Source: an uncultured Gammaproteobacteria bacterium (GTDB lineage Bacteria > Patescibacteriota > Microgenomatia > UBA8517). Taken from it: 64,000 nt of DNA. Of this stretch, positions 1 to 64,000 are shown in pieces; positions within the stretch are counted from its first letter, which is position 1; each line of letters starts with the position of its first letter. The notes beneath the pieces were generated by a model that was not told where the DNA came from, did no database searches, and saw only the letters and a program-made list of their open reading frames with translations. The position numbers and the translations under genes were made by a program. Location: contig CAYSJW010000023.1 of assembly GCA_964431555.1 (NCBI GenBank), positions 33,368-97,367 on the forward strand, in the 5' to 3' direction.

Positions 1-993
1 CACCATTTTAGCCGCCTCTCTACCTTGAGCCAACGGCTTTCCTTCATAAGTGAAAAAAGATCCCTTTTTTTCAATCAAAGCCAAATCAACCGCAACGTCA
101 AGCAGTCCACCGGCTTTGCTTATTCCCTCATCATTCATAATGTCAAACTCGGCAACTCTTAATGGGGGAGCAACTTTATTTTTAACAACTCTTACTCTAT
201 GACGAGAACCGACCACAGTTTCCCCATCTTTCAGAACCTCAATTTTTCTAATATCAAGTCTTACTGATGAATAAAATTTTAAAGCTAATCCCCCCGGAGT
301 TGTTTCGGGATTACCAAACATTACTCCTATTTTCTGTCGAATCTGATTAGTAAAAATAAGAATTGTTTTACTCTTGGAAATAGCTCCGGTTAATTTTCTT
401 AATGCTTGACTCATAAGCCTAGCCTGCATGCCAACAACTGCATCACCCATTTCACCCTCCAATTCAGCTCGGGGGACAAGAGCTGCCACGGAATCAACAA
501 CTATAACATCCAAAGCCCCTGATCTTATTAAGGTCTCCGTTATTTCCAAAGCCTGCTCCCCCGTATCTGGTTGAGACAAAAGCAAATCATCTAAATTAAC
601 ACCAATAGTCTCGGCCCGTTCCGGATCCAGCGCATGTTCAGCATCCACAAAAGCACACTGACCTCCTTTTTTTTGTGCCTCGGCAATAACATGCAAAGCA
701 AGAGTAGTTTTTCCCGAAGCTTCAGGCCCATAAATTTCGACAATCCTTCCCCTTGGCAGTCCTCCCACCCCCAAAGCTAAGTCAAGCGCGATCGAGCCGG
801 TTGGAATTACCTCAACCTTAAACCTGTCTCCCACTCCTTCTCCCAGTCTCATAATTGAACCCCTTCCGTATTGTTTCTCAATTTGTTCCATGGCCATTCT
901 TATAGCCTGAAGTTTTTGCGAAGACATACCCTCAGAAGGTACTTCTCCCTCATTTGTTTCAATTTCCTTAAGTTTGCCTTTCCTTCGTACCAT
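1..993 (-). CDS. recA: Recombinase RecA. The 5' end (ATG at 993-991) is present and the 3' end runs off the window edge. It is absent from the ORF track because it is truncated.
   Basis: Minus-strand translation gives [13 protein letters not shown]...[27 protein letters not shown]...[40 protein letters not shown]...[20 protein letters not shown]. Walker A and RecA signature blocks were read directly. Confidence 0.9.
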
Positions 994-1051
994 AATAAAC
1001 ACTTGATATCATAATATCTGCTAAAATACAAGATATAATTTAGCTAATTTT

Positions 1052-1498
1052 ATGGAAATTTGGCAGAAAATATTAATCTTAACATGGGGAATTCTATCAC
1101 TATTATTTTTCATTAAAGGATTTATTGAATCTAAAGAAAAGAAAAACTCTTTTAGCAAAACACCACTGCTTTCAGTTTTCGGAATCTTTGTTTGGGGTGA
1201 TGCGGTTATTTTCGGACTTTTTTGGATTTTTTCATCAATAACAATAATCTTATTAAATGACTGGCTTTTATTTCCTTTAATACTCTCTGTCTTTTGGTTT
1301 GTGCGAAGTTTAGGTGAAACAATTTATTGGTTAAATCAGCAATTTTCTCCAATTAAAAGAAACCCTCCTGAAAATTTACTTGGATATAGATACTTTAAAA
1401 ATGATTCTATTTGGTTTATCTACCAAACTATCTGGCAATGCATAACCATAATTTCAATCATTTCTACCATCTACTTTGTCAAAATCTGGCTAAAGTGA
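1052..1498 (+). CDS. Hypothetical small integral membrane protein (about 4 predicted TM helices).
   Basis: Complete 148-aa ORF that is highly hydrophobic. No recognisable motif. Confidence 0.5.
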   Translation: MEIWQKILILTWGILSLLFFIKGFIESKEKKNSFSKTPLLSVFGIFVWGDAVIFGLFWIFSSITIILLNDWLLFPLILSVFWFVRSLGETIYWLNQQFSPIKRNPPENLLGYRYFKNDSIWFIYQTIWQCITIISIISTIYFVKIWLK

Positions 1499-1800
1499 AA
1501 AAGATAATTATCACTTAAAACCAACGATACACAGACATTTATTTTTAGCTTGCACAATCATTTATGCATAACTTCTGAGATAAAAAGGCAAGGATGAGGA
1601 AGAGATTTTGTTCTGACATTTGAATAAAACCTCTTTTGATAAAATTAAAAGATGGAAATTAAAAGTTAAAACCAAACCAGATGTTAAAAGCGCTACCTTC
1701 ATTTTGCTTAACATCTCCGAATCTGAATATTTTGCAAAATTTGTTAATCTATTCAATAACCGCTATTGCTACATTCAATTTACATCAACCAAATACCTAA

Positions 1801-1946
1801 CTCCTATATCTTATTCCTATTTCCTATTTCCTATTTCCTATTTCATACTTCCTATTTCTCATTTCTCACAACTCACCACCCACTACTCACAACCCGCAAC
1901 CCACTACCCACCACTCACTTCTCACAACTCATAACTCACTCTTTCT
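1801..1946. repeat. G-free pyrimidine/CA-rich tandem tract: about 5 copies of TCCTATTT followed by degenerate CACAAC/CCACTAC units. It contains one G in 146 nt. It is module S of the composite intergenic repeat family.
   Basis: Direct reading. Related tracts occur at 9723-9775 and 11328-11390. Confidence 0.8.
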
Positions 1947-1955
1947 GAAAAAACC

Positions 1956-1993
1956 CATTGTTGGAGACTACTCAACACCCAGTGTTGAGAATT
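1956..1993. repeat. Module P of the repeat family: cccattgttgga...ctcaacac-cca-gtgttgag-aatt (8-bp stems, 3-nt loop).
   Basis: The same hairpin occurs at 3338-3356, 5472-5490, 9791-9809, 11190-11208 and 11404-11422. Stems are conserved and the loop varies (cca/ctg/atg/ccg). Confidence 0.8.
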
Positions 1994-2018
1994 GTTGAAA
2001 ATTTTATTTAATTACCAT

Positions 2019-2714
2019 CTAAAAAATTTTACTAATTACAAGAGTATTTTTTTCTGCTGAAAATGAAGGCATAACCATAAAACCCGTAAGCATTTGTTCA
2101 GGAATTCCCATATTTAATAAATCCGCTTTGTATTTTTCAATCTGTGACTCTTTTCTACCTTTTCCTATCTCTAGTATCAAATACCTCCCATCCGGCCCAA
2201 TTCCGACAACATCTAATATGTCATTATTTGATAAACTTACTTCAAAAAATACTGCTGGTTTTGGTTGTGTATTTTCAACTTCAAGAGGATAAAATATCCC
2301 CCTCAACACTTCCCAATTAGCCACTAAAAACTTTATAACCTTCTGGTAGGGTTTTTCCTGTTGTGAATGAGCTTGTTCTTTCAATCTTTGATTAACAGTC
2401 AAGTTTTTTTCAATTCTCACTCTTTGCCAATCTTCTAAATCTGACGGGGGAGAATAATTCAAATTTTTCTCAATAAGAATCCGCCATTCTCCTTCTGCAG
2501 CTGTACCAAATTGATAGTCTATTCCAATTCTTTCATCTCTTCCTTTTGGCCTTCCATTTTCATCAAGACCACTTGTTATTTTATAACCTCGCAATTTTTC
2601 CACTATCTCCTTAATTTCGCGTTCATGCTGAACTTTCCATTCTTCAACTTCACTAGAAGCTTTTCCTATCATCCACAACTTTAAAAACTTTGGTACCTCG
2701 TTTGTTTCATCCAT
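2019..2714 (-). CDS. Hypothetical protein. The C-terminus has a weak PD-(D/E)xK-like D...ExxK arrangement (ILDVVGIGPDGRYLILEIGKG).
   Basis: Complete 231-aa ORF flanked by repeat copies. No firm family assignment. Confidence 0.45.
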   Translation of the reverse strand: MDETNEVPKFLKLWMIGKASSEVEEWKVQHEREIKEIVEKLRGYKITSGLDENGRPKGRDERIGIDYQFGTAAEGEWRILIEKNLNYSPPSDLEDWQRVRIEKNLTVNQRLKEQAHSQQEKPYQKVIKFLVANWEVLRGIFYPLEVENTQPKPAVFFEVSLSNNDILDVVGIGPDGRYLILEIGKGRKESQIEKYKADLLNMGIPEQMLTGFMVMPSFSAEKNTLVISKIF

Positions 2715-2859
2715 AACTGTTTAGAAAATCAACTATGGTTAATTTTCCAAAACCCTACTATAATTTGCTCTCATTTAAATATCAAATCGTTCCTTAATTT
2801 TTTAGATATCTTAGTATAAAATTAAAAAACCTAATATTGTAAGAAGATGCGCCATTATC

Positions 2860-3192
2860 ATGCCAACTTTAAAAGAAGGATTTTCAAATTCAATAGAATT
2901 TTTTAGAACTGTATCAAGTCTCAGCACTCACCTTCCTCTTCCTTTCGGAGGAGAAAGTCTCGCCGAAACAGACAAAAGTGGAAAACCTATTCCGCCTGAA
3001 AATAGAAAATATATGACCATCGTAGAAGAGACCCTTTTTTACCTTATTTCCATCGGAGTCTCCCCAGCTCTTTTTCCCATAATTTTCAATAACCCGGAAA
3101 AAGCTTCAGGCTTTGTTAGGCAATTTACAGGAATTGACGGGGAAAAAGTTTATTTTGAAAAATTAAGGTCCAGAATTAAAAAATCTAAGTAA
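2860..3192 (+). CDS. Hypothetical protein.
   Basis: 110-aa ORF with no recognisable motif. Confidence 0.35.
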   Translation: MPTLKEGFSNSIEFFRTVSSLSTHLPLPFGGESLAETDKSGKPIPPENRKYMTIVEETLFYLISIGVSPALFPIIFNNPEKASGFVRQFTGIDGEKVYFEKLRSRIKKSK

Positions 3193-3330
3193 TCTTATTT
3201 TAGCCCATTAAAATTCTGAAAGTTTAAGCAAGGCCTTTTTCACCAGTTAAAAAGAAGAATTCATAGGGGGTGAAAATCACCCCCCTTATTGGTTAAATAA
3301 TTTTAAAATTTGAAAAATATCCCAATGTTT

Positions 3331-3477
3331 GAACCTACTCAACACCTGGTGTTGAGAATTCACTAAATTTAATTCTTAATTCTCAAATAAACAAACCAGT
3401 AGCGAAACAACTTTGCAACAATAATTTACGAAAAAAAAGGGAGGGGTGTAATATCAGTTCACCCGACAGGTGTGATA
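3331..3477. repeat. Composite intergenic repeat copy. It comprises hairpin module P, the 78-bp AT-rich core module Q (cactaaatttaattcttaattctcaaataaacaaaccagtagcgaaacaactttgcaacaataatttacgaaaaaa) and module R (gaggggtgtaatatcagttcacccgacaggtgtgata).
   Basis: About 97% identical to 11186-11327 over about 145 bp. Confidence 0.85.
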
Positions 3478-3601
3478 GTGTGATATTAGATATTATTAAA
3501 TGTTTTGTAATCTTTTGGTTAGCTTATACATTTGGAGTGTTAATAAAAACTCAAGAAAAACTCAAGATATTTCGATATTTTTATTTTAAAATTGAAGTTA
3601 C

Positions 3602-3811
3602 ATGAGATCCAAAAAATTTAAAATTAAAATTTTAGATATACCAGAGGTTTATACTTTAAATGATAAAGTTAGTAAACTTTCAAGTGTTTCCATATTTGAG
3701 GGGTATAACCATGAATGTGACTGTGCTTGTCCGAATGAACATAGTGGAAATATTATAACTGAACCTTATACTAAAATAAAAATATCAACAGTAAATCTTC
3801 ATAAAAAATAA
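3602..3811 (+). CDS. Candidate RiPP precursor peptide (69 aa). It has a K-rich leader and a core carrying HECDCACPNEH followed by a Cys-free Thr/Ile/Lys-rich tail.
   Basis: Small ORF 72 nt upstream of, and co-directional with, a radical-SAM enzyme. Three Cys within 5 residues. Confidence 0.5.
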   Translation: MRSKKFKIKILDIPEVYTLNDKVSKLSSVSIFEGYNHECDCACPNEHSGNIITEPYTKIKISTVNLHKK

Positions 3812-3883
3812 ATTTAAATAATTCAAGTGAAAAAAATAGTCCTAACCGAAATCTACGATTACTATTTTGGATTTTTCTAAAAC

Positions 3884-5449
3884 ATGATTAAGAAAAAAGG
3901 GTTTAATAAAAAAAATCATAATAAATCCTCACAATATTTTTTGTATCCTAATATTTTTACTATCAGACAACTAGATGGTTATTCAAATATAAATGGGGAT
4001 CTACATCCCATTTGGGGAAAACGTTTTGCAATTTATCACCCAATAAAATCCAACATCACATGTTTAAAAAATTCAGCCTGGGAAGTTTTTGATCTACTTA
4101 AAAAAAATTATCATAAAATTCAAGACATGCTGAACGCTAATAATGAACTGACTACCCATAAAATTAAAGAAATTATAAATAATTTTAAATCCAGAATGAT
4201 TGTTTTAGAAAATCAAAAAGGATTAAAAGTAAAAATTATACCCGATTTTAGTACCAATGCCGGGGTTTATTTACAAATTACAGAATATTGTAATTTTCAT
4301 TGTCCAGGTTGTTCTGCAGGATTGGATAGATATCAACCTGATAGATTACCGGAAACCATGAATGAAAATAACCTAGAAGAGCTTTTTCAAAATATTATAG
4401 AATCTGCATCAAATTTAGGATTTAAAAAACTCATTATAAAATGGGCTGGTGGCGAGCCGTTACTACCAACTCCATTTAAGTTAATTCGAAAAGGTCAGCC
4501 AATAATTAAAAGGTTACAAAAGCAATACTCTAAAATTAAAATCTACCAATCAATTTTGACAAATGGATCATTCCTGAAACCCGAATTAATTTCTGAGATA
4601 AAAAACTGGAATGTTCATCTTGCAGTAAGCTTATGGGGGATAGGAGAAGATAATTATAAAGCTAGAGGAGTTAAAAAGGTAAGTGGGTATGACATAATTG
4701 AGGGTATAAGATTACTACACAACGCTGGAATAAAATATAACATTAATCACGTAGTTACTCCAGTAAATTCTGAAAAATTTGGTAATTTTATTCGTGCTAT
4801 TTGGGATATACAAAGCAATGATTTTATAGGAAAAGACTGGATTTGGAAAAATGGAAAAAAACCTATTCCTCTAAATTTAACTTTTTTCAGACCACAAACT
4901 GAAAGTCAAATAAAAAGTCTTAGAAACAATGGTTATCAAAAAATGTTAAACGGTATAAGGAAAGGGTTTGAAGTAATACTAGAACTTATTAAAAAAGGGG
5001 TTCAAATACCTTCTTTAAGAAGAATAGATTACTTACAACTCTTCTCAGTTATTCCTGCGCCATGCGGAAGCGGTTTTAATTATTTGGTTGTAGGACCAAA
5101 AGGAATAACCTCTTGCATCCAAGGTCTTTTAAACACAAATAATTTTGACAGTATTAAAGCAAAAAAAGTAAATTTATTTAAAACTGTCAATAAAGAATAT
5201 AAAAAAACTAGTAAATTATTTGGACCCAATATCTCTTACTTAAGTAAAAACGACACAATCAATCAAATCTTGATGTTACACGGAGGATCCGGTTGTCCTC
5301 GAGTAGCAAGTTTAGAAAATAATGGTAATTTTGGATACGCGGCTGAAATATCAAAAATTTACGAAAAAATCATTGAAGAAATACTATCACTGGAAACAAT
5401 GAGACTTTTACATCTGAAAAAACATCATCCTTCTCACCTAAAGATGTAG
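3884..5449 (+). CDS. Radical SAM enzyme with a C-terminal auxiliary Cys cluster (SPASM/twitch-like). Probable peptide-modifying maturase. The about 130-aa N-terminal extension is a possible precursor-recognition domain.
   Basis: CNFHCPGC (CxxxCxxC) follows ...LQITEY. GGEP motif (WAGGEPLL). C-terminal Cys residues lie in PAPCGSG...ITSC...GGSGCP. Confidence 0.75.
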   Translation: MIKKKGFNKKNHNKSSQYFLYPNIFTIRQLDGYSNINGDLHPIWGKRFAIYHPIKSNITCLKNSAWEVFDLLKKNYHKIQDMLNANNELTTHKIKEIINNFKSRMIVLENQKGLKVKIIPDFSTNAGVYLQITEYCNFHCPGCSAGLDRYQPDRLPETMNENNLEELFQNIIESASNLGFKKLIIKWAGGEPLLPTPFKLIRKGQPIIKRLQKQYSKIKIYQSILTNGSFLKPELISEIKNWNVHLAVSLWGIGEDNYKARGVKKVSGYDIIEGIRLLHNAGIKYNINHVVTPVNSEKFGNFIRAIWDIQSNDFIGKDWIWKNGKKPIPLNLTFFRPQTESQIKSLRNNGYQKMLNGIRKGFEVILELIKKGVQIPSLRRIDYLQLFSVIPAPCGSGFNYLVVGPKGITSCIQGLLNTNNFDSIKAKKVNLFKTVNKEYKKTSKLFGPNISYLSKNDTINQILMLHGGSGCPRVASLENNGNFGYAAEISKIYEKIIEEILSLETMRLLHLKKHHPSHLKM

Positions 5450-5462
5450 TCACACAGAAAAA

Positions 5463-5500
5463 TCAAACCTACTCAACACATGGTGTTGAAATTTTTGAGA
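5463..5500. repeat. Solo module P hairpin (ctcaacac-atg-gtgttgaa) followed by a T-rich run. It sits between the convergent rSAM gene and the 5517-6146 gene and could act as a bidirectional terminator.
   Basis: Hairpin plus atttttgagaattttttg directly after the rSAM stop codon. Confidence 0.55.
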
Positions 5501-5516
5501 ATTTTTTGAGAGGAAA

Positions 5517-6146
5517 TTAGTATTTAAATTTAAAACTTCTCGCAACATTTTCAAAAATTTCTTTATTCTCCTCCCATTTACTAGTTGGCGTATTCCCGGA
5601 AATAACGAAGTATTTATCTGCCTTAGCAACAACAACTATAAAAATAGTGAAATTAACTTCTTGCTGAGTCAAAGTTAACTCAACAATCTTTGCTTTTTGA
5701 TCATCAATTACATCGTCTTGGCTGTTAATAACCTTGGTGCTTGCAATAGTTTGTTTTAACTGCAGATTTAAATCATCAACAATTTTGTCTAAGCTTTTCC
5801 CTTGAGTTTTATCAAATGAAACCGAAATATAACTTTTAAAGTTTATTTTCTGAGCAGCAGGATCATTAGCATGAGTCTCACCAACGTTTGTTATTGTTAA
5901 AAGGCTTCCAGGAAGTTGATTAGCTGTTGACCAACCTTCAGGCACCATTATCGAAAAATCTTCTGATTCGTGAATTTGCTCAGGTAATTTTTGAACTCTC
6001 TGCTGCTCTGGAGTTGGTAAAGTATTTAAGCTTTGAACACTCCTTTTAGTCAAAGAAAAATAGCCAAGAACTAAAACCCCAATCACTATTACAACGCCAA
6101 GAAGTATAAAAGAAAGTGCAAAACCTGAATTATTTTTTCGTATCAT
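5517..6146 (-). CDS. Hypothetical N-terminally membrane-anchored protein.
   Basis: 209 aa. N-terminal TM (GFALSFILLGVVIVIGVLVLGYF), remainder hydrophilic. Confidence 0.5.
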   Translation of the reverse strand: MIRKNNSGFALSFILLGVVIVIGVLVLGYFSLTKRSVQSLNTLPTPEQQRVQKLPEQIHESEDFSIMVPEGWSTANQLPGSLLTITNVGETHANDPAAQKINFKSYISVSFDKTQGKSLDKIVDDLNLQLKQTIASTKVINSQDDVIDDQKAKIVELTLTQQEVNFTIFIVVVAKADKYFVISGNTPTSKWEENKEIFENVARSFKFKY

Positions 6147-6151
6147 AATTT

Positions 6152-7816
6152 TCAGGGATATATTATTTCACCTTTTAGACAATTCGGTTTGAACGCACAA
6201 ATTTCATAAGTTGCCACATAATTGGAAAGAGATTGGGGGAGATCCCACTGAAAACCCCTATCTTGATCAACGAAATGCAAACTTTTCTCTGTCAGCTCAA
6301 CCTCTGAACCATTGCTCACAACCTTCATTTCAGCCGGTAAAGAAAGCTTTCTATTTGTATTGATCGTTATTTTGGAAGAAGTCGCTGATATTTTCAAAAT
6401 TTTAAAATCGGGTAATTTTGATTCATGGCCTGTCACAAATTCTGTCTTGGTTTGAACAGGAAGAGATGATTTTCCGCCATCCAAGACTTTCCCCGTATAA
6501 GTCCAAATTTGACATTCCATATCCTTCTCTTCTGCTGGGTGGCAAACCTGCTGAGCCCCGAATAATCTCCTTGTCTTATTGTCAAAACGCAAGTTTATGG
6601 CATCGAAATCTGTTAATTTATCCGGGCTGGGAATTAGCTGTTTCTTAAGTTTAGCCTTCACAGGATCATAAATTACAAAAAACCTATCTCTTTCCTCTCC
6701 CTGAGCAAATTCTTTATAAGGCTCTGTATAAATTCCATAAATATACCCATTTCGTGAATCAACGCCAAAAATGGACATGCCATCCCTATCTTGTAAAATT
6801 TTCCAACTCCCTCCATCAAGATCAGCCATCCCTAGCGTTTTTCTCTCTCTGATATTAGCAACTCCACCTCTATAAATAGGTGGCTCTCTAAAAGTTGAAT
6901 AGCGCACATAGAGCCTGTTCCTCGGAATATCCAAGGTTATGAAAGGCCAAGTATTTTCATAGTCAGTTAAAGTAAGTCTAACCTCTTTGTAATCACTACC
7001 GTCTCCTTTGACTTTAGCCAACCATATATCTTTATCATTATTAAATCCCGGAGTTCTTGCTCTTGGAAAAACAATATAGACTGTATCATTCTGGGAATCA
7101 TATTCCATATGTGGTATATAACTATTTACTTTTTCCCTTGTGTGAACAGTTTCTTTAATATTTCCACTTGCTAAATCAAGAAAGGCTGTGGCAATTTGAA
7201 AATCTTTGGTATAAGCAAAGATTAATTTTTGTCTTTGGATATCCAAAGCAACCGGCATAGTATCATCCACCGTCTCACTAGCAAAAATCTGTTTGTGAGT
7301 ACTCCAGTACTTCTCATCAGGTTCTTTACTTGCCATCATAACCCCGGAGATCACCTTGGTAGAGGCGTTAATGTCACTACCAATCCTATAAAAGTAATAG
7401 ATTGTGTCGTTTTCAGGATTGTATAAGATTCCGGGCCTTTGTTTATCTTCAGAAGAGGTGGTTTGTTTAACTTCTTCCCAACCATCGCCGTTAAAATCTG
7501 TCGTGGCTGTCCAAATTTGCCAGACGCCATTTTCGTCCATCTCTTTGTAAATGTAATAAATTTTCTCTCTAACTGTATCTAAAGCTATAGCAGGCTCATA
7601 CTTGGTATAAGGAGACGTTGTTTGTTGTTTCTGCAAAAACTCAGCCAAAGTATATTTGTAAGATTTGTCCGAAGAAGAAAGCTTTGTGATAAAAAGGTAA
7701 ACAATAAACCCAACTACTATAAATGAAGTAATCAAACTCAAAATGATTATCCGATTAAACCCACTCCCTGCAAATCTCCTGGGAAATTTCATAATCATTT
7801 TTATGATAACATCCAA
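6152..7816 (-). CDS. Hypothetical membrane-anchored or secreted protein with repetitive Y/W/G-rich beta-propeller-like segments.
   Basis: 554 aa. N-terminal TM, recurring DG(W/R)...YY(F/I)Y-type blocks. No catalytic motif. Confidence 0.5.
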   Translation of the reverse strand: MDVIIKMIMKFPRRFAGSGFNRIIILSLITSFIVVGFIVYLFITKLSSSDKSYKYTLAEFLQKQQTTSPYTKYEPAIALDTVREKIYYIYKEMDENGVWQIWTATTDFNGDGWEEVKQTTSSEDKQRPGILYNPENDTIYYFYRIGSDINASTKVISGVMMASKEPDEKYWSTHKQIFASETVDDTMPVALDIQRQKLIFAYTKDFQIATAFLDLASGNIKETVHTREKVNSYIPHMEYDSQNDTVYIVFPRARTPGFNNDKDIWLAKVKGDGSDYKEVRLTLTDYENTWPFITLDIPRNRLYVRYSTFREPPIYRGGVANIRERKTLGMADLDGGSWKILQDRDGMSIFGVDSRNGYIYGIYTEPYKEFAQGEERDRFFVIYDPVKAKLKKQLIPSPDKLTDFDAINLRFDNKTRRLFGAQQVCHPAEEKDMECQIWTYTGKVLDGGKSSLPVQTKTEFVTGHESKLPDFKILKISATSSKITINTNRKLSLPAEMKVVSNGSEVELTEKSLHFVDQDRGFQWDLPQSLSNYVATYEICAFKPNCLKGEIIYP

Positions 7817-7834
7817 AAAGAAAAATGGCTCAAG

Positions 7835-9025
7835 TTATTTTGGATAAATTCTATAAACCCAAAATGAACCCAGTAATCCCATCAAAGCCCACAGCGCAAT
7901 TGGAATCTGAACAAGATAGGAAAAAGCTAAAAGATTGGTATAGTGAATTTGATTAAAGAGAGAAGCTGCACCGTCAATAATTGATTTATAAACCAAGGCA
8001 ATTAAAAAATATTTAAAACTACCAGTTCTCACACTCATGAAGACCAAAAGTCCTGTAAACACTCCAATCAATAGGGCAGATATTCTTTCGATGATCGGCG
8101 GAAAAATTAATAATGATGATCCGCCAAAACCTTGTATAAAATCTGTCTGAAGATCTAACGGAAGGGCAGAAATTAAGTCCGGTTTTAAGGTTAAAGCTAA
8201 GGCAATCACAAATATCCAAAGACCAATAACTAAAGCTTCAACACCATTAAAGGTAATTGCGAAAGCGACGGCATTCTTTAGACTTGCATCTTTAAATTTT
8301 TCTCTAATATAAAGCCAAGAAAGACCGTTTTCCAAAATGCCCGTCCTTAAGCCAAAATATAAAAATGAAACAACTACTCCATAGGGGAGAACCATCTGGG
8401 TTACTCTAAGATCCATCACAAACTTAACGGTAAACATAAGAATCCAAACCAATATTGCAGCCCAAACATATTTCATTTCAAAACCAGCCTTTTTCCTCCA
8501 ATAAAAAAGGGCTATAAAAAAGACAGAAACTGTTAAAATCCCTCCAATAATCATAGCCGGGTTTGGTTTGAAATCTTCTAAATCCTCAAATTCCGGGTTT
8601 TTCTCACTTTGATATATTCCCAAAACCTCATCCGCTTTTAAGTTTAATGTCTCGCTTTTTCTTTGCTCTGGAGAAACTTTGTAATGAACCCCCTCGGGAG
8701 TTTCCAATTTCTCACGAATAACCGCCATCCTTCTTGCTCCCTGACTTTGGAAAAGAACAATTGTTCCTTCGCTTAGGTTATTTCTATCTTTGTCTATACA
8801 CTGATTAAAAAGTGCTCTTTCCCCATCTTCAATAAGCGGCTCCATTGATTTTCCTTTCACTGCAACTGGAACTATACACCTTAATTCTTTAAAAGCTGAA
8901 AAATCGGCACTTGCTTGTATAAAGGAAGAATGAGGTAAACTTACTAAAAATAAAAAAATTGAAAGGAAAATGGAATAAAAAAAGCCTCTCATTAATCTTA
9001 TAATAAGTCTGTATAATCTTATCAT
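7835..9025 (-). CDS. Signal peptidase I (S26/S24 fold)-like domain fused to a C-terminal about 8-TM membrane domain.
   Basis: N-terminal TM, then VKGKSMEPLIEDGE (box B, Ser nucleophile), EGTIVLF (box C-like) and RRMAVIREK. The C-terminal about 230 aa are polytopic. Confidence 0.55.
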   Translation of the reverse strand: MIRLYRLIIRLMRGFFYSIFLSIFLFLVSLPHSSFIQASADFSAFKELRCIVPVAVKGKSMEPLIEDGERALFNQCIDKDRNNLSEGTIVLFQSQGARRMAVIREKLETPEGVHYKVSPEQRKSETLNLKADEVLGIYQSEKNPEFEDLEDFKPNPAMIIGGILTVSVFFIALFYWRKKAGFEMKYVWAAILVWILMFTVKFVMDLRVTQMVLPYGVVVSFLYFGLRTGILENGLSWLYIREKFKDASLKNAVAFAITFNGVEALVIGLWIFVIALALTLKPDLISALPLDLQTDFIQGFGGSSLLIFPPIIERISALLIGVFTGLLVFMSVRTGSFKYFLIALVYKSIIDGAASLFNQIHYTNLLAFSYLVQIPIALWALMGLLGSFWVYRIYPK

Positions 9026-9096
9026 TCAATACCCTCACGTTTAAGAGAAGCAAGTAAATCAATATTTTTTACCAGACTAGAGTTTAAAATCAAAAG

Positions 9097-9312
9097 TTAT
9101 TTTAGAAGATGGTATTGATCAAGAATTTTTTCTGCCCAGAATAAACAATCTTTTTTAGTTTTTATCTTGGGGTACATTTTTTTAGATAAGTACTTATTAG
9201 CTTTTTCCAAAAATTTCAAACCAGTCTCTTTTGATCCACGGGCTAAATAGAAAGCCGCTCGATAAAGATTAGCTATAGTATCTGATCGGTAACTTTTTTT
9301 ATCTAATGCCAT
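9097..9312 (-). CDS. Hypothetical small protein (71 aa).
   Basis: Overlaps the upstream ORF by 10 nt, suggesting an operon. Basic and helical. Confidence 0.4.
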   Translation of the reverse strand: MALDKKSYRSDTIANLYRAAFYLARGSKETGLKFLEKANKYLSKKMYPKIKTKKDCLFWAEKILDQYHLLK

Positions 9313-9641
9313 AACTTTCGAAAATAATTTTTAACAATTTCTATGAACTTTTCTCTTCTTTTTTGATCCAAGATTTCTAAACTATCGTTTCCTAATCTTG
9401 GTCTAAGATTTAAAACAGCAGTAGTATCAATAAGTTTCTTCTTTAAATCAATTCCACCACCCCAAATATCGTCTTGCCTACTTCCTTTTTTCAAAAGCAG
9501 TTTTTCTGCATCGGCATGAAGACCGCTTCCAACAAATATCCACTTATTTTCCAAATCAATTGTTAATTTAAAATAATTTCCAAATTGTTTTCGCAACCTT
9601 TCTATTTCCTGCGGCGTTAAAACCTTATCAATAAACTCCAT
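9303..9641 (-). CDS. Hypothetical protein (112 aa).
   Basis: Complete ORF with no recognised motif. Confidence 0.45.
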   Translation of the reverse strand: MEFIDKVLTPQEIERLRKQFGNYFKLTIDLENKWIFVGSGLHADAEKLLLKKGSRQDDIWGGGIDLKKKLIDTTAVLNLRPRLGNDSLEILDQKRREKFIEIVKNYFRKLWH

Positions 9642-9676
9642 CCCTTATATTTTATCATCAAGTTGTAAAAAATAGG

Positions 9677-9809
9677 TGGGAGGTGTTATAACAGTTCACC
9701 CGACGCGTGTGATATGACACTTACTTCTCACAAATCACAACTTATTACTAACCACCAATTCTTAACAAGATAACCCATTGTTGGAATTTACTCAAAACCC
9801 GGTGTTGGG
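9677..9809. repeat. Diverged composite repeat copy. Order is R-like module (gggaggtgttataacagttcacccgacgcgtgtgata), then a G-poor CA tract, then a P hairpin (ctcaaaac-ccg-gtgttggg).
   Basis: Direct comparison with the other copies. Confidence 0.75.
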
Positions 9810-9889
9810 AATTATATTGGGGTATATAACATAAACTTATTTTACTCTCATTCCTAAATTTAATATCCTCTTACCTAAATATAGCAGAA

Positions 9890-10954
9890 TTGATAAGATA
9901 TAACCTAATGAGTACGGGGGGAGAACCAATAGTTGAACAACCTCCACCTTCAACTCCAGAAAGAAATACTCAAGAAGTTTTCGACCCTGTAAATGAGTGG
10001 AAAAGAATAGAAGATACTGTCGCACTTGAGATAACCGAAGGGAGAACGAGTGGCAACTTTGATGATAAGATTAAACTCCGAAATAGACTGATAAGTGAAT
10101 TGGCCAAAAAATTTGTACCTACAGTGGTAGAAAATGAAAGGGAATTGTTCGAAAGGCTAAGTGCGGTTGATAGAGCTAATTGGGGTCTTGAGGAAATCCA
10201 ACGGTTAAATAGCCAATTGCATCCAGAGTTTTATATTCATGAACTAATTGACTTGAGGACGCTAGCGGAACTTATTGGCGTAGGAAATTACTATCACTCT
10301 AAAATGTCCTATTGGAAAAAAGAGGGTCTAATCAACAAGACATGGGTAGCAATAGATACGGTAGATGCAGTGTGCGTAACTTCCGGTCTGCTGGCACTTG
10401 CAAAGAAAGAGGGAATTCAGCTTGGTAAAAAAGTGGTAGATTTGGGCGGTGGAGATGGTACTTGGGGCTTTGTATTGTGGAAACTAGGTTTCAATGTAAC
10501 CTTAATAGAACGAGACCCAACTCTTATTCAACAACTCCAGTTTGAAAAAGGGAAATTGGAGAAGATACTTGAAGTAAAAATATGGCCCTTACAAACTATA
10601 AATGGCGAGTTTTCCACCGACGATGCTAAAAATACTCCTCAAATACGAATGGCTTTGCGTAAAGCGGATGTAATGGTAAGTTATCCCTGGCCTAATGAAG
10701 TGCTAGACAGAATGAAATTGTTTAGTCAGTATGGGAAAAACAACGCGCTTCTCGTAATGTATGGGGGCAGTCCGAATGGATTTTCAACCAATACTGGGGA
10801 CATAACCAACTGTGGATTGGAAGTTGTCGGAAGTGAAATAAATGAAAAATTAAAAAGCAGTGGTGGTGAGCTACAATGGGTACGTGGCTACCCAGCCCCA
10901 CAGTCTGGAGTAAGTTGGGTTGTGTTGAGAAAAGCCACTACTAGTGATAGATAA
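9890..10954 (+). CDS. Class I SAM-dependent methyltransferase-like protein with an N-terminal extra domain.
   Basis: Motif I VVDLGGGDGTWGFVL, then an acidic residue at the end of the beta2-equivalent (LIERD). No DPPY/NPPY DNA-MTase motif. Confidence 0.55.
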   Translation: MIRYNLMSTGGEPIVEQPPPSTPERNTQEVFDPVNEWKRIEDTVALEITEGRTSGNFDDKIKLRNRLISELAKKFVPTVVENERELFERLSAVDRANWGLEEIQRLNSQLHPEFYIHELIDLRTLAELIGVGNYYHSKMSYWKKEGLINKTWVAIDTVDAVCVTSGLLALAKKEGIQLGKKVVDLGGGDGTWGFVLWKLGFNVTLIERDPTLIQQLQFEKGKLEKILEVKIWPLQTINGEFSTDDAKNTPQIRMALRKADVMVSYPWPNEVLDRMKLFSQYGKNNALLVMYGGSPNGFSTNTGDITNCGLEVVGSEINEKLKSSGGELQWVRGYPAPQSGVSWVVLRKATTSDR

Positions 10955-11185
10955 TCACCCACACCCTACCCGGATTTTCTACCCCCAATCTACATAGAAA
11001 CAAAAAAATCCACGGGATAAATTTATTAATTCCTACTCAATGATTTGAACTAGTATACCTTAAAATTACATTTGTCTTTACCAAAACCAAAACTCTATAT
11101 GTTTATAAAAGGAGACACTCAAGTTTGAATTATTTTAATATTTTTTCTATAAAGAAAGGTTATCTAGATAATATAATAAATATAA

Positions 11186-11428
11186 CCTACTCAACACCTG
11201 GTGTTGAGAATTCACTAAATTTAATTCTTAATTCTCAAATAAACAAACCAGTAGCGAAACAACTTTGCAACAATAATTTACGAAAAAAGTGAGGGGTGTC
11301 ATATCAGTTCACCCGACGGGTGTGATATTTCTCTCACAACCCACTACCCAACACTCACTTCCCACAACTCACTCTTTCTGAAAAAACCTATTGTTCAAAC
11401 CTACTCAACACCCGGTGTTGAGAATTGT
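11186..11428. repeat. Longest composite repeat copy, in the order P hairpin, Q core, R hairpin, S G-free CA tract, second P hairpin.
   Basis: Q+R are near-identical to 3361-3477. S+P match 1921-1993. Confidence 0.85.
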
Positions 11429-11594
11429 TTCCATATTCTCAAACCGCAATTTACCATTAAACATAAAGATAATAACAAGAATAGAAAAAATTAAAAATAA
11501 TTAACAATTTAATCCACATCTTCGGTGGTGTCGTCCAAATTCTAACTTTCGCACACTAACTTTTTTACATCTAATCTAAAAAGAAAATTTACTA

Positions 11595-11644
11595 TTGACA
11601 TTGATTGTTGGTTTGATAATATAGACCTATACCTAGGGTATAGG
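11595..11644 (+). promoter_or_regulatory. Sigma-70-type promoter (TTGACA 11595-11600, 16-nt spacer, TAATAT 11617-11622) overlapped at its downstream end by an 8-3-8 inverted repeat (cctatacc-tag-ggtatagg, 11626-11644). The inverted repeat is a candidate CsoR operator.
   Basis: Hexamers and palindrome read directly. The palindrome has the ATACC...GGTAT character of known CsoR boxes and lies 34 nt upstream of csoR. Confidence 0.55.
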
Positions 11645-11677
11645 TATCAAAAAATAAAATTTCTGATTTTTAAAATC

Positions 11678-11950
11678 ATGACAACTCAAAAAGAAAAAAC
11701 TCTCATTAATTTCAAAAAAGCCCAAAGCCTATTGTCCAAAATTATTAAAATGCTGGAAGCCGATGAATATTGCATTGATATTATGCAGCAAAATTTGGCA
11801 GTGATAGGACTCTTAAAATCTGCCCACCAGATGCTCATGGAAAATCACCTCAATACCTGCTTTAAAACGGCAATGGCAACAAAAAAAGAAAAGAAGAAAC
11901 AAGAGATGGTTCAAGAAATATTAAAAGTTACAAAACTATTTAATAAATAA
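11678..11950 (+). CDS. csoR: CsoR/RcnR-family metal-sensing transcriptional repressor.
   Basis: 90 aa. Cys in ADEYCID, His in SAHQML, Cys in LNTCF, matching the x-Cys...His...Cys metal-ligand spacing of the CsoR family. Confidence 0.75.
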   Translation: MTTQKEKTLINFKKAQSLLSKIIKMLEADEYCIDIMQQNLAVIGLLKSAHQMLMENHLNTCFKTAMATKKEKKKQEMVQEILKVTKLFNK

Positions 11951-11959
11951 CCAAATTAC

Positions 11960-13486
11960 ATGTCTAAAAAAACTAAAGAATATACCCTTTACGTCAAAGG
12001 AATGCATTGTGCATCCTGTGAGATCTTGATTGAGAAAAGGTTACTAGAACTAAAAAACATAAAATTCGTCAAACCTTCAACAGCTAAAGGTGAAGTATTG
12101 ATTAAATACAACAACAAAAAACCTAGTCTTCACAAACTAAATGAAATTTTTAAAAAAGAAGGATATATCTTTTCCGAAGATCAAAAAGATGCAATAAGCA
12201 GCTTTAAGCCGAAAGAATTTTTTACTAATCTTGGCATAGGATTATTAATTATTATCGGTTTCATCGGATTAAATAGCTTAGGATTATCAGGATTGATAAA
12301 TGTGGGTTCAAAATCGTCTTTGCCAATGTTTTTTTTGTTCGGACTTCTTGCTGGGATTTCTAGCTGCGCAGCTTTAGTCGGCGGATTAATCCTTTCAATG
12401 TCAAAACATTGGAGTGAACTATATTCAGATTCCGAACCCCTATGGAAAAAAATTCAGCCTAATTTAATTTTTAACACAGGTAGATTTATTTCCTATGGAG
12501 TTTTTGGTGCAATATTAGGAGCAATAGGTAGCAAAATAAACTTTTCACTTAAATTTGGACCAATCTTGGTTGTTGTCATTTCTGTAATAATGATCTTTCT
12601 AGCTTTTCAAATGTTTGGACTTAAGATATTTAGAAAATTTCAATTTACAATGCCAAAATTTATAACAAAATTTATTACCAATGAGTCCAATTTCAAGGGC
12701 CGCTATATGCCATTTTTTATGGGTGCATTTACCTTCTTTTTGCCTTGCGGCTTTACGATAACCACTCAAAGTTTAGCCTTAATTTCCGGAAGTGCAATTC
12801 AGGGAGGACTAATTATGTTTTCATTCGCTTTGGGAACTTTACCAATGCTTTTACTTATAGGATTATCTAGCACCAATTTCCTACAAAAGCCGCATTTATC
12901 TGAAAGATTTTTTAAAATAGCCGGTATTTTGGTTCTATTTTTCGCTCTCTACAATATTAATTCTCAATTAAATGTCTTGGGGATCTCAAGCCTTAGCGAC
13001 TTAAGTTTCAATTCAACTAAATTTTACGATATTAATAAAAATGTTTCATCTAAAAACGAATACGGGCTGGCTCCAATTGTTAATGGCAAACAAATCCTGA
13101 AAATGAACGCTTTCTCTTATGGTTATTCGCCGGATTATTTTAAAGTAAGAACCGGAGTACCAGTAAGATGGGAAATTACAGATAAAGGAACCAGCGGTTG
13201 TACTAATGCTGTCATTTCAAAAAGTTTATTTGAAGGTGAAATTCCCTTGACCCCAGGTCAAACTAGTATAAAAGAATTTACTCCCGAAAAACCAGGTAAA
13301 TACAAATTTAGTTGTTGGATGGGAATGATTTCCGGGATTATAGAAGTTGTGGATAAGGATAATCTAACATCTCAAAGTAACATTTCAAATGATAACGGTG
13401 ATCTATTTGTCCCATCAAAGGTGGAGAATTCAAACGGAAGTTGTAGTTGTGGTACAAATGTGAAGTGCGGTTGTGGCGGAAGATAA
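11960..13486 (+). CDS. Copper-handling fusion protein: an N-terminal HMA domain, a polytopic DsbD/CcdA-like membrane core with two intramembrane Cys, and a C-terminal cupredoxin-like domain with a Cys-rich tail.
   Basis: GMHCASCE (MxCxxC). TM Cys in GISSCAAL and FLPCGFT. C-terminal ...GKYKFSCWMGMISGIIEV and ...SNGSCSCGTNVKCGCGGR. Confidence 0.6.
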   Translation: MSKKTKEYTLYVKGMHCASCEILIEKRLLELKNIKFVKPSTAKGEVLIKYNNKKPSLHKLNEIFKKEGYIFSEDQKDAISSFKPKEFFTNLGIGLLIIIGFIGLNSLGLSGLINVGSKSSLPMFFLFGLLAGISSCAALVGGLILSMSKHWSELYSDSEPLWKKIQPNLIFNTGRFISYGVFGAILGAIGSKINFSLKFGPILVVVISVIMIFLAFQMFGLKIFRKFQFTMPKFITKFITNESNFKGRYMPFFMGAFTFFLPCGFTITTQSLALISGSAIQGGLIMFSFALGTLPMLLLIGLSSTNFLQKPHLSERFFKIAGILVLFFALYNINSQLNVLGISSLSDLSFNSTKFYDINKNVSSKNEYGLAPIVNGKQILKMNAFSYGYSPDYFKVRTGVPVRWEITDKGTSGCTNAVISKSLFEGEIPLTPGQTSIKEFTPEKPGKYKFSCWMGMISGIIEVVDKDNLTSQSNISNDNGDLFVPSKVENSNGSCSCGTNVKCGCGGR

Positions 13487-13515
13487 AATTTTTCATTTAT
13501 ATAAACCGCAAAACA

Positions 13516-13659
13516 ATGAAAGAATTATACCAATGTTCAATTTGTAAGCTATGGTATAAAGAAAAAAAGTGGGCTAAAAAATGTAAAGCATGGTGCAAAA
13601 AGCATAAAAGTTGTAATTTGGAAATAACAAGACATGCAAAATCTAATAAAAACCCATGA
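13516..13659 (+). CDS. Small Cys-rich, Lys/Trp-rich protein (47 aa) with a CxxC-x12-CxxxC-x5-C pattern. Putative metal-binding (TRASH/zinc-ribbon-like).
   Basis: [34 protein letters not shown]... Its stop overlaps the copA start (ATGA). Confidence 0.45.
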
Positions 13660-15962
13660 GGAAAACAATCTTAAAAATCTCGGGTATGCACTGCGCCTCG
13701 TGCGTCACAAATATTGAAAATACCCTTAAAAAAGAAGTCGGGATTAAATCCGCTAATATAAATTTCGTTTCAGAGAAACTTTATTTGGAATTTGACCCCA
13801 CTGAAATAAGTATTACCAAAATTCAAAAAATTATAGAAAACTTGGGATACAGGGCAACAGAAGAAAATATTGAGGAAGAAGTGCACGATCATCGTAAGGA
13901 AGTAAAGAGCCGAGAAATCCAAAAGTTGAAAAAACGTTTTATTCTCGCTTTGATTTTCAGTCTGCCCATTATGTATATGGCAATGGGAGAAATGGTTGGA
14001 CTGCCGATGCCAATAATTTTTGAAAATTATGCCACTATTATTCAGTTTGTTTTGGCAACGGCTATTATCGTTTCTTGTTTTAATATTTGGACTTCTGGTT
14101 TCAAAAATTTACTACGGCTTTCCCCTAATATGGATTCTCTTATCTTCATTGGCACAGCTACGGCTTATTTTTATAGTTTAATTATTTCTGTTTTGATGTT
14201 TTTAGGTAAAGAAGTTGATATTCATCTTTACTATGAAAGCGCCGCTCTTATTTTAGCTTTTATTTCTTTGGGGAAATATCTTGAAGCCATTACTAAAGGA
14301 AAAACCAGTGAAGCAATTAAAAAACTAATCGGTCTTCAGCCAAAGGAAGCAACAATATTAATCGAAAATCCAAAATTCAAAAATCAAAATGACAATTCAA
14401 AATCCAAAATTGATGAATATGAAGAAAGGAAAATTCCAATATCAGAAGTTAAGGTTGGAGATATTATTCTGGTAAAGCCCGGCGAAAAAATTCCCGTTGA
14501 CGGAATTGTTATTGATGGTTACTCCGGTGTCGATGAAAAAGCAATTACGGGAGAAAGTATTCCGGTTGAAAAGAAGAAAGGCGATAAGGTAATCGGCGCA
14601 ACCATCAATAAAACAGGTATTTTGAGATTTAAAGCCACCCGAGTTGGCAGAGACACAATGCTAGCCCAAATAATAAAAATAGTCGAGGAAGCAATGGGCT
14701 CCAAAGCACCAATCCAACTTTTAGCAGACAAGGTCTCTTTTTATTTTGTTCCAACCGTAATTGTTATTGCTATTTTATCTTTTGCTGTCTGGTTTTCGTT
14801 AGGTCAACCTCTTGCTTTTGCTTTAACAGTTTTTGTTGCTATCTTAATTATTGCCTGCCCCTGCGCTTTGGGATTAGCAACTCCAACCGCTGTAATGATG
14901 GGCACAGGTTTAGCAGCAAAATACGGTATCTTAATTAAAAGTAGTAAAGCCTTGGAAATTGCTAGAAACATAGACATCGTCATTTTTGATAAAACGGGAA
15001 CGCTAACCAAAGGAGAACCAACTGTAACCGACATTATAGAAATTCAAAATTCAAAACCCAAAATTCAAAATGACAGTGGAAAATTAAAAATTTTACAGAT
15101 TGCGGCATCGGTTGAGAAAAATTCCGAACATCCTTTGGCTCAAGCAATCGTTAATAAAGCGAAAGAAGAAAAGATTAATTTCTCAAAAGTAAAAAATTTT
15201 CAAGCCATACCCGGTCAAGGGGTTTCGGCAGTGGTAGATGGCAAAAAAATACTTTTGGGAACAAGAAAGTTAATGGCTGATAATCAAATCAATCCAAGTC
15301 AAATTGAAGAAAAACTAACAGTCTTAGAAGATCAAGGAAAAACAGTAATGATTTTAGCCAAAGACAAAGAGATTATTGGAATTATTGCGGTGGCTGACAC
15401 TCTTAAGGAATACACAAAAGAAGCAGTTAAGATGCTTCATAAAATGAGAAAGAAAGTAGCAATAATTACCGGAGATAATAAAAGGGTTGGACAAGCGATT
15501 GCCAAGCAAATTGGTATAGATAGAGTTTTAGCTGAAGTTTTACCCCAAGAAAAAGCAACTGAAATTAAAAAATTACAAGAAGAGGGAAATATTGTAGCGA
15601 TGGTTGGTGATGGTATAAACGATGCGCCGGCTTTGGCTCAAGCTGATTTAGGGATAGCTTTAGGTTCTGGTACTGATGTGGCAATGGAAACGGGAGAAAT
15701 AGTTTTAATTAAAGATGATTTGAGAGATGTAATAACCACCATTGAGTTGAGCAAATATATTTTAAACAAAATTAAGCAAAATCTTTTCTGGGCTTTTTTC
15801 TACAATGTTATCGGTATACCAATCGCAGCAGGTGTCTTATATCCAGTTACCGGTTGGCTCTTAAATCCAGTAATCGCTTCCGCCTCAATGGCATTCTCCT
15901 CGATTAGTGTCGTTTCCAATACTCTCTTAATGAAAAGGTACAAATTACCAATAGCTGAATAA
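13656..15962 (+). CDS. copA: Copper-translocating P1B-type ATPase.
   Basis: N-terminal HMA GMHCASC, TM CPC motif ([12 protein letters not shown]), [17 protein letters not shown]. Confidence 0.92.
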
Positions 15963-16081
15963 TCATAAAAAAATTATTCCAATCATTCGGAACATCTGAA
16001 ATAACAAAAAATTTTTTTATTTGATTCTACAATTCATTTTCTAAAAGAATTACGAAGCCAATGTTTATATAACTTTCAAAG

Positions 16082-16152
16082 TCGGGGTGGGCAGAGTCGA
16101 ACTGCCGCCGGACGCACCCCATGCGCCCATTCTACCGTTAAACTACACCCCG
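16082..16152 (-). tRNA. tRNA-Pro (anticodon GGG).
   Basis: Hand-folded. Acceptor CGGGGTG/CACCCCG (7 bp). Anticodon stem GGCGC/GCGTC with loop AUGGGGU, giving anticodon GGG with G37. T arm GGCAG-UUCGACU-CUGCC. Discriminator A. CCA not encoded. Confidence 0.75.
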
Positions 16153-16179
16153 TCCTAGAAACAAACTTTGCTTTTCGCA

Positions 16180-16207
16180 ATTTATTGGCACCGATTGTAT
16201 TTTACAA
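16180..16207 (-). promoter_or_regulatory. Possible promoter for the tRNA-Pro gene (minus strand TTGTAA, 16 nt spacer, TAAATT), about 20 nt upstream of the mature 5' end.
   Basis: Hexamer match only. Confidence 0.3.
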
Positions 16208-16307
16208 CCAAATGCCTTATTCTGCATATATAAATAATCTCTGGGTGCCAAGATCACCAATCACCGGTGGTGCTTATTACCCGAAATTATTAAATTGATA
16301 CCGAAAT

Positions 16308-16970
16308 ATGATCGATACCATCCTAAACAGGCGAACAAGATATCTTCAGATTGCTTTAAACAGCACTCTTTCTGAAGCAACACAAATAATCCGCACACTT
16401 CCTAAAAGTGAGAGAATTCTTTTGGAAGCGGGTACTCCATTAATCAAACATTACGGGATTGAAGCAATAAAGTTCATAAAAAGTCTAAGACCTCAAAGTT
16501 ATATTGTTGCCGATCTAAAGACTATGGACAGAGGGGAGACGGAAGTAATTTTGGCAAAACAAGGAGGGGCTTCAGGTGTAGTTGCCCTTGGACAAGCGCC
16601 CATTGAAACCTTAGATAGCTTCACCCAATCTTGCGATAAATATGGTTTAGACAGCATGGTTGATATGATGAATATAGACTCTCCAATCAAGGTCTTAAGA
16701 AAACTCAAAAAATTACCCAAAGTTGTCATACTTCACCGCGGAGTTGATGAGGAAAAATTCAACCCTGACAAACCCATCCCCTATATTCAAATAAACAAAG
16801 TGCGTTCAAGTTATGATGTTTTAATTGCAATCGCCGGTGGAGATACAATAAGAGAAGTCCAAAGGGCAATTTTCAACGATGCAAACATTGTAGTTGTCTG
16901 GAAAGAATTTTATCAGGCAACCTCTCAAACAGCGAAAATTGCAGAGGAATTTTTGAGAGTTATAAAATAA
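16308..16970 (+). CDS. 3-hexulose-6-phosphate synthase-like enzyme (OMP-decarboxylase/KGPDC superfamily).
   Basis: LQIALN...LEAGTPLIK...IVADLKTMDRGE...IAGG pattern typical of HPS/KGPDC. Confidence 0.6.
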   Translation: MIDTILNRRTRYLQIALNSTLSEATQIIRTLPKSERILLEAGTPLIKHYGIEAIKFIKSLRPQSYIVADLKTMDRGETEVILAKQGGASGVVALGQAPIETLDSFTQSCDKYGLDSMVDMMNIDSPIKVLRKLKKLPKVVILHRGVDEEKFNPDKPIPYIQINKVRSSYDVLIAIAGGDTIREVQRAIFNDANIVVVWKEFYQATSQTAKIAEEFLRVIK

Positions 16971-17106
16971 ATTTATCTACAACCTTTCTAAAAACCTACT
17001 TTTTCCAAACCAAATCGTCACTAGGTATTATCCCGCCGTGTATATTTTATAAATTCACAAAAAAGTTTTCCTAACCTAAGAAGTTAAAAACTTCAATATC
17101 TTCAAA

Positions 17107-17856
17107 CTAGCTTTTAGAACCAAGTTTTTTAATTCCCTCGATAACCTCAATAGGAAGGGCAAAAACAACAGTATTTGAAGGATTGGCGGTTGTTGCCTCA
17201 ATGGTTTGAAGAGTGCGAAGAGATATTGCACCCGATGCCGCCATCTGCTCCATAGCTTTTTTGAGATTTTCCGATGCTGCCAATTCTCCCTGCGCCCGAA
17301 TGATCGTTGCCCTTCTTTCCCTTTCTGCCTCGGCTTGCTTTGCCATAGCTCTTTTCATATCGGCAGGCAACTCAATGTCCTGAATCTTGATTGCCGTAAC
17401 ATCAACACCCCAATCGACCGTTTCTTTATCAACAATCCCTTTAATTTCCTCGGCTATTTTTATCCTTTCAGTCAAAAGAGTATCCAGCTCAACCCCACCT
17501 ATAACATCGCGAAGTGCCGTTTGAGCGTATTGAGTTACTGCATAGGAGTAGTCTTGAATTTTTAGTACAGCATCTTCCGGCTTTGTTACCTGGAAATAAA
17601 CAACAGCGTTAATCCCAACCGGAACGTTATCCTTTGTTATAACCTCCTGCTGGGGAATATCAGAGGTGGTAATTCTGATATCTACTCTAATTAATCGCTG
17701 AATAATAGGTATAACGATTCTCAATCCAGGCTGAAGAGTGTAAGAATAAGACCCTAGAGTCAGTACAATTCCCCTCTCATATTGATCAATGACCTTCAAA
17801 CTTGATAAAACGAGCAAGACAACAAAAAACAGCAAAAACAAAGATAATCCACCCAT
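17107..17856 (-). CDS. SPFH/band-7 (stomatin/prohibitin-like) membrane protein.
   Basis: N-terminal TM. SPFH core ...DYSYAVTQYAQTALRDVIG...IQDIELP...AEAERER... coiled-coil tail. Confidence 0.8.
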   Translation of the reverse strand: MGGLSLFLLFFVVLLVLSSLKVIDQYERGIVLTLGSYSYTLQPGLRIVIPIIQRLIRVDIRITTSDIPQQEVITKDNVPVGINAVVYFQVTKPEDAVLKIQDYSYAVTQYAQTALRDVIGGVELDTLLTERIKIAEEIKGIVDKETVDWGVDVTAIKIQDIELPADMKRAMAKQAEAERERRATIIRAQGELAASENLKKAMEQMAASGAISLRTLQTIEATTANPSNTVVFALPIEVIEGIKKLGSKS

Positions 17857-17915
17857 ATATTAAAAATATTACCACTAAACACTTCAGTCAACAACAATTG
17901 CAGTTTGTGAGTTAT

Positions 17916-18581
17916 TTAAATTTCAAGTATTCTTCTTTCCTTAATTAATGAAGATATTCTCTCGTACTCTTCGGGAGACAGGGTCAAATTTAGCTTCTTC
18001 TCCTTACGCGAACTTTCAATAATCTTTTTTATATAATCGCTGCTTAATAAAAAATCCCCATTCGGCATTAGAGATAACAGTTTTTCGGTTCCCTTCAAGA
18101 ATTTCGCGAAATCTCCCTTATTTAGATTGTATCCGGCTTTATAAACTATAAGAGAATGAAGGTTTTTCTTTTCAGTTAGAAGGTAATTCTCGTAAACATA
18201 CAATAGATTTTCTAATAACTGTTCTTGAGAAAACAAATTTTTTGTAATCAAAAGATACCTATCAATTATACCCAACATTATTAACTGTTTAGTCACAAAA
18301 GATTCTCTAGACTTCTTAATACCATTGATAATATCCACAAGTACCATTATTAAAACTTCCCTAATGATGAAACTTTCCAAACGGCACTTTTTAAAAAAAA
18401 TCCTTCTTACAATTCCATGGGACAAAGGTTTTTTTCCAAAACCATAGAAAGACCATATTTTATCCTCCAGCAAAGGTCTAAAACTTTCCTCGACAAGATG
18501 AAGAACTAACTTGTTAATATCCTTGATTCCATAATTTATATTCACTCTTCTGTTTGATTTCATATAATAACCAAAAATCAA
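17916..18581 (-). CDS. Hypothetical protein.
   Basis: 221-aa ORF with no motif recognised. Confidence 0.4.
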   Translation of the reverse strand: MIFGYYMKSNRRVNINYGIKDINKLVLHLVEESFRPLLEDKIWSFYGFGKKPLSHGIVRRIFFKKCRLESFIIREVLIMVLVDIINGIKKSRESFVTKQLIMLGIIDRYLLITKNLFSQEQLLENLLYVYENYLLTEKKNLHSLIVYKAGYNLNKGDFAKFLKGTEKLLSLMPNGDFLLSSDYIKKIIESSRKEKKLNLTLSPEEYERISSLIKERRILEI

Positions 18582-18709
18582 TTCACAAGAACCGGGCAGG
18601 GGAAATAAATCATACCTAGTATATAAAAAATCTATATATATATCAATTCTTCCGCTTTATTCCGATAAATTACTTATAGAAAAGGTTTTCCACTTATGAA
18701 TATGGCAAA

Positions 18710-19423
18710 ATGCTTAACTTTCAACTAAAATTAACCCGTATGAAAATATGCAAAATTTATAAAAAATACAAAACGATGCCGAAACTACAGCTTCACATGT
18801 TTAAAGTTGCTGGTGTTGCTTTGATGATCTGCGAGAATATCAAAAAACCAATTAACAAAGACTTGGTTGTTTCTACTTGTTTAATCCACGATATTGGCAA
18901 CGTTGTTAAATTTGACTTCCAATCCAAATATTTTCCGGACTCCTGGTTTGCTCCACAAGGCAGAGGTTATTGGAAAAAAATTAAGAGGGAATTTATAAAA
19001 AAATACGGTAGCAAGGATTATCTCGCAAACTACCTGATCGCAAAAGAACTAAAAATACCCCAAGATGGACTAAAAATTATTAAATCAATGAAGCTTCGAA
19101 ATATGATCAAGATATACAAATCAAACAATTTTAATCTAAAAATCTGCGAATATTCAGACTTAAGGGTTAAACCGAATGGAGTTTGCTCACTAAAGGAAAG
19201 GTTGGATGAGGGTTTCAGCCGATATAATTTAAATCATAAATTAAAAAGTGAAAAGATGAAAACTCTCGTCAGATATATTTATAAACTTGAGAAACAGATT
19301 TTCAAATACTGCAAAATAAAACCTGAGGATATCACTGAAAATAAAATCAAAAGTTATCTTAATCAACTAAAAAACTTCGAAGTAAAAACTCAAGCCACTA
19401 ATGGCCAAGCTCAGGAAAAATAA
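18710..19423 (+). CDS. HD-domain phosphohydrolase-like protein. The start codon is uncertain; alternative ATGs lie at 18740 and 18776.
   Basis: H...HD motif (HMFKVAG...CLIHDIGN). Confidence 0.55.
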   Translation: MLNFQLKLTRMKICKIYKKYKTMPKLQLHMFKVAGVALMICENIKKPINKDLVVSTCLIHDIGNVVKFDFQSKYFPDSWFAPQGRGYWKKIKREFIKKYGSKDYLANYLIAKELKIPQDGLKIIKSMKLRNMIKIYKSNNFNLKICEYSDLRVKPNGVCSLKERLDEGFSRYNLNHKLKSEKMKTLVRYIYKLEKQIFKYCKIKPEDITENKIKSYLNQLKNFEVKTQATNGQAQEK

Positions 19424-20174
19424 TCCTAACAACCACAATAATTAAAATGCCTATCAATAAAAAGGCCGCCTGCTTGACGATTGACTTTCTTGATGTATGC
19501 ACCGCCTCGGGCAAAAAATCAGTTGTTGCTACATAAAGAAAAAATCCCGCCGCCAACGCCAAAAGAATTCCAACTCCTTCTTCAATTTTTTCAGCGTAAA
19601 AGTAGGTCAAAAAAGCTCCCGGAAATGTTGCCAGGGATGAGAGAAAATTAGCAATGAAAACCTTCCTTCTATTCCATCCTTTGGCCAGAAGTATGCCGAA
19701 ATCGGCTATCTCATGAGGAGTTTCATGCATAAAAGTTGATAAAGAAACCAAAAACGACAAAGGTGGATTCACCAAAAAAGAAGCTCCGATTACAACGCCG
19801 TCCAAAAAATTATGTATCGTATCCCCAAATATTACCAAAGGAACTACAGTTTCTCCTTTTGCATGAGAATGGCCTTTATGAGTTTCATTTTCTTCCAAAT
19901 GATGGTGCATGTAAAATAAAAACCTTTCAATCAAAAACAAAACCACAAAAACAGCCAAAATTACGGAAAAAGAACCTTTGCCAAATTCTTCAACCGCCTC
20001 GGGCAAAAGATCCAAAAAAGAAAGCGACAATAAAACACCAGCGGCTAAAGGAACAGATATTGAAGCCAGTTTTTTTGCCCACTCTTCCCTAAAAAGCAAA
20101 ATAACTCCACCAATTAACCCTGCAACACTGCCTACAAAAGAAAATAATAAAAGCAAAGTTATATCAAATTTCAT
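19398..20174 (-). CDS. zupT: ZIP-family divalent metal (zinc) transporter.
   Basis: HNFLDGVVIGASF and HETPHEIADFGIL signature blocks. 8 TM. Confidence 0.8.
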   Translation of the reverse strand: MKFDITLLLLFSFVGSVAGLIGGVILLFREEWAKKLASISVPLAAGVLLSLSFLDLLPEAVEEFGKGSFSVILAVFVVLFLIERFLFYMHHHLEENETHKGHSHAKGETVVPLVIFGDTIHNFLDGVVIGASFLVNPPLSFLVSLSTFMHETPHEIADFGILLAKGWNRRKVFIANFLSSLATFPGAFLTYFYAEKIEEGVGILLALAAGFFLYVATTDFLPEAVHTSRKSIVKQAAFLLIGILIIVVVRIIFPELGH

Positions 20175-20213
20175 CTTCTAATATGATACAATCTCGGAAG
20201 TAACATAAACAAT

Positions 20214-22016
20214 ATGAAAAAAAACTGGGATCTATCACCACTTTTCAAATCGGAAAATGACCCACAGATTGAAATCACCAAAGCAAAGGCTGAAGAAGAA
20301 ACAGAAAAGTTTGTAAAAAAATGGAAAAAAAATAATCAGTATTTAAATGATCCAGATACACTCAAAAAGGCACTAGATGAATATGAAAAATACCTAAGAT
20401 TCTTCGGAGCGGCTTATAATGTCAGATACTTTTTCCATTTATTAACCTCACTTGATCAGAACAATACCAGTCTAAAAGCCAAGGAAAATAAAATTATTGA
20501 ATTTTCCAAAAATTTGGAAAATAAAATACAGTTTTTTGAAATAAATCTTTCAAAAATTGACACTAAAAAACAAAAAATATTTCTCAATAACAAAAGTCTA
20601 AAACCATATAAGCACTTTTTAGAAAAACTTTTCATACGGGGAAAACATACACTTTCTGAGGCGGAAGAAAAAATAATTAACTTAAAATCAATCCCAGCTC
20701 ACAACAATTGGGTACGAATGGTCAGTGGGTTTTTAGCAAAAGAGGAAGCAAAAGTGAAAGACGAAGATAAAAAGATAAAAACAAAAACTCTCCCAGATCT
20801 TTTGGGTTTAATGAACAGCAAAGACAAAAAGGTTCGTGATATTGCTGCAAAAGCTTTCAACTTCATTCAAAAAAAGTATGCGGATATTGCCGAACATGAA
20901 ATAAATTCAATAGTTTTAGATAAAAAAATCGACGACGATTTAAGAGGGTTTAATCGACCGGATAAATCAAGACATATAAATGACGATATTGAAACCGAAA
21001 TTGTTGATGTTTTAATTAAAACAGTAAGTTCGCATTTTGAAATAGCAAAAAAATACTACAAGCTTAAAGCAAAAATTTTGGGAGTCAAAAAACTCAAATA
21101 CCACGAAAGAAATGTTGAAATCGGAAACATCAATAAAAAAATAGACTACGAAAAAGCCGTTTTTATTCTTGAAAAAGCCTTCCAAAAGTTAGATCCCGAA
21201 TTTTTACAAATATTTAAAGATTTTATTCTAAAGGGAAGAGTTGATGTTTATCCCAAAAAAGGAAAGTATAGCGGCGCATTTTGCGATTACGGTCTCATTT
21301 CCCAACCTTCCTATTCTCTTCTTAACTGGACAAATAAGCTCAACGATGTTCTAACTTTCGCTCACGAGATAGGGCACGGAATAAATTTTGAATTGGTAAG
21401 AAAGGCACAAAATGCACTAAATTTTGGAGTAACGGTGACAACCGCAGAAGTAGCTAGCACATTCATGGAAGATTTTGTTTTAGAAGAACTCAAAAAAAAC
21501 ACTGATGATAAAACAAAACTTGCACTTTCTATGATGAAACTAAATGAAGATATTTCCACAATTTTCCGGCAAACAGCTCTATATAACTTCGAATTAGAAC
21601 TACACGACCTAGTCCGAAAAAAAGGATACTTAGATAAATCTGAGATAGGAGAACTGTTTCAAAAACATATGAAATCCTATATGGGACCTTGTGTCGAACA
21701 AAGTGAAGGATCTGAAAATTGGTGGGTTTATTGGTCCCATATAAGGTATTTTTTCTACACCTACTCCTACGCGATGGGGCTTTTAATTTCCAAATATTTG
21801 CAAGCCAAGGTCAAGGAAAATCCTAAATTCATTCTAAAAGTCAAGCAATTTTTATCTGTTGGCCTTTCCGAATCTCCTAAAGAAACTTTCCTAAAACTGG
21901 GAATAGATATCAGAAAAAAAGACTTTTGGCAAAAGGGTATTTCTGAAGTAGAAAATCTTCTTTCTGAAACCGAAAAATTGACTGATAAATTAAAAAATAG
22001 ACTATTCGCTCTTTAG
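20214..22016 (+). CDS. pepF: Oligoendopeptidase F (M3B family).
   Basis: HEIGHG zinc-binding motif (FAHEIGHGINFEL). Length 600 aa. Confidence 0.8.
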   Translation: MKKNWDLSPLFKSENDPQIEITKAKAEEETEKFVKKWKKNNQYLNDPDTLKKALDEYEKYLRFFGAAYNVRYFFHLLTSLDQNNTSLKAKENKIIEFSKNLENKIQFFEINLSKIDTKKQKIFLNNKSLKPYKHFLEKLFIRGKHTLSEAEEKIINLKSIPAHNNWVRMVSGFLAKEEAKVKDEDKKIKTKTLPDLLGLMNSKDKKVRDIAAKAFNFIQKKYADIAEHEINSIVLDKKIDDDLRGFNRPDKSRHINDDIETEIVDVLIKTVSSHFEIAKKYYKLKAKILGVKKLKYHERNVEIGNINKKIDYEKAVFILEKAFQKLDPEFLQIFKDFILKGRVDVYPKKGKYSGAFCDYGLISQPSYSLLNWTNKLNDVLTFAHEIGHGINFELVRKAQNALNFGVTVTTAEVASTFMEDFVLEELKKNTDDKTKLALSMMKLNEDISTIFRQTALYNFELELHDLVRKKGYLDKSEIGELFQKHMKSYMGPCVEQSEGSENWWVYWSHIRYFFYTYSYAMGLLISKYLQAKVKENPKFILKVKQFLSVGLSESPKETFLKLGIDIRKKDFWQKGISEVENLLSETEKLTDKLKNRLFAL

Positions 22017-22045
22017 GGAAAAAGTAAGCGAAAGTCTAGCAATCC

Positions 22046-23323
22046 TCAAGCAACGCGTTCTTTGAGAGCACTGTAAAATTTCTGAAGATAATCTTCCGCA
22101 CGTTCCCAGTGGTCATTACCAAATCCACGCTCGGCTAGATTTCTCTCGAGATTTGCCAAAACTCTCAAGTGGGCTATTTTTGAGGCTTGTAAAAGAGAAA
22201 TTCTGTAAACCTCCGCATAATATTTTCGCGCCGTTTCTTCGGCAGAAAAAGACTCTTCAATACTTTTCTTTTCGCTTAAATCCTGAAGAAATTTAACCTC
22301 CAATGATGCGACAATCGACGGTTCAAAGGCAAGTTTTAATTCATCCTTTATAAGTTTATAAAATTTCTTCAAAGAGGCTTTAGCTTTTTCCCATTTTTTC
22401 TCCTCGCCTGATAAAACCGCTTGTGTCATATATTTTGCGGCTTCAAAAGATAAGTCCCTAGAAAGTCCAAATTGTTCCTTAATATGCTGAATTGCATAAT
22501 CTCTAAATCTCGTACCTTCGGGGATTTTTCTCAACCTCCACCAGTTAAGCTCAAATTTCGCCAAAACTTCAGGTTTAAACCTAAAATGAAGAATTTTATC
22601 CTTTGCACCAAACCTTCTCCTTCTTCTTGAATAATCTAAAATGGCATCCCTTAATTTCTCGGGTGTAAAATCAGGAAGGTGAGATTCTTCAAAGTAAAAC
22701 TCTGTATAAACCATTTGCCAAGGAAGATAACCACTTGTCCTTTGCTCACCTGATGTTCTTATAAAAAGATCAGGATTGGGATAGGGTTGATTGGCTGTAT
22801 CCAAGTATGACTCAAAAAGCTTTTCATCTATCTTAGAAGAGGGGATTTTGTCATCTACTATTTTCCTAACTGCTCTTAGTATTTCGTCTCTACCTCCATA
22901 ATCCAAGGCTAAATTTAAAATATGCTTAGTATTCCTCTTTGTTTCCTCTTCGGCTCTAGCCAATATTCTCAACAAATCACAAGGCAACCTATCCTTCCTA
23001 CCTATATGGTGGAGTTTTACTCCCTCCCTTTTCGCCTCTTCTAAAGTTTCCCGAGTGGTTCTGACAATCAAATCAAAAATCTTTTTTCTCTCGGTATAAG
23101 GCCTTTTCCAATTTTCCGTTGAAAAACCCCAAATAGTTAGTGTGTGGATACCCCAATCTCTGGTTGCACGTATTAAACTCTTTAATGCCTCTGCCCCTTT
23201 TTCGTGTCCTTTGGTTACAGGCAGACCCCTTGATCTCGCCCAGCGACCGTTACCATCTAAAATTATAGCCACATGGTTAGGTATAATCGTCCCTTTAGGC
23301 AGAGGTAATTTATCTGAACTCAT
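22046..23323 (-). CDS. uppS: Undecaprenyl-diphosphate synthase (cis-prenyltransferase) carrying an about 175-aa C-terminal helical extension.
   Basis: NHVAIILDGNGRWA and ...ENWKRP... UppS blocks in the first about 250 aa. The remainder is uncharacterised. Confidence 0.8.
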   Translation of the reverse strand: MSSDKLPLPKGTIIPNHVAIILDGNGRWARSRGLPVTKGHEKGAEALKSLIRATRDWGIHTLTIWGFSTENWKRPYTERKKIFDLIVRTTRETLEEAKREGVKLHHIGRKDRLPCDLLRILARAEEETKRNTKHILNLALDYGGRDEILRAVRKIVDDKIPSSKIDEKLFESYLDTANQPYPNPDLFIRTSGEQRTSGYLPWQMVYTEFYFEESHLPDFTPEKLRDAILDYSRRRRRFGAKDKILHFRFKPEVLAKFELNWWRLRKIPEGTRFRDYAIQHIKEQFGLSRDLSFEAAKYMTQAVLSGEEKKWEKAKASLKKFYKLIKDELKLAFEPSIVASLEVKFLQDLSEKKSIEESFSAEETARKYYAEVYRISLLQASKIAHLRVLANLERNLAERGFGNDHWERAEDYLQKFYSALKERVA

Positions 23324-23378
23324 AAGGGGATTATAACAACTTTTGAAATAAATTTGTATCGGAAGTATAATCTGATAA

Positions 23379-24455
23379 ATGAAAAAGGATAATCCAACTC
23401 ATCCTGCACTGGAAACTTTAACGAAATACAAAAATATTCTTTGGCCGGAAATTCAAAAATATTTAAAAGATCCCGCTTATCCAGAAGTATTTAAAATTCC
23501 ATTTAAATATAAAAAAGAAATTAATCACCAATGGGAAATAATCAAAGATTACCCCGAAAGGAAAGGAAAATATATAAGACCGACTCTTGTTTTTTTGAGC
23601 GCTTTATCACTGGGCGTTCCCTTGAAAAAGATTATCAAAACTGCTTCGGCAATGCAGTTGTCTGAAGATTGGCTTTTGATTCACGATGATTTTGAAGATA
23701 ATTCCTTAAAAAGGAGGGGTAAACCTACCCTTCATAGAATTCACGGGCCGGAAATGGCAATAAACGCCGGAGATGGCTTGCACGCAATTATGTGGAAAAT
23801 CCTAGCTGATAATGACACTTTACTTAATAAAAAGCTGTGCAAGAAAATTCTTGATGAATTCTATACGATGATGATTAGAACCGTTTTGGGACAAGGTGTA
23901 GAAATCTACTGGAGTCAAAAAAATTTTCCAAAATTTAGCGATGAGGATTGGTATTTTATTGCCGATGGAAAGACTTCTTACTACACCATTGCTCTTCCTC
24001 TTCGTCTTGGTGCTATTTTAGGGGGTGCAAATTCACCTCAATTGGAAAAATTATCATTTTTTGGATTGAAATTAGGAAGAGGGTTTCAACTGGTTGACGA
24101 CCTACTAGACATTACATCCGATTTTTCAAGGCTTAAAGTACAGGGAAATGATATTTATGAAGGTAAAAAAACTGTTCTTTTGGGACATTTACTTACCCAT
24201 TCAACCAAAAAAGACAAAGAGAAACTTTTAAAAATCCTAAAGAAAAAAACTGACGAGAAAACAAAAGCTGAAGTTGATTGGGTTATCGAAAAAATGCACT
24301 TTTATAAAAGTGTTGATTATGCAAAAAACTTAGCCCAAAAATACAAAAGGGAAGCTCTTTTCATATTTGAAAAGGACCTAAAATTTCTATCTAGAGAGCC
24401 CTTCCGAGAACAACTAAAACAACTTATAGATTTTATTATCGAGAGAAAGTATTAA
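23379..24455 (+). CDS. trans-Polyprenyl diphosphate synthase (FPP/GGPP synthase family).
   Basis: First Asp-rich motif LIHDDFED and second DDLLD. Confidence 0.8.
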   Translation: MKKDNPTHPALETLTKYKNILWPEIQKYLKDPAYPEVFKIPFKYKKEINHQWEIIKDYPERKGKYIRPTLVFLSALSLGVPLKKIIKTASAMQLSEDWLLIHDDFEDNSLKRRGKPTLHRIHGPEMAINAGDGLHAIMWKILADNDTLLNKKLCKKILDEFYTMMIRTVLGQGVEIYWSQKNFPKFSDEDWYFIADGKTSYYTIALPLRLGAILGGANSPQLEKLSFFGLKLGRGFQLVDDLLDITSDFSRLKVQGNDIYEGKKTVLLGHLLTHSTKKDKEKLLKILKKKTDEKTKAEVDWVIEKMHFYKSVDYAKNLAQKYKREALFIFEKDLKFLSREPFREQLKQLIDFIIERKY

Positions 24456-24484
24456 TATCTTACGCAACTTTATAAAATCAGAAG

Positions 24485-25099
24485 TTATCCTCTCTCCAAC
24501 CCTTTTCCTTGAGAGAAAGTTTCTGGTTGGTTAGCCCATGGTCTTTTCTCACCATCCGGTAATTCTAGGAGTCTTTGTCGAAACTGCAATAGATATTCAT
24601 GAGCACTAGGAGCAACCATTATTCTCCATAAACCCGTTTCCCTTATCAAGGACTCTCTTACTTGAGTCGCTCTTGGTGAACCTCCCATTTCTTGATCATG
24701 AAGATCACAAATATCAAAAAGTAAGCCTGACTCTTTCAAACACCTTAAAGCTGATAGTGTTTTTTCCGAACCAGAAAAAAAAACTACAGGTGGTCCTTTT
24801 AATAAATTCGGATTAAGAAAATCTTTTAGAGTTTCCTCTATAGTTCGTCCGGGAAATAAATCAATTACCACTACACCCACTTTTCCTTCCAATAAATATT
24901 CTTTTAGAGTAAGTTTCACAATCTCAGCTGCCTCATTACCTTCCAAAAAGTTTTGTCTACTCCTTTCCCCATTCCATCCTGCAACTCCTATCGTTAAATC
25001 GATGTCGGGATATGAATTTAATATCTCCCTAACTTTATCTAAATGATGAAGGCAAAAAGGTTGAAACCTTCCCAAATAGTAGCCTTTTTTCTTATTCAT
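24485..25099 (-). CDS. Nucleotidyltransferase of the cytidylyltransferase superfamily, most similar to archaeal-type NMN adenylyltransferase (NadM).
   Basis: GRFQPFCLHH (H/TxGH-type motif) near the N-terminus. Size about 200 aa. Confidence 0.5.
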   Translation of the reverse strand: MNKKKGYYLGRFQPFCLHHLDKVREILNSYPDIDLTIGVAGWNGERSRQNFLEGNEAAEIVKLTLKEYLLEGKVGVVVIDLFPGRTIEETLKDFLNPNLLKGPPVVFFSGSEKTLSALRCLKESGLLFDICDLHDQEMGGSPRATQVRESLIRETGLWRIMVAPSAHEYLLQFRQRLLELPDGEKRPWANQPETFSQGKGLERG

Positions 25100-25150
25100 A
25101 AATCTAGAAATGATAATAATACTTTGAGATTAAGCAAAAATCAAACTATA

Positions 25151-25786
25151 ATGTTAGTCACCGATATGAAAAAAACTCCATGTTCAAAACCAAATGAACT
25201 TTCCTCTAAAAACAGTCAAAAGTTTCCGCTCACTGCAAACACATTTACAGTTGTTTACAAACAGTATGCACTTCCACTAATGAAGTTTATAGTTAAAAGA
25301 TTGGGAGGAAATCATGAAGTGGCAGAAGAGGTATTTGCTAAAACTGTAAGTGCAGCCTGGGAAGGCTGGAATAAATTTGAAAATAAATCTAAATTCTTCA
25401 CCTGGCTATGTAAAATTGCCCTAAACAAAATTGCCGACTACTATCGCCAGGAAGTTCACGAAAATTCTACTTTTGTAGCTCCTTTGCTTGAAGAGTTAGC
25501 CAACCGAAACAACGATGAATTAACCGCAGAAGAAAAGTTAATTTTGGATGAGTTAAGAATTTCAGTAAGATCTTGTATTAGTCTTCTTCCTCAAGAAAAG
25601 CGAAATCTTTTGTACTTAAGATATTGGAAAGGTATGACAATCTCCCAAATAGCCGAAATTTTCAAGGTCAGTGAAAGATCAATTGAAGGAAAAATTTATA
25701 GAACAAAGATTACTCTCAAACGAATTTTCAATTCAAAATACCCCGAAATTGCCAAAGCCTACGAAATCAAAAAGAAAAGGTTCTAA
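25151..25786 (+). CDS. RNA polymerase sigma-70 family (ECF-like) sigma factor. The start was moved from the ORF-track position to the internal ATG at 25151 to avoid overlapping the divergent gene.
   Basis: Region 2 (...FAKTVSAAWEGWNKFENKSKFFTWLCKIALNKIADYYRQ) and region 4 HTH (MTISQIAEIFKVSERSIEGKIYR). Confidence 0.75.
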   Translation: MLVTDMKKTPCSKPNELSSKNSQKFPLTANTFTVVYKQYALPLMKFIVKRLGGNHEVAEEVFAKTVSAAWEGWNKFENKSKFFTWLCKIALNKIADYYRQEVHENSTFVAPLLEELANRNNDELTAEEKLILDELRISVRSCISLLPQEKRNLLYLRYWKGMTISQIAEIFKVSERSIEGKIYRTKITLKRIFNSKYPEIAKAYEIKKKRF

Positions 25787-26822
25787 AAAGTTTAGCTTTC
25801 CTAAGATGAGAAATTTTTGAAGCTCCTACCCCAAACATGGCAGTTTTTAACTCCCTTATATATTTTTCTATTAAATTCCCAACGGCATAAGATGATAAAA
25901 GCGCAGCCTTAGCAAAGGGGGCTGCAATTCCTGCCAAATCTGCACCCAAAGACAAAGCCTTTGCAATGTCAACCCCACTTCTTATCCCTCCACTGCCTAA
26001 AATAATCATTTCTTTCTTTAATCTTTTGTTTTTAATTTTTGACTTAAATTGTTTACACATCCTTATTGAATCCACCGTAGGAATTCCCCAATTTGAAAAA
26101 AGCCTTGCAAGATCCAAATTCGCCCTTCCTCTTAAACCTTCTACCATTGCCCAATTTGTTCCACCCCAACCTGCGGTGTCAAAAATTCTTATCCCAATTG
26201 AGTAAAGCCTTTCCACTACATCATAGGAAAGACCAAACCCAACCTCTTTCGCTATAACGGGAACTGATAACTTTTTAACAATCTTTTCCAATTTCAAAAG
26301 TAATCCTTCCCAATTTTTGTTACCCTCTGGTTGTAAAATTTCCTGAATAGGATTTAAGTGTATTACCAAAGCATCCGCTTCGATCATATCTACACATCTT
26401 TGAAATTCGCTTAAAGTAAAGCCATAATTTAATTGGATCAAACCGACATTGGCTAAAAGTAAAATATCAGGAGCAAATTTTCTAATCTTAAAAAGACTCT
26501 CTAAACTTCTATTTTCAATAGCTATTCTCTGACTTCCAACACCAAAAGGAATTTTGTATTTTTGGGCAGCTTTAGCCAGGTTTGTATTTATAATTCCAGC
26601 TTTTTCAACCCCTCCAGTCATACAAGAAATAAAAAAAGGGTAATTAATTTTTTTACCAAGAAATTGTGTGGAAGTATCTATCTTATCAAAGTCAACCTCG
26701 GGAAGAGCATTGTGTATGAACCTATAGGATGAAAATCCGGGATCTCCAACTTGAGAGGATGGCAACAACGAAAACTTTAAATGATCCTTTTTTCTTTTAA
26801 TTATTTTATTGCTATTTTCCAC
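25767..26822 (-). CDS. fni: Type 2 isopentenyl-diphosphate delta-isomerase (FMN-dependent).
   Basis: TIM-barrel FMN blocks ...GSGGIRSGVDIAKALSLGADLAGIA... Confidence 0.85.
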   Translation of the reverse strand: MENSNKIIKRKKDHLKFSLLPSSQVGDPGFSSYRFIHNALPEVDFDKIDTSTQFLGKKINYPFFISCMTGGVEKAGIINTNLAKAAQKYKIPFGVGSQRIAIENRSLESLFKIRKFAPDILLLANVGLIQLNYGFTLSEFQRCVDMIEADALVIHLNPIQEILQPEGNKNWEGLLLKLEKIVKKLSVPVIAKEVGFGLSYDVVERLYSIGIRIFDTAGWGGTNWAMVEGLRGRANLDLARLFSNWGIPTVDSIRMCKQFKSKIKNKRLKKEMIILGSGGIRSGVDIAKALSLGADLAGIAAPFAKAALLSSYAVGNLIEKYIRELKTAMFGVGASKISHLRKAKLFRTFSF

Positions 26823-26827
26823 TAAAA

Positions 26828-27235
26828 TTAACGCTTAGGACTTTGCTTTTTCCTTCTTGCCTTTCCACCAGTATCTGCCTTTCTCCTTTCCCTTTCCCGC
26901 GGATCACGCTTTAATAAACCAGATTTTTTAAGGGGATCACGAAAATTTTTATCAATCTTTGCCAAAGCCCTAGATATGCCAAGTAAAGTGGCTTCCAATT
27001 GACCATTTTTACCTCCCCCCTTGACTTTAACGGTAACATAATACTTATCCAAACCATCCACTACCCTAAACGGCTTCTTCCAAACCTCCTCATCGTTAAC
27101 TCCGACAAAATACTTTTCAAACGCCATACCATTAACCAGATTTTCTCCCTTTCCACGAAACAACCTCACTCTTGCTGAAGCTTCCTTTCTCCTGCCTAAA
27201 GCGTAAATATAATCTTTCTTAGTAACTTTTACCAT
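26828..27235 (-). CDS. rpsI: 30S ribosomal protein S9.
   Basis: GGGKNGQ...RDPRERERRKADTGGKARRKKQSPKR C-terminus. Confidence 0.92.
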   Translation of the reverse strand: MVKVTKKDYIYALGRRKEASARVRLFRGKGENLVNGMAFEKYFVGVNDEEVWKKPFRVVDGLDKYYVTVKVKGGGKNGQLEATLLGISRALAKIDKNFRDPLKKSGLLKRDPRERERRKADTGGKARRKKQSPKR

Positions 27236-27263
27236 GGATTTCTTTAAGGCCTACTCAATTATC

Positions 27264-27698
27264 CTAGCTAGTAAGACCAGTTTTAAACCTCCCTTCGTAT
27301 GGATGCTCTTCTTTTGCAAAAACTTTCAATCGAGCCAATCTTTTCTTTTTTAGCTTATTATCAGGCAACATACCAGCTACTGCGTGCATTAAAACTTTTT
27401 CTGGAGCTTCTTTAATCATTTTTTCAAATGCAAACTCCTTAAAACCACCGGGGTACCCAGAGTGGCTTTTATAAGTTTTCTGTTTCATCTTTCTCCCCGA
27501 CAACTTCAACTCTGAAGCATTTATAACAACAACGAAATCACCAACATCAAGATGATTGGCAAAATAAACTTTGTGCTTACCAATAAGAAGAGATGCAATT
27601 TTACTTGCAATTCTTCCCAAAATTTTTCCCTTAGCATCAATGAGATGCCAATTTCTTTTTATATCACCTTCACCTGGTTGATAAGTTTTTTTGTTCAT
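27264..27698 (-). CDS. rplM: 50S ribosomal protein L13.
   Basis: WHLIDAKGKILGRIAS... Confidence 0.92.
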   Translation of the reverse strand: MNKKTYQPGEGDIKRNWHLIDAKGKILGRIASKIASLLIGKHKVYFANHLDVGDFVVVINASELKLSGRKMKQKTYKSHSGYPGGFKEFAFEKMIKEAPEKVLMHAVAGMLPDNKLKKKRLARLKVFAKEEHPYEGRFKTGLTS

Positions 27699-27714
27699 GA
27701 ATTTAAGCTATTTT

Positions 27715-28218
27715 TTAGGTTTTCTCTTTTCCCTTTAGAATATCTTTTATTGTTCTTTTTTGTTGTTTTTCAACTGATTTAACCTTTTTTTCATTACCTT
27801 TTTTACTATCTTTAGATCTCGACTTTTTGGCTTTTTCGATAGATTCGTCTTTCTTCTTTATCTCTTCACTCCACTCCAACCTAACCATCTTTGCCAAATC
27901 ACCCCGTCTTTCTGGTAAATTAATAATCCTTGTAAACCCACTTTTCTTGGCTGAAAAAGCTGGCAAAATCGTTCCAAAAATTAGGTCGGCAGTTTTCCTA
28001 TCGTTTCCCAACCTCGAATATACCCTTCTTCTTGCCGCAAGCGTTCCCTTTTTGGCTAGATTAATCAATTTTTCAAGGCTTTTTTGAATTGCTTTCGCCT
28101 TAGCCTTAGTTGTCTTTATTTTTCCATTAAGAACCAAAGCTCTCATTAGTGATCTAAAAAGAGCCAGTCTAGTATCTTTTTCCCTGGATAGCTTCCTTCC
28201 AAATACCTTCTTTTTCAT
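27715..28218 (-). CDS. rplQ: 50S ribosomal protein L17 with a Lys-rich C-terminal extension. The start is placed at the internal ATG 28216-28218.
   Basis: ...LFRSLMRALVLNGKIKTTKAKAKA... Confidence 0.88.
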   Translation of the reverse strand: MKKKVFGRKLSREKDTRLALFRSLMRALVLNGKIKTTKAKAKAIQKSLEKLINLAKKGTLAARRRVYSRLGNDRKTADLIFGTILPAFSAKKSGFTRIINLPERRGDLAKMVRLEWSEEIKKKDESIEKAKKSRSKDSKKGNEKKVKSVEKQQKRTIKDILKGKEKT

Positions 28219-28222
28219 ATCT

Positions 28223-29206
28223 TTATTCAGAAAAAGGTTGTAATCCTTTCTCACCCAAAGCGGCCTCAATGACCTTAACAGACTTTTCTCCCAAATTTCT
28301 AACCTTAACCAAATCCTGTCTTTTTGCAGTCATTAAATCTTCAACCGTCTCATAACCAGCCTTAAGGAGAGCATTAGCCACCCTGGTAGGCAAACCGATT
28401 TCCTCAACCGAAAGTTTCCCAACCGGTCCAATTAAATCCACCTTTTCCTCTTTTACCTCAACTTTCTTTTTGGGCTCAATTATCTGTTTATAATAAGAAA
28501 TTAAAATTTTAGCTGCCTGAAGCAGAGCATCTTTAGCCTCTATAGTTCCATCAGTCCAAATTTCCAGGGTCAATTTATCATAATTTGTAAGTCTTCCGAC
28601 ACGTGTTTCCTCAACTTTATAATTAACCCTAGTTATTGGCGAAAAAGACGCATCCACAGGAATCACTCCGACTTCTGAAGTTTTCCTTTCTTCTGCAGGA
28701 GAATAACCAGTTCCTCTGGAAATTTCCAGCTTCGCTTCCAGCTTGGCACCTTCAGCTAAATTTGCCAAAACCAAATCAGGATTAACAACCTTAACACTGC
28801 CGTCTATCTTAATATCTCCAGCTTTTACAACTCCACCCAGAGCCGAGATGCTTCCCTTAACTACTTTATCAGAATCAAAAGAAAATCTCACTTTCTTAAG
28901 ATTAAGAATAAATTCAATTATATCCTCCTTCATTCCCTTGAGGGTGGAAAATTGATGTCTAACTCCGGATATTCTTACCTGAGTCACAGCAGCTCCCGGT
29001 AAGCTCGTCAAAAGAACTCGCCTTAAAGAATTTCCCAAAGTATTACCATATCCCTGCTCTAGGGGAGTTATAACAAACTTAGAATAATTTTCCTTTTTTT
29101 CTTCCTCTTTTATTTCAAAAATAGGTTCAAAATCCAAAATAATCACCTCCTTCTTATTTTTATCGTGAATAAAACTCAACAATATCTTGCTCCGAAATAG
29201 GTTCAA
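28223..29206 (-). CDS. rpoA: DNA-directed RNA polymerase alpha subunit. The ORF-track start overlaps rpsD by 47 nt, so the true start may be a downstream non-ATG codon.
   Basis: ITPLEQGYGNTLGNSLRRVLL... Confidence 0.9.
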   Translation of the reverse strand: MNLFRSKILLSFIHDKNKKEVIILDFEPIFEIKEEEKKENYSKFVITPLEQGYGNTLGNSLRRVLLTSLPGAAVTQVRISGVRHQFSTLKGMKEDIIEFILNLKKVRFSFDSDKVVKGSISALGGVVKAGDIKIDGSVKVVNPDLVLANLAEGAKLEAKLEISRGTGYSPAEERKTSEVGVIPVDASFSPITRVNYKVEETRVGRLTNYDKLTLEIWTDGTIEAKDALLQAAKILISYYKQIIEPKKKVEVKEEKVDLIGPVGKLSVEEIGLPTRVANALLKAGYETVEDLMTAKRQDLVKVRNLGEKSVKVIEAALGEKGLQPFSE

Positions 29207-29759
29207 TTATATCATCCCTTTTAGGCAAAGATACAATCTGACCTGCAGCTCCCTTCCTCTTCAGCCAAGAAGGAATTTGTTTATTTTCATCCTCCAATAC
29301 TCTTTTAATATAGGGAATATTGTGAGCCTTGGTCGAAACTACAACTGCATCACCAACCTTAACCTGAAAAGATGGAATATTTACTATTTTTCCATTTACC
29401 AAAACCTTTTTATGAGAAACCAATTGCCTTGCCGACGCTCTGGTAGGAGCAAAACCCAACCTATAAACAACATTATCCAATCTTCTTTCTAAAAAGGACA
29501 AAAACTCCTCACCTGTATTACCTTTGGATTTAAGAGCTTTCTTCATATAATTTTTGAATTGTTTTTCCAGTAATCCATACATCCTTTTTACTTTCTGTTT
29601 TTCTCTTAGTTGCCTTCCATATTCAGACTTACTATGAAAACCCCTCGGTCCATGTATACCCGGAGGAACATTTAAACGTGTAAGTTTCGCCCCTTTTCCA
29701 AAAAGGTCAAAACCTTCACGTCTTGATAATTTATCTTTCGGACCCTTGTATCTTGCCAT
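29160..29759 (-). CDS. rpsD: 30S ribosomal protein S4.
   Basis: MARYKGPKDKLSRREG... Confidence 0.92.
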   Translation of the reverse strand: MARYKGPKDKLSRREGFDLFGKGAKLTRLNVPPGIHGPRGFHSKSEYGRQLREKQKVKRMYGLLEKQFKNYMKKALKSKGNTGEEFLSFLERRLDNVVYRLGFAPTRASARQLVSHKKVLVNGKIVNIPSFQVKVGDAVVVSTKAHNIPYIKRVLEDENKQIPSWLKRKGAAGQIVSLPKRDDIIEPISEQDIVEFYSR

Positions 29760-29856
29760 TTTTAAACTCCTTTCAATTTATTCACCAGGTATTTATTTAA
29801 AATAATTTTTGCATCTTTTTTAATTTCGGAAATCATATTTTCATCTTTCAATAGAA

Positions 29857-30264
29857 TTAGGCTCTTCTTTTCTTTTTAGGACGCGGCCCGTTATGGGGAA
29901 TTGGCGTAATATCGGCTATAAGAGCTATCTTTACCCCTTCTCCCCTTATAGCCCGCAAAGCCGCATCCCTTCCCGGACCCGGACCTTTTATATAAACCTC
30001 AACTTCTGAAATTTTGCTTACCTCTCTAAGTTTATTAAAAACCTTCTCAACCGCCGTCTGAGCCGCAAAAGGAGTTGACTTTCTCGTCCCCTTAAAACCA
30101 GCGTTTCCCGAAGATCCCCAAGCCAAAGTATTTCCCTGATCATCGGTTACTGTAACTATTGTATTATTAAAAGATGCGGATACATAAACCTTCCCACGCA
30201 TCTGGTTTTTAACAGGAATCTTTTTATTACTTTTATTACTTTCCTTTTTTTGCTTTTTCGGCAT
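29857..30264 (-). CDS. rpsK: 30S ribosomal protein S11.
   Basis: ...[20 protein letters not shown]... Confidence 0.92.
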
Positions 30265-30268
30265 AAAT

Positions 30269-30673
30269 TTATCCCTTCTTTTCTTGTGATTGCATCTTTG
30301 CCAACATTTCCTTCTTGAAAGCTCCTACAGTCTTTCTCTTACCTCTTTTAGTTCGAGCATTTCTTCTCGTTCTTTGTCCTCTAACCGGCAAATTCCTGGA
30401 ATGTCTCATACCCCTGTAAGATCCGATTGTTTTTAACCTTTGTACGTTTGACTTGACTTGTCTTATCAATTCCCCTTCAACAGGATATTCCTCAATCTTG
30501 GTTGCCAACCTTGCCAAATCTTCAGGATTAATTTGAGATAATCTTTTGCTTGGATCAAGAGACAAAGAACTTATTATCTTTTTAGACAATGCCCAACCTA
30601 TCCCTTTGATACGGGTAAGGGCGTAATCTAATCTCCAATTATCCTGTAGTTCTACCCCCGATATTCTAGCCAT
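30269..30673 (-). CDS. rpsM: 30S ribosomal protein S13.
   Basis: MARISGVEL...IKGIG... Confidence 0.92.
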
Positions 30674-30684
30674 TTTACAAATAC

Positions 30685-30798
30685 CTATCCTTGACGTTGC
30701 TTATGCCTTGGGTTTTTACAAATGACATAAACAACCCTGTCTCTTCTCACAATTTTACAATCTTTACATCTTTTTTTTACCGATGATGAAACTTTCAT
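30685..30798 (-). CDS. rpmJ: 50S ribosomal protein L36 (37 aa). Not in the ORF track.
   Basis: Hand translation gives [37 protein letters not shown]. Confidence 0.9.
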
Positions 30799-30801
30799 AA
30801 T

Positions 30802-31020
30802 TTATCTTATTTTTTGAACAATTCTTCCTCTTTCTTTATCATACTTGGTCATTTCAACAACAACCTTATCTCCGGGAAATATTCTAACATATCCCCTCCT
30901 AAAACTACCCTTTAGGCTTGCCAAAATCTTACGGCCATCCTCCAAATCAACCCTAAACATAGTATTGGGCAAACTTTCGCTTACGATTCCTGAAATTTTA
31001 ATAAAATCTTTTTCACTCAT
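30802..31020 (-). CDS. infA: Translation initiation factor IF-1.
   Basis: ...ISGIVSESLPNTMFRVDLEDGRKILA... Confidence 0.9.
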   Translation of the reverse strand: MSEKDFIKISGIVSESLPNTMFRVDLEDGRKILASLKGSFRRGYVRIFPGDKVVVEMTKYDKERGRIVQKIR

Positions 31021-31070
31021 ATAAACCAAAAAAACAAAAAAAACAAGCTAACCTCTTAATGATATTAGCT

Positions 31071-31829
31071 TTAAGTTAAAATTAAAGGACCTTTTTTTGT
31101 TATTGCTATCGTTTCCTCAAAAAGTGCTGTAATTTTACCATCTGAGCTTGAAATTGTCCACCCGTCTTTTTCAATAAATATATTCCCGGAACCTTGCGAG
31201 TACATAACTTCTATTGCCAGTGTCATTCCTTCCAAAATTTTTGGGGAATATTCAGCCTGGGTTGGATCAGCAAAACAGGGAATCTGAGGTTCTTCATGCA
31301 AATCTCTTCCCACTCCGTGACCCACCAAAGCCCTTACTGGATTAAATCCCCCCCTTCTAACCACCGATTCAATTGCAAAGGACAAGTCATAAATCCTATT
31401 ACCTATAAAAGCCTTCCCAATCGCCTCTCTCAAAGCCATCTCACCCACCTTAAGAAAATCCCTTTTCTCCTTGTTTAAATTTATTCCCAAAGTGAACGAA
31501 CTATCTGTATGAAAACCTTTATAAAAAACTCCAATATCTACACTAACTATATCCCCCTTTTTAAAAACTACATCTTTTCTAGGTATACCGTGAACGATTC
31601 CCTGATTGACATTAATGCAAGTCGACCAGTGATAATTGGGTACCATTTTAAAAGAAGGTTTGCAACCCTCCTTTTCAATAAGTTTTGTGGCAATCTTCTC
31701 TATCTCATCAGCACTGACTCCTTCTTTGATTTCTTTAGCTAAGATCTTTTTTATCCTGGCTAGTTTTTCTCCCCCCTCTTGCATTAACTTTATCTCGCTG
31801 GGAGTTTTAATTATTATCTTATTACTCAT
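31071..31829 (-). CDS. map: Methionine aminopeptidase, type I.
   Basis: 252 aa. Pita-bread fold metal ligands (D...D...H...E...E) blocks. Confidence 0.88.
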   Translation of the reverse strand: MSNKIIIKTPSEIKLMQEGGEKLARIKKILAKEIKEGVSADEIEKIATKLIEKEGCKPSFKMVPNYHWSTCINVNQGIVHGIPRKDVVFKKGDIVSVDIGVFYKGFHTDSSFTLGINLNKEKRDFLKVGEMALREAIGKAFIGNRIYDLSFAIESVVRRGGFNPVRALVGHGVGRDLHEEPQIPCFADPTQAEYSPKILEGMTLAIEVMYSQGSGNIFIEKDGWTISSSDGKITALFEETIAITKKGPLILT

Positions 31830-32467
31830 TAGTGTTCAATTTTTAACTTATTCAGAATATCCTCAAAAATAATTTCTATTGGCCTAGCCGCATCTATACG
31901 AAGCAAAATCCCTTTCTTTTCCAAATAATCTACTAATTTTTTGGTTGTCTTTTTATAAAACCTAAATCGAACTCTTAACAGTTCCGGTTTATCGTCTTCT
32001 CGTTGAATCAATTTTCCCCCGCAAACACAAACATTTTCTCTTTCAGGAGGATTTGTCAAGAGATTATAGACTTTACCACACTTTTCACATAATCTTCTAG
32101 CAGATAATCTTTCTATTGCCCTCTCCTCACTTATTTCCAAAACAATCACATGGTCGATTCTGCAATTTTTAACTTTTAAAAAATTATCAAGTGCCTCATA
32201 CTGAGAAATAAACCTCGGAAAACCTTCAAAAATAATGTTTTTAAAATCGGGCTTTAACTTTTCCAGATAATCAAGAACATACATGGTCATCTCTTCTTCC
32301 GGAATAAGACCCCCCGAATTAACAATCTCTCTAATTCTCTCATCCCTTTTGGCTAAACTTCGCGATAACTCACCCGCCTGAAAATGGAAAAGGTTCAACT
32401 TTTCCGATAACAACTGGGCTTGTGTACCTTTTCCAGAAGCTGGGGCTCCCAAAATTACAATATTCAT
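31829..32467 (-). CDS. adk: Adenylate kinase with a zinc-lid (CxxC...CxxG).
   Basis: ILGAPASGKGTQAQ P-loop. CEKCG...CVCGG. Confidence 0.9.
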   Translation of the reverse strand: MNIVILGAPASGKGTQAQLLSEKLNLFHFQAGELSRSLAKRDERIREIVNSGGLIPEEEMTMYVLDYLEKLKPDFKNIIFEGFPRFISQYEALDNFLKVKNCRIDHVIVLEISEERAIERLSARRLCEKCGKVYNLLTNPPERENVCVCGGKLIQREDDKPELLRVRFRFYKKTTKKLVDYLEKKGILLRIDAARPIEIIFEDILNKLKIEH

Positions 32468-32471
32468 AAAA

Positions 32472-33752
32472 TCAACTGAGAAAAGTTTCGTATCTTTTCA
32501 TAACCAATTGAGCTTCAACCTCCCTAGTCATTTCCAGAACTACAGAAACGACAATCAATATTCCTGTTCCTCCAATTGCCAAATTGGCAACACCAATAAT
32601 ATTTTGAAAAAATGATGGTAGGATGGCAATAAAACCCAGAAAAACGGCTCCCACCAGTGTGATTCTATTTAAAACATCATTTAGATATTTGGTAGTTTGC
32701 AAACCCGGTCTAATACCAGGTATAAATCCACCGGATTTTTGCAAGTTTTCGGAGATCCTCTCAGGATTAAAGACCACCGAAGTGTAAAAATAAGTAAAAC
32801 CCACTACCAAAAGAAAATAAGCAATATTATAAACCAAGGAAGCTGGATTAAAAATCCTGGCAATACTTTCCGCAAACTTACTTAAATTTGCATTAGGAAC
32901 TGCACTTAAAAATTGACCCAGAAGTGAAGGTAACATTACCAAAGATACGGCAAAAATAATCGGAATAACCCCTGCCTGATTTAAACGTAGCGGTATATAA
33001 GATGAAGAAAGTCCCATCCTACCTACACGTCTTGCGTAAGAAACGGGTATTTGACGAGTTGCTTCGTTCATAAATACAATAACTCCCACAATAAAAACTG
33101 AAATTATGACAAAAACTAACACCTTCAAAATATCTTCACTACCTATAACAGTTACAGACTGACCTAAAACAACAGGTAATCTTGCCACGATTCCAGCGAA
33201 AATAAGGAAAGAAACACCATTGGAAATACCATATTGCGTGATAAGTTCACCTAGCCATACGGAAAACATAGTTCCCGCTGTCATGGTAGTGACCAAAGCG
33301 ACAAGAGACAGCGCATTTAATGGCGGGATAATGTTTTGATTTTTAAGAAGAATATACATCCCAAACGCCTGCATGGTAGCCAAAGGAACTGTTAACATTC
33401 TGGTATACTGATTTATCTTCTCCTGTCCAAATTCACCTTCCTTTGAAAGCTCTTCCAAAGAAGGAATCACATAAGACAAAAGCTGCATTATAATTGAAGC
33501 ATTTATATAAGGAGTCAAACCCAAAGCCATTATAGAAAAATTTACCAAAGTTCCACCGGAAAAAACATCCAGCAAGGAAAGAAGGGGACTGCCCAAAAAC
33601 AAAGCTTGTAAAGACCCTCTATCAATCCCTGCCGCAGGAATATGAGCTGTAAGCCGAAAAATCGTTAAAATGATTGCTGTTATCAATAATTTTTTACGTA
33701 TATCGGCAGATTTCACTGCCTTGGAAAAAAATTCAAATACTTGGGAAAACAT
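32472..33752 (-). CDS. secY: Preprotein translocase subunit SecY.
   Basis: 426 aa, 10 TM. Position between rplO and adk. Confidence 0.92.
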
Positions 33753-33779
33753 AAGACAAAAAAACGAAATGTACTAAAA

Positions 33780-34247
33780 TCACCTAATTTTAGCTTCCGA
33801 CAAAATCTTTCCTTTTGCTTTTTCTATGATTTTCATAGCAGATTTTGAAATGGGTAAAGCTATTGTAAATTTCTTATCTACCTTACCGCCACCCAGAATT
33901 TTAACTCCCAATTCTTCTGCTTGCTTTTTATCAACTATTCCGTATTTAACAAGTAATTCCTTATCAACAACAGAACCTGAAGGTAAAATATTTAAATAAC
34001 CTGTTTTCACAATAAGGGGTTTTCTCTTCGAATGAAACTTTCCCTTACCACGCCTTAATGGAAGTCTCTTTATTAAAGATTTTTTTACCTTTACACCTTC
34101 AAAAAGAATGCCTAAATTCTTCCTGGACTTTTGCCCCTTTTGGCCACGGCCTGAAGTGTGGCCTCCCTTGCCACTTCCATAACCCCTTCCAACTCTTTTT
34201 TTTCTTTTACTAACAATTTTCGGTAAATTTATCATCTTTTTATTCAA
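33780..34247 (-). CDS. rplO: 50S ribosomal protein L15.
   Basis: ...KRVGRGYGSGKGGHTSGRGQKGQ... Confidence 0.92.
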   Translation of the reverse strand: MNKKMINLPKIVSKRKKRVGRGYGSGKGGHTSGRGQKGQKSRKNLGILFEGVKVKKSLIKRLPLRRGKGKFHSKRKPLIVKTGYLNILPSGSVVDKELLVKYGIVDKKQAEELGVKILGGGKVDKKFTIALPISKSAMKIIEKAKGKILSEAKIR

Positions 34248-34716
34248 CCAATTCTTTCTTCTTACTAATTCTCGCTATAGCTTTCAAAGCCTCCAAACAG
34301 GCATAAACATTGGATATTTTATTATTCGTACCCAAAATTTTACCAACAGCATCCCTTATCCCTGCTGATTCCAAAACTACTCTCATTGGCCCGCCTGCAA
34401 TTATACCCGAACCGGGGGGAGCAGGCTTCAAAATAACCTTAGCTGCAGAAAATTTCCTCTCAATCGAATAGGGAATAGTCCTACCCTTTAATGGCACACT
34501 AATCATCTTCCTCTTGGCAGCCTCCACCGATTTTCTGATTGCCGTGGAAACATCTAAAGCTTTAGACAATCCCACCCCAACCTTTCCTTTTTTATCTCCA
34601 ACAACAACCAATGCTGAAAACCTGATGGTATTACCACCCTTAGTTTTCTTGGAAATTCTTCTTACTTCAACCACTGTTTCTTCAAATTCTTTCAATTCAA
34701 AATCTGTACCCTCCAT
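34240..34716 (-). CDS. rpsE: 30S ribosomal protein S5. It directly abuts rplO with no L30 gene between.
   Basis: ...GRTIPYSIERKFSAAKVILKPAPPGSGIIAGGPMR... Confidence 0.92.
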   Translation of the reverse strand: MEGTDFELKEFEETVVEVRRISKKTKGGNTIRFSALVVVGDKKGKVGVGLSKALDVSTAIRKSVEAAKRKMISVPLKGRTIPYSIERKFSAAKVILKPAPPGSGIIAGGPMRVVLESAGIRDAVGKILGTNNKISNVYACLEALKAIARISKKKELVE

Positions 34717-35105
34717 TAAAAATCTAAACCTCCTTTCCTGGCTCCATCAGCCAAAGCGGCGACTCTTCCATGAAACTTATAACAACCTTTATCAAAAACG
34801 ACCCGCCTGATTTTCTTCTTCTTGGCTCTGTTTGCCAATAAACTTCCAACTTCAAAAGCTATTTCCATCCTTGAAAGCTTTCCTTTCCTTGGAGAAGAAT
34901 CTTTTCGTATTAAAGAATTTTTTATCTCCACATCCGACGCCGAAACCAAGGTAACTCCTTTTTCATCATCGATTAACTGTCCATAGATATGCTTATTTGA
35001 TCTAAAAACAGAAAGTCTTGGGCGAAAGATATTACCAGAAATTTTCGCCCTAGTTCTCTTTTTTCTCTTCTCTTTTCTTTGAATAATCTTTTTTAATAAT
35101 TTCAT
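34716..35105 (-). CDS. rplR: 50S ribosomal protein L18.
   Basis: ...[18 protein letters not shown]... Confidence 0.92.
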
Positions 35106-35111
35106 ATCTTT

Positions 35112-35660
35112 TTAAGCGGCTCCCTGAGCTTTGGCAGCTTTACCGGCCTTTCTCCTTATTATCTCATCCTTATATTTAATACCCTTTCCCTTATAGGGTT
35201 CGGGTGGTCGCACACTTCTTATCCTACTTGCAATAAGTCCTACCAGCTCCTTATCGCAGCCTTCTACTGTTATTTCCGATTTTTCAACTCGAAAACTTAT
35301 GCCCTCAGGAGCTTCAATTTCCACCGGATGAGAATAACCAACATTTAAAACTAATTTTTTCCCCGACGTTTCCGCTCTAAAACCAGTTCCCACAAGTTCC
35401 AACTTTTTACTCCAACCCTCACTTACGCCTTTCACCATATTTGCTATCAAGGCCCTCACGGTACCGTGCAAAGCCTTCGTTTTTAAATTATTGTTATCAG
35501 CCCTCACTTTCAAATTCTTTTCATCCATTTCCAAAGATATATTTGGTGGAAGTTTTAAAAACAACTCACCCCTCGGGCCATTAACTTTAATCTGACCGTT
35601 TTTATTTTCAACCTTAACCCCTTCTGGAATTAAAATAATTTTCTTTCCAAGTCTGCTCAT
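35112..35660 (-). CDS. rplF: 50S ribosomal protein L6.
   Basis: MSRLGKKIILIPEGVKV... start at internal ATG. Confidence 0.9.
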   Translation of the reverse strand: MSRLGKKIILIPEGVKVENKNGQIKVNGPRGELFLKLPPNISLEMDEKNLKVRADNNNLKTKALHGTVRALIANMVKGVSEGWSKKLELVGTGFRAETSGKKLVLNVGYSHPVEIEAPEGISFRVEKSEITVEGCDKELVGLIASRIRSVRPPEPYKGKGIKYKDEIIRRKAGKAAKAQGAA

Positions 35661-35664
35661 ATTT

Positions 35665-36075
35665 CTACAAAACTTCTGCAATCACCTCTCCACCAAGATT
35701 ATCTTTCAAGGCTTTTCTTGACGAAATGATTCCCTTTGGCGTGGATAGAATAAAAATTGATGCTCTCTTTACTTTTTTAATCATATCTACTCCCCAATAC
35801 ACCCTTAATCCCGGTTTTGAAATCAGCTTAAGATCAGATAAAACAGGTTCTTTGTTCTTATAGCTTAATTGCACTTTCAAAAAGCCGTTCTCTACAAAAA
35901 CTCTCTCCAAATATTTTTCCTCAACTAACGTCTTAGCTACAGATTCAACAAGTTTGTTTAAAGGACAAGCCACATATTTTTGATTTGCCAAAGCCGCATT
36001 CTTGATTCTTATTAAAAAATCTCCGACTGGGTAGTTTACATTACCTTTTTTAATTTTGTTATTCTTCTTTTCCAT
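35665..36075 (-). CDS. rpsH: 30S ribosomal protein S8.
   Basis: ...VGDFLIRIKNA...SKPGLRVY...LGGEVIAEVL. Confidence 0.9.
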   Translation of the reverse strand: MEKKNNKIKKGNVNYPVGDFLIRIKNAALANQKYVACPLNKLVESVAKTLVEEKYLERVFVENGFLKVQLSYKNKEPVLSDLKLISKPGLRVYWGVDMIKKVKRASIFILSTPKGIISSRKALKDNLGGEVIAEVL

Positions 36076-36088
36076 ACTTTTACAAAAT

Positions 36089-36274
36089 TTACCAGCTAGC
36101 CTTTTTAACTCCGGGCAACTCCCCTTTATGCGCATATTCCCTAAAACAAAGCCTACATATTCCAAATTTTCTCAAAAAACCTCTTGGCCTTCCACAAAGG
36201 TAACATCTGTTCCTATATCTAATCTTGTACTTTAATTTTTTGCTTTCTCTTACAATTTTTGATTTTTTAGCCAT
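36089..36274 (-). CDS. rpsZ: 30S ribosomal protein S14 type Z (zinc-binding).
   Basis: ...[10 protein letters not shown]...CRLCFRE... Confidence 0.92.
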
Positions 36275-36317
36275 AATTTTATTTAAAACTTATTACACCA
36301 AACTAAAAAACAAATAA

Positions 36318-36863
36318 TCATTTTCCTTTCTTCTCAAAAGGCATACCTAAAAGCTCTAACATTCTCCTGCTAAGATCTTTATTTTTAGAATTTACTGTTA
36401 TTGTTACCCCCAAACCGTGAGGCTGGCTTTTAGCAAAATCAATTTCCGGAAAAACAGTATGTTCCGCTATTCCCAAAGTATAATTACCAAAATTATCAAA
36501 ACTATCCAATGAAACTCCTCTGAAATCTCTAAAACGGGGAAGAACTATTGAAAAAAGCCTATCCAAAAATGCCCACATTCTTTCTCCCCTCAAGGTAACT
36601 TTCAATCCAACCGGCACACCCTTCCTTATTCCAAAACTAGCCACAGAGATTTTAGCCGGCCTGACGCTAGGATACTGTCCTGAAATTAAAGATAAATCTT
36701 TCTTTGCTGCTTCCAATAGATCCTTATTTTTTACCAAATCTCCAATTCCCATATTCAGCGTAACTTTCTCAATTCTGGGAACAGCCATCTTATTCCCAAT
36801 AGCAAACTCCTCCATCAACTTTGGAGTAACCTCTTTTAAGTATTTTTCTTTCAGTTTTTGCAT
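36318..36863 (-). CDS. rplE: 50S ribosomal protein L5.
   Basis: Typical L5 N-terminus MQKLKEKYLKEV... and length. Confidence 0.92.
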   Translation of the reverse strand: MQKLKEKYLKEVTPKLMEEFAIGNKMAVPRIEKVTLNMGIGDLVKNKDLLEAAKKDLSLISGQYPSVRPAKISVASFGIRKGVPVGLKVTLRGERMWAFLDRLFSIVLPRFRDFRGVSLDSFDNFGNYTLGIAEHTVFPEIDFAKSQPHGLGVTITVNSKNKDLSRRMLELLGMPFEKKGK

Positions 36864-36869
36864 AAAAAA

Positions 36870-37208
36870 TTACTTTTTAACTTTATCAACTGGCGAGTCA
36901 ATCTCTCTTTTACACTTTGCACAAATTCTCCTCTTTTCCTTGCCAATAAATTTAAAACTGACACGGGTCACTTTTTTACACTTCGGGCAGATCAAGGCTA
37001 TTTTAGCGAAATCTAAAGGTCTGGGAACCTCATAAATTCCCCCTTTTCTCCCAGGAGACCCTTTTACATGCCTTTTGTAAACATTTATACCCGGTATCAG
37101 GGCAGATTTTTTACTTTTGTAAATTCTCTCAATTTCCCCTTCTCTCCCTTTGTCTTTTCCCGACATCACCTTTACTTTGTCACCAACTTTAAATTTCAAC
37201 ATATTCAA
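36870..37208 (-). CDS. rplX: 50S ribosomal protein L24 with a C-terminal CxxC...CxxC zinc-ribbon extension.
   Basis: [18 protein letters not shown]. Tail CPKCKK...CAKCKRE. Confidence 0.9.
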
Positions 37209-37570
37209 ACTACCTCCCTAGCTAAAGACGCTATCTTTGTATAACCTTTCTCCTTAATTTCTCTGGCTATCGGACCTAGAATTCTGGTTCCCACCGGCAT
37301 ACCCTGTTTGTCAATAATAACCCCCGCATTGTCATCAAAACGAATATAACTCCCATCCTTCCTTCTTACTTCTTTTTTAGTCCTAACAATCAAAACTCTA
37401 ACCTTCTCGCTATCACTAACCATACCATTTGGATCAGCCCCATCCACCACTCCTCTGACAACATCACCTAAACTGGCAACCTTCCCAATTTTCTGGGGTA
37501 CACCTATAACTCTGATGCTTTTCGCCCCTGAATTATCTGCCGGTTTTAGTACAGTTCTTAACTGTATCAT
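37205..37570 (-). CDS. rplN: 50S ribosomal protein L14.
   Basis: [17 protein letters not shown]... Confidence 0.92.
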
Positions 37571-37863
37571 TATTTTTTCCTCCTTTTTGAAACTTTCTCT
37601 TCAGTTTTATCCGATTTTAAAGCCTTTTTTACTTTGTCGTCCAAAACTTCTACTATTTTCCACTTTTTTGTCTTGCTATAAGGCCTACTGGCAACAAACT
37701 TAACAACCTGACCAACTTCCACACTCTTCTCATCATGCACTTGATATTTCTTTGTTTTTCTTACCCTTTTGCCGTAAACAGGATGCTTAAATACCCGATC
37801 AACTGCAACTGTGGCAGTTTTTAACATCTTCTTAGAAATGACCTTTCCTGTAAAAATTTTCAT
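37570..37863 (-). CDS. rpsQ: 30S ribosomal protein S17.
   Basis: ...[18 protein letters not shown]... Confidence 0.92.
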
Positions 37864-37872
37864 AAGATTAGT

Positions 37873-38109
37873 TTATTCTTTTGACTTTTCTAAACTCTTA
37901 TTCATCTTCTCAATTAATCTCTTTTCCTTTAAAACAGTGTTGATCTGCGCAAATTCCCGCCTTAGCATTTTAACACGCTTTAAATTTTTTTCTTTTGATA
38001 TCCTAAGGTTGGTCTTGGTACGAATCACTTCCAACATCTTCTCTTTAAGAATTTTCTCTAAATCCTTTAAACTTTTTCCTCTTAAATCATTTAAATCCTT
38101 TTTCTTCAT
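37873..38109 (-). CDS. rpmC: 50S ribosomal protein L29.
   Basis: 78 aa, helical. Position between rpsQ and rplP. Confidence 0.88.
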   Translation of the reverse strand: MKKKDLNDLRGKSLKDLEKILKEKMLEVIRTKTNLRISKEKNLKRVKMLRREFAQINTVLKEKRLIEKMNKSLEKSKE

Positions 38110-38112
38110 CTT

Positions 38113-38523
38113 TTAACCCTCCTTACTAACTATTTTTACATCGAATGGTAACTTAGCTGACGCTAATTCTAATGCCCTTCTCGCCATACCGGCATCTACT
38201 CCCGCTACTTCATAAATAATTTTACCTGGAACAATCACAGCCACATATCTATCAATATCTCCCTTTCCTCCACCCATTCTTTGACCCGCGGCTCTTCCTG
38301 TTACCGGCTTATCCGGAAAAACACGAAGCCAGACTCTTCCTCCTCTTTTCAAACTATGAGTTATCGCTCTTCTACCGGCTTCAAGTTGAGCCGCCGAAAG
38401 CCAACCTCTACCCAATGACTTCAAACCATATTCGCCAAAGGCAAGACTGGATCCACGAATTGCTATTCCCTTTCGCCTTCCTCTAAATTCTTTTCTGTAT
38501 TTTCTCCTTTTTGGTTCCAACAT
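38113..38523 (-). CDS. rplP: 50S ribosomal protein L16.
   Basis: MLEPKRRKYRKEFRGR... Confidence 0.92.
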   Translation of the reverse strand: MLEPKRRKYRKEFRGRRKGIAIRGSSLAFGEYGLKSLGRGWLSAAQLEAGRRAITHSLKRGGRVWLRVFPDKPVTGRAAGQRMGGGKGDIDRYVAVIVPGKIIYEVAGVDAGMARRALELASAKLPFDVKIVSKEG

Positions 38524-38539
38524 AATATATTTTTATCTT

Positions 38540-39196
38540 TTATTCCTCCCCCTCTTTCTTGTGGATATAAACCTTTACCCCTACATAACCTCTCTTTAAA
38601 AGAGCTGGAACTTGGGCATAATCAACATTTTCTCTTAATGTCTGTGTTGAAACTGAACCCATATGATACTTCTCAACTCGGGCGATCTCTGCACCAGCTA
38701 TCCTTCCCGAGAGAACCACTTTTATTCCCAAAGCACCGGCAGACATCACTCTTTCCATAGCTTTGGTCACAACTCTTCTTTGAGGCAGTCTTCTCTCCAA
38801 TTCAGATGCAATTCTACCTGCAACCAGATAGGCCGAAAGCTCCGGATTTTTAACTTCATTAACTCTTAAGTCAATTTTCAAATCTCTTATTTTCCTTCCC
38901 CTAATTTTACTTATCAAATCCAATATAAATTTTTTCAAGTCTTCAAGTCCCGTTCCTCCTCTTCCGATTACAACCCCTGGCCTAGAAACAACCAAAATAA
39001 CCACCATACTTTTGGGAAGCCTTTCTATTTCTACACTGGTTATACCAGCGACTTTTAGGCGGTTCATCAAAGCCTTCCTGATCTCAATATCCTCAAGTAG
39101 GTACTCTTTGTAATTTCTGTTTTCAGCAAACCAACGAGACTTCCAAGACAAAAAGTTACCAATTCTAAAACCGATAGGATTAATTTTTTGTCCCAT
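38540..39196 (-). CDS. rpsC: 30S ribosomal protein S3.
   Basis: MGQKINPIGFRIG... KH domain. Confidence 0.92.
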   Translation of the reverse strand: MGQKINPIGFRIGNFLSWKSRWFAENRNYKEYLLEDIEIRKALMNRLKVAGITSVEIERLPKSMVVILVVSRPGVVIGRGGTGLEDLKKFILDLISKIRGRKIRDLKIDLRVNEVKNPELSAYLVAGRIASELERRLPQRRVVTKAMERVMSAGALGIKVVLSGRIAGAEIARVEKYHMGSVSTQTLRENVDYAQVPALLKRGYVGVKVYIHKKEGEE

Positions 39197-39246
39197 AATA
39201 TTAGCGATAATAAAAAAATTTAAAAATTAATGCAAAAGTCAAAAAA

Positions 39247-39729
39247 TCATTTCTTTCCATCTTTTTTCAATTCTGATCTCAACTGATTTATAACTTTTGG
39301 TTTTTTACTAACATTTTTTATTATTTTGCTATCTTTGTTACTTGTTTTTTTCTCATTCAAATCAATTCCAGTTTCACTATCTTTGCTAACATCCGGACTT
39401 TCCTTTACTCCCAAAACAATCCTAATATGACTCATTCTTCTTTTATATGGTTTTGCCATACCTCTGGCACCAGCCCGCCATCTTTTTAATCTCGGGCCTT
39501 CATTTACTTGAATCTCCTTAAAATACAAATCATTTTCGTTCATATTCTTTAGTCTAGCCTGCGCCAACGCCGAACCTATAACTTTCCTTAACCTCATCCC
39601 TGCCCTTTTACCTACAAATGGAAGCAATTGATAAGCCTTAAGAGGAGAAAGACTTCTTATTCTTGCAACGACCTCCCTAAATTTCTTAGGAGAGGTTATT
39701 AGATATTTTTGTGTCGCTTTTACATCCAT
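39247..39729 (-). CDS. rplV: 50S ribosomal protein L22 with a C-terminal extension. The start is placed at the internal ATG to remove an overlap with rpsS.
   Basis: ...KATQKYLITSPKKFREV... Confidence 0.88.
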   Translation of the reverse strand: MDVKATQKYLITSPKKFREVVARIRSLSPLKAYQLLPFVGKRAGMRLRKVIGSALAQARLKNMNENDLYFKEIQVNEGPRLKRWRAGARGMAKPYKRRMSHIRIVLGVKESPDVSKDSETGIDLNEKKTSNKDSKIIKNVSKKPKVINQLRSELKKDGKK

Positions 39730-39730
39730 A

Positions 39731-40012
39731 TTATGTCTTTTCAAGAATCCTTTTAACCACTTGACCGTGTCCTCTAAAAGTTCGGGTTGGGGCAAATTCA
39801 CCAAGCCTGTGTCCTACCATATCTTCGGTCACAAAAACGTCAATAAAAACCCTGCCATTGTGAACTTTAAAATATCTTCCCACGAATTCCGGGGAGATTT
39901 GAGAATTTCTCAACCAAGTCTTGATAGGGCTCTCCTTCATACCCATACCAGCTTTCACCTTTTTCAAAAGGCGGTTATCAACAAACGGTCCCTTTTTAGT
40001 ACTTCTTGCCAT
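39731..40012 (-). CDS. rpsS: 30S ribosomal protein S19.
   Basis: [19 protein letters not shown]... Confidence 0.92.
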
Positions 40013-40030
40013 AATTACTATATTTTAAAA

Positions 40031-40783
40031 CTAATTGTGCTTACCCCTTTTTCTTGGTTGAATAATCAATTTATCTGAATATTTTCTTTTCTTTCTTGTC
40101 TTCCCAACAGCTGGTTTACCACTAGGTCTTTTTTGATATTTCATACCAATATGACTTCTACCTTCTCCTCCACCGTGAGGGTGAGCAGCTGGATGCATAG
40201 CTACACCCCTAACCGTTGGCCTTATCCCCATCTTTCTCTTCCTACCTGCCTTTCCAAGCCTTTTCGTTCTCGCATCTAAATTACCAACCTGTCCGATGGT
40301 TGCATAGGAGGAAGGCTTAAATCTTCTAACTTCACCCGAGGGAAGTTTAATTACCACCCATTCCTCCTCCTTGGCCTGAATAATTGCGGCAGAACCCGCA
40401 GATTTTACCATTTGCCCACCCTTTTTTGGCATTATTTCAATATTATGAACTTGAGTTCCAACCGGAATTTTAGCTAAGGGCAAAGCACTTCCCACCTCAA
40501 TTGGTGCATTTTCCGAAGAAATCACCTTATCTCCCTCTTTCAACCCCAAAGGGGCTAAAATATACCTTTTTTCACCATCTTCATAGGCTATTAGTGCAAT
40601 CTTTGCATTCCTATTAGGATCATACTCAAGAGATTCGACTTTACCCCACACATCCTTTTTATCTCTTTTGAAATCAATCTCCCTAAGAAATCTTTTCCTT
40701 CTTCCACCTTGATGTCTTACGGAAACATGTCCGTATGCATCTCTTCCAGACTTCTTTGGTAATATTTTCTTTAAATTTTTCAT
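40031..40783 (-). CDS. rplB: 50S ribosomal protein L2.
   Basis: ...GHVSVRHQGGRRKR...HPHGGGEGR... Confidence 0.92.
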   Translation of the reverse strand: MKNLKKILPKKSGRDAYGHVSVRHQGGRRKRFLREIDFKRDKKDVWGKVESLEYDPNRNAKIALIAYEDGEKRYILAPLGLKEGDKVISSENAPIEVGSALPLAKIPVGTQVHNIEIMPKKGGQMVKSAGSAAIIQAKEEEWVVIKLPSGEVRRFKPSSYATIGQVGNLDARTKRLGKAGRKRKMGIRPTVRGVAMHPAAHPHGGGEGRSHIGMKYQKRPSGKPAVGKTRKKRKYSDKLIIQPRKRGKHN

Positions 40784-41055
40784 TTTTTGTTTTCAAAAAT
40801 ATCTATCTTCTCCTTTTCAGCCAAAGTCACTATTGTCTTTTTCACAGGCATAATTCTCCTCTTCCTACCCGTTAGGGTTCTTTTTTCCTCTCCTTTAAAA
40901 TTCATCGTTCTTACAGTTTTTACATGAACATTGAATACCTCACTGATTAACTGCCTTATCTGACCTTTTCTCATACCAATCCCAACTTTAAAAGTGTACT
41001 TTCCCTTTTTAGCTAACTCTAAACTTTTTTCTGTTATTACCGGTTCTAACTTCAT
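40780..41055 (-). CDS. rplW: 50S ribosomal protein L23.
   Basis: 91 aa. Position and ...ITEKS... block. Confidence 0.88.
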
Positions 41056-41837
41056 TTTGAACTCCTTTTTCTCGATACCCTTTTTAAAGCACTCTTATTC
41101 TTCAACTTTGAAGACTTGATTACTTTCTTTTTTCCTATTTTGTACAAATTCTTCTTTTTATCTTCAATTTCAACTTTCTCTTTTTCCTTCTCCTTTTTGT
41201 CTAAACTTTTTTCTTTCCCAGATAAAACCGCAAAAGCCCCTTTCTCAAAAATTAGGTAATCGCTACTCAAAACATCCATAGCATTTAAATTTTCTAAAAA
41301 TAGAACTTTAAAATTTTCTAAATTTCTAAAGGCTCTCTCCAATCCACTATTCTCTCTTTTGATAACCAAGCAAAAAGAACTTCTATTTTTTATATTCTCT
41401 TTACTTTTTATTATCTCAACCAATCTTTCAGCATCTTTAGTCTTAAATATTTTTGATAAACCGCTGACTACAAAAATCTGATTCTTATCGGCTTTATAAG
41501 ATAAAGAATGTAAAAGTGCCTTTTTGGCCATTTTTTTTGAAACACTTAAAATTCTTCTTACTCCCTTAGGTCCGTGTGCTACCCCTCCACCAACAAAAAT
41601 CGGGGCTGAACGTGATCCATGTCTGGCTCTTCCGGTTCCTTTCTGTCTCCAGATTTTTGCAGTAGATAAACTCACTTCCCCTCTTGTCTTCACTTTAGAC
41701 AGTTCTTTGTGCCTTTTCCACTCATAAACACGCCAAGCCTGAGCTAACAAACCAAAATTTACCTTCTCCTTCAATAAATTGGGCAATTCTAGACTACTCT
41801 TACTTCCCGATACTGTATAGCAATTAATAGTTTTCAT
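41052..41837 (-). CDS. rplD: 50S ribosomal protein L4 with a Lys-rich C-terminal extension.
   Basis: ...[24 protein letters not shown]... Confidence 0.9.
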
Positions 41838-41867
41838 AATAATTTTGTGCTATCTGGATTTTTCAAT

Positions 41868-42629
41868 CTAAACTTCAGGTTTTACATTTTTATTTTCAAC
41901 GCTACCTTCTGTTTCTTTTGTCTCATCAAATTCCTGAGCTACAACAATGGGTGTTTCCTCAACTAAATCAGAAAGCTTACCTTTACCAATTCTTTTAATT
42001 ATTAAAACATCTCTTGGTGTTCCAGGAACAGGCCCAGAAAGAGCTATAACTCCTTCATTTTCCTTTGTCTCAATCACCATCAGATTTTTCACCGTCACCC
42101 TAGATCTTCCCATTCTTCCAGCCATTCTTTTACCTTTATAAACTCTACCCGGAGTAGTTCCCTGACCTATAGAACCAGGTGCTCTTTCTCTATCCGATTG
42201 TCCGTGTGTTCTCGGGCCACCTGCAAATCCCCATCTTTTCACAACACCTGCAAAACCCTTACCCTTTGAAATACCCGTAACTGTAACAATATCTCCCTTA
42301 GAGAAAATATCAGAAACCTTTATTACATCTCCAACCTTTACATCGGGCTCTTCACTTAGACGAACTTCGCGCAAGAACTTTGGATATTTTTGATCTTTTT
42401 CACTGAAGTTTGGACTTACTTTATCGAAGTGACCTCTAAGAGGTTTTGAAGTGTTTTTTGATTTTCTTTCACCGAATCCTAACTGAACCGCCCAATAACC
42501 ATCCTTTTCAGGGCTTTTAATCTGGGTTACAATACAAGGCCCTGCCTTTATCCATGTTACAGATACTCTTGTCCCTTCGACAAAAGTCTGATCCATAAAT
42601 CTTTTTGATCCTAAAATTGTATCAATCAT
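41868..42629 (-). CDS. rplC: 50S ribosomal protein L3. The start is at the internal ATG 42627-42629.
   Basis: ...FVEGTRVSVTWIKAGPC... no rpsJ immediately upstream. Confidence 0.9.
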   Translation of the reverse strand: MIDTILGSKRFMDQTFVEGTRVSVTWIKAGPCIVTQIKSPEKDGYWAVQLGFGERKSKNTSKPLRGHFDKVSPNFSEKDQKYPKFLREVRLSEEPDVKVGDVIKVSDIFSKGDIVTVTGISKGKGFAGVVKRWGFAGGPRTHGQSDRERAPGSIGQGTTPGRVYKGKRMAGRMGRSRVTVKNLMVIETKENEGVIALSGPVPGTPRDVLIIKRIGKGKLSDLVEETPIVVAQEFDETKETEGSVENKNVKPEV

Positions 42630-42660
42630 AAAATTTCTATAAAGTTTGATATAAATAACC

Positions 42661-42683
42661 AAAAAAAAGGTGCCAGAGGCACC
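42661..42683 (-). terminator. Minus-strand hairpin GGTGCC-UCU-GGCACC followed by U8, about 30 nt upstream of the rplC start codon. Terminator or leader attenuator.
   Basis: Perfect 6-bp GC-rich stem plus T8 on the minus strand, read directly. Confidence 0.6.
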
Positions 42684-42974
42684 TAGTTTGGTACTTCAGG
42701 CAAAACCTAAAGAGGCTATATCCGACGAACCACCTCCATGTAAGTGGGAATTATATCAAAATAAACTTCCGATATGCAATAGGCTGGAAAATATAATTAA
42801 AAAATTCGAATAACCACTGTTTTTCTCAAATCTTTAATAATTATACTTTTATTTAAATCTTCTATCAGTAAACTATAATCTCCATTATTGACTTTTATTT
42901 TTTTTACAATTATTGACAAAGTTTGATAATTGGTATACAAGATTGGAAGAGAGTAAATTTAAATTTTTTCATCA

Positions 42975-43913
42975 ATGGCTAAAAACAAAATAAAAAGGGT
43001 TAAACATTTGGTATTTGGCTTCGGCCAGATAGCTAGTTTTATTGAAAAATATTTTAAAGAAGCTTTTGTTTCCCATGCAGATATAACAAAAGACAAAGAG
43101 ATTGAGGATGAAATCCAAAAGTACGAACCAGAGGCAGTAATAAACACAGCAGCCATAACTTCTCTGGAGGAATGCGAACAAAACAAAATTAAGGCCTTTG
43201 AAGTTAATACCCTTGGAGCTTATAAAATATGGAATATATGCCGAAAAAACGACATATTTTATTGCCATTTCTCTAGTGGTTGTATTTTTAGTAGTAAAAC
43301 CGCAGATGAAATATACCATGAATCCGATACTCCAAACCCTCAAAGTTATTACAGTTGGACAAAAGTTTGGGCAGAAAATTTGCTGGGAAAACCCCCTAAT
43401 CTGTTGATAGTTCGACCAAGACAAGTTATCTCATCAAGTGTTGATAAAAGAAATACACTAGCCAAATGGGTAGTCTATTCCCACTTTATCCCTGACCAAA
43501 ACACAACATCAGTAGTTGAAGACTTCATGCCAGTCTTGGAAGACATGATTAGAAGAAAAATATCCGGCACTTTTCATCTTGCCAATCCGGGAACAATCTC
43601 CCCATTAGAAGTCGCATATTTACTAAAAAAGAAGATTAATCCGAAAATGAAAATACACAAAACTACACTAGAGGAGATAAATAAAAGCTTGATAGCCAAA
43701 AGAGTTTCTACAATCCTATCCACCAAAGCTTTGGAATCTTTGGGGTATGTTTTGCCTCCAATTCGCGAGTCTATCGAAAAAACTATCGAAATTTTTGGCA
43801 AAAATCTTAAAAAGCTCGGTGGATTGAAAGCCTTGGATCCTTTGAGAAATGAAACTAAAAGCAAATTCTCCTTAGCTTCAAAAGTAAAGAATTCTTTCCT
43901 AGAAATTAATTGA
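42975..43913 (+). CDS. NAD(P)-dependent sugar-nucleotide reductase/epimerase of the extended SDR family, RmlD (dTDP-4-dehydrorhamnose reductase)-like.
   Basis: N-terminal LVFGFGQIAS Rossmann turn. PNPQSYYSWTK (YxxxK catalytic pair). Confidence 0.55.
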   Translation: MAKNKIKRVKHLVFGFGQIASFIEKYFKEAFVSHADITKDKEIEDEIQKYEPEAVINTAAITSLEECEQNKIKAFEVNTLGAYKIWNICRKNDIFYCHFSSGCIFSSKTADEIYHESDTPNPQSYYSWTKVWAENLLGKPPNLLIVRPRQVISSSVDKRNTLAKWVVYSHFIPDQNTTSVVEDFMPVLEDMIRRKISGTFHLANPGTISPLEVAYLLKKKINPKMKIHKTTLEEINKSLIAKRVSTILSTKALESLGYVLPPIRESIEKTIEIFGKNLKKLGGLKALDPLRNETKSKFSLASKVKNSFLEIN

Positions 43914-44174
43914 TCATCTCACCTTCTGCTAACCACAAAAAGCTTCCCAACTCAAAATTAAAAGAGGTAAATTTTGAACTTTCTTTCCAATAAATACTTC
44001 CTTTTTTTTAAACCCACTCCAAAAATATTTTCATAATAATAATTTATTTTCTAATTTTAACTTTTGAAGACAACTTAAATAAAAATCAGAAAACAATTGA
44101 AAATATTACCAAATTAAAATCTTATTAATTGAATTGACACTTTTTCAAATTCTACTTTTTATTAATCTTGAGTT

Positions 44175-44681
44175 TTATTGTACGATCTTAAATGTCTTGA
44201 TTATCTCCTCAACTTCAGGTTCAAAATTTACATTCACTAACGTCAAATACTTATTTCTAACCTCCATAACATAAAGGTTTTTAGCATTTGAGTATTTGCT
44301 TTTATATTCGGCTTCAGTATTCCAAACTTCAATCGGTAAATCGTAAGATTGTCCTCCGCCATAAATTAAAACAATAGCATTAGGCCAGCCATAAAGGTTT
44401 TCTTTATCAGTTAAAGCCTTGTAATTTGAAGGATATGAAATCTCAAATCCATACTCCTCATTTCTATAGGTTAACCACCCTTCAGGTATTTTTGATTCCT
44501 CGTTTTTAATTGTTGGCATAGGAGTTTCAGGTTTTTCTACATTGGCAATTGTGGGCTGTTGTAAAGAATTGTTAACTTTTTCCTTAGCATTTTTGCTTTG
44601 CATACCAAGATAGTATGCTCCAAGCAAAGAAGATACAACAATCAAGGTGATAAAAACTCCTAGGAAAAACCCCTTTTTCAT
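44175..44681 (-). CDS. Hypothetical N-terminally anchored or secreted protein.
   Basis: 168 aa. N-terminal TM MKKGFFLGVFITLIVVSSLLGAYYLG. Confidence 0.5.
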   Translation of the reverse strand: MKKGFFLGVFITLIVVSSLLGAYYLGMQSKNAKEKVNNSLQQPTIANVEKPETPMPTIKNEESKIPEGWLTYRNEEYGFEISYPSNYKALTDKENLYGWPNAIVLIYGGGQSYDLPIEVWNTEAEYKSKYSNAKNLYVMEVRNKYLTLVNVNFEPEVEEIIKTFKIVQ

Positions 44682-44736
44682 AAAACGATGATATATAAAA
44701 AAATCATATTATTCAACTGTAAAATGCAGGAAAAGG

Positions 44737-45288
44737 TTATCTGAAAATATTAAGTGTAAATTCCTTGTAAGTTTTGTTGCCATTATTATCGCTTAGGTTA
44801 ACAACAAGAGAGAATTGTCCCTGAATTGACGGTTTTCCCGATAATTCGCACTTTATAGCATTTATAGGTTTCAAAGTATTTTTACATCTAATAAGACTTA
44901 AACCTAAAGGAAGGTTTTCAGCGGACATAGATAAAGTATCATTCTTATCTGGATCATATCCCTCGATTCTAAAATTGTACATTTTATTAACATACCCATC
45001 TGGTAGTAAATTTGTTGTTATTACCGGCAAACTACCAACAATAGTCGGCGTTGGGGAAGTGGGAGAAGTTATCGGCGGAGTCGTTGGAACTTGAGCTCGC
45101 GGCTTAAAATAGGTTTGTCTATTAGCAAGCATAACCGTCAAAGGAAGTGAAAGTAAAATAAACAAAAGTACAGCCAACGAGGCACTTTGTGTTCTATCGA
45201 GCCTTTTAAGGTTTACAATATACTTCTTTATTTTTTCTCTAAATTTCAGATCTCCCTGAAAAAAGCTTTTTTCAGATAATAAATCCAT
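44737..45288 (-). CDS. Membrane-anchored surface protein with a Pro/Thr-rich linker and a putative Ig-like (He_PIG-type) domain.
   Basis: TM, then TTPPITSPTSPTPT, then LLPDGYVNKMYNFRIEGYDPD...LPLGLSL, which matches the putative-Ig-domain pattern LP.G..G..Y....LP.GLSL. Confidence 0.55.
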   Translation of the reverse strand: MDLLSEKSFFQGDLKFREKIKKYIVNLKRLDRTQSASLAVLLFILLSLPLTVMLANRQTYFKPRAQVPTTPPITSPTSPTPTIVGSLPVITTNLLPDGYVNKMYNFRIEGYDPDKNDTLSMSAENLPLGLSLIRCKNTLKPINAIKCELSGKPSIQGQFSLVVNLSDNNGNKTYKEFTLNIFR

Positions 45289-45368
45289 TACTTAAATTTA
45301 ATAGTATTAATTTGTCTTGTCAATAAAAGTAGTTGATTACAAAATTAGTACTTCTTTATATGAGATAA

Positions 45369-45605
45369 TCAATTACTGCGACCTGGCGGGGTCACCGGTT
45401 TATTATTTCCCCTTTGAACTGGAGTTGCAGGTTTTTTAAATTGCCCAGGTGGTGTAACAATACTACTTTGATTATTTTGATCTATATCTTTTGCAGCCAA
45501 AGTTACAACCGGTAATAATATTAAAAGTAAGAAAAGAAAAAAAAGGAAAAAAGCATTTTGCCTTAATACCCTTTTATATTTCTTTAACGAAAATTTTCTA
45601 TCCAT
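45369..45605 (-). CDS. Small membrane-anchored Pro-rich protein (78 aa).
   Basis: TM (FFLFFLFLLLILLPVVTLAA) and repeated PATP/PVTPPG. Confidence 0.4.
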   Translation of the reverse strand: MDRKFSLKKYKRVLRQNAFFLFFLFLLLILLPVVTLAAKDIDQNNQSSIVTPPGQFKKPATPVQRGNNKPVTPPGRSN

Positions 45606-45659
45606 ATTATCTGGCTAATAGTTAATAACTATAAGTTAAGGTATTATAATATATCAATT

Positions 45660-46838
45660 ATGATTGTCAAGTGTTATAAAAATTTACCACTTTATCTTTT
45701 TATCATTTTGCTAAGCACAAACATCTTCATATTTTGGCCATTTTCTCAAATAGTGTACGAGGTTCCTAAAGTATGGTTTGTCAATCGTATTATTGAAATT
45801 CTTGGAATTGCCGGACTACTACTTTCACCTCGATTAAAAAAGAAAAAATATGATAAGAATTTATTTATACTAGTTATTGGTTTTCTTTCTCTTGCAATCA
45901 TAAGTAGTTTAGTCGGAGTAGATTTACAAAAAAGTTTTCTGGGTAATTATTACAGAGCTGACGGACTGTTCACAACGATACATTTTCTAATTCTTTTTCT
46001 GTTTTTGCATTTGTACTTTCAAAAAACATGGTTGGAAAGTATATTTAAAGCAGTAGCATATTCAAATTTCATCCTCAACCTACTGGTTATTTTATGTTTT
46101 TTCTTAGCCTTGTCGGGAAAGTACATTTTTGAGAATTGGGATGGTAGTTTCGGCGCTAACTTTGGCAACCCAAACTTTTTGGCAGGCTATTTGTTGGTTA
46201 CATTACCTTTCACCTATTATTTCTTTGAGAAAAAGAAAAAAGCAATCGCTAAACTACCATTCACCCTTCAGTTGGTAGGGATAATACTAACCGGATCATT
46301 GGCAGGAATAATCGGCGCGATATTATATGTTGCCTACCTCACATATATAAATTTAATAAATAACAAATTTATCATGGTAATATTGATATTGATTGCAATT
46401 ACTGGGCTTAGTTTTGTACTTAGCAATCAAAGGACTTATAGAAATGGATTTTTAGTAGCAGAAAGCAGAGAAAGGATTATAATGAAAGGATTAATAGCAT
46501 TTAAGCAAAGGCCATTTTTTGGTTGGGGATGGGCTAATTTTGATTACGCTTTTGATTCTGTTGATTGGCCGATAAAAATTAACGATGATATTTACGTTGA
46601 CAAAGCACACTCAAGTCTTTTGGAAATTCTGGTAACTACAGGAGTCTTCGGATTTACAATTTACTTTTTTCTCCTTTCAAGAATTGGAAGAAATATCTAT
46701 TTTTCAACGAACAAGTATAAGAAATATTTATTTTCTGCTTTTGTAATTTTAATACTACATATGCAGACAAATATTATATCCGTATCTGAAGAACTATTTT
46801 TTTGGATTCTTGCTGGATTCTCAGTTAAAAATTATTAA
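45660..46838 (+). CDS. O-antigen ligase/polymerase (Wzy_C)-family polytopic membrane protein.
   Basis: About 10 TM. Periplasmic-loop motif ...DKAHSSLLEILVTTGVFG..., resembling the conserved AHN.YLq.l.E.G block of WaaL/Wzy_C. Confidence 0.55.
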   Translation: MIVKCYKNLPLYLFIILLSTNIFIFWPFSQIVYEVPKVWFVNRIIEILGIAGLLLSPRLKKKKYDKNLFILVIGFLSLAIISSLVGVDLQKSFLGNYYRADGLFTTIHFLILFLFLHLYFQKTWLESIFKAVAYSNFILNLLVILCFFLALSGKYIFENWDGSFGANFGNPNFLAGYLLVTLPFTYYFFEKKKKAIAKLPFTLQLVGIILTGSLAGIIGAILYVAYLTYINLINNKFIMVILILIAITGLSFVLSNQRTYRNGFLVAESRERIIMKGLIAFKQRPFFGWGWANFDYAFDSVDWPIKINDDIYVDKAHSSLLEILVTTGVFGFTIYFFLLSRIGRNIYFSTNKYKKYLFSAFVILILHMQTNIISVSEELFFWILAGFSVKNY

Positions 46839-47026
46839 TATTTTTAAAAAATACTATATCTTATAATATTAACAAGTTGATATCTATAATTAAACTATTA
46901 AATTAACTTTGACTTCTCTCTCTAACCTAAACTTTCTTTGTAAACAAACCAAAATAACTGAAACACAAAATTAACAAATCTTTCATTTAAAACTTATCGG
47001 GGAGAAAAGTTACTAGAATGTTCCAA

Positions 47027-47341
47027 CTACATCTTAATTTCTATACTTACCCCAGCGGGTAAATCTAGATTTGATAAAGAATCTATAGTGCGAGGAGTAG
47101 GATCAAGAATATCTATTAAACGTTTGTGGATCAAAACTTCAAAATGTTCCTGAACTCTTTTAGCTCCGCGGGAAGTAGAAGGAACAACTGGAATCAAAGT
47201 TCTTTTAGTGGGTAAGGGGATTGGTCCTTTTATTCTTGCTCCAGTTGCCATAGCAGTATCAATTATCTTAAGCACAGCTTCATCCATCACTCTGTGATCG
47301 TAGCTTTTTAACTTGACTCTGAGCCGTGAGTTTCCTGCCAT
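47027..47341 (-). CDS. rpsJ: 30S ribosomal protein S10. It sits next to tuf and is detached from rplC.
   Basis: [22 protein letters not shown]... start at ATG 47339-47341. Confidence 0.92.
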
Positions 47342-47352
47342 AGTCTTAAAGA

Positions 47353-47378
47353 GCAAAAAAAATCCCCTTATTCAGGGG
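47353..47378 (-). terminator. Short hairpin (CCCCU-GAAUA-AGGGG on the minus strand) followed by a U-run, between tuf and rpsJ. Likely a partial terminator or attenuator.
   Basis: Read directly. 5-bp GC stem plus T8. Confidence 0.45.
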
Positions 47379-47393
47379 AAATACATAATTTGA

Positions 47394-48593
47394 TTAAGCA
47401 ATAATTTTGGTAATAACACCAGCACCAACTGTCTGACCACCTTCACGAATAGCGAATCTCCAACCCTCTTCCATTGCTACAGATTGTATAAGTTTCACCT
47501 TCATCTTGGCATTATCACCCGGCATAACCATTTCAATACCCTCAGGAAGAATAACCTCGCCTGTCACATCGGCAGTCCTGATAAAAAACTGAGGCTTATA
47601 ACCTGAAAAGAAAGGTGTGTGACGTCCTCCCTCTTCCTTACTTAAAATGTAAACCTCAGCTTCAAACTCTGTGTGAGGAGTCACCGTTCCAGGCTTTGCC
47701 AAAACTTGACCTCGCTCAACTTCATCTTTTTCAATACCCCTTAAAAGAACTCCAACATTATCACCTGCAATAGTCTCTTCGAGAGTTTTTCTAAACATTT
47801 CAAGACCTGTAGCAACTGTTTTCCTTGTTTCTCTTAACCCCACTATTTCAACTTCTTCATTTATCTTTAGTCTACCTCTCTCTACCCTTCCGGTTGCTAC
47901 TGTTCCTCTACCCTTTATGGAGAAAACATCTTCAACCGGCATAACAAACGGCTTATCTACATCTCTTACAGGTTCAGGAATATATTCATCAACAGCTTTC
48001 ATAAGTTCTAAAACCTGCTTTTCGGCTTCGGGATCACCTTCAAGAGCTTTCAAAGCTGAAACCTTAATAATAGGAACTTCATCACCCGGATATTCATATT
48101 TCTTAAGAAGATCCCTTACATCCGCCTCAACCAAATCTATAATTTCTGGATCATCAACAGCATCAACTTTATTCAATGCAACTACAATTGCTGGAACATT
48201 AACCTGACGAGCTAAAATAACATGTTCTCGAGTTTGGGGCATCGGACCATCAGGAGCAGAAATTACCAAAATTGCGCCATCCATTTGCGCAGCTCCTGTT
48301 ATCATATTCTTGATATAATCTGCATGACCAGGAGCATCTATGTGGGCATAATGCCTTTTATCTGTTTCGTACTCAATATGGGAGATATTTATGGTAACTC
48401 CTCTTTCTTTCTCCTCCGGCGCATTATCGATATCATCAAACTTGTAAGCTTTAGTTTTATTACCAGGTTGTTTCGACAAAACATTAGTAATTGCAGCTGT
48501 TAATGTCGTCTTGCCATGATCAACATGGCCAATAGTACCAATATTCACATGAGGTTTCGTTCTTTCAAACTTCTGTTTTGCATCTGCTGCCAT
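47394..48593 (-). CDS. tuf: Elongation factor Tu.
   Basis: [25 protein letters not shown] blocks. Confidence 0.95.
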
Positions 48594-48704
48594 ATTTTTA
48601 GTATACCAAAGTGTTGTTCAATAAAACAAGGGCATATTGCCCTTACTTGCGAGTAATTATATTAAACCCAAATTTAATCTGTCAATACCTAAACTCTCAA
48701 CTTT

Positions 48705-50879
48705 TTACGAATTAAATCTTCTTTCACTCGCATCCCTTTTAGCAATCAAATTACTGGTAATATTGGCAGGAACTTCTTCATAATGACTAGGTTCCATATA
48801 AAAACTAGCTCTGCCTTGAGAAAGAGAGCGAAGTTTTGTCGCGTAACCAGAAAGTTCAGCCAAGGGGGCTAGAGCATAGATTACAGTCATCATTCCTCTT
48901 TTTTCAGTCCCCTGTATTTGTGCTCTTTTGCTTGATAAATCTCCTATTACATCCCCCATAAACTCCTCAGGTGTTGTTACTTCAACTTTCATAATTGGCT
49001 CCAAAAGAACCATGTCGGCTTTTTTGGCCGCTTCTTCAACTGCCAATGATCCAGCGATCTTAAAAGCTATTTCACTTGAATCAACTTCGTGGTAACTCCC
49101 ATCATAAACTGTAACCTTCACATCAGTCATAGGAAAACCAGCCAGAATACCATGATCGAGCTTCTCTTTAACTCCTTTTTCTATTGCGGGGATAAATTCA
49201 GAGGGAATAGCACCCCCTTTTATTGCTGATTCCCAGACAAAACCTTCCCCTCTTCCTATAGGCTCAATTCTAAGCAAACAATGACCATACTGCCCTCGTC
49301 CGCCGGTTTGTCTTATATATTTTCCTTCCCCTTCGGCTTTCTTTTTAATCGTCTCTTTATAAGCTACCTGAGGAGCACCGGTTCTCGCATCCACATTAAA
49401 TTCCCTTTTCATTCTGTCAACCAAAATCTCAAGCTGTAATTCACCCATCCCCGAGATAATTGTCTGACCTGTTTCATAATCGGACTTTATCTTAAATGTC
49501 GGGTCTTCATCCGATAATTTTTGCAGCGCCAATCCCATCTTTTCCTGATCTGATTTCGTTGCAGGTTCAATAGCTAATGAGATAACCGGTTCGGGGAATG
49601 AAATCGATTCCAAAATCAAGGGTCTAGACATGTCGCTCACAGAATCCCCTGTGGTCGTTTCCTTTATACCAACGGCAGCGACTATCTCTCCGGCAAAAGC
49701 TTCTTCTATAAGTTCTCTCTGATCCGCATGAAGAAGAACGAGTTTTCCGATTCTTTCTTGTTTTTGCTTGTTAACATTAAGGATAACTTGGCCAGCTTTT
49801 AAAGTCCCAGAATAAATTCTCAAATAAACCAATCTCCCAACATGAGGGTCTGTAACTACCTTGAAAGCTAAGGCAGAAAAGGGATCTTCATTTTTGGGAT
49901 ACCTTTTTTCCTTTTCTCCCGTTCTAGGATTAATACCCTCAATCGGAGGAACATCCAAAGGCGAGGGTAGATATTCAACTATCGCATTTAAGAGAAGTTG
50001 AACAGTAGCCGTCCTATTATCTCCTCCAAGAATAGGAAAAAACTTAACCTTAGTGACACCTGCCCTTATCGCTCTTATAATATCCGCCTCATCAAGTTCT
50101 TTCCCGTCTAAAAACTTACCCAAAGTTTCATCATCAAATTCTGAAACTGATTCAATCAATTCTTTTCTATATCTCTTGGCTTTTTCCAACAAATCTTGGG
50201 GAACTTCCTCCTCAATCAACTTATTATCCTCCAAGGATTTATAGGTGTAAGCTTTCATTTTTATAAGATCTATAACTCCCCTCAAGTCATGTTCTATCCC
50301 CAAGGGAATTTGAACAGGTGCGGCGTTAGCCCCCAAACGCTCCTTTATTGACTTAATACTTCCCTCAAAATCGGCACCAATTAAATTTAATTTATTCAAA
50401 ATACAGATTCGGGGAACATGATATCTATCTGCCTGTCTCCATACTGTTTCAGATTGAGATTCAACTCCAGTTCTTCCATCAAAAACCATAACAGCTCCAT
50501 CCAGAACCCTAAGCGACCTTTCAACCTCAGCGGTAAAATCAATATGTCCTGGTGTGTCAATAATATTTATTCTGTAATGACCATTTGGTATAGCAGAACC
50601 AGTTTGAAGATCCCAAAAGGTGGTTATAGCTGCAGAAACAATCGTAATACCTCGCTCCCTTTCCTGTGCCATCCAGTCAGTAACAGTGGTTCCTTCATCA
50701 ACCGATCCCAGTTTATATGTCTTTCCTGTCTCGAAAAGAATTCTCTCTGTTGTTGTTGTCTTACCAGCATCAATATGAGCAATAATTCCGATATTTCTAA
50801 TCTTTTCCATAGGAACAACACGGTCTTTTGTAACCGTCATCACCATAGCTGATTTTTTCTTTATCTGTTGAACTGCCAT
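48705..50879 (-). CDS. fusA: Elongation factor G. The start may be one of the internal Met codons just upstream of ...[18 protein letters not shown].
   Basis: G-domain motifs and full five-domain length. Confidence 0.93.
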
Positions 50880-50952
50880 TTTTATTCCTTTTTTTCCAAA
50901 CTAATAACTCAACAAATCCAATAAAAAAATAAAAAAAGGATCTTTAAATTCT

Positions 50953-51429
50953 TTACCATCTGAAATGACTGAAGGCTTTATTTGCTTCAGCTATTCTTTC
51001 CACTTCCATTCTTTTCTTCACCGCCCCACCCTCTCCCTTAGCTGCATCTTCTAACTCCGCCGCTAACTTCTCAGCAAAAGTATGATATTCGGAATTTGAG
51101 CGGCTTCTCGCAAAATTAACCAACCATCGAATAGCCAAAGAGTCCTTTCTGGGTCCTCTAACTGGTATTGGAACCTGATAAGCCGCCCCCCCCACTCTCC
51201 TGGCGCGAACCTCCATAGAAGGTCTAGTATTATCAAGAGCTTGACTAAATGTTTTTATCGGATCATCACCTTTTTCCTTGATAATCCCAAAAGCCCGATA
51301 AACTTGCTTTTGAGCGATAGACTTTTTCCCATCAACGATACATCTATTAATAAGTTTTGCTACAAACTTATTCTTATATATAAGGTCGGGCTTTATTTCT
51401 CTCAGTTTTGCTTGTCCTCTTCTTGCCAT
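50953..51429 (-). CDS. rpsG: 30S ribosomal protein S7.
   Basis: ...LINRCIVDGKKS...SFSEAW-type C-terminus. Confidence 0.92.
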   Translation of the reverse strand: MARRGQAKLREIKPDLIYKNKFVAKLINRCIVDGKKSIAQKQVYRAFGIIKEKGDDPIKTFSQALDNTRPSMEVRARRVGGAAYQVPIPVRGPRKDSLAIRWLVNFARSRSNSEYHTFAEKLAAELEDAAKGEGGAVKKRMEVERIAEANKAFSHFRW

Positions 51430-51467
51430 TTCGATAAATATAATTTTTTCTTAACAACCTCCTTTAT

Positions 51468-51938
51468 TTATAAAGACGAAGCTGTCGTAGATGAAACGTC
51501 CGCTTTAGATTCAGATGTAAAAGTGACATTGGCTTGCCTTTTCGTTCCGTATCTACTCCTGGAAGTTTTTCTACCAACAACGCCTGTTGTATCAAACTTT
51601 CCCCTGACGATAGTATATTTAACCCCCGGCAAATCCTTGACCCTTCCTCCACGAACCAAGACAATTGAATGCTCCGCGAGTTCATGTCCTTCCCCCGGTA
51701 TATAGGCAGTTATTTCCTGTTTATTGGACAATCTAACCCTTGCAACCTTCCTCAAAGCGGAATTTGGTTTTTTGGGTGTCATCGTTCTCACCTGTAAAAC
51801 AACCCCTCTTTTAAAGGGGGAGTTTTCCTCTTTATACTTTCTATCTTTAGCGTTAAACCAACGTCTCAAAGCTGCCTTTTTTGTCTTTTTGGCAATCTTT
51901 TTTCTTCCTTTTCTTACAAGTTGTGATACAGTTGGCAT
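51468..51938 (-). CDS. rpsL: 30S ribosomal protein S12.
   Basis: [14 protein letters not shown]...[11 protein letters not shown]... Confidence 0.93.
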
Positions 51939-52016
51939 AAATTTAATATCCTTTCTACTCAGGCTGATATTTTAACACGAAAGACGCTCCCCTAACAACC
52001 GCTTTATTAAACTCCA

Positions 52017-55000
52017 TTAGCTTTCAGAAAGCACTGCTCTTTCGGGAGAAACTGGAATCAAACGACCTATAATTACATTTTCTTTTAATCCGACTAGTTT
52101 ATCTTCCTTCCTCATCAAAGATGCATTTGTGAGAACATCGGTTGTCTGTTGAAATGAAGCGGCAGAAAGCCAACTTTCGGTAAAAAGCGCTCTTCTGGTT
52201 ATACCCAAAATTACCTGTTGTGCAGTTGCGGGTTCCCCACCTGCAGCTAAAACCTTTTCATTTTCTTCTTCAAAAGTAGCCTTTTCGACTAATTCTCCCG
52301 GTAATAAAGGCGTATCACCTGATGTTACAATCCTCACTTCATCGCTCATTTTCCTAACAATAACTTCAAAATGCTTATCGTGTATGGGAATCCCTTGACT
52401 CTCATAAACCTTTTGCACCTCATTTACCAAATACTCTTGTGCTGCCCTTAGACCCTTAATCGAGAGAACCTCTCTAATATCCAGTGAGCCTTTTGCCAAA
52501 GGCACCCCCGCCTCAACAATCTGTTTATCTTCAACGGCTAATTGAATAGCCTTTGGTATTAAATATTCCCTTTCCTCTTTCGGTTGAGTATGGATAGACG
52601 TTATCTTAATCCTCCAACCCTCTTCACTCTCCCCAATAGTTACCTTACCTGGTATTTCTGAAAGAGGAGCCATTACCTTTGGCGTTCTAGCCTCGATCAA
52701 TTCTTCAACTCTCGGAAGACCTTGAGTAATATCCGTAGTTATTACACCAGCCGCATGCTTCGTTTTGAGAGTAAGCTGTGTTCCAGGTTCACCAATTGAC
52801 TGGGCTGCGATTATTCCTACTGGAACACCAATACTAACAATCTCCTTGTTGGATAAATCTGTTCCATAACACTTAGTGCACACTCCATAACGTAAAGCAC
52901 AGGTTAAGGGCGAATAAACTAAAACCTCAGAAACGCCAGCCGCATCTATTTCCTGCGCTTTTAGATCATTAATCAAATCTCCCTTGGATATCAAAACAAT
53001 CTCCCTACCATCCTTTTTAATTTTGACATCTTGAGCAACAAATCTTCCAACTATTCTCTTAGCAAACGAGGACGATCGGGGATCCCTCTTAATTAGAAAG
53101 CCTTCTTCAGTTTTACAATCATCACTCCTTATTATTACATCATGTGCAACATCAACTAACCTTCTTGTCAAGTATCCTGCATCCGCGGTCTTTAGAGCGG
53201 TATCTGTTAATCCCTTTCTTGAACCCCTCGATGAGGTTACATACTCAAAAACAGAAAGACCTTCCCTAAAATTACTCTTTATCGGAAGTTCGACAATCTT
53301 ACCCAAAGGATCAACTACCAATCCTCTGATTGCCGCTAACTGTTTTACTTGATCTCTTGACGCACGACCGACCTTAGCATCTATAACCACTCTTATCGGA
53401 CTTGTTTCATCTAAAAGATTCCAAGTTTTATCCGCCAGCTCTTCGGTTACCTGAATCCAAACTTCTTGAGATAGTCTCTTTTTCTCTTCAGCAGTTATCA
53501 ATCCCTGAGCATAATTAGATTCAATTTCAGCAATTTTTCTTTCCGCCTCTTTGAGTAGTTTTTGTTTTTCCGGTAAAAGCTTGGAATCAAATATTCCAAA
53601 AGAGAGTCCAGAAATTGTCCCACCCATAAAACCTAACTCCTTAATAGAATCAATCATTGAAGTTACATTTTCCCTATCCGTCATCATAAATGCTTTAGTA
53701 AAAAGTTCTTTTATCTTAGATGATGTAACCGCTTCATTAACAAAATCAAAACCGCTAGGTAATACTTCATTAAAAAGAATTCTACCGGGCGTTGTTTCAA
53801 TTAGAGAGCCGTTTTCTCTAAGGGTAATCTTTTGCCTTAATTCTATCTTACCTGTCTGATAAGCCAATAAAGCTTCTTGTCTATCAGCAAACACAGTTTC
53901 ACAAGGTTTTATCCTTATATCTTCACTTGTCAAATAATAAACTCCCAATGCCATCTCTTTGCTCGCCGGAGTTGTTATTGGACTGCCATCTGCTGGACGA
54001 AGCAAATTGTTTGAGGGTAACATTAAATTCTTAGCCTCATCAATCGCCTTCTTAGATAGAGGAACATGGACGGCCATTTGATCTCCATCAAAATCCGCGT
54101 TAAATCCAGAACAAATAGCTGGATGAATCCTTATTGCGCTACCCTCTATCAAAACCGGATAAAAAGCTTGTATTGAGAGTTTATGTAAAGTAGGAGCTCT
54201 ATTTAAGATAACCGGGTGATCTTTGGTAATTTCATCCAAAATATCAAAAACCTCAGGAGGACGTCTCTCAAGCAGATTTTTTGCACTCTTAACATTCGGG
54301 GCTACACCTCTTAAAATCATCTCCCTTAAAACAAAGGGCTTAAACATCTCTAAAGCCATATCTTTGGGTATTCCACACTGAGTAAGTTTTAATTCAGGAC
54401 CCACAATAATTACAGATCTACCGGAATAATCCACCCTCTTTCCCAAAAGATTCTGTCTAAATCTACCCTGTTTGCCACGCAGAAGGTCGGAAATTGACCT
54501 TAAAGGTTGTCTTCCCCGACTCTTTCTAGTCGTCTTTCTTTGTGACGCATCTATCAGTGAATCAACCGATTCTTGGAGCATTCTTTTTTCGTTTCTAAGA
54601 ATAATTTCCGGTGCTCCCAGTTCAATTAAATGTTTTAATCTATTATTTCTATTTATAACCCTGCGATATAAATCATTTAGGTCACTGGTTGCAAATCTAC
54701 CTCCCGAAAGCTGAACCATCGGCCTCAGGTCGGGCGGAAGAACTGGTAAAACTTTAATAACCATCGCAGAAGGACTGGTCTTGGAACGCCTCATTCCATC
54801 AACTAACTTCAGTCTTTTGGTTAATTTCACATATTTTGCAGAAATACCCTTACTTTCTTCTAGCTCTTTACGAAGGCTAACAGCCAATTCTTCAATATTT
54901 ATCTTGGAAAGTGCGCTAGCTACCGCCTCAGCTCCCATCTTAGCCTTGAAAAAGTCAGAAGCTCCATAACTTTCCAGTTCATCGTACTCCTCCTCAGAGA

Positions 55001-55745
55001 GAATCGTAAATAACTTCAAACCTTTAACCAATGAGGTTAAATTAATAAATAATTCCCTTGTTCTTCCCAAAGTTGATTTTTCTTCTTCAGCCAAAGCCGT
55101 CTCTTTTTTTCTAGTCTCAAGGTCTATTTCGGAAATAGCCAAAGCCAATTGTTCTTTATCTTTAATCCTACTTTCAACCTTGTTTCTTTCCTCAATCGAT
55201 TTCTCCATCAAAACTTTTCTTTTCTCCTCAAAAGTCTTAACTATCTCTTTCTCTCTTTCCAAAGACACCTTTTCCAGTCTCAAAACAGCATTTTTCCTAG
55301 CTTTTTCATCTACCTCCAAAACCAAATATCTCGCGAAATAAATAACCTGCTCGATAGCCTTGGGAGGTACATCCAGTAAAAGAGAAACTTTTGATGGCGC
55401 TCCTTTAAAAAACCAAACATGAATAACGGGAGTCGCCAAATTTATATGACCCATCCTTTCCCTTCGAACACGACTTTGGGTTACTTCAACACCACACTTA
55501 TCGCAAACAACTCCCTTATACCTTATTCTTTTATACTTTCCACAATAACATTCCCAGTCTTTTGTGGGACCGAAAATTCTTTCATCAAAAAGGCCGTCTT
55601 TTTCGGGTTTTAAAGTCCTATAATTTATAGTTTCTGGTTTGGTTACTTCACCCCTAGACCAACTTTTAATTTCATCAGAAGAGGCCAAACCTATTATTAG
55701 GCTCTTAAAATCAGTTAGATTATTTAAACCTGATAGTGGTTCCAT
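52017..55745 (-). CDS. rpoC: DNA-directed RNA polymerase beta' subunit.
   Basis: Zn-finger CYCGKYKRIRYKGVVCDKCGV. NADFDGD catalytic motif. 1242 aa. Confidence 0.95.
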   Translation of the reverse strand: MEPLSGLNNLTDFKSLIIGLASSDEIKSWSRGEVTKPETINYRTLKPEKDGLFDERIFGPTKDWECYCGKYKRIRYKGVVCDKCGVEVTQSRVRRERMGHINLATPVIHVWFFKGAPSKVSLLLDVPPKAIEQVIYFARYLVLEVDEKARKNAVLRLEKVSLEREKEIVKTFEEKRKVLMEKSIEERNKVESRIKDKEQLALAISEIDLETRKKETALAEEEKSTLGRTRELFINLTSLVKGLKLFTILSEEEYDELESYGASDFFKAKMGAEAVASALSKINIEELAVSLRKELEESKGISAKYVKLTKRLKLVDGMRRSKTSPSAMVIKVLPVLPPDLRPMVQLSGGRFATSDLNDLYRRVINRNNRLKHLIELGAPEIILRNEKRMLQESVDSLIDASQRKTTRKSRGRQPLRSISDLLRGKQGRFRQNLLGKRVDYSGRSVIIVGPELKLTQCGIPKDMALEMFKPFVLREMILRGVAPNVKSAKNLLERRPPEVFDILDEITKDHPVILNRAPTLHKLSIQAFYPVLIEGSAIRIHPAICSGFNADFDGDQMAVHVPLSKKAIDEAKNLMLPSNNLLRPADGSPITTPASKEMALGVYYLTSEDIRIKPCETVFADRQEALLAYQTGKIELRQKITLRENGSLIETTPGRILFNEVLPSGFDFVNEAVTSSKIKELFTKAFMMTDRENVTSMIDSIKELGFMGGTISGLSFGIFDSKLLPEKQKLLKEAERKIAEIESNYAQGLITAEEKKRLSQEVWIQVTEELADKTWNLLDETSPIRVVIDAKVGRASRDQVKQLAAIRGLVVDPLGKIVELPIKSNFREGLSVFEYVTSSRGSRKGLTDTALKTADAGYLTRRLVDVAHDVIIRSDDCKTEEGFLIKRDPRSSSFAKRIVGRFVAQDVKIKKDGREIVLISKGDLINDLKAQEIDAAGVSEVLVYSPLTCALRYGVCTKCYGTDLSNKEIVSIGVPVGIIAAQSIGEPGTQLTLKTKHAAGVITTDITQGLPRVEELIEARTPKVMAPLSEIPGKVTIGESEEGWRIKITSIHTQPKEEREYLIPKAIQLAVEDKQIVEAGVPLAKGSLDIREVLSIKGLRAAQEYLVNEVQKVYESQGIPIHDKHFEVIVRKMSDEVRIVTSGDTPLLPGELVEKATFEEENEKVLAAGGEPATAQQVILGITRRALFTESWLSAASFQQTTDVLTNASLMRKEDKLVGLKENVIIGRLIPVSPERAVLSES

Positions 55746-55751
55746 ATTTTT

Positions 55752-58700
55752 TTATTCAGACACCTCCTCTATTTCCATTGGACTTTTTGCATTAACCAAT
55801 TCATCCGTAGCTACAACTTCTGCCCCAGAAAGTTTTGCAAGTTCCACACCCTCATTTAAACTAGAATCCTCCTCCTTTTTGTATATCCCTCCGACCGCAT
55901 CTATTGATAGACAGAGTGAATTCAACTCACGAACCAAAACCTTAAAACTTTCCGGCACAGTTGCTTCAGGTATATCAATTCCCTTAACTATTGCCTCAAA
56001 AGCTCTGGCCCTACCAACTACATCATCAGATTTAATAGTTAACATTTCCTGTAAAGTATAAGCAGCTCTGTGAGCTTCCAAACCCCAAACCTCCATTTCT
56101 CCAAGACGCTGCCCTCCCATCTGAGCTTTTCCTCCCAATGGTTGTTGCGTCACCAAAGAGTAAGGACCTGTTGATCTGGCATGAGTTTTATCCTCAACCA
56201 TATGCTTAAGTTTGAGAATATAACCTACTCCTACAACAGTGTCCTCTTTAAATGGTTCACCCGTCTTTCCATTGATCAATCTTGCTTTACCGTTAACCGG
56301 TAAGTTGGACTTCCTGAGCTCTTCCACAATTGTTTCTTCATCAATCTTTTCAAAAACGGGAATAGAAGCTTTCAAACCCCTTTTTTGAAGAGCCCATCCC
56401 AAATGAGCCTCGAGAAGCTGGCCCAAATTCATACGAGCCAAAACCGAAAGAGGGGAGATAATTATATCAACCAAAGTCCCATCAGGAAGATAAGGCATAT
56501 CTGCGGCAGGAAGAATTTTGGATATAACTCCTTTATTTCCGTGTCTTCCTGCCACCTTATCACCAACGGTAATTTTTCTGATTTGAGCTACTTTTACAAT
56601 CACTCTCTTAAGAACACCCGGACCCAATTCATCACCTTTTTCTCTATCTAAAATCGATACATCAATAACTATCCCCCTTTCACCGTGAGGCACTCTTAAG
56701 GAGGTATCACGAACTTCCCTAGCTTTTTCACCAAAAATTGCCCTCAACAATCTTTCCTCTGCAGTCAGCTCAGTCTCACCTTTAGGAGCTATTTTTCCAA
56801 CCAAAATATCATTTGGACCTACCTCTGCTCCTATCACCACTATCCCATCTTCGGCAAGATTAGCCAAATCCGATTCAGCAACATTAGGTATGTCACGAGT
56901 TAACTCCTCCGGTCCAAGTTTTGTATCAACAACATCAGCTTCATACTCCTCAATATGAATAGAGGTCAAAAGATCCTCTTTGACCAATCTATCAGATATC
57001 AAAACAGCATCCTCAAATCCATAACCCTCATACGAGGTATAAGCAATTATTAAATTTCTTCCCAAAGCAAGTTCCCCATTATCAACAGAGGGTCCGTCAG
57101 CCAAAAGGTCTCCTTTCCTTACCTTCTGACCAACATTTACCAAAACTCTTTGGTTATAACAGGTCGAATTTGCTGTTCTTTTAAATTTCGTCAAATAATA
57201 AATCTCCTTGGTACCAGATTCGGTAATTTCAACGTCCTCAAGATTTCCAAGATCATTATCCACCTTCCTATTAAGACTAACCTCAATTCTATTAGCATCA
57301 ACATAAGTAACAATCCCATCGTGAAGGGCTTTAGTAAACCTCATCATCCCTTCGGCTATCGCTTCCTCCATACCTGTACCAACTATTGGAGCCTCAGGCT
57401 TTATTAATGGCACAGCCTGGCATTGCATATTAGCTCCCATCAAAGCCCGATTCCCCTCATCATGAGAAAGAAAAGGAATTATCGAGGAAGAAGCTCCTAC
57501 AACCTGTCTTGGTGTCACGTCTATAAAATCAACAAGTTCAGAAGATCCTTCTGTAACAGTCCCTTTATACCTAAAAGGAACACGTGAGTCGATAATAAAA
57601 CCATCTTTATCAATATTAACACCCGAGTGAGTAATATGAAATTCTTCCTCATCATCCGCAGTAAGATAGATTATCTCCTTTGTAACCTTAGATCTAACTT
57701 TATGTCCTACCTTTACCTTCTCTACCTTCCTATAAGGAGTTTCTATAAAACCATATTCATTAACCCTAGCATAAAGAGAAAGATAGGTAACCAAACCAAT
57801 ATTTGGTCCTTCAGGAGTTCTAACAGGATCAATCCTTCCATATTGGGAGGAGTTTACATCTCTTATAGAGAAAGATGCCCTTTCTCTGTTTATACCCCCT
57901 GGCCCAAGTACAGAAATTCTTCTTAGATTATCTATTTCACTTAAAGGATTCGTGTCATCAAGAATTGTTGAAAGCTGGTTCAATCTAAAGAATTCATTTA
58001 ACGCAGCTATTAAAGGCCTGGCATTTATCAAAGCAGCAGGAAGGGGTTCATCTTCAGGAGAGATCAAGCTCATCTTCTCTTTTATAGAACGTTCTAATCT
58101 CAAAAGTCCTATTCTTAAGGCATTTGTGGCTACCAACTCACCCACTCTTCTTAATCGCCTGTTGGAAAGATGATCAATATCATCAACTCTACCTTCTCCA
58201 TTTTGCAAACCAATAAGATAAGAAAGGGTTGTTATAATATCCTTCTGAGTTAAAACCCAATTGGGTTTATCATTAGGGATATTCAGATTGAGCCTTTTGT
58301 TTATCTTATATCTGCCTACTTTGCCAAGATCATACCTTTTGGGATCTAAAAACATACTCTTAAATAATCCTTCAGCATTTTCAAGCAAAGCCGGTTCACC
58401 TGGCCTCATCTTCCTATATATTTCTATAAGTGCTTCATTCCTATCGGTTGTAGAATCTTTCGATAAAGTTGAGGTTATATACTTATGTTGTTCATTCACA
58501 TCTACTTTCTCATAGATCCTTTTAATCTCATCAGTACTTTCAACCCCCATCGCCCTCAATATAGTGGTCGCAATAACTTTTCTTCTTCTATCAATTCTTG
58601 CAAAAATCACATCATTCCTATCTACCTCAAATTCCAACCAAGACCCTCTTAATGGTCTCATTTCTGCTTTGTAAAGTATTCTGCCTGAAGATGGATCTAA

Positions 58701-59129
58701 TTCTCCCGAAAAATAAACACCAGGACTTCTAACTATTTGATTTATTACCACTCTTTCAACCCCATTAATAATGAATGTTCCTCGAGAGGTCATTTGTGGA
58801 AGATCCCCTAGGAAAACCTCCTGTGTTTTCTTTTCACCTGATCTTTTATTGACTAATGTCGCCGTTATTTTCAAAGGAACTGAGTAGGTAAGACCCTTAG
58901 CTGAAGCTTCTCTGGGAGTTAATTTAGGTTTGCCAAGTTCTGGATTCTCAAGTATTATCTGCCAGTTTTTACCTGTAAAGTCATCTATTGGATTAATTTC
59001 CGAAAGTTCATTGGCAATACCAACATTCAAAAACCACTCCCAAGATTCTTTTTGGACTCGAGATAAATCTAATTGGGGAAGATTTTTCTCTTCTTTTCCA
59101 AAATTGATGCGTTTATTAGATTTCGTCAT
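55752..59129 (-). CDS. rpoB: DNA-directed RNA polymerase beta subunit. The start is placed at ATG 59127-59129 (MTKSNKRINFG...).
   Basis: Conserved beta blocks throughout. Overlaps the rpoC start by a few nt. Confidence 0.95.
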   Translation of the reverse strand: MTKSNKRINFGKEEKNLPQLDLSRVQKESWEWFLNVGIANELSEINPIDDFTGKNWQIILENPELGKPKLTPREASAKGLTYSVPLKITATLVNKRSGEKKTQEVFLGDLPQMTSRGTFIINGVERVVINQIVRSPGVYFSGELDPSSGRILYKAEMRPLRGSWLEFEVDRNDVIFARIDRRRKVIATTILRAMGVESTDEIKRIYEKVDVNEQHKYITSTLSKDSTTDRNEALIEIYRKMRPGEPALLENAEGLFKSMFLDPKRYDLGKVGRYKINKRLNLNIPNDKPNWVLTQKDIITTLSYLIGLQNGEGRVDDIDHLSNRRLRRVGELVATNALRIGLLRLERSIKEKMSLISPEDEPLPAALINARPLIAALNEFFRLNQLSTILDDTNPLSEIDNLRRISVLGPGGINRERASFSIRDVNSSQYGRIDPVRTPEGPNIGLVTYLSLYARVNEYGFIETPYRKVEKVKVGHKVRSKVTKEIIYLTADDEEEFHITHSGVNIDKDGFIIDSRVPFRYKGTVTEGSSELVDFIDVTPRQVVGASSSIIPFLSHDEGNRALMGANMQCQAVPLIKPEAPIVGTGMEEAIAEGMMRFTKALHDGIVTYVDANRIEVSLNRKVDNDLGNLEDVEITESGTKEIYYLTKFKRTANSTCYNQRVLVNVGQKVRKGDLLADGPSVDNGELALGRNLIIAYTSYEGYGFEDAVLISDRLVKEDLLTSIHIEEYEADVVDTKLGPEELTRDIPNVAESDLANLAEDGIVVIGAEVGPNDILVGKIAPKGETELTAEERLLRAIFGEKAREVRDTSLRVPHGERGIVIDVSILDREKGDELGPGVLKRVIVKVAQIRKITVGDKVAGRHGNKGVISKILPAADMPYLPDGTLVDIIISPLSVLARMNLGQLLEAHLGWALQKRGLKASIPVFEKIDEETIVEELRKSNLPVNGKARLINGKTGEPFKEDTVVGVGYILKLKHMVEDKTHARSTGPYSLVTQQPLGGKAQMGGQRLGEMEVWGLEAHRAAYTLQEMLTIKSDDVVGRARAFEAIVKGIDIPEATVPESFKVLVRELNSLCLSIDAVGGIYKKEEDSSLNEGVELAKLSGAEVVATDELVNAKSPMEIEEVSE

Positions 59130-59382
59130 TTGAGGTATATTAAGTTCACTTAATTTTTGACTGAAAAAACCCAAGTATTGCTTGGGACACAAAAATTTAC
59201 CAAGTTTAACTTGGTATATTTAAACGCTTTTCAGTCTTAGCGTCAGAACAACTAGAGAGGATTATATTATAAATTTTGTTTATGTCAATAGCCTGTTGTC
59301 TGTGTTATATTTATATAAAAGGACATCGAAGAAGAAGCCTAAATAACGTATCTTGGACTTATTCACTGTTTAAGACACATCA

Positions 59383-60420
59383 CTATTTCCTTAAATATTT
59401 TCTGATATTACTATTATGTTCTTCAAAAGTCCTCGCATAATAAACTTTTCCATCAGCGTGAATGTAAAAAAAATAGTCACTCATAAGAGGATTAGCTGCC
59501 GCTTTCAATGACTTTAACCCAGGATTAGAGATTGGCCCAGGTGGTAATCCTTGATATTTATAGGTATTGTAGGGGGAATCTATATCCAAATCACCTTCTC
59601 TTAGAGTTTCCCAGTATTTATCCACCTGATTTCCCTGATTCTTCATTTTTAAACTAGCGACAGCGTATTGAACCGCTGCATCAACTTGCAAAGGCCATTT
59701 TTTTTCTAACCGATTATATAAAATACCAGCAATTACAGGCCGTTCTTCATCAGTTTTTGCCTCTCTCTCAATTAAAGAAGCTAAAATTACAACCTCTTTC
59801 AAACTATACCCAAAAGGATAATTACTCTTAATTTCACTAATTTTTTTATCGAAATTATTTTTCATCATTAAAACAACCTTTGAAGCCTGAATATCTTTGG
59901 GAATAAGGTAGGTATCAGGAAATAAATAACCTTCCAAACCTTCAGACTCTTTTAAAAAGTTCTCACGAAATAGAGTTGCTTCTTTACCCCCTTTATCAAG
60001 ACCTTTGATATACCTATCCACTACCTCTTCGCGTCTTAGACCTTCAGGAATAGTAACCCAAACTTCCTGAGGTGCACTACTAATCACTTCGACTATCTTT
60101 ACCAAAGAATAAGATGGTGAAAGCTCAAATTTACCAGTTTGAATACCTTTTGATTTATTAAAAAACTGGACATAGAGTTTAAAAACCAAAGGACTCTTAA
60201 TCAAACCCTTTTTGTAAAGAGATTCACCAATCTGTGAAGCGGACTTACCTTTTTCAATAACAAAACTTATACTATCCCCACTATTTTTGGAAACCGGTTG
60301 AATACCTAAACAAAACCAGTACAAAAAAATCCCCAAGGTTAAAATCAAGAAAGCAACCAAAGTTGCCAAAGTCAAATTATTTCTCTTTATCTTAGAAAAT
60401 ATATTTACCACTCCTTTCAA
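59383..60420 (-). CDS. mltG: Endolytic murein transglycosylase MltG (YceG-like).
   Basis: N-terminal TM. YceG blocks, including ...YQGLPPGPISNPG... Confidence 0.85.
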   Translation of the reverse strand: MKGVVNIFSKIKRNNLTLATLVAFLILTLGIFLYWFCLGIQPVSKNSGDSISFVIEKGKSASQIGESLYKKGLIKSPLVFKLYVQFFNKSKGIQTGKFELSPSYSLVKIVEVISSAPQEVWVTIPEGLRREEVVDRYIKGLDKGGKEATLFRENFLKESEGLEGYLFPDTYLIPKDIQASKVVLMMKNNFDKKISEIKSNYPFGYSLKEVVILASLIEREAKTDEERPVIAGILYNRLEKKWPLQVDAAVQYAVASLKMKNQGNQVDKYWETLREGDLDIDSPYNTYKYQGLPPGPISNPGLKSLKAAANPLMSDYFFYIHADGKVYYARTFEEHNSNIRKYLRK

Positions 60421-60486
60421 TAAATAAAAATCAAATCAAGCAAATTAGAGAAAAATGAACCAAAAAGGAGAAAAAAATACCCCTTC

Positions 60487-60693
60487 CTAGACTTCTTCCA
60501 ACAAGGCCCTCCTATATTTTTTAGTCTTTGGGTCATAAATAAAAATTCTCCCGCAGGAATGGGTAACTTTGATCGTTCCGTCTTTTCTCTTTTCACCACC
60601 AGAAACATCCAGCGGCTGTCCATCAGCAACACATCTTCCCTGCGAAAGCAACCAGGCCTGAATGGGTGCTATAACATTCTTTAACATGACCAT
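60487..60693 (-). CDS. Small basic hypothetical protein (68 aa) between ruvX and mltG. This is the position occupied by a small DUF protein in many bacteria.
   Basis: More protein-like than the overlapping alternative-frame ORF 60417-60632. Confidence 0.4.
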   Translation of the reverse strand: MVMLKNVIAPIQAWLLSQGRCVADGQPLDVSGGEKRKDGTIKVTHSCGRIFIYDPKTKKYRRALLEEV

Positions 60694-60742
60694 TTTAGTA
60701 TAGCATAAATGGTAACATTTTTTCCTAAATTTTTAAAATTGT

Positions 60743-61135
60743 TTATCGTCTAGGATTTTTTTCAAGATAAGACTCAAGAATCAAAGCGGCAGAATAAGAA
60801 TCCTCCATAAATCTCCTTTTTTTTCTCTTTATTCCTGCCCCGAAGGACAAATTTTTAGCATCATAGGTAGATAACGTTTCATCTTGGTAATCAACTGGAA
60901 CTTCAACAACCTTAGCCAACTCTTCAGCAAAGTCTTTAGTTTCCAAAAGCATTTCCCCTTCGGATATACCTATAACTATTTTTTCTACTTTCTCTCTTAA
61001 AACAATTGATTTAATTTCTTTAAAAGCTTCCTCCCTTTTTTTATATCTTATAACCTTTAAAGGTTCCGACAAAAAACCTTCAGATATGGCTAAACCAATC
61101 TTTCTCCTTCCATAATCTATTCCTAAGATGCTCAT
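60743..61135 (-). CDS. ruvX: Putative pre-16S rRNA nuclease / Holliday-junction resolvase-like YqgF (RuvX).
   Basis: MSILGIDYGRRKIGLAIS... RNase-H-fold start. Confidence 0.85.
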   Translation of the reverse strand: MSILGIDYGRRKIGLAISEGFLSEPLKVIRYKKREEAFKEIKSIVLREKVEKIVIGISEGEMLLETKDFAEELAKVVEVPVDYQDETLSTYDAKNLSFGAGIKRKKRRFMEDSYSAALILESYLEKNPRR

Positions 61136-61139
61136 ATAC

Positions 61140-61802
61140 CTAACTTTCAATCAATTCCGCCCTAACGATTAATCTTTTTGGCTTCAGAGGATGTCCTGGC
61201 GGAGTACAGGTAACCAATGTGAGAAATGACTTACTTTTACTTTGCTCCAAAATCTGTATATCCGAAGGCCTTACTTCAAATATATCCCTTACTATATATT
61301 TATATATTACTCCGTCAAAATTAACTATTATCTCGTCATCTTTCTTCAAAGAGGGTAACGTGGAAAAAATAGACAAATAATTTTCAGGGTTGAAATATTG
61401 AGGCAGTACCGAGTGTCCAAAAATTACAGAATTTCCTATTTCTCCTGGAAGTGCTGTTCCCGGAAACTGAATAAGATGATCTGATAAATCATTACCTCCT
61501 ACAACTACTATCGCAGCCTGAATTTTAAGCTTGGGTATTGAAAGAGTAAAATATTTAAATTCTCCCTCATTAAAATCTGAATTCTGCATCCCCTCGAACC
61601 AATTTTGCGCTTTAGTGTAATCCTTCTCTAAAAACTTAAAACTTGCAGTATCACTATCTACTAAGGGACTAATAAGGATTGGGTATTTCTGTGAAGCTTC
61701 CCATTCATAGGAAAAAATTGGATAAAGACTAGTAAAAATAATTACCAATCCTGATAATCCCATAATTACAGAGCAAATTCTTATAATGGTTTTTTGAGTC
61801 AT
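61140..61802 (-). CDS. Sortase-family transpeptidase.
   Basis: N-terminal TM. Catalytic His (VIFGHS), TLVTCTPPG Cys motif, Arg in RLIVRAEL. Confidence 0.8.
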   Translation of the reverse strand: MTQKTIIRICSVIMGLSGLVIIFTSLYPIFSYEWEASQKYPILISPLVDSDTASFKFLEKDYTKAQNWFEGMQNSDFNEGEFKYFTLSIPKLKIQAAIVVVGGNDLSDHLIQFPGTALPGEIGNSVIFGHSVLPQYFNPENYLSIFSTLPSLKKDDEIIVNFDGVIYKYIVRDIFEVRPSDIQILEQSKSKSFLTLVTCTPPGHPLKPKRLIVRAELIES

Positions 61803-61921
61803 AGTTTAAATAATTACAAGACTAAGTCTTAATTTAAGATAATATAAATAAAAGTTTTTCAAAAAAATCAAATTCATTATTCATCCTTTTAAACTCAAAA
61901 TATGCCCCAAAAAAACCATAA

Positions 61922-64000
61922 TTATTTCTCTGCGGCAAACTCAACTTCTATATTCTTAACCAGATGAGGTAAGGTTTCAATTTTATCTGGAAAATTGGGA
62001 ATTATTCTTATATCTGCCTTCACAAAACCGGCAACGTCCTTAGACAAATAATCCTCTGCCACAGATCTATACTTACCCCTAAGTTTTTCGGCAATAATTC
62101 TGCCATCCAGCTGAGGAAGAAGATTAGCCAAAATTCCCAATTTAAACATATAAATTCCTTTTTCTTCCTTATCAAAATCAAAATCATAACTTATCTGTTC
62201 TTTTCTTAAAACATAACCCTGGGGTACTTTTTCTCTCAAAAAACTCAGCGCGTAATCATCTAAAACTTCCTTTTTTATAACTAAAGCTTTTGCTTCTACC
62301 TCCATTGAAAGTTTAAGAGTTTCAGCTTCATCCCCCTCTTTTGCACTAAAATTTTTTTCCTTGATCCCAATCTTTGACGAGCTTTCAATAAAATATTTAT
62401 CATCAGGTACATCACCTAAAATTTTCTTTTTCACTCCCTCTGACAACTCCTCCAAAAGTTCTTCTTCTAAATTCTTAATATCTTCTTGCGAAACAGCACT
62501 TACTTCATAACTTGTTCCTCCGGAAAAAGATGCTTCATTCTTAGCTTCAATCTCACTAATTAAATAATCTCCAACTGTAAAAGAAGTACCCCCGGCTAAG
62601 TTATATTGAGCTCCAATGTCCTTCGCTGTTACCTTGGCCCTAGCAGTACTAGGGGAACTTGCACTGCCGCTTGCGATAGCTACATTCGTATCCAAGGTAA
62701 ATTTAAGATTATCAGGTCCTTCAATTTGCGTACCAGATTTAAGTTCAACCTCCGAACCTACCCTATACAAGACTATTTCCCCTTTTGCTTTTTCTCCAAC
62801 AAGTTTTACTCCCGTAGTATCCTTTGTCTTTTCCCCTGCAATTGAAACTCTAAGAATCTCGCCAGGTAATTTATCCTCCAAATTTTCCAAAATTCGACCT
62901 GAAGAATCTATCGAAACCTGAGTCGTTTCACTTAACTTCATTGGCGAAAGATAAATTGTAACCTTTGCCTTTGGCAAAAACCACCAAACAGAAAATAAAA
63001 GTGCAAAAAGCAAAAACATAAACAAAATACCAAAAGTAAAAACCTTTCTTCCAAGAGTAAATGGCAGTCTTCTGAAAAAATTTATCTGAAACTTCTTGAA
63101 ACCTAATTTATCTTTCAGTTGACTCAGCATTTTTCCAATTTTCCTATCAGGTAAAGTCTTATCAACCAACCCTTCCCCAACAGGAAGTACATTGTTATAA
63201 TTCTCATCTAAAACCTCCTCACCCTCAATTTCGTCTTCTGTTGGAATATTCTTAGATGTCTGTTCTTGATCATCATTCCGATCAACAACAAATCCCAAAT
63301 CTTCAGGCGAGCTATCATCTACTTCCTCCTGACCTTTTTCCTGACTAACCTTCCTTTTAGCTTCACTGAAAGTAGTCTCATCTATCTTTCCAAATTCATC
63401 AACTTCTTCTTTTTCAGAATCAACTTGGCTGGTATCCAGCTTATTTATAAAAGACGCTACCCCTACCTTCCCTTCTACTTTGTCTTCCCAAAATGATTCC
63501 TCTATTTTCAAAGTTGTTGCTCCAGCCATCTCTGATGCACCAGCCAAACAAACAGCATATATTTTAGACTTCACACTAACAACCTCTATCTTGGGAGTAT
63601 GGAGTATTTTTATTTTATCAAAATCTTCCCAATTGACCTTAAGAAGCGATTGACTTGCATCTTCCAGTTCTTTTTCTTTCCCGTTATAAATCAAAAACAG
63701 AGAAGGAATATTCTGCAACGATGAAAACCTAGAAAGCCCTTCAAAAACATCATCTTCCAAAGAAACAGATCGAGCAACCTGACTTACTCCCAGTAATTTC
63801 CCATTCTGGAAAATACTAACTTCCAGTTCATCTTTATAAATACCCAAAGTTACCGCACTCAAGGGAACGGAGTCAATAGATTTTCTGTAATGAGCTATAG
63901 CTTCAGGTAGTACAACAAAACCTATAGGACTTAAGGACAATTCACTGCATAGTGTTTTTATTTTCTCCAAATAATCACTTTTTATCTGACCATCTTCCAC
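61922..64000 (-). CDS. Large hypothetical membrane protein, 5'-truncated at the window edge. It has a cytoplasmic N-terminal domain, an acidic linker, one TM and a large extracytoplasmic domain.
   Basis: More than 692 aa. TM FTFGILFMFLLFALLFSVWWFL. No sortase sorting signal at the C-terminus. Confidence 0.55.
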   Translation of the reverse strand: MEDGQIKSDYLEKIKTLCSELSLSPIGFVVLPEAIAHYRKSIDSVPLSAVTLGIYKDELEVSIFQNGKLLGVSQVARSVSLEDDVFEGLSRFSSLQNIPSLFLIYNGKEKELEDASQSLLKVNWEDFDKIKILHTPKIEVVSVKSKIYAVCLAGASEMAGATTLKIEESFWEDKVEGKVGVASFINKLDTSQVDSEKEEVDEFGKIDETTFSEAKRKVSQEKGQEEVDDSSPEDLGFVVDRNDDQEQTSKNIPTEDEIEGEEVLDENYNNVLPVGEGLVDKTLPDRKIGKMLSQLKDKLGFKKFQINFFRRLPFTLGRKVFTFGILFMFLLFALLFSVWWFLPKAKVTIYLSPMKLSETTQVSIDSSGRILENLEDKLPGEILRVSIAGEKTKDTTGVKLVGEKAKGEIVLYRVGSEVELKSGTQIEGPDNLKFTLDTNVAIASGSASSPSTARAKVTAKDIGAQYNLAGGTSFTVGDYLISEIEAKNEASFSGGTSYEVSAVSQEDIKNLEEELLEELSEGVKKKILGDVPDDKYFIESSSKIGIKEKNFSAKEGDEAETLKLSMEVEAKALVIKKEVLDDYALSFLREKVPQGYVLRKEQISYDFDFDKEEKGIYMFKLGILANLLPQLDGRIIAEKLRGKYRSVAEDYLSKDVAGFVKADIRIIPNFPDKIETLPHLVKNIEVEFAAEK

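Follow-up and report, generated by a model that had tools for sequence, protein, structure and literature searches.

Within the window, the 64,000-nucleotide stretch of DNA analysed here, the genes for ribosomal proteins S10 (rpsJ) and L3 (rplC) of an ultra-small CPR bacterium are separated by a gap of 4,397 bp, and five cell-surface genes on both strands occupy it (Table 1). On its far side rpsJ lies directly 3' of tuf. An rpsJ-led S10 operon of the canonical kind, with rpsJ adjoining rplC in one transcription unit, is not what is found at this locus. The length assigned to rpsJ differs by gene caller (104 aa in ENA, 86 aa in JGI and a 109-aa ORF), and translation may in fact begin at the TTG at 47356.

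The split had been reported in a preliminary description of the same DNA made from its letters, and it is real. Identical gene order is found on the ENA contig k141_197345, which is 116 kb long and has a single mismatch over 21 kb, and on the independently assembled JGI contig Ga0129301_1000048 (53 kb), which over 17,087 bp differs from the window by 14 mismatches and one indel (99.91% identity). The window was assembled from a metagenome, and a false join of two contigs could arise in one of its AT-rich, low-complexity spacers, but mis-assembly, which the preliminary description had named as a risk, is excluded by the recurrence of the arrangement in the independent JGI assembly. We give an assembly artefact next to no chance.

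Table 1. Features of the rpsJ-rplC interval and its borders (window coordinates).
Feature	Position	Strand	Basis
rplC (L3), leads rplC-rplD-rplW-rplB... unit	41868..42629	-	TIGR03625 232.8 bits
Terminator hairpin AGGUGCC-UCU-GGCACCU (42684-42668) + U8 (to 42661)	42661..42684	-	terminator scan
Antiterminator: GUACC 42694-42690 pairs with GGUGC 42683-42679 (terminator 5' arm)	42679..42694	-	nascent-transcript folds
Hairpin P1: GGAGGU 42737-42732 pairs with GCCUCU 42716-42711	42711..42737	-	window fold z=-2.9
5' motif AUGGAGGUG, readable as mini-ORF MEVVRRI*	42716..42739	-	leader comparison
Putative extended -10 promoter TGATATAAT of rplC	42750..42758	-	read from sequence
NDP-sugar SDR, 3,5-epimerase/4-reductase (rhamnose-synthase) type	42975..43913	+	RmlD_sub_bind 93.9 bits
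sm168, 168 aa, N-terminally anchored	44175..44681	-	ORF, Pfam, hydrophobicity
He_PIG Ig-like protein, 183 aa, N-terminal anchor and PTTPPITSPTSPTPT linker (Pro/Thr)	44737..45288	-	Pfam, hydrophobicity
sm78, 78 aa, small secreted or anchored, two VTPPG repeats	45369..45605	-	hydrophobic segment, motif
Perfect TTGACA-16-TATAAT promoter-like site, sm78-HePIG-sm168 unit	45643..45670	-	12/12 matches
Wzy_C / WaaL-fold polytopic membrane protein, 392 aa	45660..46838	+	Pfam Wzy_C E=4.5e-15
rpsJ (S10)	47027..47341	-	NCBIfam PRK00596 115 bits; Pfam Ribosomal_S10
tuf-rpsJ hairpin UCCCCU-GAAUA-AGGGGA, then U8	47363..47379	-	terminator scan
Perfect TTGACA-18-TATAAT promoter-like site, fusA-tuf spacer	48656..48685	-	12/12 matches

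Genes and signals of the interval

The content of the gap is related to the cell envelope, as the preliminary description had claimed: Pfam profiles identify RmlD_sub_bind, He_PIG and Wzy_C domains alongside the anchored small proteins. The SDR has as its best PDB matches 4QQR, a bifunctional 3,5-epimerase/4-reductase, and 7JID, a UDP-L-rhamnose synthase. An assignment as RmlD equivalog was rejected, the cut-off of TIGR01214 being 224 bits against a score of 93.9. The Wzy_C protein scores 56.2 bits against PF04932 (gathering threshold 31.7), and its AlphaFold model (pLDDT 88) finds WaaL (7TPG_B) as best PDB match in Foldseek, with E=3.6e-5 and TM 0.60; Pfam score and the WaaL-like fold of the predicted model both place it in the family. 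Residues R272 and H317 are invariant across 34 homologs, and homologs with 56-57% identity lie at unrelated loci. The Wzy_C family also includes PglL/TfpO-type protein O-oligosaccharyltransferases. It takes in O-antigen polymerases as well.

Of the three small proteins, sm78 has a 49% identical homolog in the matching divergent position in L166/L167, and on this comparison its divergent pairing with the Wzy_C gene is conserved. The promoter-like site upstream of it overlaps the start of the Wzy_C gene and would serve the sm78-HePIG-sm168 unit. The He_PIG protein exceeds the gathering threshold of PF05345 (31.6 bits versus 24, residues 88-181) and is an orphan, its sole match among 5.8 billion proteins being itself. 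A weak PsbP_2-like domain in sm168 (E=0.024) falls below the family cut-off.

On the tuf side, a second hairpin with U8 (47379-47363), missed in the preliminary description, lies in the very short tuf-rpsJ spacer, where there is no space left for rpsJ to have a promoter of its own. The perfect promoter-like site in the fusA-tuf spacer likely starts a tuf-rpsJ transcript, on which rpsJ appears to ride; if it does, the rpsJ/rplC split falls at an operon boundary. Relatives also have a short spacer between tuf and rpsJ, but it varies, and many of them lack the hairpin.

The rpsJ/rplC junction in related genomes

The junction had been called universally conserved, which does not hold for this clade. 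In a census of 41 distinct Woesebacteria-like loci that bear the rplC leader described below, rpsJ was present in the fetched upstream DNA of 27. Unrelated cargo of 0.3-7.6 kb lies in the gap at 17 of these (eight with 320-821 bp, seven with 1.3-2.6 kb, the window with 4.4 kb and L092 with 7.6 kb), while the gap is 130-173 bp of spacer in the other 10. Five further leader-bearing loci have no rpsJ within 2-10 kb. The median rpsJ-rplC gap at leader-negative loci is 47 bp. The cargo of the relatives is mixed, with FtsJ methyltransferase, GT87, GNAT, NUDIX, SRAP, PD-(D/E)XK nuclease, DEAD-box helicase and zincin genes, genes for membrane proteins, and orphans.

The window's own five-gene cargo was found at none of the related loci examined, the closest of which share only about 66% L3 identity, and an arrangement common to all related lineages, the ancestral rearrangement that the preliminary description had considered, is not observed. 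The comparison of synteny with CPR relatives that it had proposed bears it out in part: rpsJ and rplC are near-contiguous at 10 of the 27 loci and the split is not universal, the lineage-specific element being this particular cargo. In the MAG QZGF01 the two genes are only 142 bp apart, and a 72% SDR homolog lies within a sugar-nucleotide cluster (nucleotidyltransferase/dehydratase).

The leader of rplC

The leader of rplC, about 80 nt long, joins a putative extended -10 promoter to a GGAGGUG motif or mini-ORF at its 5' end, a conserved antiterminator and a terminator, and we judge it a more interesting result than the insert. TGnTATAAT-like boxes lie 7-11 nt before the leader start and are conserved in relatives. 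The terminator has the form of an intrinsic terminator, with a 7-bp stem including 5 GC pairs, a 3-nt loop and U8, and lies 31 nt before the rplC ATG. Read in frame 0, the mini-ORF of 39 leaders is 4-12 codons long, with 20 leaders having exactly 7, and most begin M-E-V; every codon position is conserved over the first 9 nt, a sign of constraint at the RNA level. In hairpin P1, 85% of cells are paired (A4), with a pairing register that shifts between leaders and no clean covariation.

The leader is specific to its position: a profile search of 2.1 Mb gave 50 matches with E<0.1, every one of them immediately 5' of rplC and in its orientation, and a covariance model recovered 34 matches. It is present both where rpsJ is 130-170 bp away and where more than 10 kb of other genes lie upstream. 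Across 20 leaders, 100% of the terminator stem is paired, and 2 of the pairs are compensatory. In an alignment that was not fitted to its helix, the antiterminator is 92.5% paired, compared with 37-56% in slid controls, and 6 of 500 shuffles reach the observed percentage; 3 of its pairs show changes on both sides, with only 4 double-change cells, the leaders as a whole varying little. Nascent-transcript folds of about 40 leaders show the alternative terminator/antiterminator pairing, and the segment able to sequester the 5' arm of the terminator together with its loop has been kept in three versions. Judged from the sequences, the leader has one mark of a transcription attenuator, namely a conserved alternative helix that would sequester a terminator arm. 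Searches of Rfam 15 with the window and two relatives gave no credible match at E<=1. It is thus apparently a conserved regulatory leader that has gone undescribed. From these features we infer that the rplC promoter is used and that the leader has a regulatory output; as its effector we would guess at an r-protein such as L4, or at the translating ribosome.

This also modifies the earlier idea that the hairpin and U8 insulate the ribosomal operon from the insert. The element is indeed present before rplC, but it is not tied to the insert, being conserved in about 40 relatives, those with tight gaps included. The terminator may incidentally also halt transcription that arrives from upstream genes.

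Interpretation and known systems

The explanation we favor, with a probability of about 0.72, jointly invokes cargo in an open inter-operon gap, rpsJ in the tuf unit and a switch-bearing rplC leader. The 4.4-kb segment would be lineage-specific cargo in a gap that is open across the Woesebacteria-like (Microgenomates, CPR) clade. Throughout this clade rpsJ would be expressed at the end of the tuf unit, whereas rplC and the genes that follow would be served by a separate extended -10 promoter and a leader with a terminator/antiterminator switch, the hairpin and U8 being its terminator arm. The rpsJ/rplC junction would then be the boundary of two transcription units, and an insertion there would therefore leave co-transcription intact and be tolerated. 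The cargo itself would comprise two modules, both made up of envelope genes native to CPR bacteria and located elsewhere in relatives. One is the SDR, of NDP-6-deoxyhexose 3,5-epimerase/4-reductase type, and the other comprises the WaaL-fold Wzy_C protein as a membrane glycosyl-transfer enzyme, sm78 and two orphan anchored surface proteins, probably transcribed from back-to-back promoters.

That the hairpin is a plain intrinsic terminator or insulator against upstream transcription, lacking any regulatory switch, seems unlikely to us. In form it is canonical, a GC hairpin with U8, and in the nascent-transcript folds it is thermodynamically stronger than the antiterminator, a balance that also counts against the switch we favor, since a highly expressed operon would need read-through. 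Moreover, the terminator scan found no intrinsic terminator after rpsJ or sm168, so that read-through into rplC would need stopping and transcription across the insert could be less tidy than we propose. Against this reading, the sequence of the element is kept, loop included, among relatives with only 50-68% L3 identity, a promoter-like box lies at a fixed distance upstream, and the complementary segment is conserved; the tuf-rpsJ hairpin, in contrast, varies freely or is missing. Loci with no upstream neighbor but rpsJ (L005, L085) carry the rplC element too. The terminator/insulator and switch roles are not mutually exclusive.

Two other readings concern the cargo. The preliminary description had called the segment an island, and its absence from all related loci, the orphan He_PIG protein and the mobile- or defence-like genes at the same junction in some relatives (e.g. 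HicA/B-like and HTH genes in L007) would fit a horizontally acquired mobile element integrated into the S10 operon. Yet the comparison of GC and codon composition suggested at the time reveals no deviation: the insert genes (GC 0.31-0.35, GC3 0.28-0.32) do not stand out from the non-ribosomal genes in the rest of the window (GC 0.295-0.42, GC3 0.21-0.37). Pfam and NCBIfam profiles detect no integrase or transposase among the five genes, no tRNA adjoins the insert (the window's only one is at 16081), and the flanking direct repeats around it are only short, AT-rich and at chance level. The closest homologs of the SDR, the Wzy_C protein and sm78 are in Woesebacteria/Microgenomates, those of the first two at other genomic sites. 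The cargo is lineage-specific but compositionally native, and it looks like relocated native genes; we consider a foreign or mobile origin improbable. Just below it we rank selection of envelope genes at this site for co-regulation of surface-glycan and ribosome synthesis, a form of growth-rate coupling. The envelope enzyme GT87 at the same junction in L003 and four small membrane proteins in L114 are in its favor, but the cargo of relatives is mostly not envelope-related, the same genes function at other loci there, and two of the three transcription units of the insert, with promoter-like sites of their own, either run opposite to the ribosomal genes or point away from them.

Several known systems resemble parts of the arrangement proposed here. 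The Wzy_C protein shares with the O-antigen ligase WaaL (7TPG) its predicted fold and an invariant Arg/His pair in the external loop region, although the two are only about 12% identical. To our knowledge, CPR bacteria are not known to have a lipid A-core or to make lipid A, and the acceptor must therefore differ from that of WaaL. The neighboring secreted proteins with TPP motifs hint at a possible protein acceptor. As for gene order, an rps10 that closes the str/tuf unit, apart from the rplC cluster, is normal in cyanobacteria, plastids and archaea, and the position of rpsJ right after tuf is similar. In this clade, by contrast, rpsJ stays on the rplC strand only 0.13-10 kb away, and the gap content differs from species to species.

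The E. coli S10 operon leader acts by L4-mediated, NusA-dependent transcription attenuation (PMC3616713) and is reported as limited to Gammaproteobacteria. Like it, the CPR leader is a structured 5' leader before an r-protein operon containing rplC-rplD-rplW-rplB, closing with a terminator-like hairpin a few tens of nt before the first start codon. It differs in preceding rplC rather than rpsJ, in showing no sequence or Rfam similarity, and in having a conserved antiterminator and the 5' GGAGGUG/mini-ORF as features of its own. A candidate 'L4' r-leader of Archaeoglobi, found upstream of rplC-rplD-rplW-rplB (Eckert and Weinberg 2020, PMC7247131), likewise stands directly before an rplC-led operon of which S10 is not the first gene, but it is archaeal and a different, Rfam-listed motif, whereas the CPR leader has no Rfam 15 match at E<=1. 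Finally, the layout resembles that of ribosome-mediated (leader-peptide) attenuators such as trpL-type leaders: a very short putative ORF at the 5' end runs into the first hairpin, and beyond it come antiterminator and terminator helices that exclude each other. The mini-ORF differs in having no regulatory codon runs and in appearing leaderless, with its start 7-11 nt after the -10 box.

Gene order at the rpsJ-rplC junction

In the window, the minus-strand gene order is rpsL-rpsG-fusA-tuf-rpsJ, and the interval between rpsJ and rplC contains exactly the genes listed for it in the preliminary description: an SDR-family gene, three genes for small proteins and a gene for a Wzy_C protein. A hairpin (AGGUGCC-UCU-GGCACCU) followed by U8 lies before rplC, its end separated from the rplC ATG by 31 nt. 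The same arrangement was found on a 116-kb ENA contig and on a 53-kb JGI contig from an independent assembly, the latter with 14 mismatches and one indel relative to the window across 17 kb. This recurrence rules out a mis-assembly, which had been raised as the condition under which the split would be spurious. The observation made in the preliminary description was thus confirmed, but its interpretation was only partly supported.

The junction was compared across loci fetched with L3 as the anchor (80 in GTDB species representatives, 80 in JGI metagenomes), and S10, EF-Tu, L3, L4 and each of the island proteins were mapped onto them; loci were selected by L3 similarity, which falls short of a complete census of the phylum, and the sample is sparse around the lineage of the window. 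The closest relatives were Woesebacteria/Microgenomates with 56-68% L3 identity. Because no relative above ~68% L3 identity was found among the GTDB species representatives and JGI metagenomes besides the source population, the insertion event cannot be dated or bracketed. After de-duplication, 41 distinct loci carried the rplC leader described below, and rpsJ was present in the fetched upstream DNA of 27 of them. The spacer between rpsJ and rplC in these 27 loci was 130-173 bp in ten, 320-821 bp in eight and 1.3-2.6 kb in seven, with the largest gaps being the 4.4 kb of the window and the 7.6 kb of locus L092. Five more leader-bearing loci lacked rpsJ in the 2-10 kb upstream. Loci without the leader, which came from other phyla and some other CPR, had a median gap of 47 bp (<200 bp in 87/95). 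With extra DNA at the junction, or no rpsJ in the nearby upstream DNA, in many leader-bearing loci, the supposedly universal conservation of the rpsJ-rplC link fails in this clade.

None of the window's island proteins was detected in any of the fetched relatives' loci, and the cargo in the relatives' gaps was heterogeneous, with many orphans overall. A gene for an FtsJ/TlyA-like methyltransferase, which may be linked to translation, occupies the gap of one Woesebacteria sub-clade (L009, L010, L011 and L082) and looks like an older insertion common to that group; its ~180-aa product is encoded directly downstream of rpsJ in all four loci. Other cargo includes a GT87 glycosyltransferase (L003), GNAT, NUDIX (twice) and SRAP proteins, and small membrane proteins (L114). 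Another sub-clade (L007, L092, L094, L095, L099 and L119) shares a set comprising a PD-(D/E)XK nuclease, a DEAD-box helicase, an RRM protein and a zincin, and within it rpsJ is as far away as >10 kb in L007. The nuclease-like gene (223 aa) sits immediately upstream of the rplC leader in all six of these loci, and L007 and L095 carry HTH and toxin-antitoxin-like genes as variable extras. Given the gap census and the heterogeneity of the cargo, the rpsJ-rplC junction has repeatedly gained genes across the clade, and the window is one of the larger cases.

Coordinates of features at the junction (window positions unless a relative's locus is named)
Feature	Position	Strand	Description
rplD	41052-41837		L4, 261 aa; Lys/Glu/Ser-rich C-terminal tail, ~55 aa
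rplC	41868-42629		L3; acidic C-terminal tail, ~30 aa past the family model
Leader element 1	42758-42750	-	extended -10 box TGnTATAAT
Leader element 2	42739	-	R-UG-GAG-GUG, 7-11 nt past the -10 box
Leader element 3			first hairpin, P1, after R-UG-GAG-GUG
Leader element 4			spacer between P1 and terminator, often AGGAUGUGCC
Leader element 5			terminator with U6-8
Leader element 6			8-30 nt from terminator to rplC ATG (occasionally ~100 nt)
SDR gene	42975-43913	+	RmlD_sub_bind domain
Three small proteins		-	N-terminal hydrophobic segments; 168 aa (sm168), 183 aa with He_PIG domain and Pro/Thr linker, 78 aa (sm78)
He_PIG gene, TPP motif in product	44737-45288		PTTPP after the N-terminal hydrophobic segment
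sm78 gene and L166 homolog, TPP motif in products	45369-45605; L166 6531-6794		VTPPG twice, after the N-terminal hydrophobic segment
Wzy_C partner gene in L164, TPP motif in product	L164 481-816		PVTPPSP after the N-terminal hydrophobic segment
Promoter-like site, small-protein genes	45643-45670	-	perfect sigma-70 consensus (TTGACA, 16 nt, TATAAT)
Wzy_C gene	45660-46838	+
BoxA-like site	47344-47354	-	GCUCUUUAAGA, separated from the rpsJ ATG by 2 nt
rpsJ start region	47341-47379	-	TTG 47356, 109 aa (ORF list); ATG 47341, 104 aa (ENA); 86 aa (JGI)
Promoter-like site, fusA-tuf spacer	48656-48685	-	perfect -35/-10 pair (TTGACA, 18 nt, TATAAT) upstream of tuf
FtsJ/TlyA-like genes	L009 8086-8640; L010 9334-9882; L011 8747-9283; L082 895-1449

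Origin and possible functions of the envelope genes

The label of cell-envelope island was borne out for the envelope content of the interval but not for a foreign or mobile nature. Comparing the base composition of the interval with that of its flanks, as had been proposed, uncovered no deviation from the window's other non-ribosomal genes: the island genes (GC 0.31-0.35, GC3 0.28-0.32) fall inside their range, and the apparent GC dip reflects slightly GC-richer ribosomal genes. No integrase, adjacent tRNA or credible flanking repeat was found at the island. The best homologs of the SDR and Wzy_C proteins belong to Woesebacteria, Microgenomates and other Patescibacteria. For the SDR, a 72% identical homolog lies within a nucleotidyltransferase/dehydratase-like/SDR cluster in MAG QZGF01, whose own rpsJ-rplC gap is just 142 bp. 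Wzy_C homologs, both those at 56-57% identity and more distant ones, have unrelated neighborhoods. A homolog of sm78 (49% identity) is kept in the same divergent position beside Wzy_C in loci L166 and L167, indicating a unit that moved together, and the He_PIG protein is an orphan whose sole match was itself. We conclude that at least two native modules were relocated to form the island as a mosaic, and that it is not a mobile element. It is ordinary lineage-specific cargo, and its genes, for surface glycans and surface proteins, belong to the CPR gene pool.

The SDR was rejected as an RmlD equivalog: its 93.9 bits fall well short of the curated cut-off of 224. Among solved structures it is closest to 4QQR, deposited as a '3,5-epimerase/4-reductase', and to 7JID, a UDP-L-rhamnose synthase. 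No RmlC-type domain is recorded among the genes neighboring the homolog in the QZGF01 cluster, which suggests that a single enzyme converts an NDP-4-keto-6-deoxyhexose into an NDP-6-deoxyhexose. A sequence search of the PDB returned no match for the Wzy_C protein, and a fold search was required. Its predicted structure (pLDDT 88) best matched the O-antigen ligase WaaL, followed by the SEDS proteins FtsW and RodA, and Arg272 and His317 are invariant across 34 homologs. Only four T-P-P tripeptides occur in the ~19,300 aa of window proteins, and three of them are in sm78 and the He_PIG protein, a count made post hoc; V/P-T-P-P follows the signal or anchor of Wzy_C-adjacent proteins at two independent loci. 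These observations are compatible with the T-P-P proteins being substrates in a protein O-glycosylation module, which they may be, although this is only a lead. The promoter-like site predicted for the sm78-HePIG-sm168 unit runs into the start of the divergently oriented Wzy_C gene, overlapping its first codons; promoter-like sites are enriched in this region (45 found versus 26 expected).

A conserved leader upstream of rplC

The preliminary description had proposed that the hairpin and U8 run before rplC insulate the ribosomal operon from the island. That role is not supported: a hairpin of the form G[C/U]GCC-UCY-GGC[G/A]C with a U-run is present before rplC in virtually every Woesebacteria-like relative, irrespective of the upstream genes, and is part of a conserved leader. 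A profile built on 26 leaders and searched in 2.1 Mb of fetched DNA gave 50 matches at E<0.1, each immediately preceding rplC in the same orientation, with one copy in the window. A covariance model of P1 and the terminator recovered 34 matches. Hairpin and U-run elements of different sequence were seen in WWE3 (L016), CPR3 (L019) and L040. The more distant CPR-like loci L103, L108 and L109 are without the Woesebacteria-type leader sequence; ~30-130 nt upstream of rplC they have a GGAGG-rich sequence, then a hairpin (GCGAUCC-NUCC-GGAUCGU) with a U-run. The same kind of attenuator may therefore occur more broadly in CPR than leader model R1 picks up. The C-terminal tails of L3 and L4 in the window are extensions on proteins that are themselves candidate effectors of the leader.

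RNAalifold on a MAFFT alignment of the leaders yielded no structure, with the hairpins mis-registered, and was replaced by single-sequence folds and covariance-model alignment. The terminator was 100% paired across 20 Woesebacteria-type leaders, with compensatory changes from CG to UA in four sequences and from GC to AU in two. When nascent transcripts were folded after truncation before the 3' arm of the terminator, its 5' arm and loop paired with an upstream strand, AGGA-U-GUGCC with GGCGC-C-UCC in Woesebacteria-type leaders; a 5' GGAGGU or an upstream GGCAC serves as the antiterminator strand in more distant ones. Participation of the loop in this pairing accounts for the conservation of its CCUCC-like sequence. 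In an alignment not fitted to the antiterminator, it was 92.5% paired versus 37-56% in slid controls. Three antiterminator pairs, the window's A-U among them, change on both sides, although variation for covariation tests is limited. As a control, the tuf-rpsJ hairpin is freely variable or absent in relatives. That the rplC element is kept while this hairpin varies argues that it is probably a terminator/antiterminator switch, neither a generic terminator nor an adaptation to the island.

In Woesebacteria-type leaders RUGGAGGUG begins so close behind the -10 box that it should lie at or beside the predicted 5' end. Read in frame, it opens a mini-ORF of 4-12 codons in 39 leaders, 20 of which have exactly 7 codons; the predicted peptide mostly begins M-E-V-(V/I/R), also where the downstream sequence has fully diverged; frame +2 ORFs range from 1 to >28 codons. 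Its stop codon lies immediately 5' of the P1 3' strand in most Woesebacteria-type leaders. On sequence grounds, the motif may reflect occupancy of this segment by a ribosome or 30S subunit, binding by an r-protein, for example L4, or purely RNA-level alternative pairing. The first nine nt of the mini-ORF are conserved at every codon position, which speaks against an explanation at the level of the peptide only. In addition, GGAGGUG forms a perfect SD-like sequence. The idea that it acts as a remote ribosome-loading site for rplC, which lacks an SD, was dropped; the missing SD is not special because SD use is weak throughout this genome.

If occupancy is what counts, ribosomes or 30S subunits would occupy a leaderless mini-ORF or the SD-like GGAGGUG at the extreme 5' end, and this would determine which structure arises, the antiterminator from the 5' motif and spacer or the terminator. 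Ribosome abundance would thereby directly set r-protein gene transcription. We place a single probability of about 0.2 on two independent readings, that the leader could be a new type of feedback device for the principal r-protein operon of Microgenomates, and that Wzy_C could be a protein O-glycosyltransferase whose substrates would be the adjacent secreted T-P-P-motif proteins.

A probable operon boundary between rpsJ and rplC

The tuf-rpsJ spacer is 52 nt in the window, filled by a hairpin plus U8 and then GCUCUUUAAGA directly before the ATG; it is 16-90 nt in relatives, often without the hairpin. This short, filled spacer and the perfect promoter-like pair before tuf suggest that rpsJ is most likely carried on the tuf transcript. 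In cyanobacteria, plastids and archaea, too, rps10 is the last gene of the str/tuf unit. Since rplC has its own predicted promoter and attenuator, the rpsJ-rplC junction would be an operon boundary, the simplest explanation for why insertions are tolerated there.

GCUCUUUAAGA is a perfect match to the published BoxA consensus GYTCTTTAANA, and NusE (S10) autoregulation via BoxA elements upstream of rpsJ has been proposed (PMC5725501). A single exact match is at chance level (1.2 expected per 64-kb window), so that this BoxA-like candidate is noteworthy solely for its position and its conservation, a related GCAC(C/U)UU(A/G)A occurring at the same position in many relatives. Alternatively, the segment would encode an N-terminal extension of rpsJ from the TTG start, a start that shares nucleotides with the U8 run behind the tuf hairpin. 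The start is called differently in the three annotations.

The analysis adds two things to the first reading: the junction is open throughout the clade, and rplC is preceded by a conserved, apparently undescribed leader, which is the more interesting of the two. The 'syntenic ribosomal block' by which uncultivated bacteria are binned and placed depends on the rpsJ-rplC link. S10 can be kilobases from the rest of this block, or off the contig, in a sizeable CPR clade, with consequences for marker-based binning, the selection of contigs and trees built on concatenated proteins. A mechanistic reason for this plasticity would be the operon boundary: if true, a self-contained promoter and attenuator before rplC would explain recurrent insertion in this clade at an otherwise rigid link. 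Almost nothing is known about gene regulation in this phylum, and an rplC-specific leader this small and well defined is open to in vitro or heterologous reporter tests and could serve as a native regulatory part in emerging Patescibacteria genetic tools.

Rfam 15 contained no family match for the region, the whole window or two relatives' leaders, and the sub-threshold matches (SraG on the opposite strand, Atu_C8 and isrK) were dismissed as chance. Nothing relevant on a CPR rplC leader or a CPR rpsJ/rplC split was found in the searchable literature, and a conserved leader specific to rplC appears to be undescribed so far. Closest among published elements is a candidate L4 leader that precedes rplC in Archaeoglobi (PMC7247131).
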